A stretch of 59,748 nucleotides of DNA, counting the filler, from Candidatus Desantisbacteria bacterium CG1_02_49_89 (GTDB lineage: Bacteria; Desantisbacteria; UBA1551), in assembly GCA_001871075.1 (NCBI GenBank). It is 4 parts of 4 records of this genome, joined end to end, with 100 filler letters (N's around TTAATTAATTAA, not from the genome) between each part and the next. Parts side by side here need not be neighbours in the genome. Positions count along the whole stretch, not along the records: positions 51,030 to 59,748 come from MNUP01000132.1; 3 more parts are not named here. One strand, given 5' to 3'. The notes below the pieces were generated by a model. It searched no databases and was not told the DNA's origin. It worked only from the letters and a program-made list of their open reading frames with translations. Positions 1 to 59,748 of the stretch are shown in pieces. Positions within the stretch are counted from its first letter, which is position 1; each line of letters begins with the position of its first letter. The translations under genes were made by a program, and so were the position numbers.

Positions 1-78
1 AATCCAGATACAAGATTGCTTCGTCACTTTCGTTCCTCGCAATGACAGATAAATCAAGAATTTATATCACGAGGAAAC

Positions 79-2406
79 ATGGAGAGCAAACCTTTCGAGA
101 CCGCAAAATGGATAGCGCCTGCCGGAAGCGAGAAGAAAAAGAATTTTCATTTCAGGGCGAGGAAGAAATTCACGCTGGATGATGCACCCACCGGAAAAGT
201 TCTTTTGCGCATCGCGGCCGAGTCCTATTATATCCTTTACGTTAATTCCTTCGTGGCAGGGCAAGGGCCTGCCAGGGGGACAAGGACAGTTAATTTCTTT
301 GACGCCTATGATATTACGGGCCTTCTGAGAAAGGGCGAGAATTTTATCGCTGTGCTTTCCTGCTGCTGGAACATCCCGACATTCACATCTGCTCCCGCTT
401 TGCCGGCGGTCATTGTCCAGGCGGACGGCATAACTGAAAGCGATCATTCCTGGGAGGTGCTTGAAACACAGGAGTGGAAAGAAAATACACCGATATTTAC
501 GCTGCAGACAGGATTCGCGGATTTTAGGGATATGCGGCTTGAGCCTGAGGGATGGACAGAGGGAAAAGACGGTTTAAAATGGGAACAAGCCCAGGAAATT
601 GCGAACGCGGGTTCGCTCGCAGGCAAAAAACTCCTGCCCAGGGACGTTCCCTCTTTAAGGGAGTCAATTTTTCTCTGCGCAGGCATACCGATCATTGCTT
701 CGGTCCCGGCTTTTGAAAACCCCGAAGATACCGACGCGGCAAAAACAGTATCCGAGGAAAAACATACGGACATTTCCAGCGCGTATTCCCAGAAACTCAG
801 CTGCTTTTGTCTTGGAGGAGAGCACTGCGTAAAAATAGATCCGCTTCCGGATAAGGGCGGGTTTGCGGTAATTTTTGATTTCAGGAAAGAGGTCATAGGC
901 AGGTTTGTGCTTGACATAACCGCGCCGGAAGGTTCCATCGTTGATATCGCGTACGAGGAACAGCTCGTGGATTCCAGGCTGAAGGTAAAACTTGGGGATT
1001 ACGGTTTCGCGGACAGGTACATACTGAGGGAAGGCAGGCAGCAGGTTGGCACGGTTCTGGTTGACAGGGGTTTCAGGATGGCGCAGATAGTGATAAGGAA
1101 TTTCAGCTCACCGGTCCTGATACACTCGGTAAAAGCGGTTGACAGGCGATACCCGGTTTCTTTCAGGGCTGATTTTCATTCAAGCGACGCTCTGCTTAAC
1201 CGCATATGGAGCGTGTGCGCTGAAACGCTTTCTACCTGCACAACGGATGTTTTTACGGATTGCCCGTGGAGGGAGCGCGCGTTCTGGGTCAACGATATGA
1301 TGATCGAAAATATTACCTGGCTGCAGGCTTTCGGGGATCCAAGGGTGAATGCCAGGGCTTTCAGGCTCGCGGTATCCAATGTCCATGATGACATGCTTGT
1401 TCCCGGGGTCTGCCCTGACACGAACGAGGACAGGTTCGTGCTTGTTCCGACAAATCTGTTCCTCGCACTTATGCTTGAGGATTACCTTTATTATACCGGA
1501 GATATGGAGCTTGTGAAAGAGCTCCTGCCGTGCATAAGAAGAATATTGTGGGTCTTCGGATTCTGGGAGGACAAAGACGGTCTTGTTACCGTGCCGGAAA
1601 AATACTGGAATTTCATTGACTGGTCTTTTGAACTGAACAATATAAGCCTTAACGGAAAAAACACCGCCGCGGTGAACTGGATCTACGTCCTTTGCCTTGA
1701 CGCCGTTGCAAGGCTTGAAACAGCGGCGGGAAATCCCTTGGAACCGATAAGAAAATACAGGCAAAAAGCAGACCAGGCAGCGAAAGCAACGGACCTGAGA
1801 TTCTGGGACAAGAAAAAGAAGGCTTATGCCGAATGGGTGGAAGATAAAAAACCCTGCGGGTTCTCTTCCCAGCTTACCCATGCTTTTGCCCTGCTTTCCG
1901 GAAGGCTGGACGAGGAAAGAAAAACAGCCGCGGCAAAAGCTCTTCTTCGGGAAGACATCCTTATGCCTGAGCTTTACATGCATCATTTCGTATTTATTGC
2001 CATGGCAAAGGCAGGCATGCACGCGGAAGCCCTGCGCAGGATAAGGAAATACTGGGGCCCGATTGTTCTGGACGGTTCGCCTACTATTTGGGAGGCAAAT
2101 ATCCACCAGTCAGGCAAAAAGGCGTTCGGAGGCGCGGGTTCTCTATGCCACGGGTTTGCCACAACACCAATAAATTTTTTCCAGACATGCATACTCGGAG
2201 TGAAACCGGCAGGGCACGGGTTTGATGCAGTCCTGATAGAGCCGCATCCGTGCGGGCTGGAGTTCGCGAAAGGGAGCGTGCGCACTCCCAAAGGTGACGT
2301 AGAGGTTGAGTGGGTTAAAAAGAGCGGGAAAGTCAGGGTCAGCGCGAAACTGCCCGGTTATCCGCGGATATCGGAATTCATTGGCAAAAAACTTTTCAAA
2401 CTGTAA
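79..2406 (+). CDS. alpha-L-rhamnosidase-like glycoside hydrolase (GH78-type, (alpha/alpha)6 barrel)
   Basis: 775-aa ORF with GAGGA RBS; motifs TDCPWRER, TIWE and SLCHGFAT typical of Bac_rhamnosid families. Confidence 0.85.
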   Translation: MESKPFETAKWIAPAGSEKKKNFHFRARKKFTLDDAPTGKVLLRIAAESYYILYVNSFVAGQGPARGTRTVNFFDAYDITGLLRKGENFIAVLSCCWNIPTFTSAPALPAVIVQADGITESDHSWEVLETQEWKENTPIFTLQTGFADFRDMRLEPEGWTEGKDGLKWEQAQEIANAGSLAGKKLLPRDVPSLRESIFLCAGIPIIASVPAFENPEDTDAAKTVSEEKHTDISSAYSQKLSCFCLGGEHCVKIDPLPDKGGFAVIFDFRKEVIGRFVLDITAPEGSIVDIAYEEQLVDSRLKVKLGDYGFADRYILREGRQQVGTVLVDRGFRMAQIVIRNFSSPVLIHSVKAVDRRYPVSFRADFHSSDALLNRIWSVCAETLSTCTTDVFTDCPWRERAFWVNDMMIENITWLQAFGDPRVNARAFRLAVSNVHDDMLVPGVCPDTNEDRFVLVPTNLFLALMLEDYLYYTGDMELVKELLPCIRRILWVFGFWEDKDGLVTVPEKYWNFIDWSFELNNISLNGKNTAAVNWIYVLCLDAVARLETAAGNPLEPIRKYRQKADQAAKATDLRFWDKKKKAYAEWVEDKKPCGFSSQLTHAFALLSGRLDEERKTAAAKALLREDILMPELYMHHFVFIAMAKAGMHAEALRRIRKYWGPIVLDGSPTIWEANIHQSGKKAFGGAGSLCHGFATTPINFFQTCILGVKPAGHGFDAVLIEPHPCGLEFAKGSVRTPKGDVEVEWVKKSGKVRVSAKLPGYPRISEFIGKKLFKL

Positions 2407-2429
2407 CAATATATTGCGGAACACGAAGT

Positions 2430-2640
2430 TTAACCACGAATTAACACGAATTTCCACGAATTAAACTCTGTCAACTTTGTAAACTAAATCTGTAACCACA
2501 GGTTAACACAGGTTAAATAAAAATCCTTGTTGTTGCGTTGACACGTTGATACGCTGATACGTTGACACGCTTTTAACTATGACTCTCTGACTCGGCGCCT
2601 GCCCGCCGATCTTGCTGGGCGGGACTCTTTAACACTGAAT
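2430..2640. repeat. composite short-tandem-repeat block; left copy of a long inverted repeat (partner 5680-5898)
   Basis: Stacked CACGAATT, GTAAACT, ACACAGGTTA, GTTGACAC and TGACTCT units plus a GC hairpin; 2491-2630 is the reverse complement of 5687-5826 with one mismatch. Confidence 0.95.
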
Positions 2641-2654
2641 TAAAGGAGTAACGC

Positions 2655-4139
2655 ATGCGTATACTGTACCTTGACATCGATACACTTCGTCCTGACCATC
2701 TGGGATGCTACGGGTATGGAAGGAACACTTCCCCCAACATAGACGGGATAGCGAAAGGGGCAGTAAGGTTTGACAATTGCTACTGTTCGGACGCGCCCTG
2801 CCTTCCTTCAAGGGCTGCGATGTTCTCAGGCAGGCTTGGCATACACAACGGGGTAGTGGGGCACGGCGGAACCGCGGCAGACCCCTGCATTATCGGCGCG
2901 GACAGGAATTTCGGGAACATCCCGAAATATTTTGGCTTCATTGAAATGATAAACAGCGCCGGATACTACACCGTTTCGGTAAGCCCTTTTGCTGAAAGGC
3001 ACGCTGCCTGGTGGTTCTACTCGGGGTTCAGGGAAATGTTCAACACAGGCAAAAGAGGCGGGTCAGAGATCGCGAAAGAGATATATTCCTACGCCATGCC
3101 CTGGCTTGAGAAGAACGCGAAGAAAGATAAATGGTTCCTGCACCTGAATTTCTGGGACCCGCACGGGCCGTACCGGACGCCGAAGGATGAAAGGGCTGAC
3201 CTGGGAGGCACTGCGCCCCAGGCAAAATGGCTTACAAAAGAATTGCTTGACAAGCACCTCGGGAGTTTCGGGCCGCACAGCGCGAGCGAGACGATCGGGA
3301 TAGGCAGCAAGGGAGAGCTTGATTGGTGGGCAAAGAACTATCCTGAAACGCCGGTCTTGATAGACACGCTGGGCAAATTCCACAAGTTCATTGACGGGTA
3401 CGACCAGGGTATAAGATACGCGGATACATATATCGGGAAGATCCTTAAGATCCTGGAAGATAACGGGGTGCTTGAGGATACCGCGATAATCGTCACGTCA
3501 GACCACGGGGAGAATATCGGAGAGCTGAACGTTTACGGTGATCACCAGACAGCGGACTACATAACGAATAGGATCCCGTTCATGGTCAAATGGCCGGGGC
3601 TGAAGCCCGGGGAGGACAGTTCCCTGCATTACCAGGTTGACCTTGCCGCGACATTAGTTGAGTTTCTCGGGATAAAAGTTCCGGCCAGGTGGGACGGTAA
3701 AAGTTTTAAGGACTCCCTCCTGGATAATAAGCCGGAAGGCAGGGAATCTCTGGTGGTCTCCAACTGCGCGTGGTCCTGCCAGCGGGCTGTCAGGTGGCAG
3801 GATTACGTAATGATAAAAACATTTCACGAGGGGCTGAAGGATTTTCCCGAGACAATGCTTTTTAACGTTAGGGACGACCCGCACGAAACCCGGAACCTTG
3901 CAACACAAAACCCCGAGACCGTAAAGAAACTTTTGGGAATGCTGGAATCCTGGCATAAACAAATGATGCAAACTTCTGAGAGCGGGATCGACCCGATGCA
4001 GACCGTTTTGAAAGAAGGCGGGCCCTGGCATACGCGCAACGACGCCGCTGCCTACGCGCAGCGCCTTACCGAGACCGGCAGGGAAGATCACGCCCGCAAG
4101 ATCCTGAAATGGCTTAAACAGGGTCGGTACTGGAAATAA
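2655..4139 (+). CDS. Cys-type sulfatase (choline-sulfatase-like)
   Basis: AAGGAG RBS; DIDTLRPDH, CLPSR (CxPxR formylglycine motif), DPH and SDHG motifs. Confidence 0.9.
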   Translation: MRILYLDIDTLRPDHLGCYGYGRNTSPNIDGIAKGAVRFDNCYCSDAPCLPSRAAMFSGRLGIHNGVVGHGGTAADPCIIGADRNFGNIPKYFGFIEMINSAGYYTVSVSPFAERHAAWWFYSGFREMFNTGKRGGSEIAKEIYSYAMPWLEKNAKKDKWFLHLNFWDPHGPYRTPKDERADLGGTAPQAKWLTKELLDKHLGSFGPHSASETIGIGSKGELDWWAKNYPETPVLIDTLGKFHKFIDGYDQGIRYADTYIGKILKILEDNGVLEDTAIIVTSDHGENIGELNVYGDHQTADYITNRIPFMVKWPGLKPGEDSSLHYQVDLAATLVEFLGIKVPARWDGKSFKDSLLDNKPEGRESLVVSNCAWSCQRAVRWQDYVMIKTFHEGLKDFPETMLFNVRDDPHETRNLATQNPETVKKLLGMLESWHKQMMQTSESGIDPMQTVLKEGGPWHTRNDAAAYAQRLTETGREDHARKILKWLKQGRYWK

Positions 4140-4140
4140 A

Positions 4141-4320
4141 GATCGCATATGGCCGAAGGTGGCGTATCGCACATAGCTTAAAGCTCAAAGGTCAAAGCGC
4201 AAAAGTAAAAGATTTCCACGAAGACACGAAAGTGTCACGAAAGCACGAAATAATTTTACTTTATAAACTATGTAAACTATTTTTTTACGATGTACGATGA
4301 ACGATGCACGATGTTACGAA
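4141..4320. repeat. intergenic mosaic of 7-10-nt tandem repeats
   Basis: GCATATG-, CTCAAAG-, CACGAAA-, GTAAACT- and ACGATGC-type arrays; about 4201-4251 nearly identical to about 23710-23760; 4301-4320 identical to 36451-36470. Confidence 0.85.
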
Positions 4321-4336
4321 ACAAGGGAGTAAAACA

Positions 4337-5658
4337 ATGAAGCCCAACGTCCTGATAGTATTCACTGACCAGCAAAGATGGGATACGCTTGGCGTGCATA
4401 AAAATCCGATGGGCCTTACCCCAACCTGGATTTACTTGCGAAGGAAGGAGTGTTTTTCGAGAACGCGTTCACAAACCAGCCTTTATGCGCGCCTGCCCGC
4501 GCCTGCCTGCTGACCGGGCAGTACGCGACCACTCATGGCGTGTGGAGGAATGGGCCCCTGCTCAAAGCGCAGGACAACACCCTGGCGCACTGCTTCAAAA
4601 AAGCCGGGTACAGGACAGGATACGTGGGCAAGTGGCATCTTTACGACAAGGACCCCGGATACGTGCCGCCGCAGCACAGGGCAGGTTTCGCGGATTACTG
4701 GGTCGCCTCAAACGTGCTTGAATTTACATCCCATCCTTACGAGGGAACGCTTTACGATGGCTCCGGCAAAGAGGTGAGGTTTTCCGGTGTTTACAGGGTG
4801 GATTTCGTTACAGAGAAGCTCATAGAGTTCCTGGAGCAGGATGGCAATTCGCCATTCTTCGCGATGATCTCCTATCTTGAGCCCCACCAGCAGAACGACC
4901 TGAATAGAATGGTAGGTCCTGAAGGTTACGCGAAGAAATATAGGAACCCGTATGTCCCGCCTGACCTGCTCGCGCTTACAGGGGACTGGTTCGAGCAGCT
5001 TCCGGATTATTACGGCAGTATCGCCCGCATTGACGAGTGCCTGGGCAGGATAATCAGCGCGCTGAAGAAAAAGGGCGTTTTTGAAAATACAATAATCGTG
5101 TTCCTCTCTGACCACGGGTGCCATTTCCACACAAGGGTGGGGGAATACAAGAGGTCCTGCCACGACAGTTCGATAAGGATACCTTTCGTTATGCGGGGCC
5201 CGGGCTTCAACCGCAGGCTCGCGGTCAAAGAGCTTGTTGGGATAGTGGATCTTGCCCCGACCCTGCTTGAAGCTGCGGGATTACCGCAGGTTCCAGGAAC
5301 AATGCAGGGGAAAAGCCTTGTGCCGCTGGTTGACAGAAAAGCCGTAAACTGGGAAAATGAGATCTTCGTCCAGATAAGCGAATCGCTTATCAGCCGGGCG
5401 GTACGCACCGAGCAGTGGAAATATTGCGTGGCAACCCCTGACCGCAAAGGGCACGAAGCTCCTTCAAGCGATACGTACGCGGAATACCAGATGTATGACC
5501 TGTTCGCTGACCCGTGGGAACTGAATAACCTCGCAGGCAGGAACCAGTATTCCGAAGCAGCGGCTCATTTGAAGGAAAGGCTGATCGCGAAAATGGCTGA
5601 GGCAGGGGAGAAAGTACCCGAGATCCTCCCTTCAAAATTCAATACCTCCTGGGCCTGA
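4337..5658 (+). pseudogene. sulfatase, frameshifted near 4419-4424 (one base missing; possibly sequencing error)
   Basis: N-terminus MKPNVLIVFTDQQRWD in one frame; CAPAR, GKWHL and SDHG in the 4450-5658 frame; adding one base to ACCCCAAC restores GLTPNLDLLAKEGVFF. Confidence 0.85.
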
Positions 5659-5679
5659 GTGTAAATGTGCGGCTGAATT

Positions 5680-5898
5680 TAGAGTCAAAGAGTTCCGCCC
5701 AGCAAGATCGGCGGGCAGGCGCCGAGTCAGAGAGTCATAGTTAAAAGCGTGTCAACGTATCAGCGTATCAACGTGTCAACGCAACAACAAGGATTTTTAT
5801 TTAACCTGTGTTAACCTGTGGTTACAAATGCAGTTTACAAAGTTTACAGAGTTTACATAGTTTAGAATTCGTGGAAATTAGTGGAAATTCGTGGTTAA
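5680..5898. repeat. composite short-tandem-repeat block; right copy of the long inverted repeat
   Basis: Reverse complement of 2430-2640: 140 bp near-perfect, remainder differs in repeat-unit number. Confidence 0.95.
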
Positions 5899-6981
5899 AT
5901 GTGTGGTATTAATATGAATTCTTTTCCTTATACTTCCGCAATGATAAAGCCGGTGGGGGGCAGGTGCAATTTAAAATGCGCTTACTGTTACTACACCCAT
6001 CATAAAGGCGGCACAGATAAGGCGCTGGGCGTTTGCGAGACAACGGACTTCATCCTGGATTTTGCCAGGGCAGCGGGAAGGCCGGTCAGCATTGTTTTTC
6101 AGGGCGGTGAACCGCTGCTCGCCGGGATAAAATACTACGAAGATGTTTTTTCCGCAATAGCCGAAAGCCGGGTTCCGGCCGCATTTTCAGTCCAGACAAA
6201 CGGGCACTTGCTCACCGAAGATTTCTGCTCGCTCTTTAAAAAATACAATGTGCTTACCGGCATAAGCATAGACGGACCGAAGGAGATAAACGACAAAGCC
6301 AGGCCAGGCTCGTTTGAAAGGACAATGGGCGCGGTAAGGCTGATGCAGAAAACCGGCGTTGATTTCAATACCGTGTCGGTACTTGCGAAACACAATTATT
6401 CAGAAACAGGCGGAGTATATAATTTTCTGAAATCCGAAGGGTGTTTTTACCAGCAGTACATAACCTGTTTCCCGGATTTTTACTCTAAAGGGTGGTTCCT
6501 TTCGGGCGAAGAACTGGAAGGCGCGCTTGACACGCTTTTTAATTTATGGAAGACTGACTGGAAGGATGTTTTCATAAGGGAATTCGACGACCTGCTGAAA
6601 GCAAGCGCGGGCATCCCTGCCTCAGAATGCATGCTGGGCAGGCAGTGTGCCGGCGCGCTTACGCTTTCATCCGATCTTTCGCTTTACTACTGCGACGTGC
6701 CCTCCGTTCAGAAAGCGTTCGCCGGATATTATCCCTGCGACCTTGATAAGATCGCGGAAAGCAGAAAATGCCGGGACTTCATAAGGCGCAAATCGGTATT
6801 CCCGCAAGAATGCCGCAGGTGCGAATGGGTCTCCCTGTGCAACAACAGCTGCCCCGAGATGAGGGTTAGCGGGCTTTACCGTTACTGCAAGGCGATGAAA
6901 AACTTTTTTGAAAAGAACTCAGCCGTCCTTAAAATGATCGCAGAACAGGCATTGAGAAGAAAAGACCTTTTACGATTCTAA
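5899..6981 (+). CDS. anaerobic sulfatase-maturating radical SAM/SPASM enzyme (start may be 5914)
   Basis: IKPVGGRCNLKCAYC (CxxxCxxC), FQGGEPLL, QTNG, SIDGP, C-terminal CxxCx5CxxxC SPASM motif; adjacent to sulfatases. Confidence 0.85.
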   Translation: MCGINMNSFPYTSAMIKPVGGRCNLKCAYCYYTHHKGGTDKALGVCETTDFILDFARAAGRPVSIVFQGGEPLLAGIKYYEDVFSAIAESRVPAAFSVQTNGHLLTEDFCSLFKKYNVLTGISIDGPKEINDKARPGSFERTMGAVRLMQKTGVDFNTVSVLAKHNYSETGGVYNFLKSEGCFYQQYITCFPDFYSKGWFLSGEELEGALDTLFNLWKTDWKDVFIREFDDLLKASAGIPASECMLGRQCAGALTLSSDLSLYYCDVPSVQKAFAGYYPCDLDKIAESRKCRDFIRRKSVFPQECRRCEWVSLCNNSCPEMRVSGLYRYCKAMKNFFEKNSAVLKMIAEQALRRKDLLRF

Positions 6982-7009
6982 CGTCCTGCAAGGCAAATTC
7001 TAATTTTAA

Positions 7010-7043
7010 GTCATTGCGAGAAGCGGAGCGACGAAGCAATCTC
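7010..7043. repeat. GTCATTGCGAG...GAAGCAATC palindromic (REP/RPE-like) element
   Basis: Same family at 13-47, 10368-10451, 25518-25543, 27822-27891, 30905-30935, 32982-33106, 39213-39261, 42686-42734, 43122-43214 and 50800-50884. Confidence 0.85.
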
Positions 7044-7127
7044 TCGCCAAACTTACTTCACCTGTCTGCCTATGTTTCGCTCGTAATTAGCTGATTTACC
7101 ACTAAAAATATAAAAACAACAAAAAAC

Positions 7128-7181
7128 TTGACTTTTGAGTGATTATATGGTATATTCATAAGTGATAGCAGTATTACTTAT
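7128..7181 (+). promoter_or_regulatory. sigma70-type promoter with downstream operator-like palindrome upstream of hsdM
   Basis: TTGACT (7128-7133), 17-bp spacer, TG-N-TATATT (7148-7156); ATAAGTGATA-gcag-TATTACTTAT inverted repeat at 7158-7181. Confidence 0.6.
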
Positions 7182-7205
7182 CTAATAAGTTATGGAGGTT
7201 ATGCT

Positions 7206-8957
7206 ATGAAATGGCTTGAAAGTAGATATTCAGTTCTCTGGCAGGAATTCAAAAACAAGCCTTTTAGGATAGAAGAAGCGGAGAAAGTATTAAAGGAAAA
7301 ATTTAAAGAAGGAAAAGGCCAGGTAAATGTTGTTCTTTCTGAATTCCGCAAAGAAAAATGGCTGGATGCGGAACTTGACCCAGCTGATGCAAGAAAAAGA
7401 ATATATAAACTGATAGAAAATAAAGAATTACTGCGCGATCCTTCCTTATTAAATAGCGGGCCCTTGACAAGGGCAGACCTTGAAGGTCTGCTAAAAAGAG
7501 CTGCCGACTTGATCAGGACAAGGGTTGATTATTCCTTTATATTATTGCTGCTTTTTTATAAGCGCATTAGCGATAAGTGGCATAAGGAATTTGAAGAAGC
7601 GTATAAAGAAGCTCTTGATGATGGGTTAGATGAGAAAGAGGCGGAAGAAGAAGCCCAGAAATCAATGTATCACGATTTTGACATACCGAAAAAATTTTTG
7701 TGGGAAAACATACGAAAAGAACCTGTTAAACTCTCGGAAAACTTTTCTCGCGCGATGAAAGTGCTGGGAGAGAATAACCCGGAATTAAGGGATGCCTTTG
7801 AAAATATTGACTTCATCCAGTTTGCAAATAATCCTGAAAACGCCGAAATATTAAGGCAGCTTGTGGAATTATTCAGCGCGAAACCTCTTTACGATGTTTC
7901 GCCTGATATACTTGGAGATGCTTACGAATGGATCCTGAAATATTTCGCTCCGCAAAAAGCGAAAGAAGGCGAGGTTTATACCCCGAGGGAAGTAATAAAA
8001 CTTATAGTTGAAATACTCAATCCCAAACCGGAAGAAAGCGTTTATGACCCTGCCTGTGGTTCAGCTGGTATGCTTATTTGCTCTTACCAGCATATTGAGG
8101 AAAAATTCAGCAGGGACAAAGCCGATAAACTATTTTTATCAGGGCAGGAAGCAAACCATAAGACTTTAGCTCTTGCGAAGATGAACCTTTACATCCACGA
8201 TATAAGAAACGCGCAGCTTGTTCTCGGAGATACTCTGCTATACCCAAAATTTAAAAAGGGCAATGGTTTAAAGAAATTCAATGTCGTGATAGCAAATCCT
8301 CCCTGGAACCAGGACGGCTACGAGGAAGAAGTCCTTAAGAAAGGCGAATTTGTAAGCGACAGGTTTACTTATGGTTTTATTTCAAGGCAATCTGCTGATT
8401 GGGCATGGATCCAGCACATGCTGTTTTCTGCGGATGGGAAAAACGGCAGGATTGGTGTGGTTATTGACAATGGTGCTTTATTTAGGGGCGGGAAAGAACA
8501 GGCAATAAGGGCTGGTGTGCTCAACGAAGATTTGATAGAATCTGTCTTGCTTCTTCCTGAAAAGTTATTTTACAATACGGGTGCTCCAGGAGGTATAATA
8601 ATTTTGAATAAGAAAAAACCAAAAGAAAGAAAGGAGAAAATTCTATTTATAAATTCTTCTAATGATTACGAACAGCATCCTGATGTAAGAAAACTGAATC
8701 GGCTTGGTCAGCAGCATATAAAGAAGATTGTAGATGCCTATAATGAATTTAAGGAAATAGAAGGCTATTCACGCGCTGTTTCTCTGGACGAGATCAAGGG
8801 GAATGATTATAACCTGAATGTCACGCTCTATGTATTTCCTGAAGAAGAAGTTGAGCAAATTAATATAGAAAAAGAATGGTCAGAATTAAAGAGCTTGGAA
8901 AGCGAAATTCAGGCAACTGAGAGTAAAATTGAAGGTTATCTTAAAGAAATAAAGTAA
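7206..8957 (+). CDS. hsdM: type I restriction-modification N6-adenine methyltransferase subunit with N-terminal winged-helix-like extension
   Basis: HsdM_N region (LKRAADLIR...LFYKRISD), GEVYTPREV, YDPACGSAG (motif I), IANPPW (motif IV), NDYNLNV; AT-rich. Confidence 0.9.
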   Translation: MKWLESRYSVLWQEFKNKPFRIEEAEKVLKEKFKEGKGQVNVVLSEFRKEKWLDAELDPADARKRIYKLIENKELLRDPSLLNSGPLTRADLEGLLKRAADLIRTRVDYSFILLLLFYKRISDKWHKEFEEAYKEALDDGLDEKEAEEEAQKSMYHDFDIPKKFLWENIRKEPVKLSENFSRAMKVLGENNPELRDAFENIDFIQFANNPENAEILRQLVELFSAKPLYDVSPDILGDAYEWILKYFAPQKAKEGEVYTPREVIKLIVEILNPKPEESVYDPACGSAGMLICSYQHIEEKFSRDKADKLFLSGQEANHKTLALAKMNLYIHDIRNAQLVLGDTLLYPKFKKGNGLKKFNVVIANPPWNQDGYEEEVLKKGEFVSDRFTYGFISRQSADWAWIQHMLFSADGKNGRIGVVIDNGALFRGGKEQAIRAGVLNEDLIESVLLLPEKLFYNTGAPGGIIILNKKKPKERKEKILFINSSNDYEQHPDVRKLNRLGQQHIKKIVDAYNEFKEIEGYSRAVSLDEIKGNDYNLNVTLYVFPEEEVEQINIEKEWSELKSLESEIQATESKIEGYLKEIK

Positions 8958-8968
8958 AGGATTTAAAA

Positions 8969-10112
8969 ATGTCGAAATATAAAATATTCGTAAGCGGTGT
9001 GCAGAAAGAGTTAAAACAGGAACGCAGGGCGATCAAGGATTTTATCATAAACGACGCCCTTCTTTCCGAATATTTTGATGTTTTTCTTTTTGAGGATGCC
9101 CCAGCAAAAAGCAAACCAGCCGAGAAGTCCTATCTGAAAGAGGTAAAAAAGAGCGACATATATATGGGATTGCTTGGTATAAAATATGGCAGTTCTGTTA
9201 AGAGCAAAATATCGCCTACTAAGGCTGAATTCTGCGAAGCCCGGAAATTACATAAAACAATCCTATTTTATATCAAAGGTGAGAATGGCGCCAATGACAA
9301 AAAGCGCGAAGAAGGGGTCCAAAAGCTTATTAAAGAGGTTAAGGATTCTAAAAGCGGTTTTAGCTATAAAAGATTTACCGATGCTGGAAATCTTACGCGT
9401 TTAGTTTATGCAAGTATGATTGAATTTCTGAAAGAAAAGGGTATTGTGGGCCGCGGCGCCTTTGACGAACGAATTTGCGTGGATGCCGCGCTTGACGATA
9501 TCGACGAAGAAAAGGTTAGGTGGTTTGTCCGTGCTGCCAGAAATGCCAGGAAATTTCCGCTTGATATCAATACACCTATTAGGGATGTTCTAACTCATTT
9601 AAATCTATTGCGGGAAGGCAAGTTGACTAATGCCGCGATCCTGCTTTTTGGGAAAAATCCGCATCGGTTCTTCCTGCAGGCAGAAGTTAAATGCATTCAG
9701 CTGCCGGGCACGGAAGTGCATAAGCCGTTTCCGTCATATAAGGTCTATAGCGATAATCTGTTTGAGCAGGTGGATAAATCCGTTGGTTTTGTGCTGGATA
9801 TTATAAAGCAGGCGGTTATCCAGCAGGAGCATACCCCGCAATTCAAACGCCCTTTTGAAATCCCTGTTTTTGCAATTGAGGAAGCGATAGTCAATGCCGT
9901 GGCTCATAGAAATTACAATGTCACGTCCGGCGTCCAGGTTATGGTATTTACTGACCGTGTTGAGGTGTGGAATTCCGGCAGTCTTCCGCCGGAGCTGACC
10001 GTTGAGGACCTTAAAAAAACGCATACATCGTTTCCCGCAAACCCGCTTCTTGCCAACGTGCTTTATCTGGCAGACTATATTCAAAGGGCAGGAACAGGAA
10101 CGCTTGAAATGG
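8969..10112 (+). CDS. DUF4062 + ATP-binding/RecG-C-like (HATPase_c_4) protein, truncated by the gap
   Basis: N-terminal IFVSGVQKELKQER (DUF4062-like); LTNAAILLFG, EAIVNAVAHRNY, VEVWNSG and NPLLA...IQRAGTG motifs; runs into the N linker. Confidence 0.75.
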
Positions 10113-10212
10113 NNNNNNNNNNNNNNNNNNNNNNNNNNNNNNNNNNNNNNNNNNNNTTAATTAATTAANNNNNNNNNNNNNNNNNNNNNNNNNNNNNNNN
10201 NNNNNNNNNNNN
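10113..10212. other. artificial contig linker
   Basis: 44 N + TTAATTAATTAA (stops in all six frames) + 44 N. Confidence 0.98.
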
Positions 10213-10254
10213 ATTATATGGGCTGGGAAGTGTATTACCATAATAAATAACAAC

Positions 10255-10512
10255 AGATCCTAGATCCTGGATGCTAGATCCTGGATCGAGGATTTATTTA
10301 AATAAATTCCTTCATCCAGGATCCAGTATCTAGTGTGGTGTCTCTAACAGATCTTTACATTTGGGCTGTCATTGCGAGGAGTGTTAACGACGAAGCAATC
10401 TCGACCTAAAAATCGAGATTGCCACGCTCCCTTTGGTCGCTCGCAATGACAACTCAAAGCAGAATCAAATGTCAAGGGATTTATGTAACACCACACTAGG
10501 ATCCAGCATCCC
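10255..10512. repeat. GATCCTG/ATCCAGG heptamer hairpin element interrupted by a MITE
   Basis: Left arm GATCCTAGATCCTGGATGCTAGATCCTGG, core AGGATTTATTTAAATAAATTCCTT, right arm ATCCAGGATCCAGTATCTAG[MITE]GATCCAGCATCC. Confidence 0.85.
10330..10499. mobile_element. 170-bp MITE bounded by CTAG with terminal inverted repeats and an internal REP-like palindrome
   Basis: CTAGTGTGGTGT...ACACCACACTAG; near-identical second copy at 50763-50929. Confidence 0.85.
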
Positions 10513-10520
10513 ATTAAGAA

Positions 10521-10850
10521 ATGCTTAAAAACATACTGCTGCTGGTTGTGTTCTGGGCGATGCAGGTCATTGCGGGTTATTTTTTCAAGCTGGGAGGCAC
10601 GGCACCCGGAAGGTGGGTCCCCTGTTTCCTTGCCGGCAACGCGTTCGGCCTGACCAGCACCTGGCTGCTGATGCTTCTTTACAAATCAATGAACATAAAT
10701 GTTGCGCTGGGCCTGTGCACGGGAGTGGCGTTCATGTTGAGCCAGATCACGCTGGGCGTGATATTCCACTCGGTCCTTTCGCCGATGCAGATCGCGGGCG
10801 CAATAGCGACGATCGCCGGGGTATTCCTGCTTTCTTTCGGGGCAAAATAA
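10521..10850 (+). CDS. small 4-TM DMT/SMR-like membrane protein
   Basis: 109 aa, four hydrophobic segments, SMR-like size. Confidence 0.65.
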   Translation: MLKNILLLVVFWAMQVIAGYFFKLGGTAPGRWVPCFLAGNAFGLTSTWLLMLLYKSMNINVALGLCTGVAFMLSQITLGVIFHSVLSPMQIAGAIATIAGVFLLSFGAK

Positions 10851-10852
10851 AT

Positions 10853-11590
10853 ATGATTACACCGATTTTCAAAAGAGATTACACAGATAAGAAGATAAGG
10901 CCGCTGCGCATAGGGCACAGGGGTGCGTGCGGGCTTGCGCCGGAAAACACTCTCGCGAGTTTCAGGAAGGCGCTTGAGATCGGGGTGGACGGGGTTGAGT
11001 TTGACGCGCACGCCACGAAGGACGGGGAGCTTGTGCTCATGCACGACGATAAAGTGGACCGGACCACGGAAGGCACGGGTTTTATCAGGGACCTGACCTT
11101 TGAGGAGATCAGGAAACTGGACGCCGGAATGAAATTCAAGGAAAAATTCAGGGGAGAGCGGGTGCCGGCGATGAAAGAGGCGCTGCAGCTGCTGGCGGGA
11201 AAAACGATATTCATAGAAATAAAACAGGAAGGTATCGAGGAAAAAGTGCACGAAGCCCTGAAGGCGGCGGGAATGCGGGACAACGTTTACGTGATCTCTT
11301 TTAACAGGGCTTCTGTCCGCATAAGCAAGGAGATAAATAAGAAAATAAAAACGGGGCTTATAACCGAAAAACCGGAAGACCTTCAATACGCGCTGGATCT
11401 GAGGGCGGATATATTCTGCCTTAACCACGCTGAGGCGGACAGGGAGATCGCGGACGCGGTCCATAAGAACAAGATGCTTCTGAACGTGTGGACCATGAAC
11501 GATCCTCAGGAAATAAGGCAGATGATCGAAATAGGCGCTGACATGCTGACATCGGATTTCCCGGATATGCTCAATAGGATGCTTGAATGA
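10853..11590 (+). CDS. glycerophosphodiester phosphodiesterase (GDPD)
   Basis: IGHRGACGLAPENTLASF, VEFD, HD, WTMND and TSDFP motifs; start placed at ATG 10853, just after the upstream stop. Confidence 0.9.
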   Translation: MITPIFKRDYTDKKIRPLRIGHRGACGLAPENTLASFRKALEIGVDGVEFDAHATKDGELVLMHDDKVDRTTEGTGFIRDLTFEEIRKLDAGMKFKEKFRGERVPAMKEALQLLAGKTIFIEIKQEGIEEKVHEALKAAGMRDNVYVISFNRASVRISKEINKKIKTGLITEKPEDLQYALDLRADIFCLNHAEADREIADAVHKNKMLLNVWTMNDPQEIRQMIEIGADMLTSDFPDMLNRMLE

Positions 11591-11599
11591 TTGCTGTTG

Positions 11600-11680
11600 C
11601 CGTCGTACGTCGAGCGTCTTACGTCGTGCGTTAAGGTCTTTTAAACGTACGACTTACGACGTATGACGTACGACGAAACG
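11600..11680. repeat. CGTCGTA/TACGACG heptamer hairpin element
   Basis: About 4 degenerate CGTCGTA units, a short spacer, then about 4 TACGACG units. Confidence 0.85.
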
Positions 11681-11699
11681 CGATAAAAAAGGAGTTAAA

Positions 11700-12683
11700 T
11701 TGGACAAGGTGCGGATAGGGTTCATAGGGTGCGGGGGTATCTCAAACGGGCACATACAGAGGCTTACGCCGATCGAAGAGGCGGAGGTAACGGCCCTGGC
11801 TGACACAAATCCTGCCAATGCCGAAAAGCTCAAGCAGGGCTTTCCGAAACTCGCGGGCGCAAGGATCTTTTCGGATTACAGGGAAATGCTTGACAAGGCT
11901 GAGCTGGATGCCGTGGGTATTTTTTCGCCGCACACGGTGCATTTCCAGCAGGCTATGGATTCCCTTGGCAAAGGCCTGCACGTCCTGATGGAAAAGCCGA
12001 TGGTCTGCAAGGTGGAGCACGCGAAGAAGCTGATCGCGGAGGCAGAGAAAAAGAAAAAGGTAGTGCTTCTTTCCTATCAAAGACACTACATGCCCGCGTT
12101 CAGGTATATGAGGGAAGTGATCCAAAAGGGGGATCTGGGCGAGGTGCGTTTCTTGTCGGCGCTGCAGACCCAGCAGTGGTATAAAGGCTGCAAGGGAAGC
12201 TGGCGGCAGACCCAGGAACTGAGCGGCGGCGGGCAGCTCAACGATTCCGGCAGCCACCTTATTGACATAATATTCTGGATGACGGGGCTTCAGGCCGCGG
12301 AAATTTTCGGTTTCATAGACAACCTGGACACGCCGGTTGATATAAACTCCGCGATCACGGTGAAATACAGGAACGGGGCAGAAGGCACATACAGCGTTGT
12401 GGCAGAATCCCCTACCTGGTGGGAGGACATAACGATCTGGGGGACAAAAGGCATGTTCTTCTACAGGAACGGGGTGCTGTGGCACCAGAAAGGCGAGGCT
12501 AATAAAGCGCCGGAACAGCCGGTATTGCCCGCGCAGGTATCAGACCCGGACAGGAATTTTATAAATGTGATCCTGAAGAACGAGCAGAACGAATCCCCGG
12601 CTGCCGGGGGTTTGCGCGTTATTGAGCTGACAGAGGCTGCGTGGGAATCCGGCAGGACCGGCAAACCCGTCAAAGTCAAATAA
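11700..12683 (+). CDS. Gfo/Idh/MocA family oxidoreductase
   Basis: TTG start after AAGGAG; IGFIGCGGI, EKPM and GGGQLNDSGSHLID motifs. Confidence 0.9.
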   Translation: MDKVRIGFIGCGGISNGHIQRLTPIEEAEVTALADTNPANAEKLKQGFPKLAGARIFSDYREMLDKAELDAVGIFSPHTVHFQQAMDSLGKGLHVLMEKPMVCKVEHAKKLIAEAEKKKKVVLLSYQRHYMPAFRYMREVIQKGDLGEVRFLSALQTQQWYKGCKGSWRQTQELSGGGQLNDSGSHLIDIIFWMTGLQAAEIFGFIDNLDTPVDINSAITVKYRNGAEGTYSVVAESPTWWEDITIWGTKGMFFYRNGVLWHQKGEANKAPEQPVLPAQVSDPDRNFINVILKNEQNESPAAGGLRVIELTEAAWESGRTGKPVKVK

Positions 12684-12685
12684 TA

Positions 12686-12790
12686 ATTATGAATGATGAA
12701 TTATGAATTATGAGTCAAAAGCATAAGGATTTATATTAAAATTAATTCCTTGCAGTTGATTCATAACTCATAATTCATAACTCATAATTA
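12686..12790. repeat. TTATGAA/TCATAAT heptamer hairpin element with AAGGA...TTCCTT core
   Basis: Homologous to 37431-37534, 45401-45500 and 49155-49253. Confidence 0.9.
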
Positions 12791-12829
12791 ATCCGTGCCG
12801 TACCTATTAAATTTTTAGGAAAACCGACT

Positions 12830-14641
12830 ATGGACGATGGACTGAATAAAAAGAAGTCAACGGCTGCAGTATGGGCAGTGGCGGGGGCAGTAGCGCTTAC
12901 GCTGATACTGGGGTTTACATACCTTTACCAGATAAGGAACTACGCTGTGTACAGAAACCCCGTGCACGGAACCGATATGTTCACATACTATTCTTTTGCG
13001 TCTGATATCGTGCAGGGCAAAGGATTCCCCCCCGACACTAATTTTTCGCCGCTCTACCCTTTCGCGTTCCTGCCCCTGATATATTTTCTTTTCGGCATAA
13101 ACCCGTTCGCGGCCTACGCGGTCCAGGTGATCATGGGAGGGCTGTGCGTCCTGCTCACGTACCTTATAGCGAGAAAGATTTTCGGGGAAACAACCGCGCT
13201 GATCGCCGCGTACGCGCATTCTCTCTACGGGTTCTTCATTATATTTTACGGCGCGCTTCTCGCCGAGGTGCTGATAAATTTCACTTTCCTGCTCGCGCTG
13301 TGGATGTTCCTTAACGCCCTTGAGAAGCAGGATCTGCGATACTGCATATTATGCGGGCTGTTCTGGGGAACGGCTATCCTTGCGAAGCCGACGATGGCGG
13401 GATTCATTCCCTTCCTCCTGATACCGTGGTTCTTAAAGAAGGGCATGAGCCTGAAGTCAGCCGGGGGGATTGCCGCGATGGCGGTATGCGCGGCCGCCGT
13501 GATCGCGCCGGTGACCGTCAGGAACTACAGGATAACCGGGAGTTTCATTCCGGTTTCTTCCGGGGGCGGAACCGCGTTCATAATCGGCAACAGTCCCCAG
13601 GCGAGCGGCAGTTATATCTACACGCCCTTTGCGCGAAACGTTCCAAAAGAAGCAGAAGGGATGAGCGCCGGCCGCATGGACAGGTACCTGTTTGGAAAAA
13701 CCATTGAATCCATAGAAAAGGACCCGGCGGATTTCCTGCGGGTTATCGGCAGGAAGTTCCAATTTTTTTGGGGAAGACCCGAGATCCCGAACAATATCAA
13801 TTATTACTACCACACTTATAATTACAGCCGGAAGGTCCGCCCCCCCGTGCTTGATTTCCAGCTCCTGGTGCCCTGGGAGCTTCTTGTTGCCCTGGGCATA
13901 ACGGGTTTTATGCTTTCGCTGAAAAAATGGAGGGACGCTCTCACGCTGCAGCTGTTCGCGCTGGTTTACCCGGCGATAATAATAATGCTGCTGGTAATGG
14001 GCAGGTTCAGGCTGCCCCTGTTTCCCATACTTGCTATTTTTTCTGCTTACGCTTTGCAGAGCATTGTCAGGATGGCGGCAGACCGCAGGCACGCGGCTTT
14101 TGCGGGTTCTATCGCGGTTGTCGCCGCCCTGCTTTTTGTGGAATACGGTTACGCAAGGACTTTTTTGGCTCCAGCCGGCATTTACGAGAAAGAAAGCGGC
14201 TCTATCCTTATCAGGGATGAAAACATTCATGTGACGGGAGCCCAGTTCCTCGGGAGCGAATATGAAATAGCCAGGAAGGACATAGTCCTTAATTATGAAC
14301 CGGGGGAATTCAAAAAAATAGTCCCGGTTTTGTATTTTAAATTCGTGAACAGCACCGGTTATCTGAAAATCGCGGTCAACGGCAGGGAAACCGTCAAGAT
14401 ACCGGCAGGTATGGGCCCTTCGGGAAAATCGTTCTTTATGAACTGGGAAATCCGGGTTCCAACTTCAAGCTTTGTAAGGGGGACCAATACGATACTGATG
14501 CAGCCCTGCGAAGGAGCAAAGGTTTATTTTCCCTACGATTTCTCCTACAGGTACGGACGGTCAAGAATTTTTTACGCGTGGGAAAAATACGAGGAAAAAA
14601 TTCCGGGCGAGTATGTGGTCCGCCTGCGCCTGGAACAGTAA
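12830..14641 (+). CDS. GT-C fold (ArnT/PMT-like, GT39-type) membrane glycosyltransferase
   Basis: Multiple TM helices; D-x2-Y, SPLYP, LAE, ILAKP, VRNY, GNSP and RFRLPL motifs. Confidence 0.75.
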   Translation: MDDGLNKKKSTAAVWAVAGAVALTLILGFTYLYQIRNYAVYRNPVHGTDMFTYYSFASDIVQGKGFPPDTNFSPLYPFAFLPLIYFLFGINPFAAYAVQVIMGGLCVLLTYLIARKIFGETTALIAAYAHSLYGFFIIFYGALLAEVLINFTFLLALWMFLNALEKQDLRYCILCGLFWGTAILAKPTMAGFIPFLLIPWFLKKGMSLKSAGGIAAMAVCAAAVIAPVTVRNYRITGSFIPVSSGGGTAFIIGNSPQASGSYIYTPFARNVPKEAEGMSAGRMDRYLFGKTIESIEKDPADFLRVIGRKFQFFWGRPEIPNNINYYYHTYNYSRKVRPPVLDFQLLVPWELLVALGITGFMLSLKKWRDALTLQLFALVYPAIIIMLLVMGRFRLPLFPILAIFSAYALQSIVRMAADRRHAAFAGSIAVVAALLFVEYGYARTFLAPAGIYEKESGSILIRDENIHVTGAQFLGSEYEIARKDIVLNYEPGEFKKIVPVLYFKFVNSTGYLKIAVNGRETVKIPAGMGPSGKSFFMNWEIRVPTSSFVRGTNTILMQPCEGAKVYFPYDFSYRYGRSRIFYAWEKYEEKIPGEYVVRLRLEQ

Positions 14642-14644
14642 AAA

Positions 14645-14835
14645 ACGCACATAGCAAATGGCATATGGCACATAGCGTATCGCAAAGCATTTGATTAAAG
14701 GCTTAATAGATTAACGGTTTCTCGGATTTAAACAGTTTATACAGTTTACAGAGTCTATAAAGTTTACAAAGTAAAAAATTCGTGGGAATTAGTGTTAATT
14801 CGTGGTTAAAAAGATTTTTTGTGGATTCCGTGGTT
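14645..14835. repeat. intergenic mosaic of short tandem repeats
   Basis: GCATATG/GCACATA 7-mers, AGTTTACAG 9-mers, AATTCGTGG 10-mers ending TTCGTGGTT. Confidence 0.8.
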
Positions 14836-14850
14836 GCAAAAGGAGAGTGT

Positions 14851-16332
14851 ATGGCAAAGATAAAGCTGGGCAGGAGCGAATACAGGGACAAGGTTTACGC
14901 GTGCTGGATGGGAAAGAACATCGGCGGCACGCTTGGAGCGCCATTTGAATGCAGGAAATGGGTGAACTGCCTGGAGTATTACCACAAAACGCCTGACGAG
15001 GCGGCTGCGAACGATGACCTGGACCTGCAGCTTGTGTGGCTTAAAATGCTGGAAGACAAAGGCGTGGATCCGGCGCTGTCGGATTTCGCGGATTACTGGA
15101 AGAAATGCGCGTCCCCCTACCCGTGGAACGAATACGGGTTCTGCAACAGGAACCTTGCCCGCGGTTTAAGGCCGCCTGTTTCAGGGTGTTTTGAAAACCA
15201 CTACATAGACGAAATGGGTTCCCCCATACGCAGCGAGATATGGGCGTGCGCCGCGCCCGGAGACCCGCAGCTTGCGGCTTCGTTCGCGTGGAAGGATTCT
15301 TCGGTTGACCACGCCGGCGGGGAAGGAACTTATGGCGAGATGTTCTGGGCCGCGGTTGAAAGCGCCACGTTCGTGATAAATGACCCCAAAACCCTTATTC
15401 ATATCGGCCTGCAGATGATACCGATCCACTGCCGCATTTCAAGGGTGATAAGGGAGGCGGTATGGTGCCATGAGAACGGGATTTCCTGGGCAGAGGCAAG
15501 GCAGAGGATCCTGGAAGCTTTCGGCAGGGACTATAACCCCTGCAATGCCGTGCAGAACCACGGGTTCACTATACTGGGCTGGCTTTACGGGAAGGATTTC
15601 GGGGATAAGCTGTGCATCGCTGTGAACTGCGCGTATGACACGGACTGCACCGGGGCGACGCTGGGCTCGGTGCTGGGGATACTGGACGGCGTAAAAGGGA
15701 TCCCTGAAAAATGGACAAAGCCCATTGGCGAGAAAATAGTGCTGCACAAGTTCACGCAGGTCCCGGGAGCCCCCAAGACCATAAGCGAACTGACAGAAAG
15801 GACGGTAAAGATCGCGGAAAAATTCCTAAAAGCAAGATCAGAGGCCGCCGAATTCTCTCCGGGGAAGACCGTGAAACCGAAAGACCCGGTTTCCGTTCTA
15901 TGCTCTAACGAAATGGCAACCCAGGCTCTTATGCAGGACCCGATGTCCGCTGTGGAAAGAAGGGACGGCATTGACATATGGTTCCATTACGGCGGAGAAC
16001 CGGTTGTAAGGCCGGGGATCTCGAAGAACGTGGGCATGCATCTTGAAAAGGACGGAAAGCCGGTCGACGGCAGCATTTCTATCATAGTTCCGAGGAACTG
16101 GACCGTGAACAGGGCTTCTGACAATTTCGGGCAGAAAAGGTTCGCGCTCTTCGCTGACAAAGCCTCAGACCGCAACGAGATGAGAGTAAAGGTGAACACG
16201 GGCTCAAAGAAGATAGAAGCGTCGTTCATGATGCTGGGACCCGGCGAGGCAAAAGGATATCCCGTGAACGCGCAGGCAGGAAACTGCCCGAAGTGCGGGG
16301 GGTGGCCCGGCTCATGTTTGTGCGCTAAATAA
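14851..16332 (+). CDS. ADP-ribosylglycohydrolase-family protein (paralogue 1)
   Basis: AGGAG RBS; GKNIGGTLG, NDDLD, MGSPIRSE and DTDCTGAT motifs; Cys-rich C-terminus CPKC...CLC. Confidence 0.85.
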   Translation: MAKIKLGRSEYRDKVYACWMGKNIGGTLGAPFECRKWVNCLEYYHKTPDEAAANDDLDLQLVWLKMLEDKGVDPALSDFADYWKKCASPYPWNEYGFCNRNLARGLRPPVSGCFENHYIDEMGSPIRSEIWACAAPGDPQLAASFAWKDSSVDHAGGEGTYGEMFWAAVESATFVINDPKTLIHIGLQMIPIHCRISRVIREAVWCHENGISWAEARQRILEAFGRDYNPCNAVQNHGFTILGWLYGKDFGDKLCIAVNCAYDTDCTGATLGSVLGILDGVKGIPEKWTKPIGEKIVLHKFTQVPGAPKTISELTERTVKIAEKFLKARSEAAEFSPGKTVKPKDPVSVLCSNEMATQALMQDPMSAVERRDGIDIWFHYGGEPVVRPGISKNVGMHLEKDGKPVDGSISIIVPRNWTVNRASDNFGQKRFALFADKASDRNEMRVKVNTGSKKIEASFMMLGPGEAKGYPVNAQAGNCPKCGGWPGSCLCAK

Positions 16333-16337
16333 AAATA

Positions 16338-16481
16338 GTTAAAGGTTAAAAGTTGAAGGTTAAAAGTTAAAAATCCGTGGCTGAATATTTTTAAGTTCTC
16401 GTAAGTTCCATGTAAAAAGAAAGTATTTCTTTAATCGTTTTTAAATAATCACCGTAATCTCTTTTAAAATCACTGTAATCC
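16338..16481. repeat. intergenic mosaic (GTTAAAA 7-mers; AATCACCGTAATC units)
   Basis: Parts are reverse-complementary to 23842-23874 and 30438-30510. Confidence 0.75.
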
Positions 16482-16503
16482 AAAATAAAAAAAGGAGAAG
16501 AAA

Positions 16504-17973
16504 GTGGACAGAATCCGGTTGAGCAAAAATGAATATATGGATAAGGTGCTGGCGTGCTGGCTTGGGAAGAACATAGGCGGGACGCTTGGCACGCCAGTGG
16601 AGGGCATAAAATATACCCATGCCTTTACCTATTACGACTGGGACGTAACGCGCAGGTGGAAAAAGGACCCGTCCTGGACGCCGGGCGAGCCGCTTCAGAA
16701 CGATGACCTGGATTTCCAGCTCGTATGGGTGAAAATGCTCGAAGACAGGGGCATCCACGTAAAGTTCAGGGATTTTGCGGATTACTGGCTCAAACACCTT
16801 CATAAGCACTGGTACGCGGAATACAGTTTCTGCATCTACAATCTTCAAAGGGGTTTAATGCCCCCGGTTTCAGGCGCGTTCCAGAACTACTGGGTTGATG
16901 AAATGGGTTCCCCTATCAGGAGCGAGATATGGGCGTGCGTTGCTCCGGCTGATCCCCAGCTTGCAGCGTCCCTCGCATGGATGGATTCCTCCCTTGACCA
17001 TACAGGCGGGGAAGGAAGGTGGGGGGAAATGTTCTGGGCAGCGGCTGAAAGCGCCGCTTTTGTGACCAAGGACCCAATGACCCTTATAAAGATCGGGCTT
17101 TCCATGATACCGATCTCCTGCAGTATCGCGAGGAGCGTTAGAGAGGCGGTCTGGTGTTTTGAGAACAAGCTGGACTGGGGAGAGGCAAGAGAAAGGATCG
17201 CCACTATTTTCGGGCATGTCCAGCCGTGTAACGCGATCCCCAACCACGGGTTTGCCGTCATAGGCCTTCTCTACGGAAAAGATTACGGGGACATACTGTG
17301 CAAGGCGGTGAACTGCGGTTTTGACACGGACTGCACAGGCGCGACCTTAGGTTCGCTCCTGGGGATTATGGGCGGGACTGCCGGCATACCCGAGGAGTGG
17401 AAAAAACCTGTCGGTTACGCTATAACCCCGTGCGCCCAGACAATTATGGACGGGCTTCCCAAAACAATCACTGAGCTTACTGAGCGCACAGCGAAGATAG
17501 CGGAAAAGCTCCTGAAGGAAAGATCAGGCACTTCGGAATTCGGGGAAAAGGCCGTTTTGCCGGAAAACATCCTGTCGCTTTTATTCAGGAATGAAAAAAT
17601 AGGAAAGCTGCTTACGTTTGACAACAACTGCGCGGTGGAAAACATCGAAGACGCGGAGATTGCGCTGCATTACAACGGTGAGCCGGTGCTTTATCCGGGT
17701 ATAGAAAAGACACTGGATGTTTCCGTAAGAAAAGGCGGTTCAGCCGTTATGCCGGAAATAGAGATAAAGGCGCCTGCTGGATGGAGCGTCTCAAAGCCCG
17801 AAAAGGTGCAGGGCCTGGGCAGGTTCAGCGTTTCCGCGAAAACAGTCGAGAACAAGAACGCGCTGGAAATCACGGTCAAGGCTGAAGGCAAAACAGCGAA
17901 AGCAAGTTTTACGCTGCTGGGACCAGGCGCGGTTAAGTTGCTGCCCGCGGCGCAGTCAGCCCCGCAGTCCTGA
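16504..17973 (+). CDS. ADP-ribosylglycohydrolase-family protein (paralogue 2)
   Basis: GTG start after AAGGAG; same motifs as 14851-16332 and clearly similar along most of its length. Confidence 0.85.
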   Translation: MDRIRLSKNEYMDKVLACWLGKNIGGTLGTPVEGIKYTHAFTYYDWDVTRRWKKDPSWTPGEPLQNDDLDFQLVWVKMLEDRGIHVKFRDFADYWLKHLHKHWYAEYSFCIYNLQRGLMPPVSGAFQNYWVDEMGSPIRSEIWACVAPADPQLAASLAWMDSSLDHTGGEGRWGEMFWAAAESAAFVTKDPMTLIKIGLSMIPISCSIARSVREAVWCFENKLDWGEARERIATIFGHVQPCNAIPNHGFAVIGLLYGKDYGDILCKAVNCGFDTDCTGATLGSLLGIMGGTAGIPEEWKKPVGYAITPCAQTIMDGLPKTITELTERTAKIAEKLLKERSGTSEFGEKAVLPENILSLLFRNEKIGKLLTFDNNCAVENIEDAEIALHYNGEPVLYPGIEKTLDVSVRKGGSAVMPEIEIKAPAGWSVSKPEKVQGLGRFSVSAKTVENKNALEITVKAEGKTAKASFTLLGPGAVKLLPAAQSAPQS

Positions 17974-17976
17974 ACG

Positions 17977-18300
17977 AGTTAAAAGTTGAAAGTTGAAAGT
18001 AAAAACAAAAACGTGTCAACGCAAAAACAAGGTAGCCGCAGGCTTTAGCCTGCGTTGTAGCGGTGCGACGTTTCGTCGCACATGTAACTCAGGGCTTCTC
18101 GAAGACCCGCCGATCCTTAAGGTGGGAGCCCTGATAAAAATTTCCATGAAAGCACTCCGCCCGTCTTTCAGCGGGCGAGACTTCGCCCACCTGAAAGGAT
18201 GGGCGAGGAAAGCACGAAAGACCGCTTTTAACCACGGATTAACACGGATTTACACAGATTAATCTTCTACTTGACTCTTGACACTTGATACTTGACACTG
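17977..18300. repeat. stack of GTAG-REP hairpins, a GC mini-hairpin insertion and tandem-repeat arms
   Basis: GTAGCCGCAGGCTTTAGCCTGCG (18032-18054), GTAGCGGTGCGACGTTTCGTCGCAC (18057-18081), GTAACTCAGGGCT...AGCCCTGA (18084-18134), GC double hairpin 18156-18207, ACACGGATT and CTTGACA arrays. Confidence 0.85.
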
Positions 18301-18316
18301 AATTTAAGGGGGCGAA

Positions 18317-19363
18317 ATGAAAATACTGTCTGGGATGGACGGGCTGCCGGCCCTGCGGGATTACAGGTCTTTCCGCGTCTCAAGCTATGACCGCACCGGC
18401 GCGAACGCGGATTTCGTCCTGATAAAGCCCGGTGAGAAAAAGACGACGGCGGAAATAAAGGGCGCCGGAAGCGTCAGGCACATATGGTTCGGCGGCGCGG
18501 CGCAAGAAGAAGGATGGGTCAGGAAAACGATACTGCGCGTATTCTGGGACGGGGAAAAGGATCCCAGCGTGGAATGCCCTTTCGGGGATTTCTTCGGAGT
18601 GGGCCACGGGATGTCAGGCAATTACTGGTCCCTGCCCCTCAGCATGAGGGTGGCGGACTGGCAGAACGGCCCGGCAATGAACTGCTAGTTCCCGATGCCT
18701 TTCGCTGAATCCGCGAGGTTTGAGGTTGAGAACGGGTCAGGCGCGGATTTTAATCACTATTTCTATATTGATTTTCAAAAATACAAGAAACTGCCGGCTG
18801 GGCTTGGAAGGTTCCACGCGCAATGGAAAAGGGAAAACCCCTGCAAGGCGGTGCCTTTCAAGGAAGGCGAACCCAGGACAAACCTTACAGGTAAAGAGAA
18901 TTACGTTATACTTGACGCCGAGGGAAAAGGCCATTACGTGGGGTGCAACGTGAGCGTGCACCAGCTCGCTCCCGGATGGTACGGCGAGGGAGATGACATG
19001 ATCTTCATTGACGGGGAAAAATGACCCCCTTCTTTGCACGGCACAGGCACAGAGGATTATTTCTGTTCTTCTTACGAGTTCCCGGTGGACGGGTGGTCCA
19101 CTCCCTATCACGGGGTTTCTCTTGCCGGAAGCCCGAAGCTTCGGGACTGGGATAACATGGAAGGCAAGACCAACAAGTGGACGGTTTACAAGTTCCACAT
19201 AGAGGACCCCATCCCCTTCAAGAAGTCAATAAAGGTGACCATTGAGCACGGCCATGCCAACGACCGCTCTGATGACTGGGCAAGCGTCGCGTACTGGTAC
19301 CAGGCAGAGCCGCATAAGGTTTTTCCGCGGTTTCCGGGCGTGAACGAAAGAATGCCCCGCTAA
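18317..19363 (+). pseudogene. DUF2961 (GH172-like) protein interrupted by two in-frame stops
   Basis: Three ORFs in one frame; SSYDRTGANAD, PSVECPFGDFFG, NC*FPMPF, GEGDD, DGEK*PPSLHGTGTEDYF and IEHGHAN; TAG at 18686-18688 and TGA at 19022-19024. Confidence 0.85.
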
Positions 19364-19367
19364 AAAA

Positions 19368-19465
19368 CAGTTTACATAGTTTACAGAGTGTATAGAGTTT
19401 GCAAAGGAACTGCTTTGTAAAAACAACTATGTAAACTGTGTAAACTTTATAAACTCTGTAAACTC
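19368..19465. repeat. AGTTTACAG/CTGTAAACT 9-mer hairpin element
   Basis: About 4 units in each arm; homologous to 35862-35981. Confidence 0.85.
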
Positions 19466-19506
19466 AATAGAATATTTTATAAAGAAAAGTACAAAAGGAG
19501 GGAAAG

Positions 19507-20124
19507 ATGAAAAAATTAATTGTGGTTTGCGCTGTGGCGGCAGTTTTTGCGGCTGGTGTGTGCAGGGCGGAGACGCTTAAGCTTTTTGACGAGGAAGACG
19601 GGTTCGTGGACCTGATCAGCCAGCACGCGGTGGATTCGGTTGTGGAGATAGAGGCAAAAGACGTGTTTGCCGGCAAAAAAGCGCTGAAGGTTACGCCTCA
19701 GCAGTCGTATATCGAGACCATTGACGGATGGGAATACCATATTACGGATAAACCGGGTAAGGGAGAGTTCCGCTACATTATGTTCGCCTGGAAAAAGCTG
19801 GGCGGGGAAGGCATAATGATCCAGTTCCCTGACAGCGGTCAGTGGGGAGGGGTTACGGAAGCGATCGTTGAACCGGGAGAACCATGCAGGAGGTATGTGG
19901 CAGGAGAAAATGTCGCGGGTTGGTCCTCGATCCAGATCGACAAGAATATTCCCGCGAAATGGACGCCGGTGATAAGGGACATGTACGCGGATTTCGGTGA
20001 GTTCATAATGACAGGCATCGCGTTCACCCCTTTTGACGGTGATGTGGGCTTGTGGGACTGCATATACCTGGGCACCACGAAGGACGAGCTTGTGAAGCTT
20101 GCGGACAAAATTAAAAACAAATAA
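19507..20124 (+). CDS. secreted hypothetical protein
   Basis: AGGAGG RBS, signal peptide (MKKLIVVCAVAAVFAAGVCRA), Trp-rich predicted beta domain. Confidence 0.7.
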   Translation: MKKLIVVCAVAAVFAAGVCRAETLKLFDEEDGFVDLISQHAVDSVVEIEAKDVFAGKKALKVTPQQSYIETIDGWEYHITDKPGKGEFRYIMFAWKKLGGEGIMIQFPDSGQWGGVTEAIVEPGEPCRRYVAGENVAGWSSIQIDKNIPAKWTPVIRDMYADFGEFIMTGIAFTPFDGDVGLWDCIYLGTTKDELVKLADKIKNK

Positions 20125-20129
20125 AAAAA

Positions 20130-20258
20130 CCGTCGAGCGTCATAAGCCGTACGTCTTACGTAAATACCGTCATCCGTCGTAGGTCTTACGTTTTAAGGAT
20201 TCATACGCAAGACGCTCGACGTTCGACGTGAAACGTACGACGTTCGACGTACGACGTG
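20130..20258. repeat. CGTCGTA/TACGACG heptamer element; direct-repeat partner of 24588-24686
   Basis: First ~84 nt match 24588 onward with a few mismatches. Confidence 0.9.
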
Positions 20259-20273
20259 AAAAAGAGAGGAACT

Positions 20274-21617
20274 GTGAAAATACTTCTAATTGCGCCGGGT
20301 CAGGATGAGAATTATGCGGGAAGGCTCGGATTTGCGTTCAAGTTCCCGCCGCTCGCGCTCGCGACTGTCGCGTCTCTTGTAAAGCCCGGTATCGAAGTCA
20401 GGATCCTGGACGAACACGTTGAGGCGATCAATTATGACGAAGGCGCGGACCTTGTGGGAATAAGCGCGATGACCGCGGTAGCGCCGAGGGCTTACAGGAT
20501 CGCGGACAAATTCCGCGCAAGGGGCACCAAGGTTGTGCTGGGCGGCGTGCACCCGTCAGTGGTTCCTGAGGAAGCGATACAGCACGCGGATGCCCTGGTC
20601 ATGGGAGAGGCAGAGGGATCCTTTCCCGGGCTGATAGAGGATTTTGAAAAAGGCAGGATGGAAAAGTTCTACTCCAATAAAGAAGTGCCTTCCCTTTCAG
20701 GGCTTCCGGAACCCAGGCGCGACCTTTATAAAAAAAAGGCCTATTTCGTGAAGAACTCTTTCCAGACAACCAGGGGCTGCCCTTATGACTGCTCGTTCTG
20801 TTCCGTGTCAGGCGTGTTCGGCAGGCAGTACCGGTCAAAGCCCGTTGAGGACGTGATAAGGTCGGTTGGATCGTCCAAAAGCGGTTTTGTCGGTTTTATT
20901 GACGACAACATCGCCGGTAACAAGAGGTACAGCAAGGACCTTTTCAGGGCGCTTGCCCCGCTTAAGGTCAGGTGGGCCGGCCAGTCTTCGGTTAACGCCG
21001 CGGAAGACGAAGAGCTGCTGGTGCTTCTTAAAAAAAGCGGGTGCGTGGGGCTTTTTATGGGTTTTGAGACTATTTCGCAGGGCAGCATGGGAGAGATAGG
21101 CAAGCACCAGAACAAGATAGAGGAGTTCAAAACGAACGTTAAAAAAATGCACGACCACGGGATCGTGGTCCTGGGCGCGTTCGTGTTCGGTTTTGACAGC
21201 GACGATAAGGACGTTTTCAAAAGGACCCTGGATTTTGTCTTTGATTCAAAGCTGGACCTGGCTCAGTTCAGCATACTGACGCCGCTGCCCGGAACAGCAG
21301 TGTTCAAGAAACTGTCCTCCGAGAACCGCATAATAGACACAGACTGGTCCAAATACGACATGACAAGGACCGTGTTCAAGCCGGCGCTTATGACCGCTGA
21401 CGAACTGCAGAAAGGCAGTATGTGGGCGTGGAGGGAGTTCTATTCCGCGGGTCCCATACTGAAAAGAATGACAAGGATGGATTTCCATTTCATATCAAGC
21501 ATCCCGTACTGGATCGTGCTGGCAATAATGAATTTCGGTTTCAAGGGAACCCTTGCCTTTAATGACGCCCTGAACAGGAAGTTCATAAAGGAAGGCAACG
21601 AAAGAGCGATCAGGTGA
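20274..21617 (+). CDS. cobalamin-binding (class B-like) radical SAM protein, paralogue 1
   Basis: GTG after AGAGG; PPLAL, LGGVH and GEAE (B12-binding domain); TTRGCPYDCSFC; DDN; TPLPGT. Confidence 0.88.
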   Translation: MKILLIAPGQDENYAGRLGFAFKFPPLALATVASLVKPGIEVRILDEHVEAINYDEGADLVGISAMTAVAPRAYRIADKFRARGTKVVLGGVHPSVVPEEAIQHADALVMGEAEGSFPGLIEDFEKGRMEKFYSNKEVPSLSGLPEPRRDLYKKKAYFVKNSFQTTRGCPYDCSFCSVSGVFGRQYRSKPVEDVIRSVGSSKSGFVGFIDDNIAGNKRYSKDLFRALAPLKVRWAGQSSVNAAEDEELLVLLKKSGCVGLFMGFETISQGSMGEIGKHQNKIEEFKTNVKKMHDHGIVVLGAFVFGFDSDDKDVFKRTLDFVFDSKLDLAQFSILTPLPGTAVFKKLSSENRIIDTDWSKYDMTRTVFKPALMTADELQKGSMWAWREFYSAGPILKRMTRMDFHFISSIPYWIVLAIMNFGFKGTLAFNDALNRKFIKEGNERAIR

Positions 21618-22261
21618 ACGGATTTATTTCTATCCTCGGTTTATTCGGGATGGGATTAGGCATAGGGCTGAGCGGGGCGCTGATCCCGGGCCCGCTCCTC
21701 GTATTCAACATAACGGAAACGCTCAAGCACGGCGCGAAGACAGGATTTCTGGTCATACTGGGCCATTTCTTCGTGGAGGTATGCGTATCGCTTCTTATAA
21801 TCTTCGGATTTTTAAAGTTCCTGCGATCGCCTGTTGTCGCGGGGGCCGTAGGGCTGGCAGGCGGGATCCTGCTTTTCCTGACCGGTATTTCTCTTTTAAG
21901 GCAGAAAGGGCTTAATGCCTTCGGGCCCGCGTCCGAAAAAAGCTACGGCCCGGTCCTGGGCGGGGTGATATTTACGGTTTTCAATCCTTCCTTCCCGCCG
22001 TGGTGGGCAGCAATCGGTTACAACATGCTGTGGCAGGGCATGCAGGCTGCGGGCGTAACAGGGCTTATCGCGATACTGGTTGGGCACTGGTGCTCTGATT
22101 TCGGATGGTACGCGCTTGTTTCTTTCACGGTTTCAAGGGGGAAGGATGTTATCCTGCGCGAAAAGGTATACCCCCTGCTTAAGACAGTGCTTGCGCTTTT
22201 TATGTTTTTCCTTGCAATCTATTTTATAATAAAAGCAGTCAACTGCTTTACTCCGCTGTAG
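21614..22261 (+). CDS. LysE family translocator
   Basis: GLSGALIPGP, GH, NP and WW motifs; about 6 TM helices. Confidence 0.85.
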   Translation: MNGFISILGLFGMGLGIGLSGALIPGPLLVFNITETLKHGAKTGFLVILGHFFVEVCVSLLIIFGFLKFLRSPVVAGAVGLAGGILLFLTGISLLRQKGLNAFGPASEKSYGPVLGGVIFTVFNPSFPPWWAAIGYNMLWQGMQAAGVTGLIAILVGHWCSDFGWYALVSFTVSRGKDVILREKVYPLLKTVLALFMFFLAIYFIIKAVNCFTPL

Positions 22262-22316
22262 CGCCCGCCTGGCGGGTTGCGGATCATACTGCGGTTGCCT
22301 GCGGATAGGAGGATGG

Positions 22317-23660
22317 ATGAGGATCTTGTTGATATCACCGGGCAAAGACGAGGATTACGCAAAGAGGATGGGGCTTGCTTTCAAGCTTCCGCCTCTGGGG
22401 ATAACCACAGTTGCGGGTCTGACAAAACCCGGCATAGACATAAGGCTTCTGGATGAGCAGGTGGAGGCAATAGATTTCAATGACGGGGCTGATATCGTGG
22501 GTATCAGCATGATGACCGCTGCCGCGCCCAGGGTTTACAGGCTTGCGGAGGAATTCCGCAGGCGCGGGGCAAAAGTAGTGCTGGGAGGGCCGCATGCCTC
22601 GGCGGTCCCGGAAGAGGCGGCGCAGCACTGCGACGCGGTGGTTGTCGGTGAGGCCGAGGGTTCATGGCCCAGGCTTATAGAGGATTTTGAAAAAGGAAAG
22701 CTTGAAAAAATTTATGCCAACGCGGAAAAACCCAGCCTTGCCGGGCTTCCTGAGCCCAGGCGCGACCTTTACAAAAAAAAGGCGTATTTAATTAAAAATA
22801 CCTTTCAGACAACAAGGGGCTGCCCTTACGCGTGTTCGTTTTGCTCTGTTTCCGGGGTATTCGGGGAACAGTACCGCTCAAAACCCGTGGAGGACGTAGT
22901 AAGGTCGATCGAAATAACGAAGGCCAGGTTCGCCGGCTTTATTGACGATAACATCTGCGGGAATAAAAAATACAGCAAGGAATTGTTCAAAGCCCTTATA
23001 CCGCTGCATGTAGGATGGATCGGCCAGGCTTCTGTCAACGCCGCCGAGGACCTGGAGCTGCTTCAGCTTGCGAAAAAAAGCGGGTGCGTCGGTCTTTTTA
23101 TGGGGTTTGAGACCCTTTCGCAGGGCAGCATGGGAGAGATCGGCAAGTCCCAGAACAAGATCGCGGCTTTCAAGGACAACATCAAGCGGCTTCACGATCA
23201 CGGCATAATAGTGCTGGGCGCTTTCGTTTTCGGGTTTGACAGCGACGACGTGGACGTGTTCAAGCGCACGGTGGATTTTATTTATGACGCAAAGCTTGAC
23301 CTCGCGCAGTTCACAAACCTTACACCCCTGCCCGGGACCCAGCTTCACAAGAAGCTTGCGGCAGAAAACCGCATCATAGACACCGACTGGAGGCATTATG
23401 ACACGGAAAGCGTGGTTTTCAAGCCCGCGCAGATGACCCCTGACCAGCTCTGGAACGGGACCGGATGGGCGTGGAATAATTTCTATTCCCGCGGCAACAT
23501 CTTAAGAAGAATGATGGGAATGAAATTTGACATAATACGCCTCGGGATGTATGTCGTTCCTCTTTTAATAATGAACTTTGGGTTCAAGAAAGCCCTTGAT
23601 TTTGATAACGTTGTCAAGAATACGTTTTTCAAGGACCCCGGCATCCGCAACAAAGATTAG
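22317..23660 (+). CDS. cobalamin-binding (class B-like) radical SAM protein, paralogue 2
   Basis: TTRGCPYACSFC; long stretches identical to paralogue 1. Confidence 0.88.
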   Translation: MRILLISPGKDEDYAKRMGLAFKLPPLGITTVAGLTKPGIDIRLLDEQVEAIDFNDGADIVGISMMTAAAPRVYRLAEEFRRRGAKVVLGGPHASAVPEEAAQHCDAVVVGEAEGSWPRLIEDFEKGKLEKIYANAEKPSLAGLPEPRRDLYKKKAYLIKNTFQTTRGCPYACSFCSVSGVFGEQYRSKPVEDVVRSIEITKARFAGFIDDNICGNKKYSKELFKALIPLHVGWIGQASVNAAEDLELLQLAKKSGCVGLFMGFETLSQGSMGEIGKSQNKIAAFKDNIKRLHDHGIIVLGAFVFGFDSDDVDVFKRTVDFIYDAKLDLAQFTNLTPLPGTQLHKKLAAENRIIDTDWRHYDTESVVFKPAQMTPDQLWNGTGWAWNNFYSRGNILRRMMGMKFDIIRLGMYVVPLLIMNFGFKKALDFDNVVKNTFFKDPGIRNKD

Positions 23661-23663
23661 CTG

Positions 23664-23875
23664 CCCGCCCCAAAGGGGCGAGGTCTCGCCCAGATTGAGA
23701 TCTGGGCGGAAAAGTAAAAGATTTCCACGAAATCACGAAAGTGTCACGAAAACACGAAATATGCTTTTATCTTGCTAATGACTCACGACAAATGCCTAAG
23801 GACTGTTTTTGTAACCACAGGTTAACACAGGTTAACACAGTAATACTTTTTACAGGGAATTTAAGAGAACTTAAA
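23664..23875. repeat. intergenic mosaic: GC double hairpin plus CACGAAA, ACTAATG and ACACAGGTTA arrays
   Basis: CCCGCCCCAAAGGGGCGAGGTCTCGCCC...GGGCGG (23664-23709) followed by tandem units. Confidence 0.8.
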
Positions 23876-23939
23876 AGTCAGTTTAAATTCTCGTCAGATC
23901 CCTGTTGAAAAATTGTGTATCATTGAAGTGAGGTGGAAG

Positions 23940-24581
23940 ATGAAGAACATGATTAAAATCAGTGTTGTGATCGGGTTGGCGCTGGTAATCCTGAATACCG
24001 GAATGGCAAAGGATCCCGTTTTCATTGATGATTTCAAAACCGACAAGCTGAATGAAAAGTGGGAGTGGGTTTGCCCTTCGGAAGGGCCTTCATATAAAAT
24101 TGACGCGAAAAAAGGCATTCTTATTTTCACTGTCCCTTCTGAGCAGACCTATGACCACTGGAGCCACATCGCGGCCGCTCCCCAGCTTGCCCTGAAAGTC
24201 CCGAAGGGGAACTGGACCTTTGAGGCAAAGATGAAACTGGCCGAGTCAACGGAAGGCCAGCAGTTCCACGCTGTTCTTTTCGTAAGGTTCGCTGACCTGG
24301 ACTATTTTTACTGGGGGCCGTATATGGGCACGAAACTGCGCCTTGAGCGGTCAGGGGCGAACGATATGCTTAACGCGGATTACGACTCCGACGAGGTCTG
24401 GCTGCAGATCAAAAAAGACGGTTCCTCGTATTCCTGGAGCTACAGGAAGACCGAGAAAGACAAGTGGGAGGAAGTGGGCACTGCCGCGGAGGAGCTTGAG
24501 CCGGAGAAGATCGGGTTTATGATCAAGACCTGGGGAGCGGCGGAAGTCACAGCCGAGTTCAGCTCCGTGAGGTTATACTGA
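23940..24581 (+). CDS. secreted ConA-like/DUF1349-type protein
   Basis: GAGGTGG RBS, signal peptide; DDF...L..KWEW, APQL and WLQIKKDG...YSWSY resemble beta-xylosidase C-terminal ConA-like folds. Confidence 0.6.
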   Translation: MKNMIKISVVIGLALVILNTGMAKDPVFIDDFKTDKLNEKWEWVCPSEGPSYKIDAKKGILIFTVPSEQTYDHWSHIAAAPQLALKVPKGNWTFEAKMKLAESTEGQQFHAVLFVRFADLDYFYWGPYMGTKLRLERSGANDMLNADYDSDEVWLQIKKDGSSYSWSYRKTEKDKWEEVGTAAEELEPEKIGFMIKTWGAAEVTAEFSSVRLY

Positions 24582-24587
24582 TAACCA

Positions 24588-24686
24588 CCGTCGAGCGTCG
24601 TAAGTCGTACGTCTTACGTAAATACCGTCATACGTCATAAGTCTTACGTTTCAAGGATTCATACGCACGACATACGACATACGACA
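24588..24686. repeat. CGTCGTA/TACGACA heptamer element
   Basis: Direct repeat of 20130-20215. Confidence 0.9.
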
Positions 24687-24700
24687 TAAAAGGAGCCATT

Positions 24701-25378
24701 ATGAAAATGGAAGAATTGAAACCTGGAGAAATCGATAAAATCCTGGAACACGCACCCATATGCTACATCCCCTGGGGGTCCCTGGAATGGCACGGTGTGC
24801 AGAACCCTATAGGCCTTGACACGCTCAAGGCGCATCAGCTCTGCCTTATGGCAGCGGAAAAAACCGGCGGAGTTGTCCACCCCCCTGTTTACTGCGGTTA
24901 TAACACGATGAAGCCGCACGCGGGATTTAAAAAGACCCTGGAAATGAACAAGGAAACAGTGCAGGTCCTTGCGCAGGACACGTTCGAGCAGTTATACGAC
25001 GAGGGATTCAGGATAATTTTCGTGCTGATGGGCCATTACGGCGGCGAGCACATGAAGGCGCTGAGGGAAGCCGGGTTTCTGTTCCAGGAAAAGCACAAGG
25101 ACGCGAAGATCCTGCTTTTTTCAGATGCGGAGATCGCCGCTGACAAGGGGATCGTGGGTGACCACGCTGCGGGATACGAAACTTCGCTTATGATGTATTT
25201 CAGCCCCCAGCTTGTGGATATAAAACTCCTCCCGAAGGACAGGCCGATAACGATAAAGGAAGACGGGATCGGCGGCCCGGTTGACCCCCGGAAATCCACA
25301 ATAGAAGAAGGCAGGCGGATAGCTGAAATCGTTGTAGAAGGTATGGTCGCCAGGGTGAAACAGTTGATAGGTGGATAA
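24701..25378 (+). CDS. creatininase family protein
   Basis: PWGSLEWHG, PIGLD, GHYG and DHAAGYETS metal-binding motifs. Confidence 0.88.
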   Translation: MKMEELKPGEIDKILEHAPICYIPWGSLEWHGVQNPIGLDTLKAHQLCLMAAEKTGGVVHPPVYCGYNTMKPHAGFKKTLEMNKETVQVLAQDTFEQLYDEGFRIIFVLMGHYGGEHMKALREAGFLFQEKHKDAKILLFSDAEIAADKGIVGDHAAGYETSLMMYFSPQLVDIKLLPKDRPITIKEDGIGGPVDPRKSTIEEGRRIAEIVVEGMVARVKQLIGG

Positions 25379-25590
25379 GTAGATAAGTGGATATGGGGTA
25401 ACGTAGGGCAAGGCTTTAGCCTTGCAAGTTGTAGGGGCTCAATTCATTGAGCCCGATATAGCGGTGCGACGTTCCGTCGCACTTTTTGCCTGCCCTGCGA
25501 AGCCTTGGCGTAGTAGGGTCATTGCGAGCATAGCGAAGCAATCTGTTTGTTAATCTGTGTAATCGTCATTTTAGAATCGGTGTAATCAGA
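25366..25590. repeat. stack of REP-like hairpins and 8-mer repeats
   Basis: GTGGATAA units; GTAGGGCAAGGCTTTAGCCTTGC (25403-25425, identical at 39168-39190); GTAGGGGCTCAATTCATTGAGCCC; AGCGGTGCGACGTTCCGTCGCAC; GTCATTGCGAG half-element. Confidence 0.85.
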
Positions 25591-25605
25591 ATAAAGGAAA
25601 TAAAA

Positions 25606-26622
25606 ATGAATTCTAAACGACAATTAACAAGGTATTTTTACAATCAATTTGATGAAATCGTAACAATGATTAAAGACGCAAGATACAATGCCATAAAAAA
25701 CGTAAATATTGAGTTAGTGAAACTATACTGGAAAATCGGCGAATATATCAGCAAAAAAATTGTATCGGCTGAATGGGGTGACGCTGTAGTTGACAATCTT
25801 GCCTTCTATATACAGACCAGACACCCTGAATATAAAGGATTTACCCGCCGAAGCTTGTATCGTATGCGCCAGTTTTATGAAATATATAATCAAAAGCAAT
25901 TTGTGTCAGCAGTGCTGACACAAATAAGTTGGACAAATCATTTACTCATTCTTTCTAAAACAAAATCAAAAGAAGAACGGGAATTTTATTTAGCGCTTTC
26001 AATAAAAGAAAGATATAGCTCCCGAGAACTTGAGCGTCAGATCGATTCTGGTTATTATGAGCGGGCAATCCTCTCAAAGAAAAAAGTGTCAGCATCGCTG
26101 ACACAAAAAGATTCAGATATAACCAGAGTATTTAAAGATACCTATGTTTTAGACTTTCTGAACCTTCCCGAAGTCCACACAGAGAAAGACCTTCAAAAAA
26201 GCATAGTAGGTAATCTTAAAGACTTTATTCTTGAATTCGGAAAAGATTTTGCCTTCATTGGACAGGAGTATCGAATACAGGTAGGCAAAAATGACTATTT
26301 CATTGACTTACTTTTTCTGCATCGCGGTCTCAAGTGTCTCGTGATGATTGAGTTGAAAATTGACGATTTTAAGCCTGAATATATTGGAAAATTAAATTTT
26401 TGCCTTGAAGTGCTTGACCGCGACATAAAAAAGCCCCATGAAAGCCCGAGTGTGGGCATAATTCTTTGCAAGTCAAAAGATAACGAAGTAGTTGAATATG
26501 CTCTTAGCAGAAATCTATCTCCAGCGCTTGTGGCTGAATATAAAACAAAACTTATACCTAAAAAAATACTTCAGAAGAAACTGCGTGAGTTTTTCCTTTT
26601 AAATGAATCACAGATTAAATAA
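25606..26622 (+). CDS. YhcG/DUF1016 PD-(D/E)XK nuclease-domain protein
   Basis: VNIELVKLYWKIG, MRQFY, SWTNH, KDTYVLDFL, IDLLF, IELK and GIILC motifs; AT-rich. Confidence 0.9.
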   Translation: MNSKRQLTRYFYNQFDEIVTMIKDARYNAIKNVNIELVKLYWKIGEYISKKIVSAEWGDAVVDNLAFYIQTRHPEYKGFTRRSLYRMRQFYEIYNQKQFVSAVLTQISWTNHLLILSKTKSKEEREFYLALSIKERYSSRELERQIDSGYYERAILSKKKVSASLTQKDSDITRVFKDTYVLDFLNLPEVHTEKDLQKSIVGNLKDFILEFGKDFAFIGQEYRIQVGKNDYFIDLLFLHRGLKCLVMIELKIDDFKPEYIGKLNFCLEVLDRDIKKPHESPSVGIILCKSKDNEVVEYALSRNLSPALVAEYKTKLIPKKILQKKLREFFLLNESQIK

Positions 26623-26632
26623 GGAAATATAA

Positions 26633-27754
26633 ATGAATAATAGGGAAAGATACCTGAAAACAGTACAGTTCCAGAAGCCTGACAGGTTTCCCCTGTACGA
26701 GCTGGGGATCTGGGGGCAGACCTACGAGCGGTGGATAAGCGAAGGCCTGAAAAAAGAAGAACTTGACGGGGATTGGTTCAGGGGCCAGCCGAAATTCGCG
26801 GGCCTTGACAAACACGAGTTCATAAGGCTCAATATGGGGCCTATTCCCGGGCTTGACAAAACCATTGAGGAGACAGACAGGTACGTTATTTTCATGGACG
26901 CCTGGGGCGAGACAAGGAAGGGCCTGAAAGAAGGCACTGTTATGGGGACCAGGCTTTCAATGGACACCTTCATGGATTTCTTCGTGAAAAAGCGCGAGGA
27001 TTTCCTTGAATTCAAAAAACACTTCAATCCGGATGATCCTGCCCGTTACCCGCAGAACTGGGAAGACGCTAAAAAGGAATGGAAGAACAGGGATTACCCC
27101 CTTAACCTTACCGAGAACTGCGGGTTCGCGGGGTTATACTGGAATATGCGGCAGATGATGGGAACCGAGCGCCTGTCAATGGCTTTCTTTGACCAACCGG
27201 AACTCGTCCATGAGATACTGGATTTCATGGTGGATTTCTTCATTAAGCTTACTAAAAAAGCCCTTATAGAAACAGACATCGACGCGTTCTGCTTTAACGA
27301 GGATTTCGCGTTCAAGAACGGGCCGCTTATCTCGCCGAAGATCTACAAAGAGTTTTTCCTCCCGAGGCATAAAAAGATAATAGGATTCCTGAAAAAAAAC
27401 GGCGTGCAGGTGGTCGAGATGGACAGCGACGGCAATACCGAAGTCCTCATACCGCTGATGATCGAGGCAGGTGTGAACCTGATATGGCCTCTTGAAGCCG
27501 CGGCAAACATGGACCCGGTAAAAATAAGGAAGGAATACGGGAAAGACCTGGCATTCTCAGGCGGCATAGACAAGCGTGAGCTGGCGAAGGACAGGAAGGC
27601 GATCGACGCGGAACTGAAGAAAAAGATCGTTCCCCTGCTCGAGACCGGCGGGTACATCCCCACTGTTGACCACACCATACCACCGGAGATTTCACTGGAG
27701 AACTTTAAATATTATTTAGATTTAAAGTGTAAAATCGCCAAAGGAAAATGCTAA
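26633..27754 (+). CDS. uroporphyrinogen decarboxylase (URO-D/MtaA-CmuA) fold protein
   Basis: RERYL, EDFAFKNGPLISP, DSDG, PLE, GGIDKR and GGYIPTVDH motifs. Confidence 0.82.
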   Translation: MNNRERYLKTVQFQKPDRFPLYELGIWGQTYERWISEGLKKEELDGDWFRGQPKFAGLDKHEFIRLNMGPIPGLDKTIEETDRYVIFMDAWGETRKGLKEGTVMGTRLSMDTFMDFFVKKREDFLEFKKHFNPDDPARYPQNWEDAKKEWKNRDYPLNLTENCGFAGLYWNMRQMMGTERLSMAFFDQPELVHEILDFMVDFFIKLTKKALIETDIDAFCFNEDFAFKNGPLISPKIYKEFFLPRHKKIIGFLKKNGVQVVEMDSDGNTEVLIPLMIEAGVNLIWPLEAAANMDPVKIRKEYGKDLAFSGGIDKRELAKDRKAIDAELKKKIVPLLETGGYIPTVDHTIPPEISLENFKYYLDLKCKIAKGKC

Positions 27755-27777
27755 CTACAAAGGCATAAAATAGATGG

Positions 27778-27923
27778 AACCACACGATTACACAAGATTA
27801 GCACTTGATTTCAAGTTAAGCTGTCATTGCGAACGATAGTGAAGCAATCCAGATTTTAGATTGCTTCGTCGTTTCACTTCTCGCAATGACATTTCTCGTG
27901 AAAATCTGTGAAATCGCGTGGTA
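27778..27923. repeat. AACCAC...GTGGT 10/11-mer hairpin with a nested GTCATTGCGA palindrome
   Basis: Arms 27778-27811 and about 27895-27923 enclose the REP-like element at 27822-27891. Confidence 0.75.
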
Positions 27924-28068
27924 AAAAAATTTAATTCAATATTCAAGGTCTGACACTCAATTTTTTACGCCCCAGACCACACTTTTATGAGGGGGTCAAT
28001 ATCTTTACACCCCTTCCCATTTTCAGTTTTTCACGACGACAAATTTCTTTTGAAAGGAGAAATTACTT

Positions 28069-28596
28069 ATGAAAAAATTTGCTACTGTAATAATGCTGTG
28101 CTTGGCGGGATTAACCCTGATCTGTGGCTGCATGAAAACAAGCACAGATTCTTGGAGGGTTTTTAGTTTAGCAGCAAATCATTTTAAAGTTTCTTTCCCA
28201 AACGAAGTTAAGAAAGTTGGTAGCGGAGCAACTGTTCAGTATATAAGTAAGAATTCTCTAGGTAATTTGTATGCCGCTCAGCGATTTGTTCCAGAAATAG
28301 AGACAATAAGGGGGCAAAGTTCTAAGGATATGTTGCGAACCGCAATAAAAGTTCTCGTCATGAAACATAATATTAAGTTGGACGAAACAACCTATACTGA
28401 ATATCTTAGAGAAACTGTTGCTGTTGATTTTTCGGGTCAAATAACTAATCAGCCATCCGCTGATAGACCATTCAAGGGCAAAATTATTTTAGATAATAAT
28501 TCATTTTACTATATTTATTCAATTCTCAAGACAAATAATCAAAAGAATCTAGAAAATTATGAAAAATTTGTAAGGTCGTTTCAGATTACCGAATAA
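28069..28596 (+). CDS. putative lipoprotein (AT-rich)
   Basis: AAGGAG RBS; signal peptide with lipobox-like LICGC; FKVSFP and FVRSF resemble PsbP/DcrB-like folds. Confidence 0.6.
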   Translation: MKKFATVIMLCLAGLTLICGCMKTSTDSWRVFSLAANHFKVSFPNEVKKVGSGATVQYISKNSLGNLYAAQRFVPEIETIRGQSSKDMLRTAIKVLVMKHNIKLDETTYTEYLRETVAVDFSGQITNQPSADRPFKGKIILDNNSFYYIYSILKTNNQKNLENYEKFVRSFQITE

Positions 28597-28695
28597 AAAA
28601 TTAATGAGAATAATAATGTAAATTGTAAAGCAAAACACAAACTTAAACTTTCCGAAATCGTCAGACGTGCATCAGACAAATCCCTCGAGGATAAA

Positions 28696-29256
28696 ATGAA
28701 TATATTTTTAGACACAAATATTATAATTGAGGCTGGGGCCAGAAAAGAGCATCATGACCTTATTGCTTTGGCAAAGAAAGGTATCATAAATCTCTTTATA
28801 AGCTTGGATATACTTGGCGAACAAAAGTATAGACAGCTTTTATGGTTTTATAATAAAAACTCTCTGGGAAAGTTAGAACAAATAGAAGAGAATGATAAAA
28901 AAGAGTGGAAATTTTGGCAAGAAGTCAATTTTGAGAGTGCTGACGATTGTTCTTTTAGTAAATTAGTTGATTACTCACTAAATAAAACAGAAGAAGAAAT
29001 TTTAAAATTTGACAATAAAGGGGAATATCAGTTGCTTGATGAGCTAAAAATGAAATTTAAAATTAAAGACAAAGATTCAATAAATATAATGGTTGCGCAT
29101 AGTGCAAACATGGATTATTTTTTAACGTGGGATAATGATTTGATAAAAAAGACTAAACAAGTTTTGTGGTTAAAACCAAAAGTAGCTACTCCTTTTGATT
29201 TTATTCAAACGATGAGTAAACGTCTCCCGAAAAACTATACCCCTTGCAATTTATAA
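28696..29256 (+). CDS. PIN-domain protein (AT-rich)
   Basis: IFLDTNII at the N-terminus; D...A...DYFLTWDNDL C-terminal PIN motif. Confidence 0.75.
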   Translation: MNIFLDTNIIIEAGARKEHHDLIALAKKGIINLFISLDILGEQKYRQLLWFYNKNSLGKLEQIEENDKKEWKFWQEVNFESADDCSFSKLVDYSLNKTEEEILKFDNKGEYQLLDELKMKFKIKDKDSINIMVAHSANMDYFLTWDNDLIKKTKQVLWLKPKVATPFDFIQTMSKRLPKNYTPCNL

Positions 29257-29506
29257 TGGGGGGCGGTTCTATTTATTTTTACAAAAATAGAGGCAGCGCC
29301 TGTTTTTAAAACGATCCATATACCATCCTCCTACGCTTAACTCCGGGAACGGTTCTATTCAGTTAGAGAAGTAGAGACAGTGCCGCTGAACCATTTTGAT
29401 TTTATAATTCAAATTTTTTTATGATTTTGTGTTTTCGTGAAGATTTTATCCGTATGCATCCGTTCTGTTAATCCGTATGCATCAGTATAAACAGAAAGGA
29501 GAAAAG

Positions 29507-30439
29507 ATGGAGATAAAGTTCAATAACCCGTTCGGGGTGGAAGGCAACTGGTTCAAGGGCAACCTGCACACGCACACAAAGAATTCGGACGGCACGCTCC
29601 CGCCCGAAGATACTGTGGCGCAGTACAAGGAGGCGGGATATCATTTTTTAGCGCTGACAGACCACTGCAAGCTCACGAAGGTTGAGGGGAACCACGGGGT
29701 CCTGCTTATCCCCGGCGAGGAGCTGCACTGCGGTATAACCGAGGCGAAGACCAACTTCCACCTTCTGGGTTTTGACCTGAAACAGGAAATTGTCTATTCC
29801 GGGGACGAGGTTGTTGTTCTCAAAAAGAAATGGTGGGAGGTCCACCCCCAGGAGATGATAGATCTGGTGAAGTCACAGGGCGGCGAGATAAACCTTGCCC
29901 ACCCGTACTGGTCAGCCCTGACCACCAACGACATTTTCTCCTGCAAGGGGTACATAGGGACAGAGGTTTTCAACACGTCCTGCCACCCAAGCGTTGACAA
30001 GGCGTACTCGATGACCTACTGGGATAACATGCTTGCAGCCGGCAGGAACGTTTACGGGTTCGCGGTTGACGACGCGCACAACCACTTCAACGATCACAGG
30101 TGGAACGACGCGTGCGGCTCCTGGATAATGGTTAAGTCAAAGAAACTCGCGCTGCGCGACATAATGGACTCGATCAAGAAAGGGCTTTTTTACGCGAGCT
30201 GGGGCCCGGAGATAAAGGACGTGAAAATAAACGGGAACAGCCTTTATGTCGCGACCTCCCTCGTAAAGACGATATCGTTTATTTCTTTCAACGGCTACGG
30301 GGAGATGTTCTCTGCCCTGAAAAAAGAGCCGCTGAAGGAAGCCGAATACAAGATACACGGAAAGGAAAAATACATAAGGATCCAGTGCGCGGACACGCAG
30401 GGGCGCATGGCCTGGTCCAACGCGATTTTCCTTGAATGA
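29507..30439 (+). CDS. PHP-domain metallohydrolase (CehA/McbA-like)
   Basis: AAGGAG RBS; KGNLHTHTKNSDG, ALTDH, GEE, AHPYW, EVFN and DDAH motifs. Confidence 0.85.
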   Translation: MEIKFNNPFGVEGNWFKGNLHTHTKNSDGTLPPEDTVAQYKEAGYHFLALTDHCKLTKVEGNHGVLLIPGEELHCGITEAKTNFHLLGFDLKQEIVYSGDEVVVLKKKWWEVHPQEMIDLVKSQGGEINLAHPYWSALTTNDIFSCKGYIGTEVFNTSCHPSVDKAYSMTYWDNMLAAGRNVYGFAVDDAHNHFNDHRWNDACGSWIMVKSKKLALRDIMDSIKKGLFYASWGPEIKDVKINGNSLYVATSLVKTISFISFNGYGEMFSALKKEPLKEAEYKIHGKEKYIRIQCADTQGRMAWSNAIFLE

Positions 30440-30513
30440 TTACGGTGATTATTAAAAGATGATTACAGTGATTATTGAAAGATGATTACCGTGATTATCA
30501 AATACTGATTACC
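30437..30513. repeat. TGATTAC(G/A/C)GTGATTAT repeat x3
   Basis: Three ~23-nt units starting in the stop codon; reverse-complementary to 16444-16480. Confidence 0.8.
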
Positions 30514-30697
30514 TGAAAAACGCATAAAACATCCTATATTTTTATCACTTCTCGTCGGATCTCTCATTAAGAGACTTTGCAAATTGTTTAGAATGTTATA
30601 AGATAATAAACATTTCTAAGGTTGTTTCCCGAGTATAACAAAAGAAAGCTCTCTTTATTGATTTGCAAATTATTGAAGAAAAAGTAACTCTCTAAAG

Positions 30698-30797
30698 NNN
30701 NNNNNNNNNNNNNNNNNNNNNNNNNNNNNNNNNNNNNNNNNTTAATTAATTAANNNNNNNNNNNNNNNNNNNNNNNNNNNNNNNNNNNNNNNNNNNN
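30698..30797. other. artificial contig linker
   Basis: 44 N + TTAATTAATTAA + 44 N. Confidence 0.98.
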
Positions 30798-30985
30798 TTG
30801 GTTAAACTCGCCTACGGGCGAGTGGCCCCGGCTTTGTCGGGATGAGTAGCAGGAACGGTTTTACCCGCTACCCATACAAAACTCGGAAGAACCTTTGGTA
30901 AAGGGGTTGCCGCGCCCTTCGGGCTCGCAATGACAAAATAAAGAAACAAGGTAACAATTATCTAATAATAGAAAGGATAAAATCA

Positions 30986-32974
30986 ATGAGTGAAGAAAAG
31001 AAAAAGGCAATATCAACCGATTCGTTGATGACGGAGAACAGGACTTTCCCTGTTCCCAAAGAGATGGAGGGGAAAGCTTACATCAATGCGAAACAATATA
31101 AAGAGATGTATGAAATGTCAGTTAACGATCCTGATAAGTTCTGGCTCAAGCAGATCGAGATCATTGACTGGATCAAGAAACCTACCGTATCCCGGAAATA
31201 TACATGGGATACCGGAAAACGCGTAATTGAACATACGTGGTTTGAGGACGGCGAGCTGAATATCAGCTTCAACTGCCTTGACCGCCATCTCAAAACCAAG
31301 ACAAAGGATAAGCCCGCACTCGTATGGCAGGGAGAGCCGGAAAACGACGTTAAAACGCTTACTTACGAGCAGCTGCACAAAGAAGTGTGCAAGTTCGCCA
31401 ACGTGCTGAGGTCGCACGGCATCAAGAAAGGCGACCGTATCTGTGTTTATATGCCCATGATAATTGAACTGCCGGTAGTTATGCTTGCCTGTTCCAGGAT
31501 AGGAGCTATCCACTCCGTAGTATTCGCGGGATTCAGCGCTGATGCTCTCGCGGACAGGATAAACGACTCCAAGTGCAGGATACTTGTTACCACCAATAAT
31601 TCCTACCGTTCAGGAAAGATAATACCGCTGAAGAAAATATCTGATGACGCTCTTGCCAAAACGCCGTGCATCGAAAAAGTCATCGTAACCAAGAGAAGCG
31701 AGGAACCCTGCAATATGAAGGAAGGCAGGGACCTCTGGTACCATGATGAAATGGCGAAAGCAAGTGCTGACTGCAAACCTGAAGTAATTAAGGCGGAAGA
31801 CAAGCTGTTCATCCTCTATACTTCCGGCTCAACAGGAAAACCCAAGGGTGTTGTGCATACAACCGCCGGATACCTTATCCACGTAATGCTGACCCACAAA
31901 TACATCTTTAACATCCATGATGACGATATCTTTTGGTGCACAGCGGATATCGGCTGGGTGACAGGCCACAGCTACATAGTTTACGGGCCTCTGGCTAACG
32001 GCGCGACAAGCATGATGTTCGAAGGCGTGCCCACATACCCGGACGCAGGCCGTTTCTGGCATATTGTGGATAAATTCAAGGCTACGGTGTTCTACACAGC
32101 CCCGACCGCGATCAGGGCGCTCATACGCCTCGGGGACGAATGGCCGAAAAAATACAAGCTCGATACGCTCAGGATACTCGGAACCGTAGGCGAACCTATC
32201 AACCCGGAAACTTGGGTCTGGTACCACACCATGATCGGCAAGGGGAAATGCCCTGTTGTTGATACCTGGTGGCAGACCGAGAACGGCGGCATACTGATCA
32301 CACCGCTGCCCGGGGCGCACACGCTGAAGCCCGGAAGCGCGAGCAGGCCTTTCTTCGGGGTTGAGCCGGTAGTCCTGCGCGATGACGGCACCGAGTGCAG
32401 CAGGAACGAGGGCGGCAAGCTCTGCATAAAGAAACCCTGGCCCGGAATGATGCGGACAATGTGGGGCGACCACGACAGATTTGTGGATACTTACTTTACA
32501 ATGTACAAGAACCTTTATTTCACCGGTGATGGGTGCCGGCTTGACCAGGACGGGGATTACTGGCTGATGGGACGCATTGACGACGTTGTGAACGTGTCAG
32601 GCCACCGCATCGGCACAGCCGAGGTTGAAAGTTCGCTTGTCAGCCACCCGAAAGTGGCTGAGGCGGCAGTGGCGCCAATGCCCCACGATATCAAGGGGCA
32701 GGCACTGTACGCGTTCGTAACCCTTAACGAGGGTGTTGTCCCAAGCGAAGAGCTCAAAAAAGAGTTGTTGCTTCACGTGCGCAAGGAGATCGGGCCCATA
32801 GCGGTCCCGGATAAGATCCAGTTCGCGCCGGCACTTCCAAAAACGCGTTCCGGCAAGATCATGCGCCGCATCCTGCGTAAGATCGCCGAGAACCAGACTG
32901 ACCATATAGGGGATACGACCACGCTTGCGGATCCCAGCGTTGTGGAACAGCTTGTAAAAGAACGCCAGGTTTGA
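30986..32974 (+). CDS. acs: acetate--CoA ligase (AMP-forming acetyl-CoA synthetase)
   Basis: YTSGSTGKPKG, DIGWVTGHSY, DTWWQTE, SGHRIGTAEVES and KTRSGKIMRR. Confidence 0.97.
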   Translation: MSEEKKKAISTDSLMTENRTFPVPKEMEGKAYINAKQYKEMYEMSVNDPDKFWLKQIEIIDWIKKPTVSRKYTWDTGKRVIEHTWFEDGELNISFNCLDRHLKTKTKDKPALVWQGEPENDVKTLTYEQLHKEVCKFANVLRSHGIKKGDRICVYMPMIIELPVVMLACSRIGAIHSVVFAGFSADALADRINDSKCRILVTTNNSYRSGKIIPLKKISDDALAKTPCIEKVIVTKRSEEPCNMKEGRDLWYHDEMAKASADCKPEVIKAEDKLFILYTSGSTGKPKGVVHTTAGYLIHVMLTHKYIFNIHDDDIFWCTADIGWVTGHSYIVYGPLANGATSMMFEGVPTYPDAGRFWHIVDKFKATVFYTAPTAIRALIRLGDEWPKKYKLDTLRILGTVGEPINPETWVWYHTMIGKGKCPVVDTWWQTENGGILITPLPGAHTLKPGSASRPFFGVEPVVLRDDGTECSRNEGGKLCIKKPWPGMMRTMWGDHDRFVDTYFTMYKNLYFTGDGCRLDQDGDYWLMGRIDDVVNVSGHRIGTAEVESSLVSHPKVAEAAVAPMPHDIKGQALYAFVTLNEGVVPSEELKKELLLHVRKEIGPIAVPDKIQFAPALPKTRSGKIMRRILRKIAENQTDHIGDTTTLADPSVVEQLVKERQV

Positions 32975-32981
32975 TCCTGCG

Positions 32982-33106
32982 TGTCATTGTGAGGAGCGTA
33001 GTGACGAAGCAATCTAATGCGAGATTGCTTCGCTATCGCTCGCAACGACTTCGTCGGATTGTCCCGAAGGGATCCCTTTGGGAATTCGCTGTCGCTCGCA
33101 ATGACA
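32982..33106. repeat. GTCATTG-type palindromic element with a nested hairpin
   Basis: TGTCATTGTGAG...GAAGCAATC...GATTGCTTCG...CTCGCAATGACA with inserted GTCCCGAAGGGATCCCTTTGGGA. Confidence 0.85.
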
Positions 33107-33149
33107 TAAGAAATATGACAGTTAATCGTATTAAAGGAAAGGTGGATTA

Positions 33150-34397
33150 ATGGATGAGACGAAGCCTGTAAAGAACATCGGCTGGCGGGTAGCCCTTGCC
33201 GGGATGGGGATAAACCTTGCTTTCGGGGTCCTGTATACGTGGAGCGTTATCAGCAAAGCGATCCCGGCTGAATGGGGATGGAAAGAAGTTGATAAATCAT
33301 GGCCGTATTCCGTTGCCTGCCTTGTGTTCGCCCTGATGACTGTTCCAGGAGGCCGGCTCCAGGATAAAATAGGCGCCCGCATTGTGGCTACGGTCGGGGG
33401 CATATTTGTGGGCATTGGCATGATCCTGGCAAGCTTCAGCACGTCACCGGTTATGTATATTATAAGCTTCGGGATCATAGCAGGCGCAGGCATAGGTTTC
33501 GGTTACGCTTCCGCCACTCCGCCCGCGCTCAAATGGTTTTCCGCGAAAAAAACAGGGCTTATATCCGGCATCGTGGTTTCTGGTTTCGGGCTCGCGTCCG
33601 CATACGCTTCACCGCTTTCAACCTGGCTGATAGGCAGTTACGGCGTGCAGAGAACAATGCTTATCCTGGGCGTGATATTCCTGGTTGCCGTTGTCGGCAT
33701 AGCGCAATTGTTAAAGGAGCCCCCGAAGGGATACCAGCCGCAGGACGCTGCTGTGAGATCGGCAACAGCCGCGGCTCCGGTTCAGATCAGGGAGTGCAAG
33801 TCAGGAGAGATGCTCGGTACCGGACAATTTTATCTTATATGGTTCATGTATGCGTGCGGCGCCGGCGCCGGCTTAATGATAATAGGAAAACTTGCCGCGA
33901 TCGCCAAAATGCAGGCGCATCTAAATCTTGGTTTTGTGCTTGTCATAGTTCTTGCATGCGGCAACGGGGCAGGCAGAATACTCGCCGGAATGATATCAGA
34001 TAAGATAGGCTGCAGGAAGACTCTTTTTATATGTCTTGTTTTTCAGGCATTGCTCATGATGCTGCTTTCAAAGGTATCTGATACCAATATTCTCGGTAAT
34101 ATGATCGTCCTTTCGATCATCTCAGCTCTTATCGGGGCAAACTACGGAGCGAATCTTTCTCTTTTCCCGTCACATACAAAGAGCTGTTACGGCCTGAAGA
34201 ACTTCGGTTCGAATTACGGTTTTGTTTTTACCGCGTGGGGAGTAGGCGGGTTCCTCCTGTCTCTTCTTGCGGGCAGGATGTATGATTTGACAGGGAGCTT
34301 CGTTATAGCTTATTATGTCGCATCAGGCCTGCTTGTTGCCGCCGCGATCGGAACATTCTTTATGAAGCCGCCCGTTTTAAAGACAGATAAGGCATAG
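33150..34397 (+). CDS. OFA (oxalate/formate antiporter-like) MFS transporter
   Basis: GVLYTWS, GRLQDKIG, GIGFGY, KWF...G...GFG, NGAGR...SDKIG and NYG...AWG; 12-TM pattern. Confidence 0.88.
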   Translation: MDETKPVKNIGWRVALAGMGINLAFGVLYTWSVISKAIPAEWGWKEVDKSWPYSVACLVFALMTVPGGRLQDKIGARIVATVGGIFVGIGMILASFSTSPVMYIISFGIIAGAGIGFGYASATPPALKWFSAKKTGLISGIVVSGFGLASAYASPLSTWLIGSYGVQRTMLILGVIFLVAVVGIAQLLKEPPKGYQPQDAAVRSATAAAPVQIRECKSGEMLGTGQFYLIWFMYACGAGAGLMIIGKLAAIAKMQAHLNLGFVLVIVLACGNGAGRILAGMISDKIGCRKTLFICLVFQALLMMLLSKVSDTNILGNMIVLSIISALIGANYGANLSLFPSHTKSCYGLKNFGSNYGFVFTAWGVGGFLLSLLAGRMYDLTGSFVIAYYVASGLLVAAAIGTFFMKPPVLKTDKA

Positions 34398-34522
34398 GCA
34401 CGGATCATAGCCAATTTATAATCAACGTTACCAACCAGGTAAATAAGATTTACTTTATGCTGGATAATGGATTGAATGTTTTTTTCTAAATCCGGTATCC
34501 AGCATTTTCTTTAGGAGCGCAG

Positions 34523-34984
34523 ATGGAAAGAAGCCTGATAATAATTAAGCCCGATGCCGTGTGCAAGGGCAGGATAGGTGAGGTTATTGGGCGCATTGAG
34601 AAAAAAGGTTTCATAATACGCGCGCTGAAAATAGTACGCCTTACAAAGAAAAAAGCTGAAGAATTCTACGGGATTTACAGGGGCATGCCGTTCTTCAAAG
34701 GCCTTGTCAAATTCATGATTTCGGCCCCGTCGGTCATGATGGTGGTGGAAGGCAGGGGTGTTATAAAGAAAATGAGGGAAATGATAGGCGCGAGAGTGCC
34801 TTCAGAAGCAAAAAAAAGAACTATAAGGGGCGACCTGGCTTCAGACGACAGGCGCAATATAATACACGGCTCTGATTCAAGAAAAAACGCGGCGCGGGAA
34901 ATAAAGATATTTTTCAAGCCAAATGAGATATATAAATATGATAAGAAAGACTGGCTGAACAGCGAGCCTGATAGAAACAGTTAA
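34523..34984 (+). CDS. ndk: nucleoside-diphosphate kinase
   Basis: ERSLIIIKPDAV, TIRGD and RNIIHGSDS (catalytic His). Confidence 0.95.
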   Translation: MERSLIIIKPDAVCKGRIGEVIGRIEKKGFIIRALKIVRLTKKKAEEFYGIYRGMPFFKGLVKFMISAPSVMMVVEGRGVIKKMREMIGARVPSEAKKRTIRGDLASDDRRNIIHGSDSRKNAAREIKIFFKPNEIYKYDKKDWLNSEPDRNS

Positions 34985-35040
34985 AGGTTAAAAGTTAAAG
35001 GTTAAAAGTTGAAGACAAAACATGGAATTATGGTGGAAAT

Positions 35041-35871
35041 ATGGCATATAAAATATTGGAAAAAGAAGAACTGGCGCCGGGGATAAAACAATACGATATT
35101 CACGCTCCCCGGGTCGCGGAAAAATTCAAGCCCGGGCAGTTCCTGGTCATACGCCTGCATGAAAAAGGGGAAAGGATACCGCTTACCATAGCCATGGCAG
35201 ACGCGCGCGCGGGCAGTGTCAGGATCGTGTTCCAGGAAATGGGCAAGACCACTTTTGAACTGGGGGCTATGAACAAAGGGGACAGTATAATGGATGTTCT
35301 CGGTCCTCTCGGAGTTCCCACGGAAATAAAAAAATACGGCCTTGTCGCAGGTGTGGCAGGAGGGGTCGGCGCCGCGCCGCTTCTTCCCATATTGAAAGCG
35401 CTTAAGGAAACAGGCAACAGGGTCATTACAATACTCGGGTCAAGGACAAAGGACCTGCTTATTTTCCGCAGGGAACTTGAGAAGGTGAGTAGCGAACTCA
35501 TAATAACCACGGACGACGGGACCGCGGGTGAAAAGGGATTCGTTACTTTTCCCCTGAAAAGGATCATTGAAGGCAAGAACAAGCCGGACGCTGTATGGGC
35601 GATAGGCCCTTTGATAATGATGAAGAATATCTGTAACGTGACAAGGAACGACGGGGTCAGAACGTTTGTAAGCCTGAACCCGATCATGCTGGACGGAACA
35701 GGGATGTGCGGCTGCTGCAGGGTCACTGTCGGCGGGCACGTTAAGTTTTCCTGCGTTGACGGGCCGGAGTTTGACGGCCTTATGGTCGATTTTGACGAGA
35801 TCATCGTCCGCAACAGGCGTTTCCTTGAACAGGAGCGTATTTCATACGAAAAGTATAAAAATAGTTTATAG
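35041..35871 (+). CDS. nfnA: NfnA / SudB-like FAD- and 2Fe-2S electron-transfer subunit
   Basis: PGQF, GERIPLTI, GPLG, GGVG, DGTGMCGCC and CVDGPEFD; directly upstream of a GltD-like gene. Confidence 0.85.
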   Translation: MAYKILEKEELAPGIKQYDIHAPRVAEKFKPGQFLVIRLHEKGERIPLTIAMADARAGSVRIVFQEMGKTTFELGAMNKGDSIMDVLGPLGVPTEIKKYGLVAGVAGGVGAAPLLPILKALKETGNRVITILGSRTKDLLIFRRELEKVSSELIITTDDGTAGEKGFVTFPLKRIIEGKNKPDAVWAIGPLIMMKNICNVTRNDGVRTFVSLNPIMLDGTGMCGCCRVTVGGHVKFSCVDGPEFDGLMVDFDEIIVRNRRFLEQERISYEKYKNSL

Positions 35872-35981
35872 AGTTTACATAGTTTATGTAGTTTACAAAG
35901 TTAAGGATAGGGAAAATTATAAATGTATAGTTCATTACATATACTCTGTAAACTCTGCAAACTTTGTAAACTATGTAAACT
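35862..35981. repeat. AGTTTACAT/CTGTAAACT 9-mer hairpin element between nfnA and nfnB
   Basis: 4 + 4 units; the first unit contains the nfnA TAG stop. Confidence 0.85.
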
Positions 35982-35995
35982 AATCTGGAGTTAAA

Positions 35996-37437
35996 ATGGA
36001 AAGCCGGCAGGAAATGCCCAGGCAGGAACCTGGTAAAAGAATAAAAAACTTCAAGGAAGTTGCTTCCGGATACACCGAGGAACAGGCTCTTAAAGAGGCA
36101 TCCAGGTGTATTCAATGCAAGAAACCGACCTGTAAAGCGGGTTGCCCTGTTGAGATCGAGATACCTGAGTTCATAAAAGCTATAGCCGAAAAGGATTTTG
36201 CCAAAGCAATTGAGATCATCAAGCAGAAGAACAGCCTTCCCGCGGTATGCGGCAGGGTCTGCCCGCAGGAGAGCCAGTGCGAGAAGGTATGCGCGCTTTC
36301 GAAAAAATACGGGTCTGTGGCGATAGGCCGCCTGGAGCGTTTTGTTGCTGATCTGCAGATCAGCAACAGTATCAACGTGTCCCGCCCAACAAACGTTGGC
36401 GGGCAGGCGCCGTGTCAAAGTGTCAAAGTAGATAAAACGAAGGACGATGCACGATGCACGATGTTACGAAGGTTGCTATCGTGGGCTCTGGGCCCGCGGG
36501 CCTGACATGCGCGGGGGACCTCGCGAGAATGGGTTACAGGGTTACTGTATTTGAATCCCTGCATTCCACAGGGGGCGTGCTCAGGTACGGCATACCCGAA
36601 TTCCGCCTTCCGAAAGCAATACTGGATTTTGAAGTGGAAAGTATTAAATCCCTGGGTGTTGAAGTGAAGGTAAACGCGTTGATAGGCGGGAGCTATACTC
36701 TTGAAGACCTGTTCAAAGAAGGTTATAAGGCTGTTTTTATAGGGACAGGAGCGGGCCTTCCTTATTTTATGGGAGTAAAAGGCGAGAACCTGAACGGCGT
36801 GTATTCAGCCAACGAATTCCTGACAAGGGTTAACCTTCTGAAGGCGTATGAATTCCCGGAATACGACACGCCGGTCAAAATAGGGAAAAAGATCGCGGTG
36901 ATAGGCGCGGGGAACGTGAGCATGGACTGCGCGCGCGTTTCCCTGCGGCTCGGTGCAGAGGAGTCATGGATCGTTTACAGGCGCTCGGACGCTGAAATGC
37001 CCGCGAGGGCGGAGGAGATAGAGAACGCGAAGGAAGAAGGGGTCAAATTCAGCCTGCTCACGCTTCCTGTTGAGGTTTTGAGCGACGGAAAGAGCGGAGT
37101 GAGAGCTTTGAGATGCATAAAAATGAAACTCGGTGAACCTGACCAAAGCGGCAGGAAAAGGCCTGTTCCTATAGAAGGCTCCGAGTTCGACATGGATATT
37201 GACACCGTGATAGTTGCAATAGGCCAGGGCCCGAACCCGCTCCTGCCGAGGAAAACGCCGGATCTGAAAGTGACAAGCCATGGGAATATAGTTGCCGACC
37301 CCCAAACCGGAAAAACATCGATAGAAGGGGTTTATGCAGGCGGGGACATTGCCACAGGCGCGGCAACGGTCATAGAAGCAATGGGCGCGGGAAAACGCGC
37401 CGCCAGAGCGATTGATCAATACATAAAGAAATTATGA
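35996..37437 (+). pseudogene. nfnB: NfnB / NADPH-dependent glutamate synthase small-chain-like (often annotated gltA), split into two frames (35996-36505 and 36454-37437) by a repeat insertion in the domain linker
   Basis: N-part EASRCIQC..CKAGCP, CGRVCPQESQCE and GRLERFVAD; C-part KVAIVGSGPAGL, GIPEFRLP, GAGNVSMD and AGGDIATGAATV; frames differ. Confidence 0.9.
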
Positions 37438-37534
37438 ATTATGAATGATGAATTATGAATCAAAGGCATAAGGATTTTATTTGAAATAAATTCCTTGCAG
37501 TTGACTCATAACTCATAATTCATAACTCATAATT
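37431..37534. repeat. TTATGAA/TCATAAT heptamer hairpin element
   Basis: Near-copy of 12686-12790; first unit supplies the nfnB TGA. Confidence 0.9.
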
Positions 37535-37551
37535 GATTTTCAGGAGGAATA

Positions 37552-39141
37552 ATGCCAAAGATAAAACGGGCGCTTATAAGCGTGTCGGATAAAACAGGGC
37601 TGGTAGATTTCGCGAAGGGCCTGCAGGAGATGGGCGTGGAAATACTTTCCACCGGAGGCACGGCAAAACTGCTTGAAAAGGAAAAGATAAAAGTAAAGGA
37701 AGTTGCGGAATACACCGGATTCCCGGAAATGCTGGATGGAAGGGTGAAAACCCTGCATCCCAGGATACACGGAGGGCTTCTCGCCCTGCGCAATAACCCG
37801 GACCACATGAAACAGCTTAAAAAAGAAAAGATAGGCCTTATAGACATGGTGGTAGTTAACCTTTATCCTTTTGAGAGCACCATAGCGAAACCCGGAGTTA
37901 AGCTTGAGGAAGCGATCGAGAATATTGATATCGGCGGGCCTTCAATGCTGCGCTCGGCAGCGAAGAACCACCAGAGCGTGATAGTGATCTGCACACCCTC
38001 CCGCTACCAGCAGATCCTTGAAGAACTGCGCAAGCATAAAGGAGACATTCCCCTGCAGCTCAGAGAGGAGCTTGCGGCAGAGGTATTCAGGCTGACCAGC
38101 AATTATGACACGGCGATCCATAATTACCTCGATATGAAATTCAGGATAAAAGAGGAAGGTTTCCAAACATCCGAGCTCAGCTTCCCGAGTTTCCTAGGGT
38201 TAAAGTTTGAAAAGATCCAGGAGCTGCGTTACGGCGAGAACCCGCACCAGAAGGCTTCGTTCTACAGGGACCTGGCTGCGAAAGGCCCGAACCTCGCGGG
38301 CGCCAAACAGCTGCACGGCAAGGAGCTGTCATTCAATAATATATATGATATGCACGCCGCGTTTGAAAACGTAAGGGATTTTGAGGAACCGACAGTGGTC
38401 ATAATCAAGCACAATAACCCATGCGGAGTCGCGTCAGCGAAAGACCTTTTATCAGCTTACAAGGACGCCCTTGACTGCGATCCGCTCTCGTCTTACGGTT
38501 CGATAGTGAGCGTCAACAGGGAAATGGATGCCGCGGCCGCGAAGGCGATGATGGATCTGTTCATAGAGGTTATACTGGCGCCTTCGTATTCAAAGGAAGC
38601 GCTTGAAATACTGAAAGGAAAGAAAAACCTCAGGATCATGGAAGTTCCCGCGCTTAACCCGGCGCTGCGCAGGCAGATCTCAATGGGCCTTGATATCAAG
38701 AAAGTCAGCGGCGGGATCCTGGTGCAGGAGCCGGACGAGAAGGATTTTGACCCGAAGAGCCTCAGGGTTGTTACAAAAACCGAGCCTGCGAAAGAAGACA
38801 TAAAGTCGCTTCTTTTCGCCTGGAAGGTGGCAAAGTTCCTCAAGTCAAACGCCATAGTGCTTGCCCAGGGCACAAAGACCGTGGGCATAGGCGCGGGCCA
38901 GATGAGCCGCGTGGATTCGGTTATGCTTGCCGTGACAGAAGCAAGAGATAAAGCGAAAGGCTCAACCCTGGGTTCGGACGCGTTCTTCCCGAAGGCGGAC
39001 GGAGTTGAAATGGCAGCGGAAGCAGGGGTAAAGGCGATAATCCAGCCCGGCGGCTCCATTGCTGACGAAGAAATTATAAAAGTCTGCAATGACAACAACA
39101 TAGCAATGGTGTTTACCGGAGTCCGTCACTTCAGGCATTGA
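37552..39141 (+). CDS. purH: bifunctional AICAR formyltransferase / IMP cyclohydrolase
   Basis: RALISVSDK, GRVKTLHP, IDIGGPS, RYGENPHQ, KHNNPCG, SDAFFP and C-terminal RHFRH. Confidence 0.97.
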   Translation: MPKIKRALISVSDKTGLVDFAKGLQEMGVEILSTGGTAKLLEKEKIKVKEVAEYTGFPEMLDGRVKTLHPRIHGGLLALRNNPDHMKQLKKEKIGLIDMVVVNLYPFESTIAKPGVKLEEAIENIDIGGPSMLRSAAKNHQSVIVICTPSRYQQILEELRKHKGDIPLQLREELAAEVFRLTSNYDTAIHNYLDMKFRIKEEGFQTSELSFPSFLGLKFEKIQELRYGENPHQKASFYRDLAAKGPNLAGAKQLHGKELSFNNIYDMHAAFENVRDFEEPTVVIIKHNNPCGVASAKDLLSAYKDALDCDPLSSYGSIVSVNREMDAAAAKAMMDLFIEVILAPSYSKEALEILKGKKNLRIMEVPALNPALRRQISMGLDIKKVSGGILVQEPDEKDFDPKSLRVVTKTEPAKEDIKSLLFAWKVAKFLKSNAIVLAQGTKTVGIGAGQMSRVDSVMLAVTEARDKAKGSTLGSDAFFPKADGVEMAAEAGVKAIIQPGGSIADEEIIKVCNDNNIAMVFTGVRHFRH

Positions 39142-39149
39142 TTTCAAAA

Positions 39150-39261
39150 TTACCACAGAGGCACAGAGTAGGGCAAGGCTTTAGCCTTGCTTAAACCGCA
39201 ATCCTGCTTGCTTGTCATTGCGACCCGCCGGTATTCAGTATTCGTGGCGGGGAAGCAATCT
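39150..39261. repeat. REP-like stack
   Basis: ACCACAGAGGCACAGAG, GTAGGGCAAGGCTTTAGCCTTGC and GTCATTGCGA[GC hairpin]GAAGCAATC. Confidence 0.8.
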
Positions 39262-39272
39262 ATTTTAATAGG

Positions 39273-42200
39273 TTGGAGGAATTATTGCGTTCAAGGTCGT
39301 TAACTATCCTTTTACTTTTATTATGCCTGCCTGCTATTTCCGCAAACGCGCAAAAATCCCCGGTTTTTTCCTGCCAGGATAACTTTTCAAATTATAATGA
39401 CGGAAGCGACGGTTCTCCGGCGTGGATCACGAGTTCAGCCGGATGGGGAGTGAGCAAAGGCGTTTTTTCATGCGACGATCCGGACAAGCAGTTTGCCGTG
39501 CTCAGTTCTCCTCTGCTGAAAAAGTTCTTTATCGAAGCCCGGCTTACCATACGCGAAAAGACGGGTTCTGACTGGAAGATAGCCGGTATTTCCGTTTTCG
39601 TAGATGAAAAAAACTACTGGCACCTTGCTCTTGCGGAAAAACCGGACAGCGCGGGCGGCGGGCATTTCGTTGAGCTTGTTGAAATGTACGACAACGCCTG
39701 GCTTTCCCAGTCGATCACCCTGACAAAGCTGACGCCGCTGGCTTCAAAAGGGGGGAGTTTCAACTGGGAATATAACCATCCCTATATTTTAAGGATAGAG
39801 ATGGCAGATGAGACAATTACCGGTTTCGTGAAGGAACTGGACGGCACAATAAGGTCAAAACTCGGTTTCAGGTTCAATAACGAAAAAGCGGTGAAATACG
39901 GCAAGCCCGCCCTTGACAACGGCAGTTTCAGGGCTGAGTTTGACGATTTCTCGGTTAAAGCAGAGGAAGATATGAAATCAGCGGTTGAAGATGCAGGAAA
40001 ACCGTCTTTTGCCCCTTATGAAAGCAGGGGATGGGAAGGATTGAAAGGAAAGGCATCGGGATTTTTCCGCGTTGAACAGGCCAAAGGGACCTGGTGGGTG
40101 ATAGACCCTTTCGGGAACGCTTTCTACATAATCGGCACAGACCATGCAAGTTTTAAGGTGCACTGGTGCGAAAAACTCGGTTACGCCCCTTACAGCAGGA
40201 ACTGCGAGAAGATATACGGCACCGAGGAAAAATGGTCTGACAGCACTGTAGGGCGGTTGCTTTCCTGGGGATTCAACAGCCTGGGAGCGAACAGCTCTTT
40301 GTTTATCAGGCACAGGGGACTTGCTCACACAGAGATCCTGGGCATGGGAACAATGTTCGCAGGAATGGAGAACATAACCCCGCGCACAACCTGGACAGGA
40401 TTCCCCAATGTCTTCAGTTCCAGGTTCGAGAAATACTGCGATAAGCTGGCGCAGAAGATATGCGCTCCTGTCAAAGATGATCCCTGGCTGATCGGGTATT
40501 TTATTGACAATGAACTGGAGTGGTATGGCACAGCAGGAAAGGGTATCTTTGATGATGCTTTTTCAAAGCCGGCTGAGAACAGCGCAAAGAAAGCAATTGT
40601 TGAAATGCTGATAAATAAGTATAACAAAATCAATATGTTTAATGAAGCGTGGGGAACCAATCTTTATAAGTTTGAAGAGCTTTATGAGCTTAAAAAGCTT
40701 CCCGGGTCAGCAAGCCCGCAGGCACAGGCTGATAGAAGGGATTTTATCCGGCTTGCAGCTGAAAAATACTTCTCAATTACGTCTGCAGCGATCCGCAGGC
40801 ATGACCCTAACCATATGGTGCTTGGGTGCAGGTTCGCGGGTTCAGCCCCTGACGTATGGGACATAGCAGGCAGGTACTGCGATATTGTCAGCGTGAACTG
40901 CTACAGGACAGTTGACCTGGAGAAAGGCATACTGGCAGACGGGTTTGAAAAAGACCTTGCAAGCTGGTACGGATCAGCAAAGCGGCCGATGATGATAACA
41001 GAGTGGAGTTTTCCGGCTCTTGACGCCGGGCTTCCCTGCAAGGGCGGGGCAGGGCAGCGGGTCCCGATACAGAAGGACAAGGCATTCGCGTTCACGGTTT
41101 TCCAGAAGCTCCTTTTCGCGACGCCGTTCTTAGTGGGTTCGGATTATTTCATGTGGGCAGACGAGCCGGAGCTGGGAATATCCAAGACATTCCCGGAGGA
41201 TTCAAACTACGGGCTTGTGAACGTGAATGATGAGCCGTATACTCTCCTGACCCGGGCGGCAACTGACCTGCACCAATACGTTTATACGCTTCACAGCAGG
41301 AATGCGCCGGAGATCTCCGTAAGGCCGGGCAAAGAGAAGGGATCTTTTGAAATAAGTAACTCCGGCGAAACAGACGCTGCCTGCTCGATAGAGATAATTA
41401 TGGACGGAAAAGTTATCGAGCAGAGGAAGGAAACGATAGGCGGCAACAAGAGCGTTGAGTTAAAAGCAACCTATTCTTTTATTCTTGCGCCCGGAGGCCA
41501 TCTGCTTGCGTGCAAGGCGAAACCTGAAAACGAGTTCCTTGAACTGGACAGGACTAACAATATAGCGACGCAGGTATTATACGTTCCCGGCGCTGCCTGG
41601 TGGGACAAGGCGCAGAAAAATAGTTCAGAGCGGCTTCCTTTTGTTATCTGCAATTTTTCGGATAAAACCGTCAAGGACGCGAGCGTTATATTAAAAACGC
41701 CGGACATCTACCCGTTCCTGCAGAAGGCAAAAAAATTAAGCGTGGTTTGCGCGTCAGCGTCAGGCGTAATAAATGAGATCGCGCCTTTCCAGGCCAGGCC
41801 GGCAGAAGGGGAGATAGCCGTTTTCGCGAATGAGATAAAGCCAATGGAATGCGCTACGTTTTACCTGTATAACGGGAACCTGGCTGCAGTCCAGCCCCAG
41901 AGATCAAAGATTGAGTATAAAAAAGAAGGTGACGTTTTCGGCGCGGACAACGGGGTAATGAAATTTTACAGGACTGACGCGGCAAAAGGGAATGCTTTTG
42001 ACAGGATCGAGCTGAAAGGCATTGAGCTGGGAAGGTTCACGCCGCTGGTGTGGCAGAAGGTGGGCCAGAACATGTGGATCGGCCCGGATAGCGTGGAGAA
42101 TATAGAGATCAACCACGGCCCGGTCTTCCTTTCTTTCGACATGACGTTTTCTTTTTCCCGCGGCGGGAGCGAGATGAAAACAGAGGTTGACAGCAAAGGC

Positions 42201-42674
42201 AATTACGCTTCCATGACCAGCCGCCCGCACAGTTTTCGCGCGAAATACAGGATAACGATCTTCCCTGAAAAACAATATTTTTCAAGCAGGATGCTGTGGA
42301 TCGAGAATACCGACAAAGAACCCTGGGAACTGGGTGCTTATTACCACTACCTTGTCTCGAACATAAACGGCAGCGTGAAGGACGATGAGGCAAGGGGAAC
42401 AAAATGGTTTGATCCCGGAACCGGCATATCTTTCGGCGCAGCGGCATTCTCGCCCGAGATAAAGATAACGTTCTGGAAAGACCCGGGCGGGACAGAGCAT
42501 CCGGATACCTGGCGCGAGGTCGGCAAAATGTTGAAGCCGGGTGAGCGATATTCGGACCCCCAGCCCGAAGTTTATATTATCGCGGCAAAAACCGAAGGGG
42601 AGTGGAAGGAAATAATTGATTCCATCAAGTTCCATTCCGCGCTCTCAGCCCAGTCCTTTCCCATAGAAAAATAA
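39273..42674 (+). CDS. large secreted clan-A glycoside hydrolase (agarase/GH50- or GH42-like) with accessory domains
   Basis: Signal peptide; GFFRVEQ...WWVIDP.G, WGFNSLG, DPWLIGYFIDNELEW, DPNHMVLGCRF, ITEW and NYGLV motifs. Confidence 0.7.
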   Translation: MEELLRSRSLTILLLLLCLPAISANAQKSPVFSCQDNFSNYNDGSDGSPAWITSSAGWGVSKGVFSCDDPDKQFAVLSSPLLKKFFIEARLTIREKTGSDWKIAGISVFVDEKNYWHLALAEKPDSAGGGHFVELVEMYDNAWLSQSITLTKLTPLASKGGSFNWEYNHPYILRIEMADETITGFVKELDGTIRSKLGFRFNNEKAVKYGKPALDNGSFRAEFDDFSVKAEEDMKSAVEDAGKPSFAPYESRGWEGLKGKASGFFRVEQAKGTWWVIDPFGNAFYIIGTDHASFKVHWCEKLGYAPYSRNCEKIYGTEEKWSDSTVGRLLSWGFNSLGANSSLFIRHRGLAHTEILGMGTMFAGMENITPRTTWTGFPNVFSSRFEKYCDKLAQKICAPVKDDPWLIGYFIDNELEWYGTAGKGIFDDAFSKPAENSAKKAIVEMLINKYNKINMFNEAWGTNLYKFEELYELKKLPGSASPQAQADRRDFIRLAAEKYFSITSAAIRRHDPNHMVLGCRFAGSAPDVWDIAGRYCDIVSVNCYRTVDLEKGILADGFEKDLASWYGSAKRPMMITEWSFPALDAGLPCKGGAGQRVPIQKDKAFAFTVFQKLLFATPFLVGSDYFMWADEPELGISKTFPEDSNYGLVNVNDEPYTLLTRAATDLHQYVYTLHSRNAPEISVRPGKEKGSFEISNSGETDAACSIEIIMDGKVIEQRKETIGGNKSVELKATYSFILAPGGHLLACKAKPENEFLELDRTNNIATQVLYVPGAAWWDKAQKNSSERLPFVICNFSDKTVKDASVILKTPDIYPFLQKAKKLSVVCASASGVINEIAPFQARPAEGEIAVFANEIKPMECATFYLYNGNLAAVQPQRSKIEYKKEGDVFGADNGVMKFYRTDAAKGNAFDRIELKGIELGRFTPLVWQKVGQNMWIGPDSVENIEINHGPVFLSFDMTFSFSRGGSEMKTEVDSKGNYASMTSRPHSFRAKYRITIFPEKQYFSSRMLWIENTDKEPWELGAYYHYLVSNINGSVKDDEARGTKWFDPGTGISFGAAAFSPEIKITFWKDPGGTEHPDTWREVGKMLKPGERYSDPQPEVYIIAAKTEGEWKEIIDSIKFHSALSAQSFPIEK

Positions 42675-42685
42675 ATCCCTGTCAT

Positions 42686-42791
42686 GTCATTGCGAGCCGA
42701 AGCCGCGAGCGAAGCGTGGCGGGACGAAGCAATCTGTATTGTAGCGGTCCGATGTATCGTCGCACTTGTAGGGGCTCGATTTATCGAGCCC
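42686..42791. repeat. REP-like stack
   Basis: GTCATTGCGAG...GAAGCAATC, GTAGCGGTCCGATGTATCGTCGCAC and GTAGGGGCTCGATTTATCGAGCCC. Confidence 0.8.
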
Positions 42792-42817
42792 GAAATCCTT
42801 TTGCTCCCCCCTGCGCC

Positions 42818-42953
42818 TGTATAATATAATCGAAAATTGACCCACTTAGGCGGTAGTTGTAGTTGAAATTTGATCCACCCTGCAATATAATTTCGGAATT
42901 TAGGTGGGTCAAACCGGATTACAACATGGGTCAAAATGACATTACAATTGACA
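42818..42953. mobile_element. non-autonomous element with IS21-like ends
   Basis: Starts TGT, ends ACA; two TTGA(C/T)CCAC boxes at the left and two TGGGTCAAA boxes at the right in inverted orientation; no ORF. Confidence 0.65.
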
Positions 42954-42981
42954 CCTCGTAGGTTGGAATGGTTGCCGAAGG

Positions 42982-43006
42982 ATCCGTCTTTAAGACGGAT
43001 TTTTTT
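42982..43006 (+). terminator. intrinsic terminator-like hairpin
   Basis: ATCCGTC-TTTAA-GACGGAT followed by a T run. Confidence 0.6.
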
Positions 43007-43014
43007 GTTTTTCC

Positions 43015-43043
43015 TTGCATTTTTATTTAATTTAGTATATAAT
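43015..43043 (+). promoter_or_regulatory. sigma70-type promoter
   Basis: TTGCAT (43015-43020), 17-bp spacer, TATAAT (43038-43043). Confidence 0.55.
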
Positions 43044-43269
43044 ATATAAGTCTAAATAATTTGAGAAAGTATAATATAGTGGCTGGCAGGTTTGTTCCGA
43101 TGGAATCCCTTTGGGACAATCCGTCGTTGCGAGCCGAAGCCGCGAGTGAAACGTGGCGGGCAAGCGAAGCAATCTCGTATCTGGATTGCTTCACCCTTCG
43201 GGTTCGCAATGACATGTTGGTTGGAATTTAATATTGCAGAGTACCAAGAACTTCCGGAGTGTGAAATAA

Positions 43270-43482
43270 ATGAAAAAATATGTTTCTGAAGAAAAAGAAT
43301 GGCTGGAACTGAGCCCGAAGCAGAGAATAAAAGAGCAAACTATGCTCTGGCAGATATACATGTCCCTTGGAGGTAGCCTTGATCCGGAACCCGATCCTCA
43401 AAGTCCTTTTTACTTTCCGGAAATTCGGTGTAAAAAGCCTTCTGATCGGAGGGCAGGCGTGCATTATCTACGGCGCCGCTGA
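43270..43482 (+). CDS. small hypothetical protein (candidate antitoxin/partner of the downstream nucleotidyltransferase)
   Basis: 70 aa, W..LSP.QR...LW..Y..LGGSLDPEPDPQSPF; overlaps the next gene. Confidence 0.55.
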   Translation: MKKYVSEEKEWLELSPKQRIKEQTMLWQIYMSLGGSLDPEPDPQSPFYFPEIRCKKPSDRRAGVHYLRRR

Positions 43483-44116
43483 ATTCAGCAGGGATTCAGA
43501 TTTCGCGGTCCTCTGTGACGCGGAGAATATCAAAAGACTAAAAAAAGCCCTGCGGTCTCTAAAGGCAAAAAATATCTATGTCCCGCCTTTGGAACAAAGC
43601 TATCTTAAGACGGGACACGCCTGCCATTTCAGGTGTTCCGGCAGGCCGGTTAAAAATTTCAGGGTTGACGTGATCTCGAAACTCAGGGGCTGCGGGAGTT
43701 TTGAAGAATTATGGGACCGGAGATTCATTTTGAGGGTTGGGAAAAACATAAGCGTTGATATAATCAGCATAGAAGACCTTGCAAGAAGCAAGAAGACCCA
43801 GAGGGATAAGGACTGGCTGATGCTGAACAGGCTGGTTCTGAGCGATATGTCAAGGACCAAAAGACCGTCAGAAGAAAAAAATAAATGGTGGCTGCTTGAA
43901 TGCAGGGACAGCAAGGTTCTTATAAACCTGTCAGGAAGTAACAAGGCCCTGGCAAAAGAGTGCCTGGTTGAAAGGCCGTTGCTGAAAGCAGCTTTAACCG
44001 GACACGCGGCAAAACTGGACGCTCAGCTCAGGCAGGAGGAAAAAAAGGAGCGGGAGGATGACAGAAAATACTGGAAACCTTTGTTAAAGGAACTTGAAGT
44101 TTTAAGGCATAATTAA
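43367..44116 (+). CDS. Pol-beta superfamily nucleotidyltransferase-like protein (start may be TTG at 43379)
   Basis: LLIGGQA...SRDSDF (hG[G/S]...DxD), RVD, and L..SKKTQRDKD motifs. Confidence 0.7.
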   Translation: MEVALIRNPILKVLFTFRKFGVKSLLIGGQACIIYGAAEFSRDSDFAVLCDAENIKRLKKALRSLKAKNIYVPPLEQSYLKTGHACHFRCSGRPVKNFRVDVISKLRGCGSFEELWDRRFILRVGKNISVDIISIEDLARSKKTQRDKDWLMLNRLVLSDMSRTKRPSEEKNKWWLLECRDSKVLINLSGSNKALAKECLVERPLLKAALTGHAAKLDAQLRQEEKKEREDDRKYWKPLLKELEVLRHN

Positions 44117-44160
44117 CACTTTGATCTGTTTAAAAATTACTGAGATCAGGAGTTGAGAAA

Positions 44161-45399
44161 ATGGATGCGATTTCAAGGCAAGATCCGATAGTCGGAAAGA
44201 TCCTGAAAAACGAGATGAAACGCCAGCAGGAAAACCTGATCATGATCGCTTCAGAGAATTACGTGAGCCCGGCTGTGCTTGAGGCGCAGGGATGCATAAT
44301 GACGAATAAATACGCCGAAGGCTATCCGGGGAAACGCTTCTACCAGGGCTGCGGCAATTACGACAAGGTTGAGTCGCTCGCTATCAGCAGGGCAAAGAAG
44401 CTTTTCGGCGCTGAGCACGTGAACGTCCAGCCGCATTCAGGTTCCCAGGCGAATATGTGCGTGTATTTCGCGGCCCTGAAACCAGGTGATAGAATATTAT
44501 CCATGAGGCTTGACCAGGGCGGGCATCTTACCCACGGACTCAAGTCGAATTTCTCCGGAAGGGCGTACAGGTGCGCGTTTTACGGTGTGAGCAAGAAAAC
44601 CGAGACCATTGATTACGATGAGGTTATGAGGATCGCGAAGAAATTCAGGCCGAAACTGATAGTTTGCGGGGCAAGCAGTTATCCCAGGATCATTGATTTC
44701 CGAAGGTTCAGGCGGATCGCCGACAAATGCGGCGCTATGCTGATGGCTGATATCGCGCATATAGCGGGCCTTGTTGTCGGGGGAGTGCATCCGAACCCTG
44801 TTTCTTACTGCGATTTCGTTACGACTACCACCCACAAAACCCTAAGGGGCGGAAGGGGCGCGATAATTATGTGCAGGAAAAAATACGCGGATGCAATAGA
44901 CAGGGCTGTTTTCCCAGGGACACAGGGCGGCCCGCTCATGCACGAGATAGCCGCAAAAGCTGTTGCTTTCGGGGAAGCAATGAGCCCGAAGTTCAGGCTG
45001 TACCAAAAAAATATAGTAAGGAACGCAAGGATCCTTGCAATAGCGCTTCTTGGCAGCGGCATACGGCTTATTTCACGCGGCACAGACAACCACCTGATGG
45101 CAGCCGACGTATCGGGTTTTGGCATTGACGGAAAAAAGGCGGCAGCGATCCTTGAAGAAGCCGGCATCGTGGTTAATAAGAACCAGATACCTTTTGACAG
45201 GCTCCCGCCTACACGTACAAGCGGGATACGCATCGGAACTCCCGCAATAACAAGCAGGGGGATGGGCCCTAAAGAGATGATCCTGATAGCAAGCTGGATC
45301 AAGCGGGTTCTCATGCGCCCGGGTAATAAAAACCTGCGCGTAATGATCAAAAAAGAAGTAAAGAAGCTGTGCGCGCGCTTTCCAATATACAGTAAATAA
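44161..45399 (+). CDS. glyA: serine hydroxymethyltransferase
   Basis: [40 protein letters not shown] (PLP Lys) and SGIRIGTPA. Confidence 0.97.
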
Positions 45400-45400
45400 C

Positions 45401-45500
45401 AATTATGAATTATGAGTTATGAATTATGAGTCAAGGAATTTAGTTTAAAATAAAACTCCTTGTTGTTGATTCATAACTCAGCATTCATAATTCATAATTA
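45401..45500. repeat. TTATGAA/TCATAAT heptamer hairpin element
   Basis: Reverse complement closely matches 49155-49253. Confidence 0.9.
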
Positions 45501-45503
45501 ATT

Positions 45504-46883
45504 ATGGAAAAAATACAAAATGATACTATTGCGGCAATAGCGACACCTGTGGGCGAAGGCGGTATAGGGATAATACGCCTCAGCGGCTCTGGTTCTTTGA
45601 AGATCGCGGACGGCATCTTCGAAGGAAAACACGGCAGGAACAAACCTTCCGGGTTCTTGACTTATACAACGCATTACGGGCTTATACGCGACAAGAGCGA
45701 AAAGATCGATGAGGTGATACTCACGGTTATGCGCGCTCCCAAAACCTACACGCGTGAGGACGTTGTTGAGATAAACTGCCACAGCGGCATTGTCCCCTTG
45801 CGGAAAATACTTGAGCTTGTGCTGGCAAGGGGCGCCAGGATCGCGGAACCGGGTGAATTCACGAAAAGGGCTTTTCTGAGCGGCAGGATCGACCTGAGCC
45901 AGGCTGAAGCGGTCGCGGATGTTGTGCGCGCGAAGACCGACCTGAGCCTGAAAGCCGCGATGGGGCAGCTTCAGGGAGGGCTGTCAAAAAAGATCAGCTC
46001 TGCGCGGGCCGGGCTCCTGAACCTGCTTGCGGACATAGAAGCTTCAATTGATTTTCCTGAGGAAGATACCGGGGATGTGCCGGGAAACATGCTCGCGGGA
46101 AAGCTTGACCAATGCAGGATCGAGCTTGAAGGCCTGCTTAAGACATTTGACGCGGGAAGACTGCTTAAAGAAGGGGTTTCAGCCGCGATAATCGGGCGGC
46201 CTAACGTAGGCAAATCGTCTCTGTTGAACTGCCTGGTGGGAAAGGAAAGGGCGATAGTGACTTCCGTGCCCGGGACCACAACAGATACCATAGAAGAAAC
46301 AATGGATGTCGGAGGGGTCCATATCAGGGTTATTGACACTGCAGGCATAGGCCGCAGGGGTAAAAGACCCGGGATCATTGAGGCAGAGGGGATAAGGAGA
46401 GCGGGCAGAGTTATGGAGGTTTCACAGCTGCTTTTGCTTGTCCTGGACGGCTCGCAGCCGCTGAAAGCTGAGGACAGGAAGTTACTCGGCAGAATAAAAA
46501 ATAGGAAAGCCATCATACTTATAAACAAGATAGATCTTCGACAAAAGATAAAATCGAAAGACCTGCAAACCGCGCATCCGGCCATAGAGATCTCGGCAAA
46601 GAAAAACAGGAACATAGACAAGGTCCGCGCGCAGATAAGCAGGGAAGTCTGGGGCGGAAAGATCGATTTTACCGGAGACGCGGTGCTTACGAGCATAAGG
46701 CATAAGAATGAGATCGGATCCGCAGTGAAGAATCTGCGGTCTGCCGGAAGCTCAGCCGGTTCGGCTGAGCTTGCTTCAATGGATATCAGGGAAGCAATTA
46801 ACGCGCTCGGCAGGATAACAGGCGAAACAATAACCGAAGATATCCTGGACAGGATCTTCGACAAATTCTGCATAGGTAAATGA
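45504..46883 (+). CDS. mnmE: tRNA modification GTPase MnmE (TrmE)
   Basis: DTIAAIAT, IRLSG, GEFTKRAF, GRPNVGKSS, DTAG, NKID and C-terminal FCIGK. Confidence 0.96.
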   Translation: MEKIQNDTIAAIATPVGEGGIGIIRLSGSGSLKIADGIFEGKHGRNKPSGFLTYTTHYGLIRDKSEKIDEVILTVMRAPKTYTREDVVEINCHSGIVPLRKILELVLARGARIAEPGEFTKRAFLSGRIDLSQAEAVADVVRAKTDLSLKAAMGQLQGGLSKKISSARAGLLNLLADIEASIDFPEEDTGDVPGNMLAGKLDQCRIELEGLLKTFDAGRLLKEGVSAAIIGRPNVGKSSLLNCLVGKERAIVTSVPGTTTDTIEETMDVGGVHIRVIDTAGIGRRGKRPGIIEAEGIRRAGRVMEVSQLLLLVLDGSQPLKAEDRKLLGRIKNRKAIILINKIDLRQKIKSKDLQTAHPAIEISAKKNRNIDKVRAQISREVWGGKIDFTGDAVLTSIRHKNEIGSAVKNLRSAGSSAGSAELASMDIREAINALGRITGETITEDILDRIFDKFCIGK

Positions 46884-46893
46884 GCAGTAAATA

Positions 46894-46982
46894 TTGTGAG
46901 ATTTTAAGATTTAAGATTGTAAGATTGTTTAAAAATAATTCAACTTCTTTTCACTCTCACAATCTTACATCTCACAATCTTC
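46894..46982. repeat. AAGATTGT/ACAATCTC 7-8-mer hairpin element
   Basis: Inverted arrays around an AT-rich spacer. Confidence 0.8.
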
Positions 46983-47007
46983 AATAGCAAGCTCTGCGGG
47001 GGTTGGT

Positions 47008-47952
47008 GTGCTGAAGCTGGGAGTAGCGGGGTATGAGGGGCATGGCCAGGCTTTTACTGAGGCGCTTAACGGAACAGAACTCGGTGATAAGCTGGGAATG
47101 AAAGTAGCCGTGATCTGGCAGGACCCTGACAATAAAAAATCCCATGAGAACATGCTTTCGGCAAGCGACAAGCTGGGTTTCCAGGTCGCGCACACCCTGA
47201 AGGAACTTGAAGAGGGGAATGACGGCATAATAATAGGGGAAGAACGCCCGACAAGGTATCTTGAGCTGGCAAAGCCGTTCATGCAGAAAAAATTGCCCAC
47301 TTTTATAAACAGGCCGGTCGGGGCAAGCGTAGGTGACGCAGGAGCCATTTTTCATATGGCAAAGAATTACAGGACACCGATACTTACCGGCTCTTCTCTT
47401 GTTTTTGACCCGGTTGTGCGCAACCTGATAACCGAGGTGGAAGCATTTAAGCCGATACAGCTCTTTTATGATACAGGGCCCACTAATTTCGTAAATTTCT
47501 ATTTGCCGCACGTCATAAGCGTTGCGGTTACCGTGTTCGGCGCCGGTGTTTTACAGGTCCGCTGCCTTGCGCTTGAATGGGATGAGCCCGGATGGACCTG
47601 CAAGGGAAGCATCATTGCCAGCGTGGAATATTCGGACAAGGCAAAATACCCTGGGCTGCACGGCATAATAGCGCAGGTCCCTGACCCGGTTAAGAACTGG
47701 TACGGCTTCAGGCTGAAAGTATTCGGGGCAGGCGAATCGCAGGAATACAACACATACCAGTCGCACGGCTGGCAGGAGATACTTGAAGCGTTCAAGCAGG
47801 TCATTGAGACCAAAAAACCGGTGATACCCGAAGAAGAGGCTATGGAAGTGCCGAAGATATATTACGCGATACTGAGGAGCGCGTCTGAAAGGCGGCCGAT
47901 ACAGCTTTCCGAGTTTGACGACGAGATAAAAGACAGGATATGGATGCTTTGA
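47008..47952 (+). CDS. Gfo/Idh/MocA-like oxidoreductase (divergent)
   Basis: N-terminal KLGVAG...H, A.PF...LPTFINRP, GSSL and Y.PH motifs. Confidence 0.6.
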   Translation: MLKLGVAGYEGHGQAFTEALNGTELGDKLGMKVAVIWQDPDNKKSHENMLSASDKLGFQVAHTLKELEEGNDGIIIGEERPTRYLELAKPFMQKKLPTFINRPVGASVGDAGAIFHMAKNYRTPILTGSSLVFDPVVRNLITEVEAFKPIQLFYDTGPTNFVNFYLPHVISVAVTVFGAGVLQVRCLALEWDEPGWTCKGSIIASVEYSDKAKYPGLHGIIAQVPDPVKNWYGFRLKVFGAGESQEYNTYQSHGWQEILEAFKQVIETKKPVIPEEEAMEVPKIYYAILRSASERRPIQLSEFDDEIKDRIWML

Positions 47953-48013
47953 TTCCAAATAAAAGTTAAAATTCAAATTGCAAAATGTAAATTTCAAATT
48001 GAAGGAATAAAAT

Positions 48014-49156
48014 ATGACATCGAAAGAAAGAATGCTGACAGCGATGCGGAACAAACAGCCGGATATGGTGCCGGTCGCGCCGGATATGTCCAACATGATC
48101 CCCGCGAAACTTACAGGAAAACCTTTCTGGGACATATACCTGTACAGGAATCCGCCATTATGGAAGGCGTATATAGATACGGTAAGGCATTTCGGCATCG
48201 ACGGATGGCTGGCCAGTATTGACGGGCAGATCTTTGATGATTATCCCCAGCCCGGCTACAAGACGGAAAACGTCATTGTTTTCAGGAATGAAGAGCGGAT
48301 AATAACCAGGGTGTATTCAGAAAAAGAAAAAGGGAAAAAAGAATGGTCCGATTTCATAACGGTATATTACGTGAAAGACCCGCCGACCTACCTTAAAGCC
48401 TCGAAGATAGGGATGCAGGCCCCGCCTGAAAAATGGTGGCAGATCGAGGGGGTAAAGCCGGAAAAAAAGGATGAAGCGCTCCTGGCTGAGGTTAAGGAAT
48501 ATATGGGCGATGACGGCGTGTCCGCGGTGGGATGCTGCCCGCCCCAGCTGAGCAACCCGGAAGGCGGCGGTTACTCGGTTTTTGACTATTACGACAGGTA
48601 CAAAGAAGTAAAGGAGTGGAGCGAAAGGGCCACGGAGGACATCCTCAAACGCCTTAGAAAGGTCCTGTCTTCCCCGTCAAGGCCGGATTTCATACTTACA
48701 GGCGGTTCCGGTATGCTTGTTTTTATGACTCCGAAAATAGTGCGCGATATTTCGTTCCCGGCGCTGAAAAAAATAACTACAATGTGCAAGGATGCGGGCG
48801 TCCCCACACAGATCCACTGCTGCGGGCCAGAAAGAGCGCTTGTGGAGATGTGCGCCAATGAAACAGACCTTACTTCCATAAATCCGCTGGAGATCCCGCC
48901 TATGGGGGACTGCGACCTTGCCGAGATAAAGAGATCATTCGGGAAGAATCTTTCCCTGATGGGCAACCTGCATACTACGGAAGTCATGCTGCGTGGAAAA
49001 GTCGCGGATGTTAAAAACGCCTCAAAGAAAGCGATTGACGATGCTGCCGCGGGCGGCGGGTTCTTGTTATCCACAGGTGACCAGTGCGGCAGGGATACAC
49101 CCGAGGAAAATATTTTCGCGATGGTGGAAACAGCGCGGTCTTATGGTAAATATTAG
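48014..49156 (+). CDS. uroporphyrinogen decarboxylase (URO-D/MtaA-CmuA) fold protein
   Basis: MTSKERML...PDMVPV, HCCG, PLE.PP.GD, LMGNL and GGGFLLSTG. Confidence 0.82.
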   Translation: MTSKERMLTAMRNKQPDMVPVAPDMSNMIPAKLTGKPFWDIYLYRNPPLWKAYIDTVRHFGIDGWLASIDGQIFDDYPQPGYKTENVIVFRNEERIITRVYSEKEKGKKEWSDFITVYYVKDPPTYLKASKIGMQAPPEKWWQIEGVKPEKKDEALLAEVKEYMGDDGVSAVGCCPPQLSNPEGGGYSVFDYYDRYKEVKEWSERATEDILKRLRKVLSSPSRPDFILTGGSGMLVFMTPKIVRDISFPALKKITTMCKDAGVPTQIHCCGPERALVEMCANETDLTSINPLEIPPMGDCDLAEIKRSFGKNLSLMGNLHTTEVMLRGKVADVKNASKKAIDDAAAGGGFLLSTGDQCGRDTPEENIFAMVETARSYGKY

Positions 49157-49253
49157 TTATGAATTATGAATGCTGAGTTATGAATCAACTGCAAGGAGTT
49201 TAAATTTTAAATAAATTCCTTGACTTATAATTCATAACTCATAATTCAGCATT
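49155..49253. repeat. TTATGAA/TCATAAT heptamer hairpin element
   Basis: Same family and core as the elements at 12686, 37431 and 45401. Confidence 0.9.
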
Positions 49254-49269
49254 CGAGCGGGAGCGAGTC

Positions 49270-50197
49270 ATGGATGTTGTTTGCTGCGGAATAATAGTTG
49301 CCGATGTGGTAGCCAGGCCTGTAAGAAAATTCCCCCAGAGGGGCAAGCTCGAGCTTTCAGACGAGATGGGGCTTTTTGTAGGCGGGTGCGCGACCAACAC
49401 GGCCATAGACCTGGCAAAACTCGGGATTTCAACAGGCGTTATGGGCAAGGTAGGAAAAGACGGGTTTGGAGATTTTGTGATAAGCGAAATGCGCAGGCAC
49501 GGCCTTAATATAAGGGGAGTAAAAAGGGATCCCGGGCTTGAATACTTCAGGGACAATGGTATTCGTCCTTCCTGACGGTGAAAGGTCTTTCATACACTAT
49601 TTCGGGGCAAACTCGACTTTCGGAGAAAAGGATGTGGACTACAATTTCATCAAAGGCGCAAAGATATTTAACGTAGCCGGATTTTTCCTCCTGCCTGCGA
49701 TGGAAGGGAAACCGATAGCAAACGTGTTCCGTAAGGTAAAGCAGATGGGGATAACCACTACTTTTGACACTGCCTGGGATTCGAGGGGCAGGTGGCTGAA
49801 GGCGATAAAGCACGCTTTTCCATATGTTGACGTGTTCCTTCCGAGCCTTGCAGAGGCCAAGATGATATCGGGAGAAAGTGAGCCGGACAGGATATGCCGG
49901 TTCTTCCTGGACAGAGGCGTAAAAACAGTAGGGTTAAAGATGGGACCCAAAGGCTCTTATTTAAAGACAAAAGACATTAAAATGTATGTTCCCCCTTATA
50001 AGGTAAAGTCTATTGACGGGACCGGAGCTGGAGATGCTTTTGTCTCGGGGTTCCTGGCAGGCATGGTCAGGAACTGGCCTTTTGAAAAATGCATAAAACT
50101 GGCGAATGCTGTCGGCGCTCTTGCAACAACTAAAGTCGGCGCCACCTCAGGAGTAAGTTCCATGAGGGACGCTCTTGAAATTATGAAACAGCGATGA
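49270..50197 (+). pseudogene. PfkB family carbohydrate kinase, frameshifted near 49531-49538 (one extra base; possibly sequencing error)
   Basis: GGCATNTA...GKVGKDGFG in frame 1; DGERSF and DGTGAGDAF in frame 2; removing one base from CCCGGGC joins them. Confidence 0.85.
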
Positions 50198-50222
50198 CTT
50201 CGCGAAAGGATATGAAACTATA

Positions 50223-50267
50223 TTGACACTGATATTCACTGATTTTATCTGTGTAAATCAGTGTCAA
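50223..50267. repeat. TGACACTGAT...ATCAGTGTCA mini hairpin (10-mer family)
   Basis: Related copy at 59641-59697. Confidence 0.7.
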
Positions 50268-50299
50268 AAGAAATTTATTTGTGAAAAATAGGAGGTTGT

Positions 50300-50842
50300 A
50301 TGAGAATATTTTTATTAGTTCTCGTATCCATGCTAGTCGTTTCTTTTGGATATTCACAGGGAAATGATGTCGGAACGATACAAACAAACATACGGGCTTT
50401 TTCAGGCGGGGGCAAAAATATCAAAGCAATAGATGAATACAGGAAACTTTTTACCCAGACAAAAACTCATGACACTGAACTGCTGCACAGGATCGTTATG
50501 GGAAGCCTGAGAGATGAAGACGGGTACATGAAAATGGCAGGCGCGATAGCTGTGGGCCAGCTGGGAGGCAGCACAGAAGCCTTTCCGTTCCTCAGGGACA
50601 ATCTTAAAGAAAAAGATATGTGGATACGTATATGGACAGCTGTTTCTATAGGTGAAACCGGGGACAAGGAAGCGATACCCAATCTCCTTTACGCACTGCT
50701 TAACGACAGGGTTAATTTTGTAAGGATCTCATCGGCTATCGCGCTGGGCAAACTGGGTGATGCTAGTGTGGTGTCTCTAACAGATCTTTACATTTGGGCT
50801 GTCATTGCGAGGAGTGTTAACGACGAAGCAATCTCGACCTAA
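50300..50842 (+). CDS. secreted HEAT-repeat protein, truncated by a MITE insertion
   Basis: AGGAGG RBS, signal peptide, three HEAT-like repeats; sequence after 50763 is MITE-derived. Confidence 0.7.
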   Translation: MRIFLLVLVSMLVVSFGYSQGNDVGTIQTNIRAFSGGGKNIKAIDEYRKLFTQTKTHDTELLHRIVMGSLRDEDGYMKMAGAIAVGQLGGSTEAFPFLRDNLKEKDMWIRIWTAVSIGETGDKEAIPNLLYALLNDRVNFVRISSAIALGKLGDASVVSLTDLYIWAVIARSVNDEAIST

Positions 50843-50929
50843 AAATCGAGATTGCCACGCTCCCTTTGGTCGCTCGCAATGACAACTCAAAGCAGAATCA
50901 AATGTCAAGGGATTTATGCGACACCATAC
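50763..50929. mobile_element. second copy of the CTAG-bounded MITE (ends at the contig edge)
   Basis: Matches 10330-10496 except near the right end. Confidence 0.85.
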
Positions 50930-51029
50930 NNNNNNNNNNNNNNNNNNNNNNNNNNNNNNNNNNNNNNNNNNNNTTAATTAATTAANNNNNNNNNNNNNNN
51001 NNNNNNNNNNNNNNNNNNNNNNNNNNNNN
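50930..51029. other. artificial contig linker
   Basis: 44 N + TTAATTAATTAA + 44 N. Confidence 0.98.
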
Positions 51030-52782
51030 ATTCAATTTCTGGGCTGTTCTTCTGGTGGTCCTTTCGCTCTTCCTTAATATATGGGGGATAAACTGGGGCG
51101 TGCCTGATGACGAAAGGATAAGCCTTGTGTTCGGCAGCAGGGAAATAATTTCTGGGATATCCGGGATAATGAAGGAAAGCAGGGATGATATCCGCAGCCA
51201 GCTGGAAAGCCCTCTCCAGGAGCAGAAGTATGAGGAAAAAAGCATAGGGCTTGACATGAAAGGAAAAACCGTTCATATACCGCGCTCCCAGCTCGACGGG
51301 GCGCGTTCTTTCCTGATACGTTCTTACGGGGGAGACGAGCAAAGGCCGCTCGTGAGCCTCAGCGGCATGAAACCCGGGAAACTCGATCTGAACCCGCGTA
51401 TGTATTTCTACGGCGGTTTTTACCTTTACGGACTGGGAGCTTTCCTTAAAATGCTTTCTGTATTCAAGCTGGTCACAGTGCAGTCAAATTCCGCTTACTA
51501 TTTTATCAACCCCTCGGAAATGGGAAAGATCTTTATCGCGGCGAGGGCCTACAGCGCAATATTCGCGAGCCTTGCGGTCTACCTGATGTATATGATCGGC
51601 GCCCTGCTCTTCAACAGGAAGACCGGCCTGATAGCCGCGCTGTTCTTCTGTCTAACTCCCGGGGTCGTTCTATGGAGCCACTACCTTAGTCCATTCGCTT
51701 TCACGCTTTTTTGGCTGAACCTTTCGCTGTATTTCTGCGCGCAGATATACAAAACAGGTAGGTTCAGGTATTATATTCTTTCAGGGGTCTTTGCCGGCCT
51801 TGCTTCGGGAGCCCTCATCCATTACGGGTACGTGCTGCTTGGTGTGCCTTTGGCGCATTTCCTGAGAAGCGTCAAGGAAGGGAATGGCATCCTGCTTTCG
51901 CTTAAAAAGATATTCTCAAAGAAGATACTTATTTCCCTGTGCCTTTTCCTCGCGTGTTTCCTGGCGGTCAATCCTTATTACGTGATATCCCTGAAAACAA
52001 TGATCGCCGAATTCCGGCACGCGAAGCAGTGGTGGAGATCGGAGTATTCGCCGCGTAACTGGGCGTATCATTTTGTAAAAGTGCTTCCGTACCAGTTCGG
52101 CTGGCTCATCTGGATAGCCGTCGCGGCAGGCCTGGTTTTTGCCGCCGCAAGGCATACGGCCGAGGATATATTTTTCCTCGCGCTTACCGTGCCGCTCTAT
52201 ATCTACATCAGTTCCAGCACCACGTATTACGCGCATTACGGCCTTCCGCTTGTGCCTTTCATGTTAATGCCGGCGGCCGCGATGCTGGGAAGGGAAGGCG
52301 GCTTTCCGGGCAAAAGAATAGCGTTTTCGGCGTTCATTGCCGCGATCGCGCTTTATACTTTCGCGCTGGACGTTTCATACGACAGGATATTCGCGGGCGT
52401 GAATATAAGGACGCAGGCAGGCAGGTGGATTGATAAAGAGATACCGAAAGGCAGTTCTGTAGGCATGCTGGAAACACCTTCTCCGTGGAGGACCCCTCCG
52501 ATCAATCCTTTCAGGTACAGGATCGTTGTAACCGCAAGGGACAGCAAGATACTGGAAAAAGAAAGGCCCGAATACTATTATATCAACGAGTTCCAATGGA
52601 TGAGGGGGGTGAGTTTCCCGGTTGTGCGGGATTTCATTTCGGGATACGAAGAGATAAAAAGGTTCGAGCAGAGGCCGCGGCTTTTCGGGATCACCCTTGT
52701 TTCCGGCAAAGACCAGCCCTGGGACTGGCCGTCGCCGAACCCGCTTATGATAGTATATAAAAGAAGAGCTCATGGCTCATAG
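51030..52782 (+). CDS. GT-C fold (ArnT/PMT-like) membrane glycosyltransferase, 5'-partial
   Basis: GINWGVP, DE, LNP..YG, AR, multiple TM helices, NPY and R..A..WI...P.G; open from the contig start. Confidence 0.72.
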
Positions 52783-52862
52783 CTCATAGCTCATAGTCAA
52801 ACTGATAAAAGATAGCTCATGGCTCATAGCTCATAGTCAAACTGATAAAAGATGGCTGATGG
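52767..52862. repeat. AGCTCAT heptamer array, left arm of the four-helix-bundle element
   Basis: Two tandem blocks of (AGCTCAT)n + TCAAACTGATAAAAGAT; contains the upstream TAG stop. Confidence 0.9.
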
Positions 52863-52880
52863 TAAAAACAAGAGGGTACG

Positions 52881-53258
52881 GTGGCGAAGAGAGAAATACA
52901 TTTTAGTTTTGAAAATTTAGAGGTCTGGCAAAAGGCAATTACTTTTGCTGATACTGTTATTGATATAATCGATAAACTTGAGACAGACAGGAAACATTAT
53001 AGGCTGATCGAACAGCTGGAATCGTCAGTTACTTCAATAGCAATGAATATCGCAGAGGGAAAGGGCAGGTTTTCAAAGAAAGAATTTGCAAAGTTTCTTT
53101 ATATTGCCAGAGGTTCCCTGTTTGAATCCGTTGCTTTAATGGAGATTTTTAAAAGAAGAAGGTGGGTTGCCGAAGACCAGTATGATAAATTTTATAATGA
53201 CGGAAATATAATAGGGAAAATGCTGACAGGTTTGATAAACTCAATAAAAAGCTCTTAG
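52881..53258 (+). CDS. four helix bundle protein (23S rRNA IVP / Avd-like family)
   Basis: FENLEVWQKA, QL..S..SI.MNIAEG.GR, F.KFLYIARGSL.E and KML.GLI motifs; AT-rich. Confidence 0.92.
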   Translation: MAKREIHFSFENLEVWQKAITFADTVIDIIDKLETDRKHYRLIEQLESSVTSIAMNIAEGKGRFSKKEFAKFLYIARGSLFESVALMEIFKRRRWVAEDQYDKFYNDGNIIGKMLTGLINSIKSS

Positions 53259-53270
53259 TCTTTTGTTTTT

Positions 53271-53330
53271 GCTATGAGCTATTAGCTTTTAATTTTTAGC
53301 CATGAGCAATGAGCTATGAGCTATGAGCCA
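53271..53330. repeat. ATGAGCT heptamer array, right arm of the four-helix-bundle element
   Basis: Reverse complement of the left-arm unit. Confidence 0.9.
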
Positions 53331-53339
53331 GGAGTATCC

Positions 53340-54134
53340 ATGACTGAATTTTCATTCGGCAGGAACTGGGACCAGTTCATTAAGAACTACCTGACTGAGG
53401 AAAGGGTTGAGGCCGCGAAAAAGCATATCCTGGATTTCTTGGAAATTCCCGACCTTAAAGGCAGGTCCTTTCTCGATATAGGCTGCGGGAGCGGGATACA
53501 TTCGCTTGCGGCCCTGAAAGCCGGCGCCGCGAAGGTCATAAGCTTTGACGTGGACCCGTATTCGGTCGAAACCACCCGCAGGGTCAGGGAAATGTCCGGC
53601 AGTCCTGAAACATGGGATGTCCTTTCAGGCTCAATACTGGATGAAAAATTCCTTTCAGGCATAAGCCTGGCTGATATCGTGTATTCCTGGGGGGTGCTGC
53701 ACCATACGGGGAATATGTGGAAGGCAGTGGAAAACGCGTCAAGGTTCATTAAGGATAACGGTATTTTTTACGTGGCGCTGTACGTGACAACGCCGAAGTC
53801 GGATTACTGGGTCAGGATAAAGAAAAGGTACAATACGGCTTCATCAGCCGGCAAGGCTTTCATGGAGCAGTGGTATATGTGGAGGCATCTCATAATACCG
53901 TATTTCATGCGCTCCAAAGACCCGCTGAAATACATTCTGGAATACAAACAAAAAAGAGGCATGTCTTATTTCACCGACGTAAAAGACTGGCTTGGCGGTT
54001 ACCCGTACGAACACGCGAAGATCGAGGAGGTCCTGAAATTCTGCAGGGAAAAACTGGGCCTTGAACTGGCCGGCCTCGGTACCGGGGAAGCGTGCATAGA
54101 ATACCTTTTTAAGAAAAGCGGGAAGCGATCCTGA
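53340..54134 (+). CDS. class I SAM-dependent methyltransferase
   Basis: AGGAG RBS; FSFGRNW, FLDIGCGSG, YSWGVLHHTG and DWLGGYPYE. Confidence 0.88.
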   Translation: MTEFSFGRNWDQFIKNYLTEERVEAAKKHILDFLEIPDLKGRSFLDIGCGSGIHSLAALKAGAAKVISFDVDPYSVETTRRVREMSGSPETWDVLSGSILDEKFLSGISLADIVYSWGVLHHTGNMWKAVENASRFIKDNGIFYVALYVTTPKSDYWVRIKKRYNTASSAGKAFMEQWYMWRHLIIPYFMRSKDPLKYILEYKQKRGMSYFTDVKDWLGGYPYEHAKIEEVLKFCREKLGLELAGLGTGEACIEYLFKKSGKRS

Positions 54135-54178
54135 AAAAGAGCGGAGATCCCGTATTAAATACAGGCTGAAAGACTAAG

Positions 54179-55294
54179 ATGGATAAAATAAAAATACTTT
54201 ATATTATAGCCACGCTTGATATCGGCGGGACCGAAAAGCAGCTTTTCGAGCTTGCGAAAGGGCTTGACAGGAAGAAATACGAACCGGTTGTGTGCTGCCT
54301 TACGCGCAGCGGCCCGGTTGAAAAGGACCTGCGGGATCGCGGCATCAGGGTGATCGAGGCAGGGAAGAAAGGCAAGCTGGATTTCGGCTTTTTATTCAAA
54401 CTGGCAGGGATAATAAGGCGGGAAAAGCCCGGGATAGTCCACACGTTCCTGTGGACATCCAATACCTGGGGCAGGATCGCCGCGATGTTCGCGGGCGTGC
54501 CGGTCATCATTTCCAGCGAAAGGAGCACCGATTACTGGAAGGGATGGTTTGAATTCCTTATAGACTGGAAACTATCGCTCTTTACGAAAAAAATTATCGT
54601 CAATTCTCTGATAGTGAAGAAATTCATAGGATCCAGAGGTATCAGCGAGAAGAAGATCGAGGTTGTCCCCAACGGCATCGACACTTCCCTGTATGGGTCC
54701 CTGCCTGGTCCGTCGCAGGCAAAGAAAATGCTGGGACTTGACCCTTTAGCGCCTGCGGTCGGTTTTGCGGGCAGGCTTTGCAGGGAGAAAGACCCTTTTG
54801 TTTTTGTAAGGCTGGCCGCAGCGGTACTGAAGGAAAAAAGCGCGCAGTTTGTTATTGCCGGGGACGGTGAAATGAGGGGCGGGGTCGAAGCGCTTGCAGG
54901 GTCCCTGGGAGTGAAAAAGAACCTGAGGATACTCGGCTACAGGAATGACATGCCGCTGGTCCTGAGCGCGATGGACGTAGTGGTCCTAACGTCATTATGG
55001 GAAGGGCTTCCGAACGTGCTTATCGAAGCCGGCGCCGCCGCAAAACCGGCGGTCACCTTAAATGTCGGCGGGGCGGGAGAAGTGGTGGAGGACGGCAGGA
55101 CGGGTTTTGTGGTCCCTGTTTCCGACGAAAAAGGCCTGGCCGAAAAGGTGCTTGTGCTTTTGAAGGGTCCGGCGCTTTGCGCGGAAATGGGCGCCGCGGC
55201 AAGGCAGCGCGTGGAAGAAAATTTTAAGCTTTCAAAAATGATAAGCATGACCGAGGCGATCTACAGCGCTGAACTGCAAAAAACAGCGCGCTGA
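54179..55294 (+). CDS. glycosyltransferase family 4
   Basis: GGTEKQL, VPNGID, GRL..EK and EGLPNVLIEA (E-x7-E). Confidence 0.92.
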   Translation: MDKIKILYIIATLDIGGTEKQLFELAKGLDRKKYEPVVCCLTRSGPVEKDLRDRGIRVIEAGKKGKLDFGFLFKLAGIIRREKPGIVHTFLWTSNTWGRIAAMFAGVPVIISSERSTDYWKGWFEFLIDWKLSLFTKKIIVNSLIVKKFIGSRGISEKKIEVVPNGIDTSLYGSLPGPSQAKKMLGLDPLAPAVGFAGRLCREKDPFVFVRLAAAVLKEKSAQFVIAGDGEMRGGVEALAGSLGVKKNLRILGYRNDMPLVLSAMDVVVLTSLWEGLPNVLIEAGAAAKPAVTLNVGGAGEVVEDGRTGFVVPVSDEKGLAEKVLVLLKGPALCAEMGAAARQRVEENFKLSKMISMTEAIYSAELQKTAR

Positions 55295-55370
55295 TTTTTA
55301 AATGCGGGCAGCAGTTTCTCAATGAGGAGGGACTGGTAAAATGGGAGAATTGAGGAACAGCGGAGGATAT

Positions 55371-57275
55371 ATGTGCGGGTTTTGCGGGATCCTTGAATTC
55401 GGCTCGGGAAGCATAATAACCGAGGAGCTTTTGAAAAAAATGTGCGCGGTGCTCCAGCACCGCGGGCCTGATGACCAGGGCATATACATAAAAAGGAAAG
55501 ACGGGGTGAGGCTGGGCCTGGGTCACAGGAGGCTGGCCGTCATAGACCTCAATACCGGGCGGCAGCCCATTTCCAACGAGGATGATACCATCTGGGTTGC
55601 CTACAACGGCGAGATATACAATTTCATGGAGCTGAGGGAAGGGCTTGAGAAAAAAGGGCACAGGTTCAAGACCCGGACCGACACGGAAGTGATAGTGCAC
55701 CTTTACGAGGAGCACGGGACCGGCTTCGTCAGGTTCCTGCGGGGTATGTTCGGCATAGCGCTGTGGGACGAGAAGGAAGAACGCCTGGTCCTTGTAAGGG
55801 ACAGGATCGGCAAGAAGCCCGTCTGCTACGCGCTGGCCCCGGGCAGGCTTATTTTCGCGTCCGAGATAAAATCGATACTTGAGGTCCCCGGGATAAGCAG
55901 GGAGGTGAACCTTACCGCGATGCACCATTTCCTGACCTACCAGTACGTGCCGTCCCCGATCTCGATCTTCAGGGGCATTTCCAAGCTGCCAGCCGCGCAC
56001 ATGCTTGTCTGGGAGAAAGGGAGCGCGAAGGTCGAGAAATACTGGGAGCTTGATTACGGCGCTAAAATAAAGATAAGCCCTGCCGAAGCGCAGGAAAGGA
56101 TAATCGGCGAGTTCAGGGAATCAACGAAGATGAGGCTTGTCAGCGACGTGCCGCTCGGTGCTTTCCTCAGCGGCGGCATAGATTCAAGCGCAGTGGTGGC
56201 GATGATGTCGGAGCTCATGCCGAAGCCTGTCAAGACTTTTTCAATAGGTTTTGAAGAGCAGGATTTCTCCGAGTTGAAATACGCCAGGATGGTCTCAAAA
56301 ATGTACGGGACAGACCACAAGGAGCTCATAGTGAAGTCCCCGAATGTCCCGGAGCTGCTCCCGAAGCTGGTCTGGTATTACAACGAGCCCTACGCGGACT
56401 CCAGCGCCATCCCGACTTACTGCGTTTCGAAGATGACCAGGGAGCACGTTACGGTCGCGCTCAACGGGGACGGGGGGGACGAGAATTTCGCCGGGTATCC
56501 CAGGTACCAGCAGAGGAAGCTTGTCGATACAGTTGCAGGGCTGTATAATATACTGCCCGGGTTTAAAAAGAACTGGATCAGCAGGATAGCGGGATCGCAG
56601 GCGTCCCGCAGCGCGTTCTGGAGGAAGGTAAAGTGGGCCGCGCAGGCTTCAGGCATGAGCCCGGAAAGAAGGTACGCCAGGTTCATGACGGTCTTCCCCA
56701 ACGATTACAAGGAAAAGCTGTATTCCGACACGCTGAAAAAAGAGCTTGCGGGAATGGATTCAATAGACCTGCTTGCGGATGCCTGTTCAAGGGTGAAGGC
56801 AGATAATATTGTCGAAAGGATCATAGGCAGCGACATAATAACGTATTTGCCTGACTGCCTCTGCGTCAAGATGGACATAGCCGCTTCCGCGAATTCGCTT
56901 GAAACAAGGGCGCCCCTTCTTGACCACAGGTTCATGGAGTTCACGGCAAGCCTGCCCCCGGGCTTCAAGCTTAACGGCTTTACCACGAAATACGTTTTCA
57001 AGAAGGCGCTTGAGAAATACCTGCCTAAAGAGGTCCTTTACAGGAAGAAAATGGGGTTCGGCGTGCCCATAACGCACTGGTTCAAAAAAGACCTTAAGGA
57101 TTACGCGCGCGGCATACTGCTTGGGGAAAGCGCGAAGCGCAGGGGCTATTTCAGGACGGAATACGTGAAACAGCTGCTGGACGAGCACGCCTCCGGGACC
57201 GCTGACCATACGACCAGGATCTGGGCGCTCCTGAACCTTGAGCTGTGGCACCAGGTTTTTATAGATGCGAAATAA
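55371..57275 (+). CDS. asnB: asparagine synthase (glutamine-hydrolysing)-like amidotransferase in a polysaccharide locus
   Basis: GGAGG RBS; N-terminal MCG, HRGPD, NGEIYN, LSGGIDSS, GDGGDE and KMGF. Confidence 0.93.
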   Translation: MCGFCGILEFGSGSIITEELLKKMCAVLQHRGPDDQGIYIKRKDGVRLGLGHRRLAVIDLNTGRQPISNEDDTIWVAYNGEIYNFMELREGLEKKGHRFKTRTDTEVIVHLYEEHGTGFVRFLRGMFGIALWDEKEERLVLVRDRIGKKPVCYALAPGRLIFASEIKSILEVPGISREVNLTAMHHFLTYQYVPSPISIFRGISKLPAAHMLVWEKGSAKVEKYWELDYGAKIKISPAEAQERIIGEFRESTKMRLVSDVPLGAFLSGGIDSSAVVAMMSELMPKPVKTFSIGFEEQDFSELKYARMVSKMYGTDHKELIVKSPNVPELLPKLVWYYNEPYADSSAIPTYCVSKMTREHVTVALNGDGGDENFAGYPRYQQRKLVDTVAGLYNILPGFKKNWISRIAGSQASRSAFWRKVKWAAQASGMSPERRYARFMTVFPNDYKEKLYSDTLKKELAGMDSIDLLADACSRVKADNIVERIIGSDIITYLPDCLCVKMDIAASANSLETRAPLLDHRFMEFTASLPPGFKLNGFTTKYVFKKALEKYLPKEVLYRKKMGFGVPITHWFKKDLKDYARGILLGESAKRRGYFRTEYVKQLLDEHASGTADHTTRIWALLNLELWHQVFIDAK

Positions 57276-57279
57276 ATAT

Positions 57280-57474
57280 AACCACGAATTACTCGAATTA
57301 CACGAAATAAGCATGAGAACAAGGCAGGACCTTTCAAGTTTTTAATTTCGTGAAATTAGATTAATTCGTGGTTAAAGTACTATTAAAAAACTAACGCAAC
57401 CACGAATTTCACGAATTACTCGAATTAGGCAATGGAGAAGATTTACTTCGTGAAATTAGATTAATTCGTGGTTA
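57280..57474. repeat. two AACCACGAATT...AATTCGTGGTT 9-mer hairpin elements upstream of the GxxExxY gene
   Basis: Arms about 57280-57308/57344-57373 and 57398-57426/57446-57473. Confidence 0.9.
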
Positions 57475-57488
57475 AGGTGTATAAAATA

Positions 57489-57902
57489 ATGCAACGACGA
57501 CTTTTTCAGCTTACGCGAATTGCTAAAAACAAGAACATAGTATATAAAGAGCTGAGCTATAAAGTGATAGGCGCAGCTATGGAAGTTCATATAAATTTGG
57601 GTCCGGGTTTTCTTGAGTCTGTTTATGATGAAGCCTTCGGCATTGAATTAAAAAGGATCAATCTGAGATTTGAATATCAAAAGGACCTGAGGATATTTTA
57701 TAAAGGGGAAAAATTAGCAAAAGAGTTCAGGGTTGATTATATGATAGAGGATAAAATCCTTGTAGAAAATAAGGCTGTAAAAGTAATAACGGAAATCGAG
57801 GAAGCGCAAATGCACAATTATTTAAAAGCTACAGGTTTAAAATTGGGCATAATTATAAACTATGGTTCGCCTTCGTTGGAATATAAAAGAATCGTAAGGT
57901 AG
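57489..57902 (+). CDS. GxxExxY protein (PD-(D/E)XK-like fold); start uncertain (57468 or 57489)
   Basis: IGAAMEVH..LGPGFLESVY (GxxExxY), RVDYMIE..ILVENK, AQ..NYLKATG and G.IINYG. Confidence 0.92.
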   Translation: MQRRLFQLTRIAKNKNIVYKELSYKVIGAAMEVHINLGPGFLESVYDEAFGIELKRINLRFEYQKDLRIFYKGEKLAKEFRVDYMIEDKILVENKAVKVITEIEEAQMHNYLKATGLKLGIIINYGSPSLEYKRIVR

Positions 57903-58020
57903 AAATTCGTGGTTTCTTAACAGGCAACTACGAATCAATCGAATTGCACTAATTAAGTATAAGAACGAGGTAAGCTTTTTTGAGCTTTTAAAATTTGTGA
58001 AATTCGTGAAATTCGTGGTT
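57903..58020. repeat. ACGAATT/AATTCGTG 9-mer arrays downstream of the GxxExxY gene
   Basis: AAATTCGTGGTT directly after the stop; a further hairpin at about 57926-58020. Confidence 0.85.
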
Positions 58021-58031
58021 AAGGTCTTAAA

Positions 58032-58709
58032 ATGAAAAATATAGTCATACTCGCGTACCACAGGATCAATGACTCGGGTGCAGGCGTCCTGGACGTGCCA
58101 CCTGAAAATTTCAAAAGGCAGCTGGAATGCCTGCTGGCAGGCGGTTACACGGTGGAAAGCGCGGAGGACATTGCGGGAAGGATACTTCGCAACCGTTATC
58201 CTGAGAAAAAAACGGCGGCGATCACATTCGACGACGGGCACAAGGATAATTTCAGCAATGCCTACCCGGTGCTGAAAAAAATGGGATTGCCCGCAACCAT
58301 TTTCCTGACGACCTCATTCATGGACACGGAGAATTTTCTTTCGTGGGACGAAGCAAGGGAAATGAGCGGGGGCGGCATCTCTTTCGGCGGGCATACGGTT
58401 ACCCATCCGCGCCTGACCCGGATCCGGCCAGAAGAGGCTAAGGAAGAAATATTGAGATCAAGGCAGGAGATCGAAAGCAGGCTGGGAAAGCCCTGCTCCT
58501 GTTTTTGCTATCCTTACGGGGATGTCAATGAAGCGGTCAAGCAGCTTGTAAGGGAATGCAAATACTCATCGGCGGTTGTAACACCCCCGAGGCGCGGGAT
58601 AGGCGAAGACATACTGTGCCTGAAAAGGATCGGAATTTACCGCCACACGGATATGCTGCAGTTCAGGCTGAAGCTGTGGGGCGTTTATTCATGGCTGAAA
58701 GGCAGGTGA
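58032..58709 (+). CDS. polysaccharide deacetylase (NodB/CE4-like)
   Basis: ILAYHRI, ITFDDG, GGHTVTHP and FCYPYG. Confidence 0.9.
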   Translation: MKNIVILAYHRINDSGAGVLDVPPENFKRQLECLLAGGYTVESAEDIAGRILRNRYPEKKTAAITFDDGHKDNFSNAYPVLKKMGLPATIFLTTSFMDTENFLSWDEAREMSGGGISFGGHTVTHPRLTRIRPEEAKEEILRSRQEIESRLGKPCSCFCYPYGDVNEAVKQLVRECKYSSAVVTPPRRGIGEDILCLKRIGIYRHTDMLQFRLKLWGVYSWLKGR

Positions 58710-58717
58710 CATGGATA

Positions 58718-58806
58718 TGAAGTTAAAAGTTCCCGCCCCGATAAGATCGGGGCGAGGTCTCGCCCGCTGAAAGACGGGCGGAAAAGGTTAAAGGTTAAAA
58801 GTTGAA
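58718..58806. repeat. GTTAAAA heptamer array interrupted by a GC double hairpin
   Basis: Hairpin at 58732-58781; its right half is the reverse complement of 18156-18184 with one mismatch. Confidence 0.85.
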
Positions 58807-59635
58807 AACAGAAAATTGCAATTTTTGCGGGACGAAAGGCGCTAAGGTGTGGGGTGACGGGCAATACGAGGCGCTTCGCTGCGGCAAATGCGGAGTGGTA
58901 TGGGTGAGCCCGCAGCCCGGAGAAAAACAGCTGCGGGACATATACACCGGGGATTATTACCGAAGGTGGTACCTGAGCTTTGAGGAAAAAAGAAAGGAAT
59001 ATTTCAGGGGAAGGCTTAAGGCGGCCGAAGACGTTCTTTCCGTAAAGAGAAGCCCGGCCGCGGCACGCGGAAGGCTTCTGGATATCGGATGCGGGGTGGG
59101 TTTTTTTCTTGAAGCCGCGAAGGAAAAGGGCTGGGAAGCCGAAGGGACCGAAATTTCGGATTTCGCGCGCGAATACGCCGGGAAAAAAGGTTTCAGGGTT
59201 TACGCCGGCTGTGAAGGACTTAAAGACAGTTCTTTTGAAATGGTCACCATGATGGATGTTCTTGCACACGTCACTGATCCTGCCGGGTACATAAACAAGG
59301 CAAAAGCCCTTCTGAAGAACGGAGGAGCCCTTGTCATAAAGACACCGGACCATCCGGCAGGGCTTTTCAGGATGGCAGGGATCTTTTCTTTCACGGGACG
59401 CTCCAGGGCGCTTCTGCACATTCCCGCCCAGCTTTTTCACTTTGACCCGGGAAATCTTACCGGCGTTGTGGAAAGGTCGGGCCTGCGGGCGGTCAAGACC
59501 GAAAAAGTCCGGGAAGCGCTGAGGGGCGGCTGGACATCCTCATGCCTGAAGAACTCGCTGGTGAAACTGTTTAACGCCGCTGCTTCCGCGGCTGGCATCG
59601 GCGAAAGTTTCATGCTTTACGCGATAAAGCCATGA
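58802..59635 (+). CDS. class I SAM-dependent methyltransferase with N-terminal Zn-ribbon
   Basis: CNFC...CGKC, LLDIGCGVG, DVLAH..DP and IKTPD. Confidence 0.85.
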   Translation: MKTENCNFCGTKGAKVWGDGQYEALRCGKCGVVWVSPQPGEKQLRDIYTGDYYRRWYLSFEEKRKEYFRGRLKAAEDVLSVKRSPAAARGRLLDIGCGVGFFLEAAKEKGWEAEGTEISDFAREYAGKKGFRVYAGCEGLKDSSFEMVTMMDVLAHVTDPAGYINKAKALLKNGGALVIKTPDHPAGLFRMAGIFSFTGRSRALLHIPAQLFHFDPGNLTGVVERSGLRAVKTEKVREALRGGWTSSCLKNSLVKLFNAAASAAGIGESFMLYAIKP

Positions 59636-59748
59636 TAATTTTGACACTGATTTCCACTGATCTTTTCTGTGTAAACCAGTGCGTAAATTCAGTGACAGGA
59701 ATTTTGTTTTTTGTAATATTATTAACCGAAAAAGTAAGATCTGTGCCA

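Follow-up and report, generated by a model that had tools for sequence, protein, structure and literature searches.

A four-helix-bundle gene enclosed by inverted heptad arrays in a Desantisbacteria operon, a probable copy of a horizontally mobile cassette

A small AT-rich gene wedged into a polysaccharide operon and enclosed by inverted arrays of heptamers raises the question of whether gene and arrays are a single element, and if so how it spreads and how the operon tolerates it. The gene lies in a window of 59,748 nucleotides from Candidatus Desantisbacteria bacterium CG1_02_49_89. The window consists of pieces of four contigs (C52, C53, C54 and C56) of one draft genome with N spacers between them, and any reading of it as one operon is therefore valid only inside each piece. 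The features of the locus are as follows.

51055..52782, + strand: upstream host gene, a PMT_2-family glycosyltransferase (PF13231, E 9e-9)
52767..52857, + strand: left arm of (A/G)GCTCAT heptads, in two 40-nt modules of heptads plus AGTCAAACTGATAAAAGAT
52852..52880, + strand: inner 5' segment, pairing with 53260-53282 and holding a Shine-Dalgarno-like AGAGGG before the GTG start of the cassette gene
52881..53258, + strand: four-helix-bundle gene (PF05635 / TIGR02436), 125 aa, GTG start, GC 35%
53260..53282, + strand: inner 3' segment, the complement of 52852-52874
53271..53334, + strand: right arm of ATGAGC(T/C) heptads, reverse-complementary to the left arm
53340..54134, + strand: downstream host gene, a class I SAM methyltransferase of 264 aa, starting 6 nt past the arm

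The first-pass annotation of the window had described an AT-rich four-helix-bundle gene between (AGCTCAT)n and (ATGAGCT)n, which was confirmed by the PF05635 and TIGR02436 profiles, the GC content and the arrays reported by Tandem Repeats Finder (TRF). In the left arm the program gave 10.3 copies of AGCTCAT at 52767-52836 and 2.1 copies of a 40-nt higher-order unit at 52775-52857, and in the right arm 8.3 copies of GCTATGA at 53271-53328. The left array contains the final five codons of the glycosyltransferase gene and its TAG stop (52780-52782), while the AGGAG of the downstream gene sits in the final bases of the right arm; AGAGGG is read as the cassette gene's own Shine-Dalgarno-like site, ahead of its GTG. 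The outer arm pair (52769-52794 with 53309-53334) is 26 nt long and 96% complementary, an additional arm pair is 34 nt and 85% complementary, and the inner pair (52852-52874 with 53260-53282) is 23 nt and 78% complementary. It had also been proposed that the gene forms the loop of a long stem in the transcript, and the predicted RNA fold of 52750-53345 agreed, placing the ORF in a loop closed by the paired arms (dG -172.8 kcal/mol, z = -5.4); 0 of 100 shuffles folded as well.

The GC content of the cassette gene is 0.354, compared to 0.513 upstream and 0.498 downstream, and that of the whole cassette is 0.366 against about 0.51 in the surroundings, indicating that the cassette is compositionally foreign. 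A consensus scan gave no promoter-like sites in the cassette, and its sole terminator-like site falls within the upstream gene. An RNA run yielded two short pieces only, 90-95% alike and both in the methyltransferase gene, and gave no sign of expression or processing. When the window was compared with three other assemblies of the same organism the arm copy number varied: the left arm has one module with 3 heptads in L182, two with 3+3 in L183, and 4+3 in L189 and the window. Units are evidently gained and lost by the arrays in natural populations, and this variation calls for caution in annotation.

The ORF at 52881-53258 matched PF05635 with an E-value of 3.3e-30 (104.9 bits, cut-off 33.8) and TIGR02436 with 3.1e-30 (104.6 bits, cut-off 24). 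The predicted model (pLDDT 94.5) has four long helices in an up-down bundle. By sequence the protein matched 2gsc (E 1.4e-10), and a Foldseek search with the predicted model gave TM scores of 0.88/0.94 for 2gsc, about 0.79/0.87 for 2rld and 0.74-0.75 for the Avd structures 4dwl and 8ub7, at 14% identity to Avd. On these matches the protein belongs to the IVS branch of the sequence family, in line with the earlier statement that the family includes the intervening-sequence (IVS) proteins of rRNA and is structurally related to Avd (TM 0.74 to 4dwl). Q45, S52, N56, E59, S79 and E82 are invariant polar residues. No recombinase or nuclease motif and no known transposase fold was recognised in the protein by profile and structure searches. 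The gene does not lie in a 23S or 16S helix, its neighbours being the glycosyltransferase and methyltransferase genes, and three CPR PF05635 loci checked with Rfam for an rRNA location contained only a tRNA, none lying in rRNA.

Ten PF05635 loci were found in this genome, one of which (C25) is cut by a contig end and was left out of arm scoring. The arms scored at least 12 at 7 of the 9 scored loci, with a different unit at each locus. Enclosure by inverted arrays, for which a check around family members had been proposed, was observed for 5 of 9 called PF05635 ORFs and 53 of 2218 other genes (p = 1.2e-6). Several ordinary enzymes also gave high enclosure scores (PfkB, AP_endonuc_2, MGDG synthase, ABC) and were rejected: each reflects two same-family hairpins in adjacent spacers, with no gene within one hairpin. 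The ten paralogues are mutually diverged, and there has therefore been no recent burst in this genome. Two copies, at C125 and C114, have broken or frameshifted genes.

In other genomes the closest homologues of the window protein, at 52-64% identity, occupy non-homologous sites and carry RGCT[C/G]A[T/A] heptads. Its clade has 22 members (support 97/92), whose hosts besides that of the window represent at least 9 named phyla, including Aminicenantota, Bacteroidota, Ignavibacteriota, Myxococcota and Thermodesulfobacteriota, with Chloroflexota, Planctomycetota, Balneolota and unplaced MAGs as further hosts. Under a stricter rule GCT-type heptads were present at 21 of the 22 clade loci, the word being GCTCAT, GCTCAA/GCTGAA or GCTGTT according to sub-clade. 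No homologues of the window's two neighbour genes were found among 80 loci, indicating that the contexts differ, and gene and arms were not syntenically fixed across distant relatives. A score of at least 12 was reached by 17 of 26 loci from unrelated genomes and by 50 of 66 complete loci of the genome_contigs set, the other 16 of which had no convincing arms. The density of arrays of period 6-10 was 3.85 per kb up to 160 nt from the gene and 0.82 per kb in the remainder of the loci from unrelated genomes. The paired arm segments have a median length of 32 nt, or 4.6 heptads. The sense strand was modestly more stable at 25 of 35 loci (p = 0.018), and the excess of G:U over A:C in the arms (48 vs 36) was not significant.

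Co-variation of arms and protein was measured over 97 loci, a pair of loci being counted if the arms shared a direct match of at least 12. The cross-locus null for arm pairing was heavy-tailed (56 of 400 at 12 or above) because the loci share words, and the comparison binned by identity was therefore relied on instead. Arms matched in 70.7% of 215 pairs at protein identities of 60% or more, in 26.7% of 258 pairs at 50-60%, and in about 2% of 4183 pairs below 50%. The heptad word is a property of the cassette and not of the host site, and across phyla its changes follow those of the protein clade.

Two cultured hosts, Gracilimonas mengyeensis DSM 21985 and Desulfosarcina alkanivorans PL12, have 11-12 copies each. 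At the Gracilimonas junction L121 is filled; the junction is empty in G098, G119 and G110, where the spacers are 16-50 nt and arrays are absent, and in G101 it holds a different clade with GTTGAGA/GTTTAGC arms. At the Desulfosarcina junction L120 is filled, G066 and G067 are empty, G082 and G088 contain two other clades with their own arms, and G086, G077 and G063 retain arm remnants without the gene; G086 has a copy 70% identical to the L120 element on a different contig. A single junction can evidently be empty or filled, and other clades can refill it; cassettes decay, either by breakage of the gene or by its loss with the arms left behind. No target-site duplication was established from the filled and empty pairs, the species being only about 77% identical.

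Filled and empty alleles at one site were thus obtained in relatives of the two isolates but not for the window's own junction. No empty allele was found there: a metagenome scan with the downstream methyltransferase returned three same-organism contigs, all filled, remoter homologues (48-72%) lie in other contexts, and a search of a single same-order genome with the window region gave no match. One locus, L201, carries a lone AGCTCAT array following secA without a four-helix-bundle gene. No transposition, excision or circle junctions were seen, the contigs of three DNA runs holding the filled form alone. Two unusual joints were rejected as candidates; the one in X3 that skips 505 has a 27-nt side and 14 foreign letters and is probably another hairpin, and the joint of opposite strands in X8 is best read as an assembler fold-back.

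Mobility of gene and arms as one unit, as proposed in the first-pass annotation, is supported by the arm enrichment, by the heptad that travels with the clade across phyla and by the junctions found empty, filled and refilled, and we consider it probable that the gene and its cognate arms form one horizontally mobile unit. The stretch 52767-53334 would then be one copy of a promoter-less cassette, made of an S23p/IVS-family, Avd-like gene and two arrays in inverted orientation, each of about 4-5 degenerate heptads. Its niche is evidently the gap that follows the stop codon of a gene and ends ahead of the ribosome-binding site of the next gene in the same direction: the cassette was co-directional with its upstream neighbour at 55 of 60 loci (92%) and with its downstream neighbour at 57 of 63 (90%), the upstream stop lay in the 5' arm or at most 10 nt before it at 20 of 41 loci, and the downstream start lay within 25 nt of the 3' arm at 26 of 47.

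Such a position would also suit a unit kept for the benefit of its host. The stem would then couple translation or serve as a signal for processing or stability, the protein would be an autoregulator that binds heptads and acts in polysaccharide operons, and the unit would spread by ordinary transfer and recombination only. Co-directionality, stop and start codons that abut the arms, a downstream AGGAG paired within the stem and the many copies in sugar-nucleotide or polysaccharide clusters are consistent with this, and heptad arrays are the operators of the plasmid repressor omega. It is nevertheless improbable, as the units are patchy among close relatives, different clades refill one junction, the copies at C125 and C114 are broken or frameshifted, the composition is foreign, and an insertion step is required to account for the non-homologous contexts across phyla.

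If the mobile cassette is accepted, its arms may explain how it is tolerated. In the operon transcript the arms would pair and loop the gene out, bringing the upstream stop beside the downstream Shine-Dalgarno, so that insertion would cost the host operon little, and a ribosome that terminates there would open the stem at its base and so expose the downstream AGGAG. We rate this as possible, a little short of even. The encoded protein may in turn recognise the heptads of its own cassette, probably as a pentamer in which each protomer contacts one heptad; this would account for a word that stays constant at 55-65% protein identity although the cassette's internal spacers do not. The records of 2gsc and 2rld have 5 chains each, and passages of PMC4990558, citing Lin 2006, describe Xanthomonas S23p as a homopentamer; the chances of this reading appear evenly balanced. 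Doubtful, by comparison, is the wider idea that the S23p/IVS protein recognises tandem heptads by their sequence, a protomer to each, and drives a new kind of mobile element that has no need of a canonical transposase, with cassettes and gene-less shells as the source of much of the heptamer excess in bacterial genomes. Were it true, much of that excess, including STRR, GGGAATC and the roughly 1000 arrays of this genome, would derive from cassettes and gene-less shells, and paired arms would also let the element sit in operons and rRNA almost cost-free.

The engine could instead act in trans, Y1 (IS200/RAYT-like) transposases working on the folded arms, as for REP/REPIN, of a cassette that has no mobility machinery of its own. 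There are 10 Y1_Tnp matches in the genome, 7 of them enclosed by inverted repeats, and Y1_Tnp was found in 19 of 23 PF05635-positive genomes vs 18 of 37 others (p = 0.013). However, the Y1 genes here bear their own palindromes and not heptads, four genomes that are 93-100% complete (G032, G036, G045 and G057) have well-formed cassettes without a Y1_Tnp match, and the clade specificity of the heptad speaks for a cognate reader supplied in cis, making a trans-acting Y1 enzyme distinctly improbable.

Besides the cassette, the window contains gene-less hairpins, the following of which were assigned to heptad types.

10255..10330, + strand: gene-less hairpin of AGATCCT heptads, z -6.5
11600..11680, + strand: gene-less hairpin of ACGTCGT-type heptads, z -6.0
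12684..12790, + strand: gene-less hairpin of the AATTATG family, z -9.2
37429-37535: gene-less hairpin of the AATTATG family, z -6.75
45400-45500: gene-less hairpin of the AATTATG family, z -6.77
49156-49250: gene-less hairpin of the AATTATG family, z -6.7

The architecture of the cassette had been reported at nine gene-less sites with different units. Seven of the nine fold as long hairpins (z -3.5 to -9.2), while the site at 24585 is weak (z -2.5) and that at 20125 is not significant (z -1.2). The units are not all different, as 12686, 37431, 45401 and 49155 are copies of a single element of roughly 110 nt with a mean column identity of 82%. AATTATG is the commonest hairpin family (103 TRF rows); its left-right array pairs have a loop of 36-65 nt in 20 of 26 cases and a cassette-size loop in none of the 26, so a gene-bearing AATTATG copy was not seen in the assembly. 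The ACGTCGT-type unit of 11600..11680 also flanks a four-helix-bundle gene on contig C39. AGCTCAT arrays are present on 12 other contigs, 29 arrays share 9-mers with the arms of the window cassette, and gene-free AGCTCAT hairpins occur on contigs C84, C106 and C121.

Over the whole genome 1043 period-7 TRF rows were obtained, compared to 37 in the shuffled genome, and 865 of 1593 intergenic spacers bear arrays. The density per 100 kb is 42 rows here, 30 in G027, 9.8 in G001 and 2.5 in G005, the samples of the others being 40-81 kb and suggestive only; G001 is of the same order as the host and has neither four-helix-bundle nor GxxExxY genes. Words of the arms of a four-helix-bundle copy in this genome are shared by 503 of 2271 arrays (about 22%; control 84). 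The view that the empty hairpins are non-autonomous derivatives was upheld in part, by these shared words and by the arm remnants at the cassette junction in sister species; it is not supported for AATTATG, which has no gene-bearing copy, or for the 8-10-nt arrays, which go with GxxExxY, and no sign of trans mobilisation was seen. We tentatively suggest that those gene-less hairpins that share the word of a gene-bearing copy could be deletion derivatives or trans-mobilised copies.

The abundance of arrays in spacers and the gene-free AGCTCAT hairpins might also mean that the arms are ordinary intergenic hairpins of the host and that the gene alone is mobile, preferring hairpin loops as IVSs prefer the tips of rRNA helices, which 23S IVSs are described as replacing in passages of PMC4990558. 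This is very improbable, as one word accompanies one protein clade in genomes of other phyla, period-7 arrays are few (0-12.5 per 100 kb) in the samples of G004, G005, G010 and G028, and the empty orthologous junctions L282, L283, L284 and L286 are without any hairpin. Least likely of all is an RNA-level element, in which a dsRNA endonuclease would cut the stem as in 23S IVSs and a resident reverse transcriptase would copy the end-paired RNA back to DNA with the Avd-like protein as cofactor: the fold does resemble Avd, a partner of reverse transcriptase and RNA, the long stem is significant and RVT_1 occurs in 10 of 23 PF05635-positive genomes vs 7 of 37 (p = 0.075), but 13 of the 23 cassette-bearing genomes have no RVT_1 match, the sole match here is weak, partial and on another contig (C119, not C56), and neither PF14622 nor TIGR02191 detected an RNase III gene in this genome (93.5% complete), so that IVS-style excision is unsupported in it.

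A second type of gene-bearing unit is present in the same window.

57279..58021, + strand: sister cassette, GxxExxY / PDDEXK_3, with inverted arrays of CACGAATT-type units

Its gene at 57468-57902 has a GC content of 34% and matches TIGR04256 (E 1.8e-40); the arms are 29 nt long and 90% complementary, with extra gene-less hairpins upstream. Like the four-helix-bundle cassettes, GxxExxY units consist of an AT-rich gene of about 130 aa between inverted short-period arrays, lie in co-directional operons and have gene-less copies. They differ in their fold, a PD-(D/E)XK nuclease, and in their arm units of about 8 nt, of one general CAC type (AACCAC..CACRGAN) in most sampled phyla, compared to the heptads of the four-helix-bundle cassettes. 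The 8-10-nt arrays of this genome associate with GxxExxY and not with the four-helix-bundle genes. GxxExxY genes were found in 9 of 23 PF05635-positive genomes vs 5 of 37 others. Co-occurrence of Y1_Tnp and RVT_1 with cassettes is weak, many cassette-bearing genomes having neither.

The mobile cassette would join three loose ends in one testable object: the protein family, which is widespread, has no known function, has had structures since 2006-2007 and is homologous to Avd; the rRNA intervening sequences, whose origin and mobility have been a question since about 1990; and the heptamer excess. For annotation, it would explain AT-rich genes of 120 aa and hairpin arrays wedged in polysaccharide and other operons. 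The first-pass annotation had known of no described mechanism, and none was found in the literature searched; only fragments are already in print, such as the heptamers of the Coxiella IVS.

The closest likeness in protein is to the rRNA IVSs, where the same family is encoded in the loop of complementary termini that form a long stem. In passages of PMC4990558 the Coxiella burnetii 23S IVS is described with terminal inverted repeats, a stem of roughly 28 bp and 2-3 GACAGAT heptamers ahead of the start codon, their number varying between strains; ORF-bearing IVSs, also present in Leptospira 23S (Ralph and McClelland 1993, cited there), are termed selfish and possibly mobile, by a mechanism not known. 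In contrast, the window copy lies between protein-coding genes and not in an rRNA helix, each of its two arms is a full heptad array with a word that is clade-specific across phyla, gene-less hairpins with related words are abundant, and RNase III was not found in the genome. Avd shares the four-helix-bundle fold and works within a ribonucleoprotein with RNA, according to passages of PMC10053308, whereas the window gene, unlike Avd of diversity-generating retroelements, has sugar-metabolism enzymes as neighbours and no reverse transcriptase, template repeat or variable repeat beside it.

Insertion sequences and MITEs are defined by terminal inverted repeats, a target-site duplication and a recognised transposase; of these the window cassette has the inverted ends, while the filled and empty pairs established no duplication and the protein showed no known transposase fold. 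The REP/REPIN-RAYT systems are similar in that inverted copies of a repeat flank a small single gene, the repeat being specific to the clade and also frequent without a gene in spacers; Nunvar in 2010 reportedly linked REP elements with RAYT (Y1) transposases, and Bertels and Rainey in 2011 are said to have treated REP/REPIN elements with RAYTs. The cassette gene is, however, a PF05635 four-helix bundle and not an HUH/Y1 enzyme, and its arms are tandem heptads, while a REP is a single palindrome that contains a conserved tetranucleotide. Horizontal spread over many phyla also sets the cassettes apart from RAYTs, most of which are single-copy and inherited vertically. The heptamer arrays of cyanobacteria (STRR), Xanthomonas and Beggiatoaceae are likewise tandem degenerate heptamers in spacers, often in inverted stem-loop pairs, variable in copy number and patchy; passages of Rehm 2015 (PMC4692102) give 70-75 convergent pairs of GGGAATC arrays in Xanthomonas, and passages of MacGregor 2015 (PMC4679880) the heptamer TAACTGA in Beggiatoaceae. 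In these passages the arrays are not linked to any gene, whereas here a gene family lies between the arrays and the protein clade predicts the word.

The cassette lies on the last of the four contigs composing the window (C56, 51030-59748) and comprises a gene of the four-helix-bundle (4HB) family and inverted arrays of 7-nt units (heptads), the arms:

Left arm: 52767-52857, two 40-nt modules of (A/G)GCTCAT heptads
4HB gene: 52881-53258, plus strand, 125 aa, full-length member of PF05635 / TIGR02436
Right arm: 53271-53334, reverse complement of the left arm

The contigs are separated by spacers of N at 10113-10212, 30698-30797 and 50930-51029, each interrupted by 12 bases. Some contigs begin with sequence that also ends other contigs of the source genome (C40, C7), so the assembly breaks at repeats.

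The 4HB protein was predicted from a 35-row alignment to form a four-helix bundle (pLDDT 94.5). The model superposed on two solved family members with TM scores of 0.88 (2gsc) and 0.79 (2rld). Its match to the Bordetella phage retroelement protein Avd was weaker (4dwl, TM 0.74, 14% identity). Together these bear out the statement in the first-pass annotation that the family includes the 23S rRNA intervening-sequence (IVS) proteins and is structurally related to Avd. The outer arms pair over 26 nt with 96% complementarity, and an inner pairing of 52852-52874 with 53260-53282 takes in the ribosome-binding region of the 4HB gene itself; the predicted RNA fold of the cassette was much stronger than that of shuffled sequences (z -5.4). 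The GC content of the cassette is 0.37, compared with 0.50-0.53 for the flanking genes, and a consensus scan found no promoter-like or terminator-like sites inside it. The upstream glycosyltransferase ORF extends five codons into the left arm, where its TAG stop lies (52780-52782), and the AGGAG of the downstream methyltransferase falls within the right arm's final bases, 6 nt ahead of the ATG. In three further assemblies of this organism the left arm varies (a single module of 3 heptads; 3+3; 4+3), but all have the same right arm. A larger counterpart of the 40-nt duplication was seen upstream of a 4HB gene in Deltaproteobacteria bacterium UBA6106 (L106), where the left arm consists of five copies of a module of about 52 nt, made of heptads and a spacer; the source genome likewise has higher-order array-and-spacer repeats at loci on C23, C6 and C96.

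Arms around a single gene are no proof on their own, because short-period arrays abound throughout this genome. TRF rows in the 2.48-Mb draft numbered 1043 at period 7, 530 at period 8, 413 at period 9 and 330 at period 10, compared with 37, 72, 44 and 82 after shuffling, and an array was present in 865 of 1593 intergenic spacers delimited by our own crude ORF caller. The 4HB family was therefore tested against all other genes using an enclosure score, the ungapped inverted match between 170-nt flanks, with a threshold of 14 or more. This was reached by 5 of the 9 ORFs called at 4HB loci and by 53 of 2218 other genes (p = 1.2e-6), so arms are enriched around family members; for the GxxExxY genes it was 3 of 5. 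The top-scoring other genes were rejected as enclosed genes; their adjacent spacers hold two copies of one hairpin family. The remaining enclosed genes were mostly other small, selfish-looking genes, each kind with its own flanks: palindromes for Y1 transposases, direct hairpins for DUF559 and duplicated tRNA pieces for GIY-YIG. The ten 4HB loci of the genome each have a different unit (CAGTGAT, ACGTCGT, GTCATGG, AGCTCAT, ACGTGTA, AAATTGT, GGTTAAA, GCGTGTCA and others); one gene copy is interrupted by a stop and another has no in-frame N-terminus. Y1 (IS200/RAYT-like) transposases gave ten matches in the genome. The longer genes (about 221-231 aa; C13, C100, C38, C114) have 20-nt inverted repeats of the GGGAC type on both sides, and the shorter ones (152-188 aa; C23, C111) have inverted tandem arrays of 25-40-nt hairpin units, a REP/RAYT-like layout. 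Small GIY-YIG genes lie in or beside tRNA genes (C74:10875-11117, C122, C81:19821) with a duplicated tRNA piece on each side.

The enclosed layout is real and general. In a sample of 60 unrelated genomes, 23 had PF05635; complementary arms scored at least 12 in 17 of the 26 loci fetched from them, and arrays were 4.7 times as dense within 160 nt of the 4HB gene as over the remainder of those 3.3-kb loci. A scan for relatives of the window protein, with one genome per species, gave 133, of which 80 were kept; no homologues of the cassette's two neighbour genes were found at these 80 loci. A complete gene with 200 nt on either side was available for 66; among these, 50 had arms scoring at least 12 and 36 at least 16. 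The closest homologues (52-64% identity) form a single supported clade of 22 (97/92) from Aminicenantes, Bacteroidota, Ignavibacteriota, Myxococcota, other 'Deltaproteobacteria', Thermodesulfobacteriota, Chloroflexota, Scalinduaceae and Balneolota, and their arms are built of AGCTCAT, GGCTCAT, AGCTCAA, AGCTGAA or AGCTGAT. These variants sort by sub-clade, the branching does not follow host phylogeny, and the pooled heptad (172 heptads, positions 2-4 preset by the search) is R-G-C-T-[C/G]-A-[T/A]. The word differs in other 4HB clades: Ignavibacteria, Zixibacteria and Chloroflexota carry GTCCACN, Bacteroidales GGTTGAT/GGTTTAT, and Geobacter and a Desulfosarcina relative GTTTTAG. Across 97 loci the arms matched in 70.7% of locus pairs at 60% protein identity or above, in 26.7% at 50-60% and in about 2% below 50%. 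On these comparisons the heptad word is a property of the protein clade. Since silent DNA is saturated at such protein divergence, and the arm-to-gene spacers of the clade loci are unalignable by eye, we infer that the word is under sequence-level constraint beyond that of pairing alone.

No empty allele of the window's own junction was found in a same-order genome or in metagenome contigs of the same organism, and two cultured hosts of the same 4HB clade were therefore examined. Between the same two sugar-nucleotide genes, Gracilimonas mengyeensis carries a cassette, three congeners have array-free spacers of 16-50 nt, and in a fourth another 4HB clade, with arms of GTTGAGA/GTTTAGC, fills the junction. 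In Desulfosarcina relatives the junction lies between two export-cluster genes; there, D. alkanivorans carries an AGCTGAA-type cassette, two genomes are empty, two hold two further 4HB clades, each with its own arms, and three hold gene-less arms or nested arrays, including an AGCTGAA-type right-arm remnant. The D. alkanivorans element occurs elsewhere in its relatives, on another contig in one genome (70% nucleotide identity) and 3 kb away in another. Both orthologous junctions are filled in some genomes and empty in others, and judged from them the cassette behaves as an element that can insert, favours one kind of site and can decay into hairpins that lack the gene. The central idea of the first-pass annotation, that gene plus arms are mobile, is probably correct in the comparative sense; extending it to every hairpin in the window is supported only in part.

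That extension treated the empty hairpins as non-autonomous derivatives. Sharing was defined as three or more common 9-mers, and 503 of 2271 arrays away from the genes shared with arms belonging to one or other of the ten 4HB copies, compared with 84 for a control of arrays read backwards; for GxxExxY arms the signal was weak (91 against 54). Such derivation is plausible for between a fifth and a quarter of the swarm, the hairpins that share 4HB arm words, but the largest gene-less family, AATTATG/CATAACT, with 103 TRF rows and four window copies of 82% identity, has no gene-bearing copy that we could see: loops were 36-65 nt in 20 of 26 left-right array pairs and of cassette size in none. Left and right arrays of this family also lie 5.4 kb apart at C36:5027-10508 and 3.2 kb apart at C86:1112-4406, with three ordinary genes between them; they are perhaps lone arms, or else giant hairpins with genes inside, as may be the case for the sulfatase segment of the window. 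There, sulfatase-family genes (2655-4139 and 4450-5658) lie between inverted repeats at 2429-2641 and 5676-5899, which are 180 nt long, 96% complementary and 3034 nt apart, with an additional 34-nt pair, and are composed of 8-10-nt arrays, nested in one another, plus a 50-nt stretch that is unique. The whole may be a giant hairpin carrying genes, a segment that can invert, or the result of insertion into the loop of a nested hairpin.

A sister cassette is present on the same contig:

GxxExxY / PDDEXK_3 nuclease-fold gene: 57468-57902, TIGR04256 E 1.8e-40, GC 34%
Sister cassette region: 57279-58021, including two extra gene-less hairpins upstream

Its arms are CACGAATT-type inverted arrays (29 nt, 90%), and the two of five GxxExxY genes below the enclosure threshold have short inverted flanks by eye. 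Most of 19 GxxExxY loci read from other phyla had the same enclosed layout, nearly always with units of about 8 nt of a single CAC type, AACCAC..CACAGAGN / CACGGAGN / CGCAGATN / CGCAAAGN. On this evidence the window's 8-10-nt arrays are assigned mainly to the GxxExxY system.

The 4HB gene was co-directional with its upstream neighbour at 55 of 60 loci and with its downstream neighbour at 57 of 63. The upstream stop codon lay within the paired 5' arm or up to 10 nt before it at 20 of 41 loci, and the downstream start up to 25 nt past the 3' arm at 26 of 47. Because stop and start abut the arms, folding of the transcript would bring the two host genes together with the cassette gene as the loop. 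The downstream AGGAG of the window's cassette pairs with just the stretch that would lie under a ribosome stopping at 52780-52782. A tentative reading, somewhat less probable than its opposite, is that the arms make insertion cheap and restore coupling. The arms gave no significant result in a G:U versus A:C test. Searches with PF14622 and TIGR02191 found no RNase III gene in the source genome (estimated 93.5% complete); its absence, if true, would be unusual in a bacterium.

A full-text search found no literature linking PF05635 or TIGR04256 genes in general to flanking short-period arrays. Among the nearest precedents are descriptions of inverted GGGAATC pairs in Xanthomonas (Rehm 2015, PMC4692102) and of TAACTGA (MacGregor 2015, PMC4679880), with the 4HB family unmentioned in the passages searched. 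The clade-specific heptad provides a handle for experiments. A further near precedent is a single element, the Coxiella rRNA IVS, for which PMC4990558 describes a terminal stem of 28 bp that RNase III cuts, with two to three direct GACAGAT heptamers ahead of the S23p start, their number depending on strain. The parallel with the cassette is direct; heptamer number varies between strains in Coxiella and between assemblies here.
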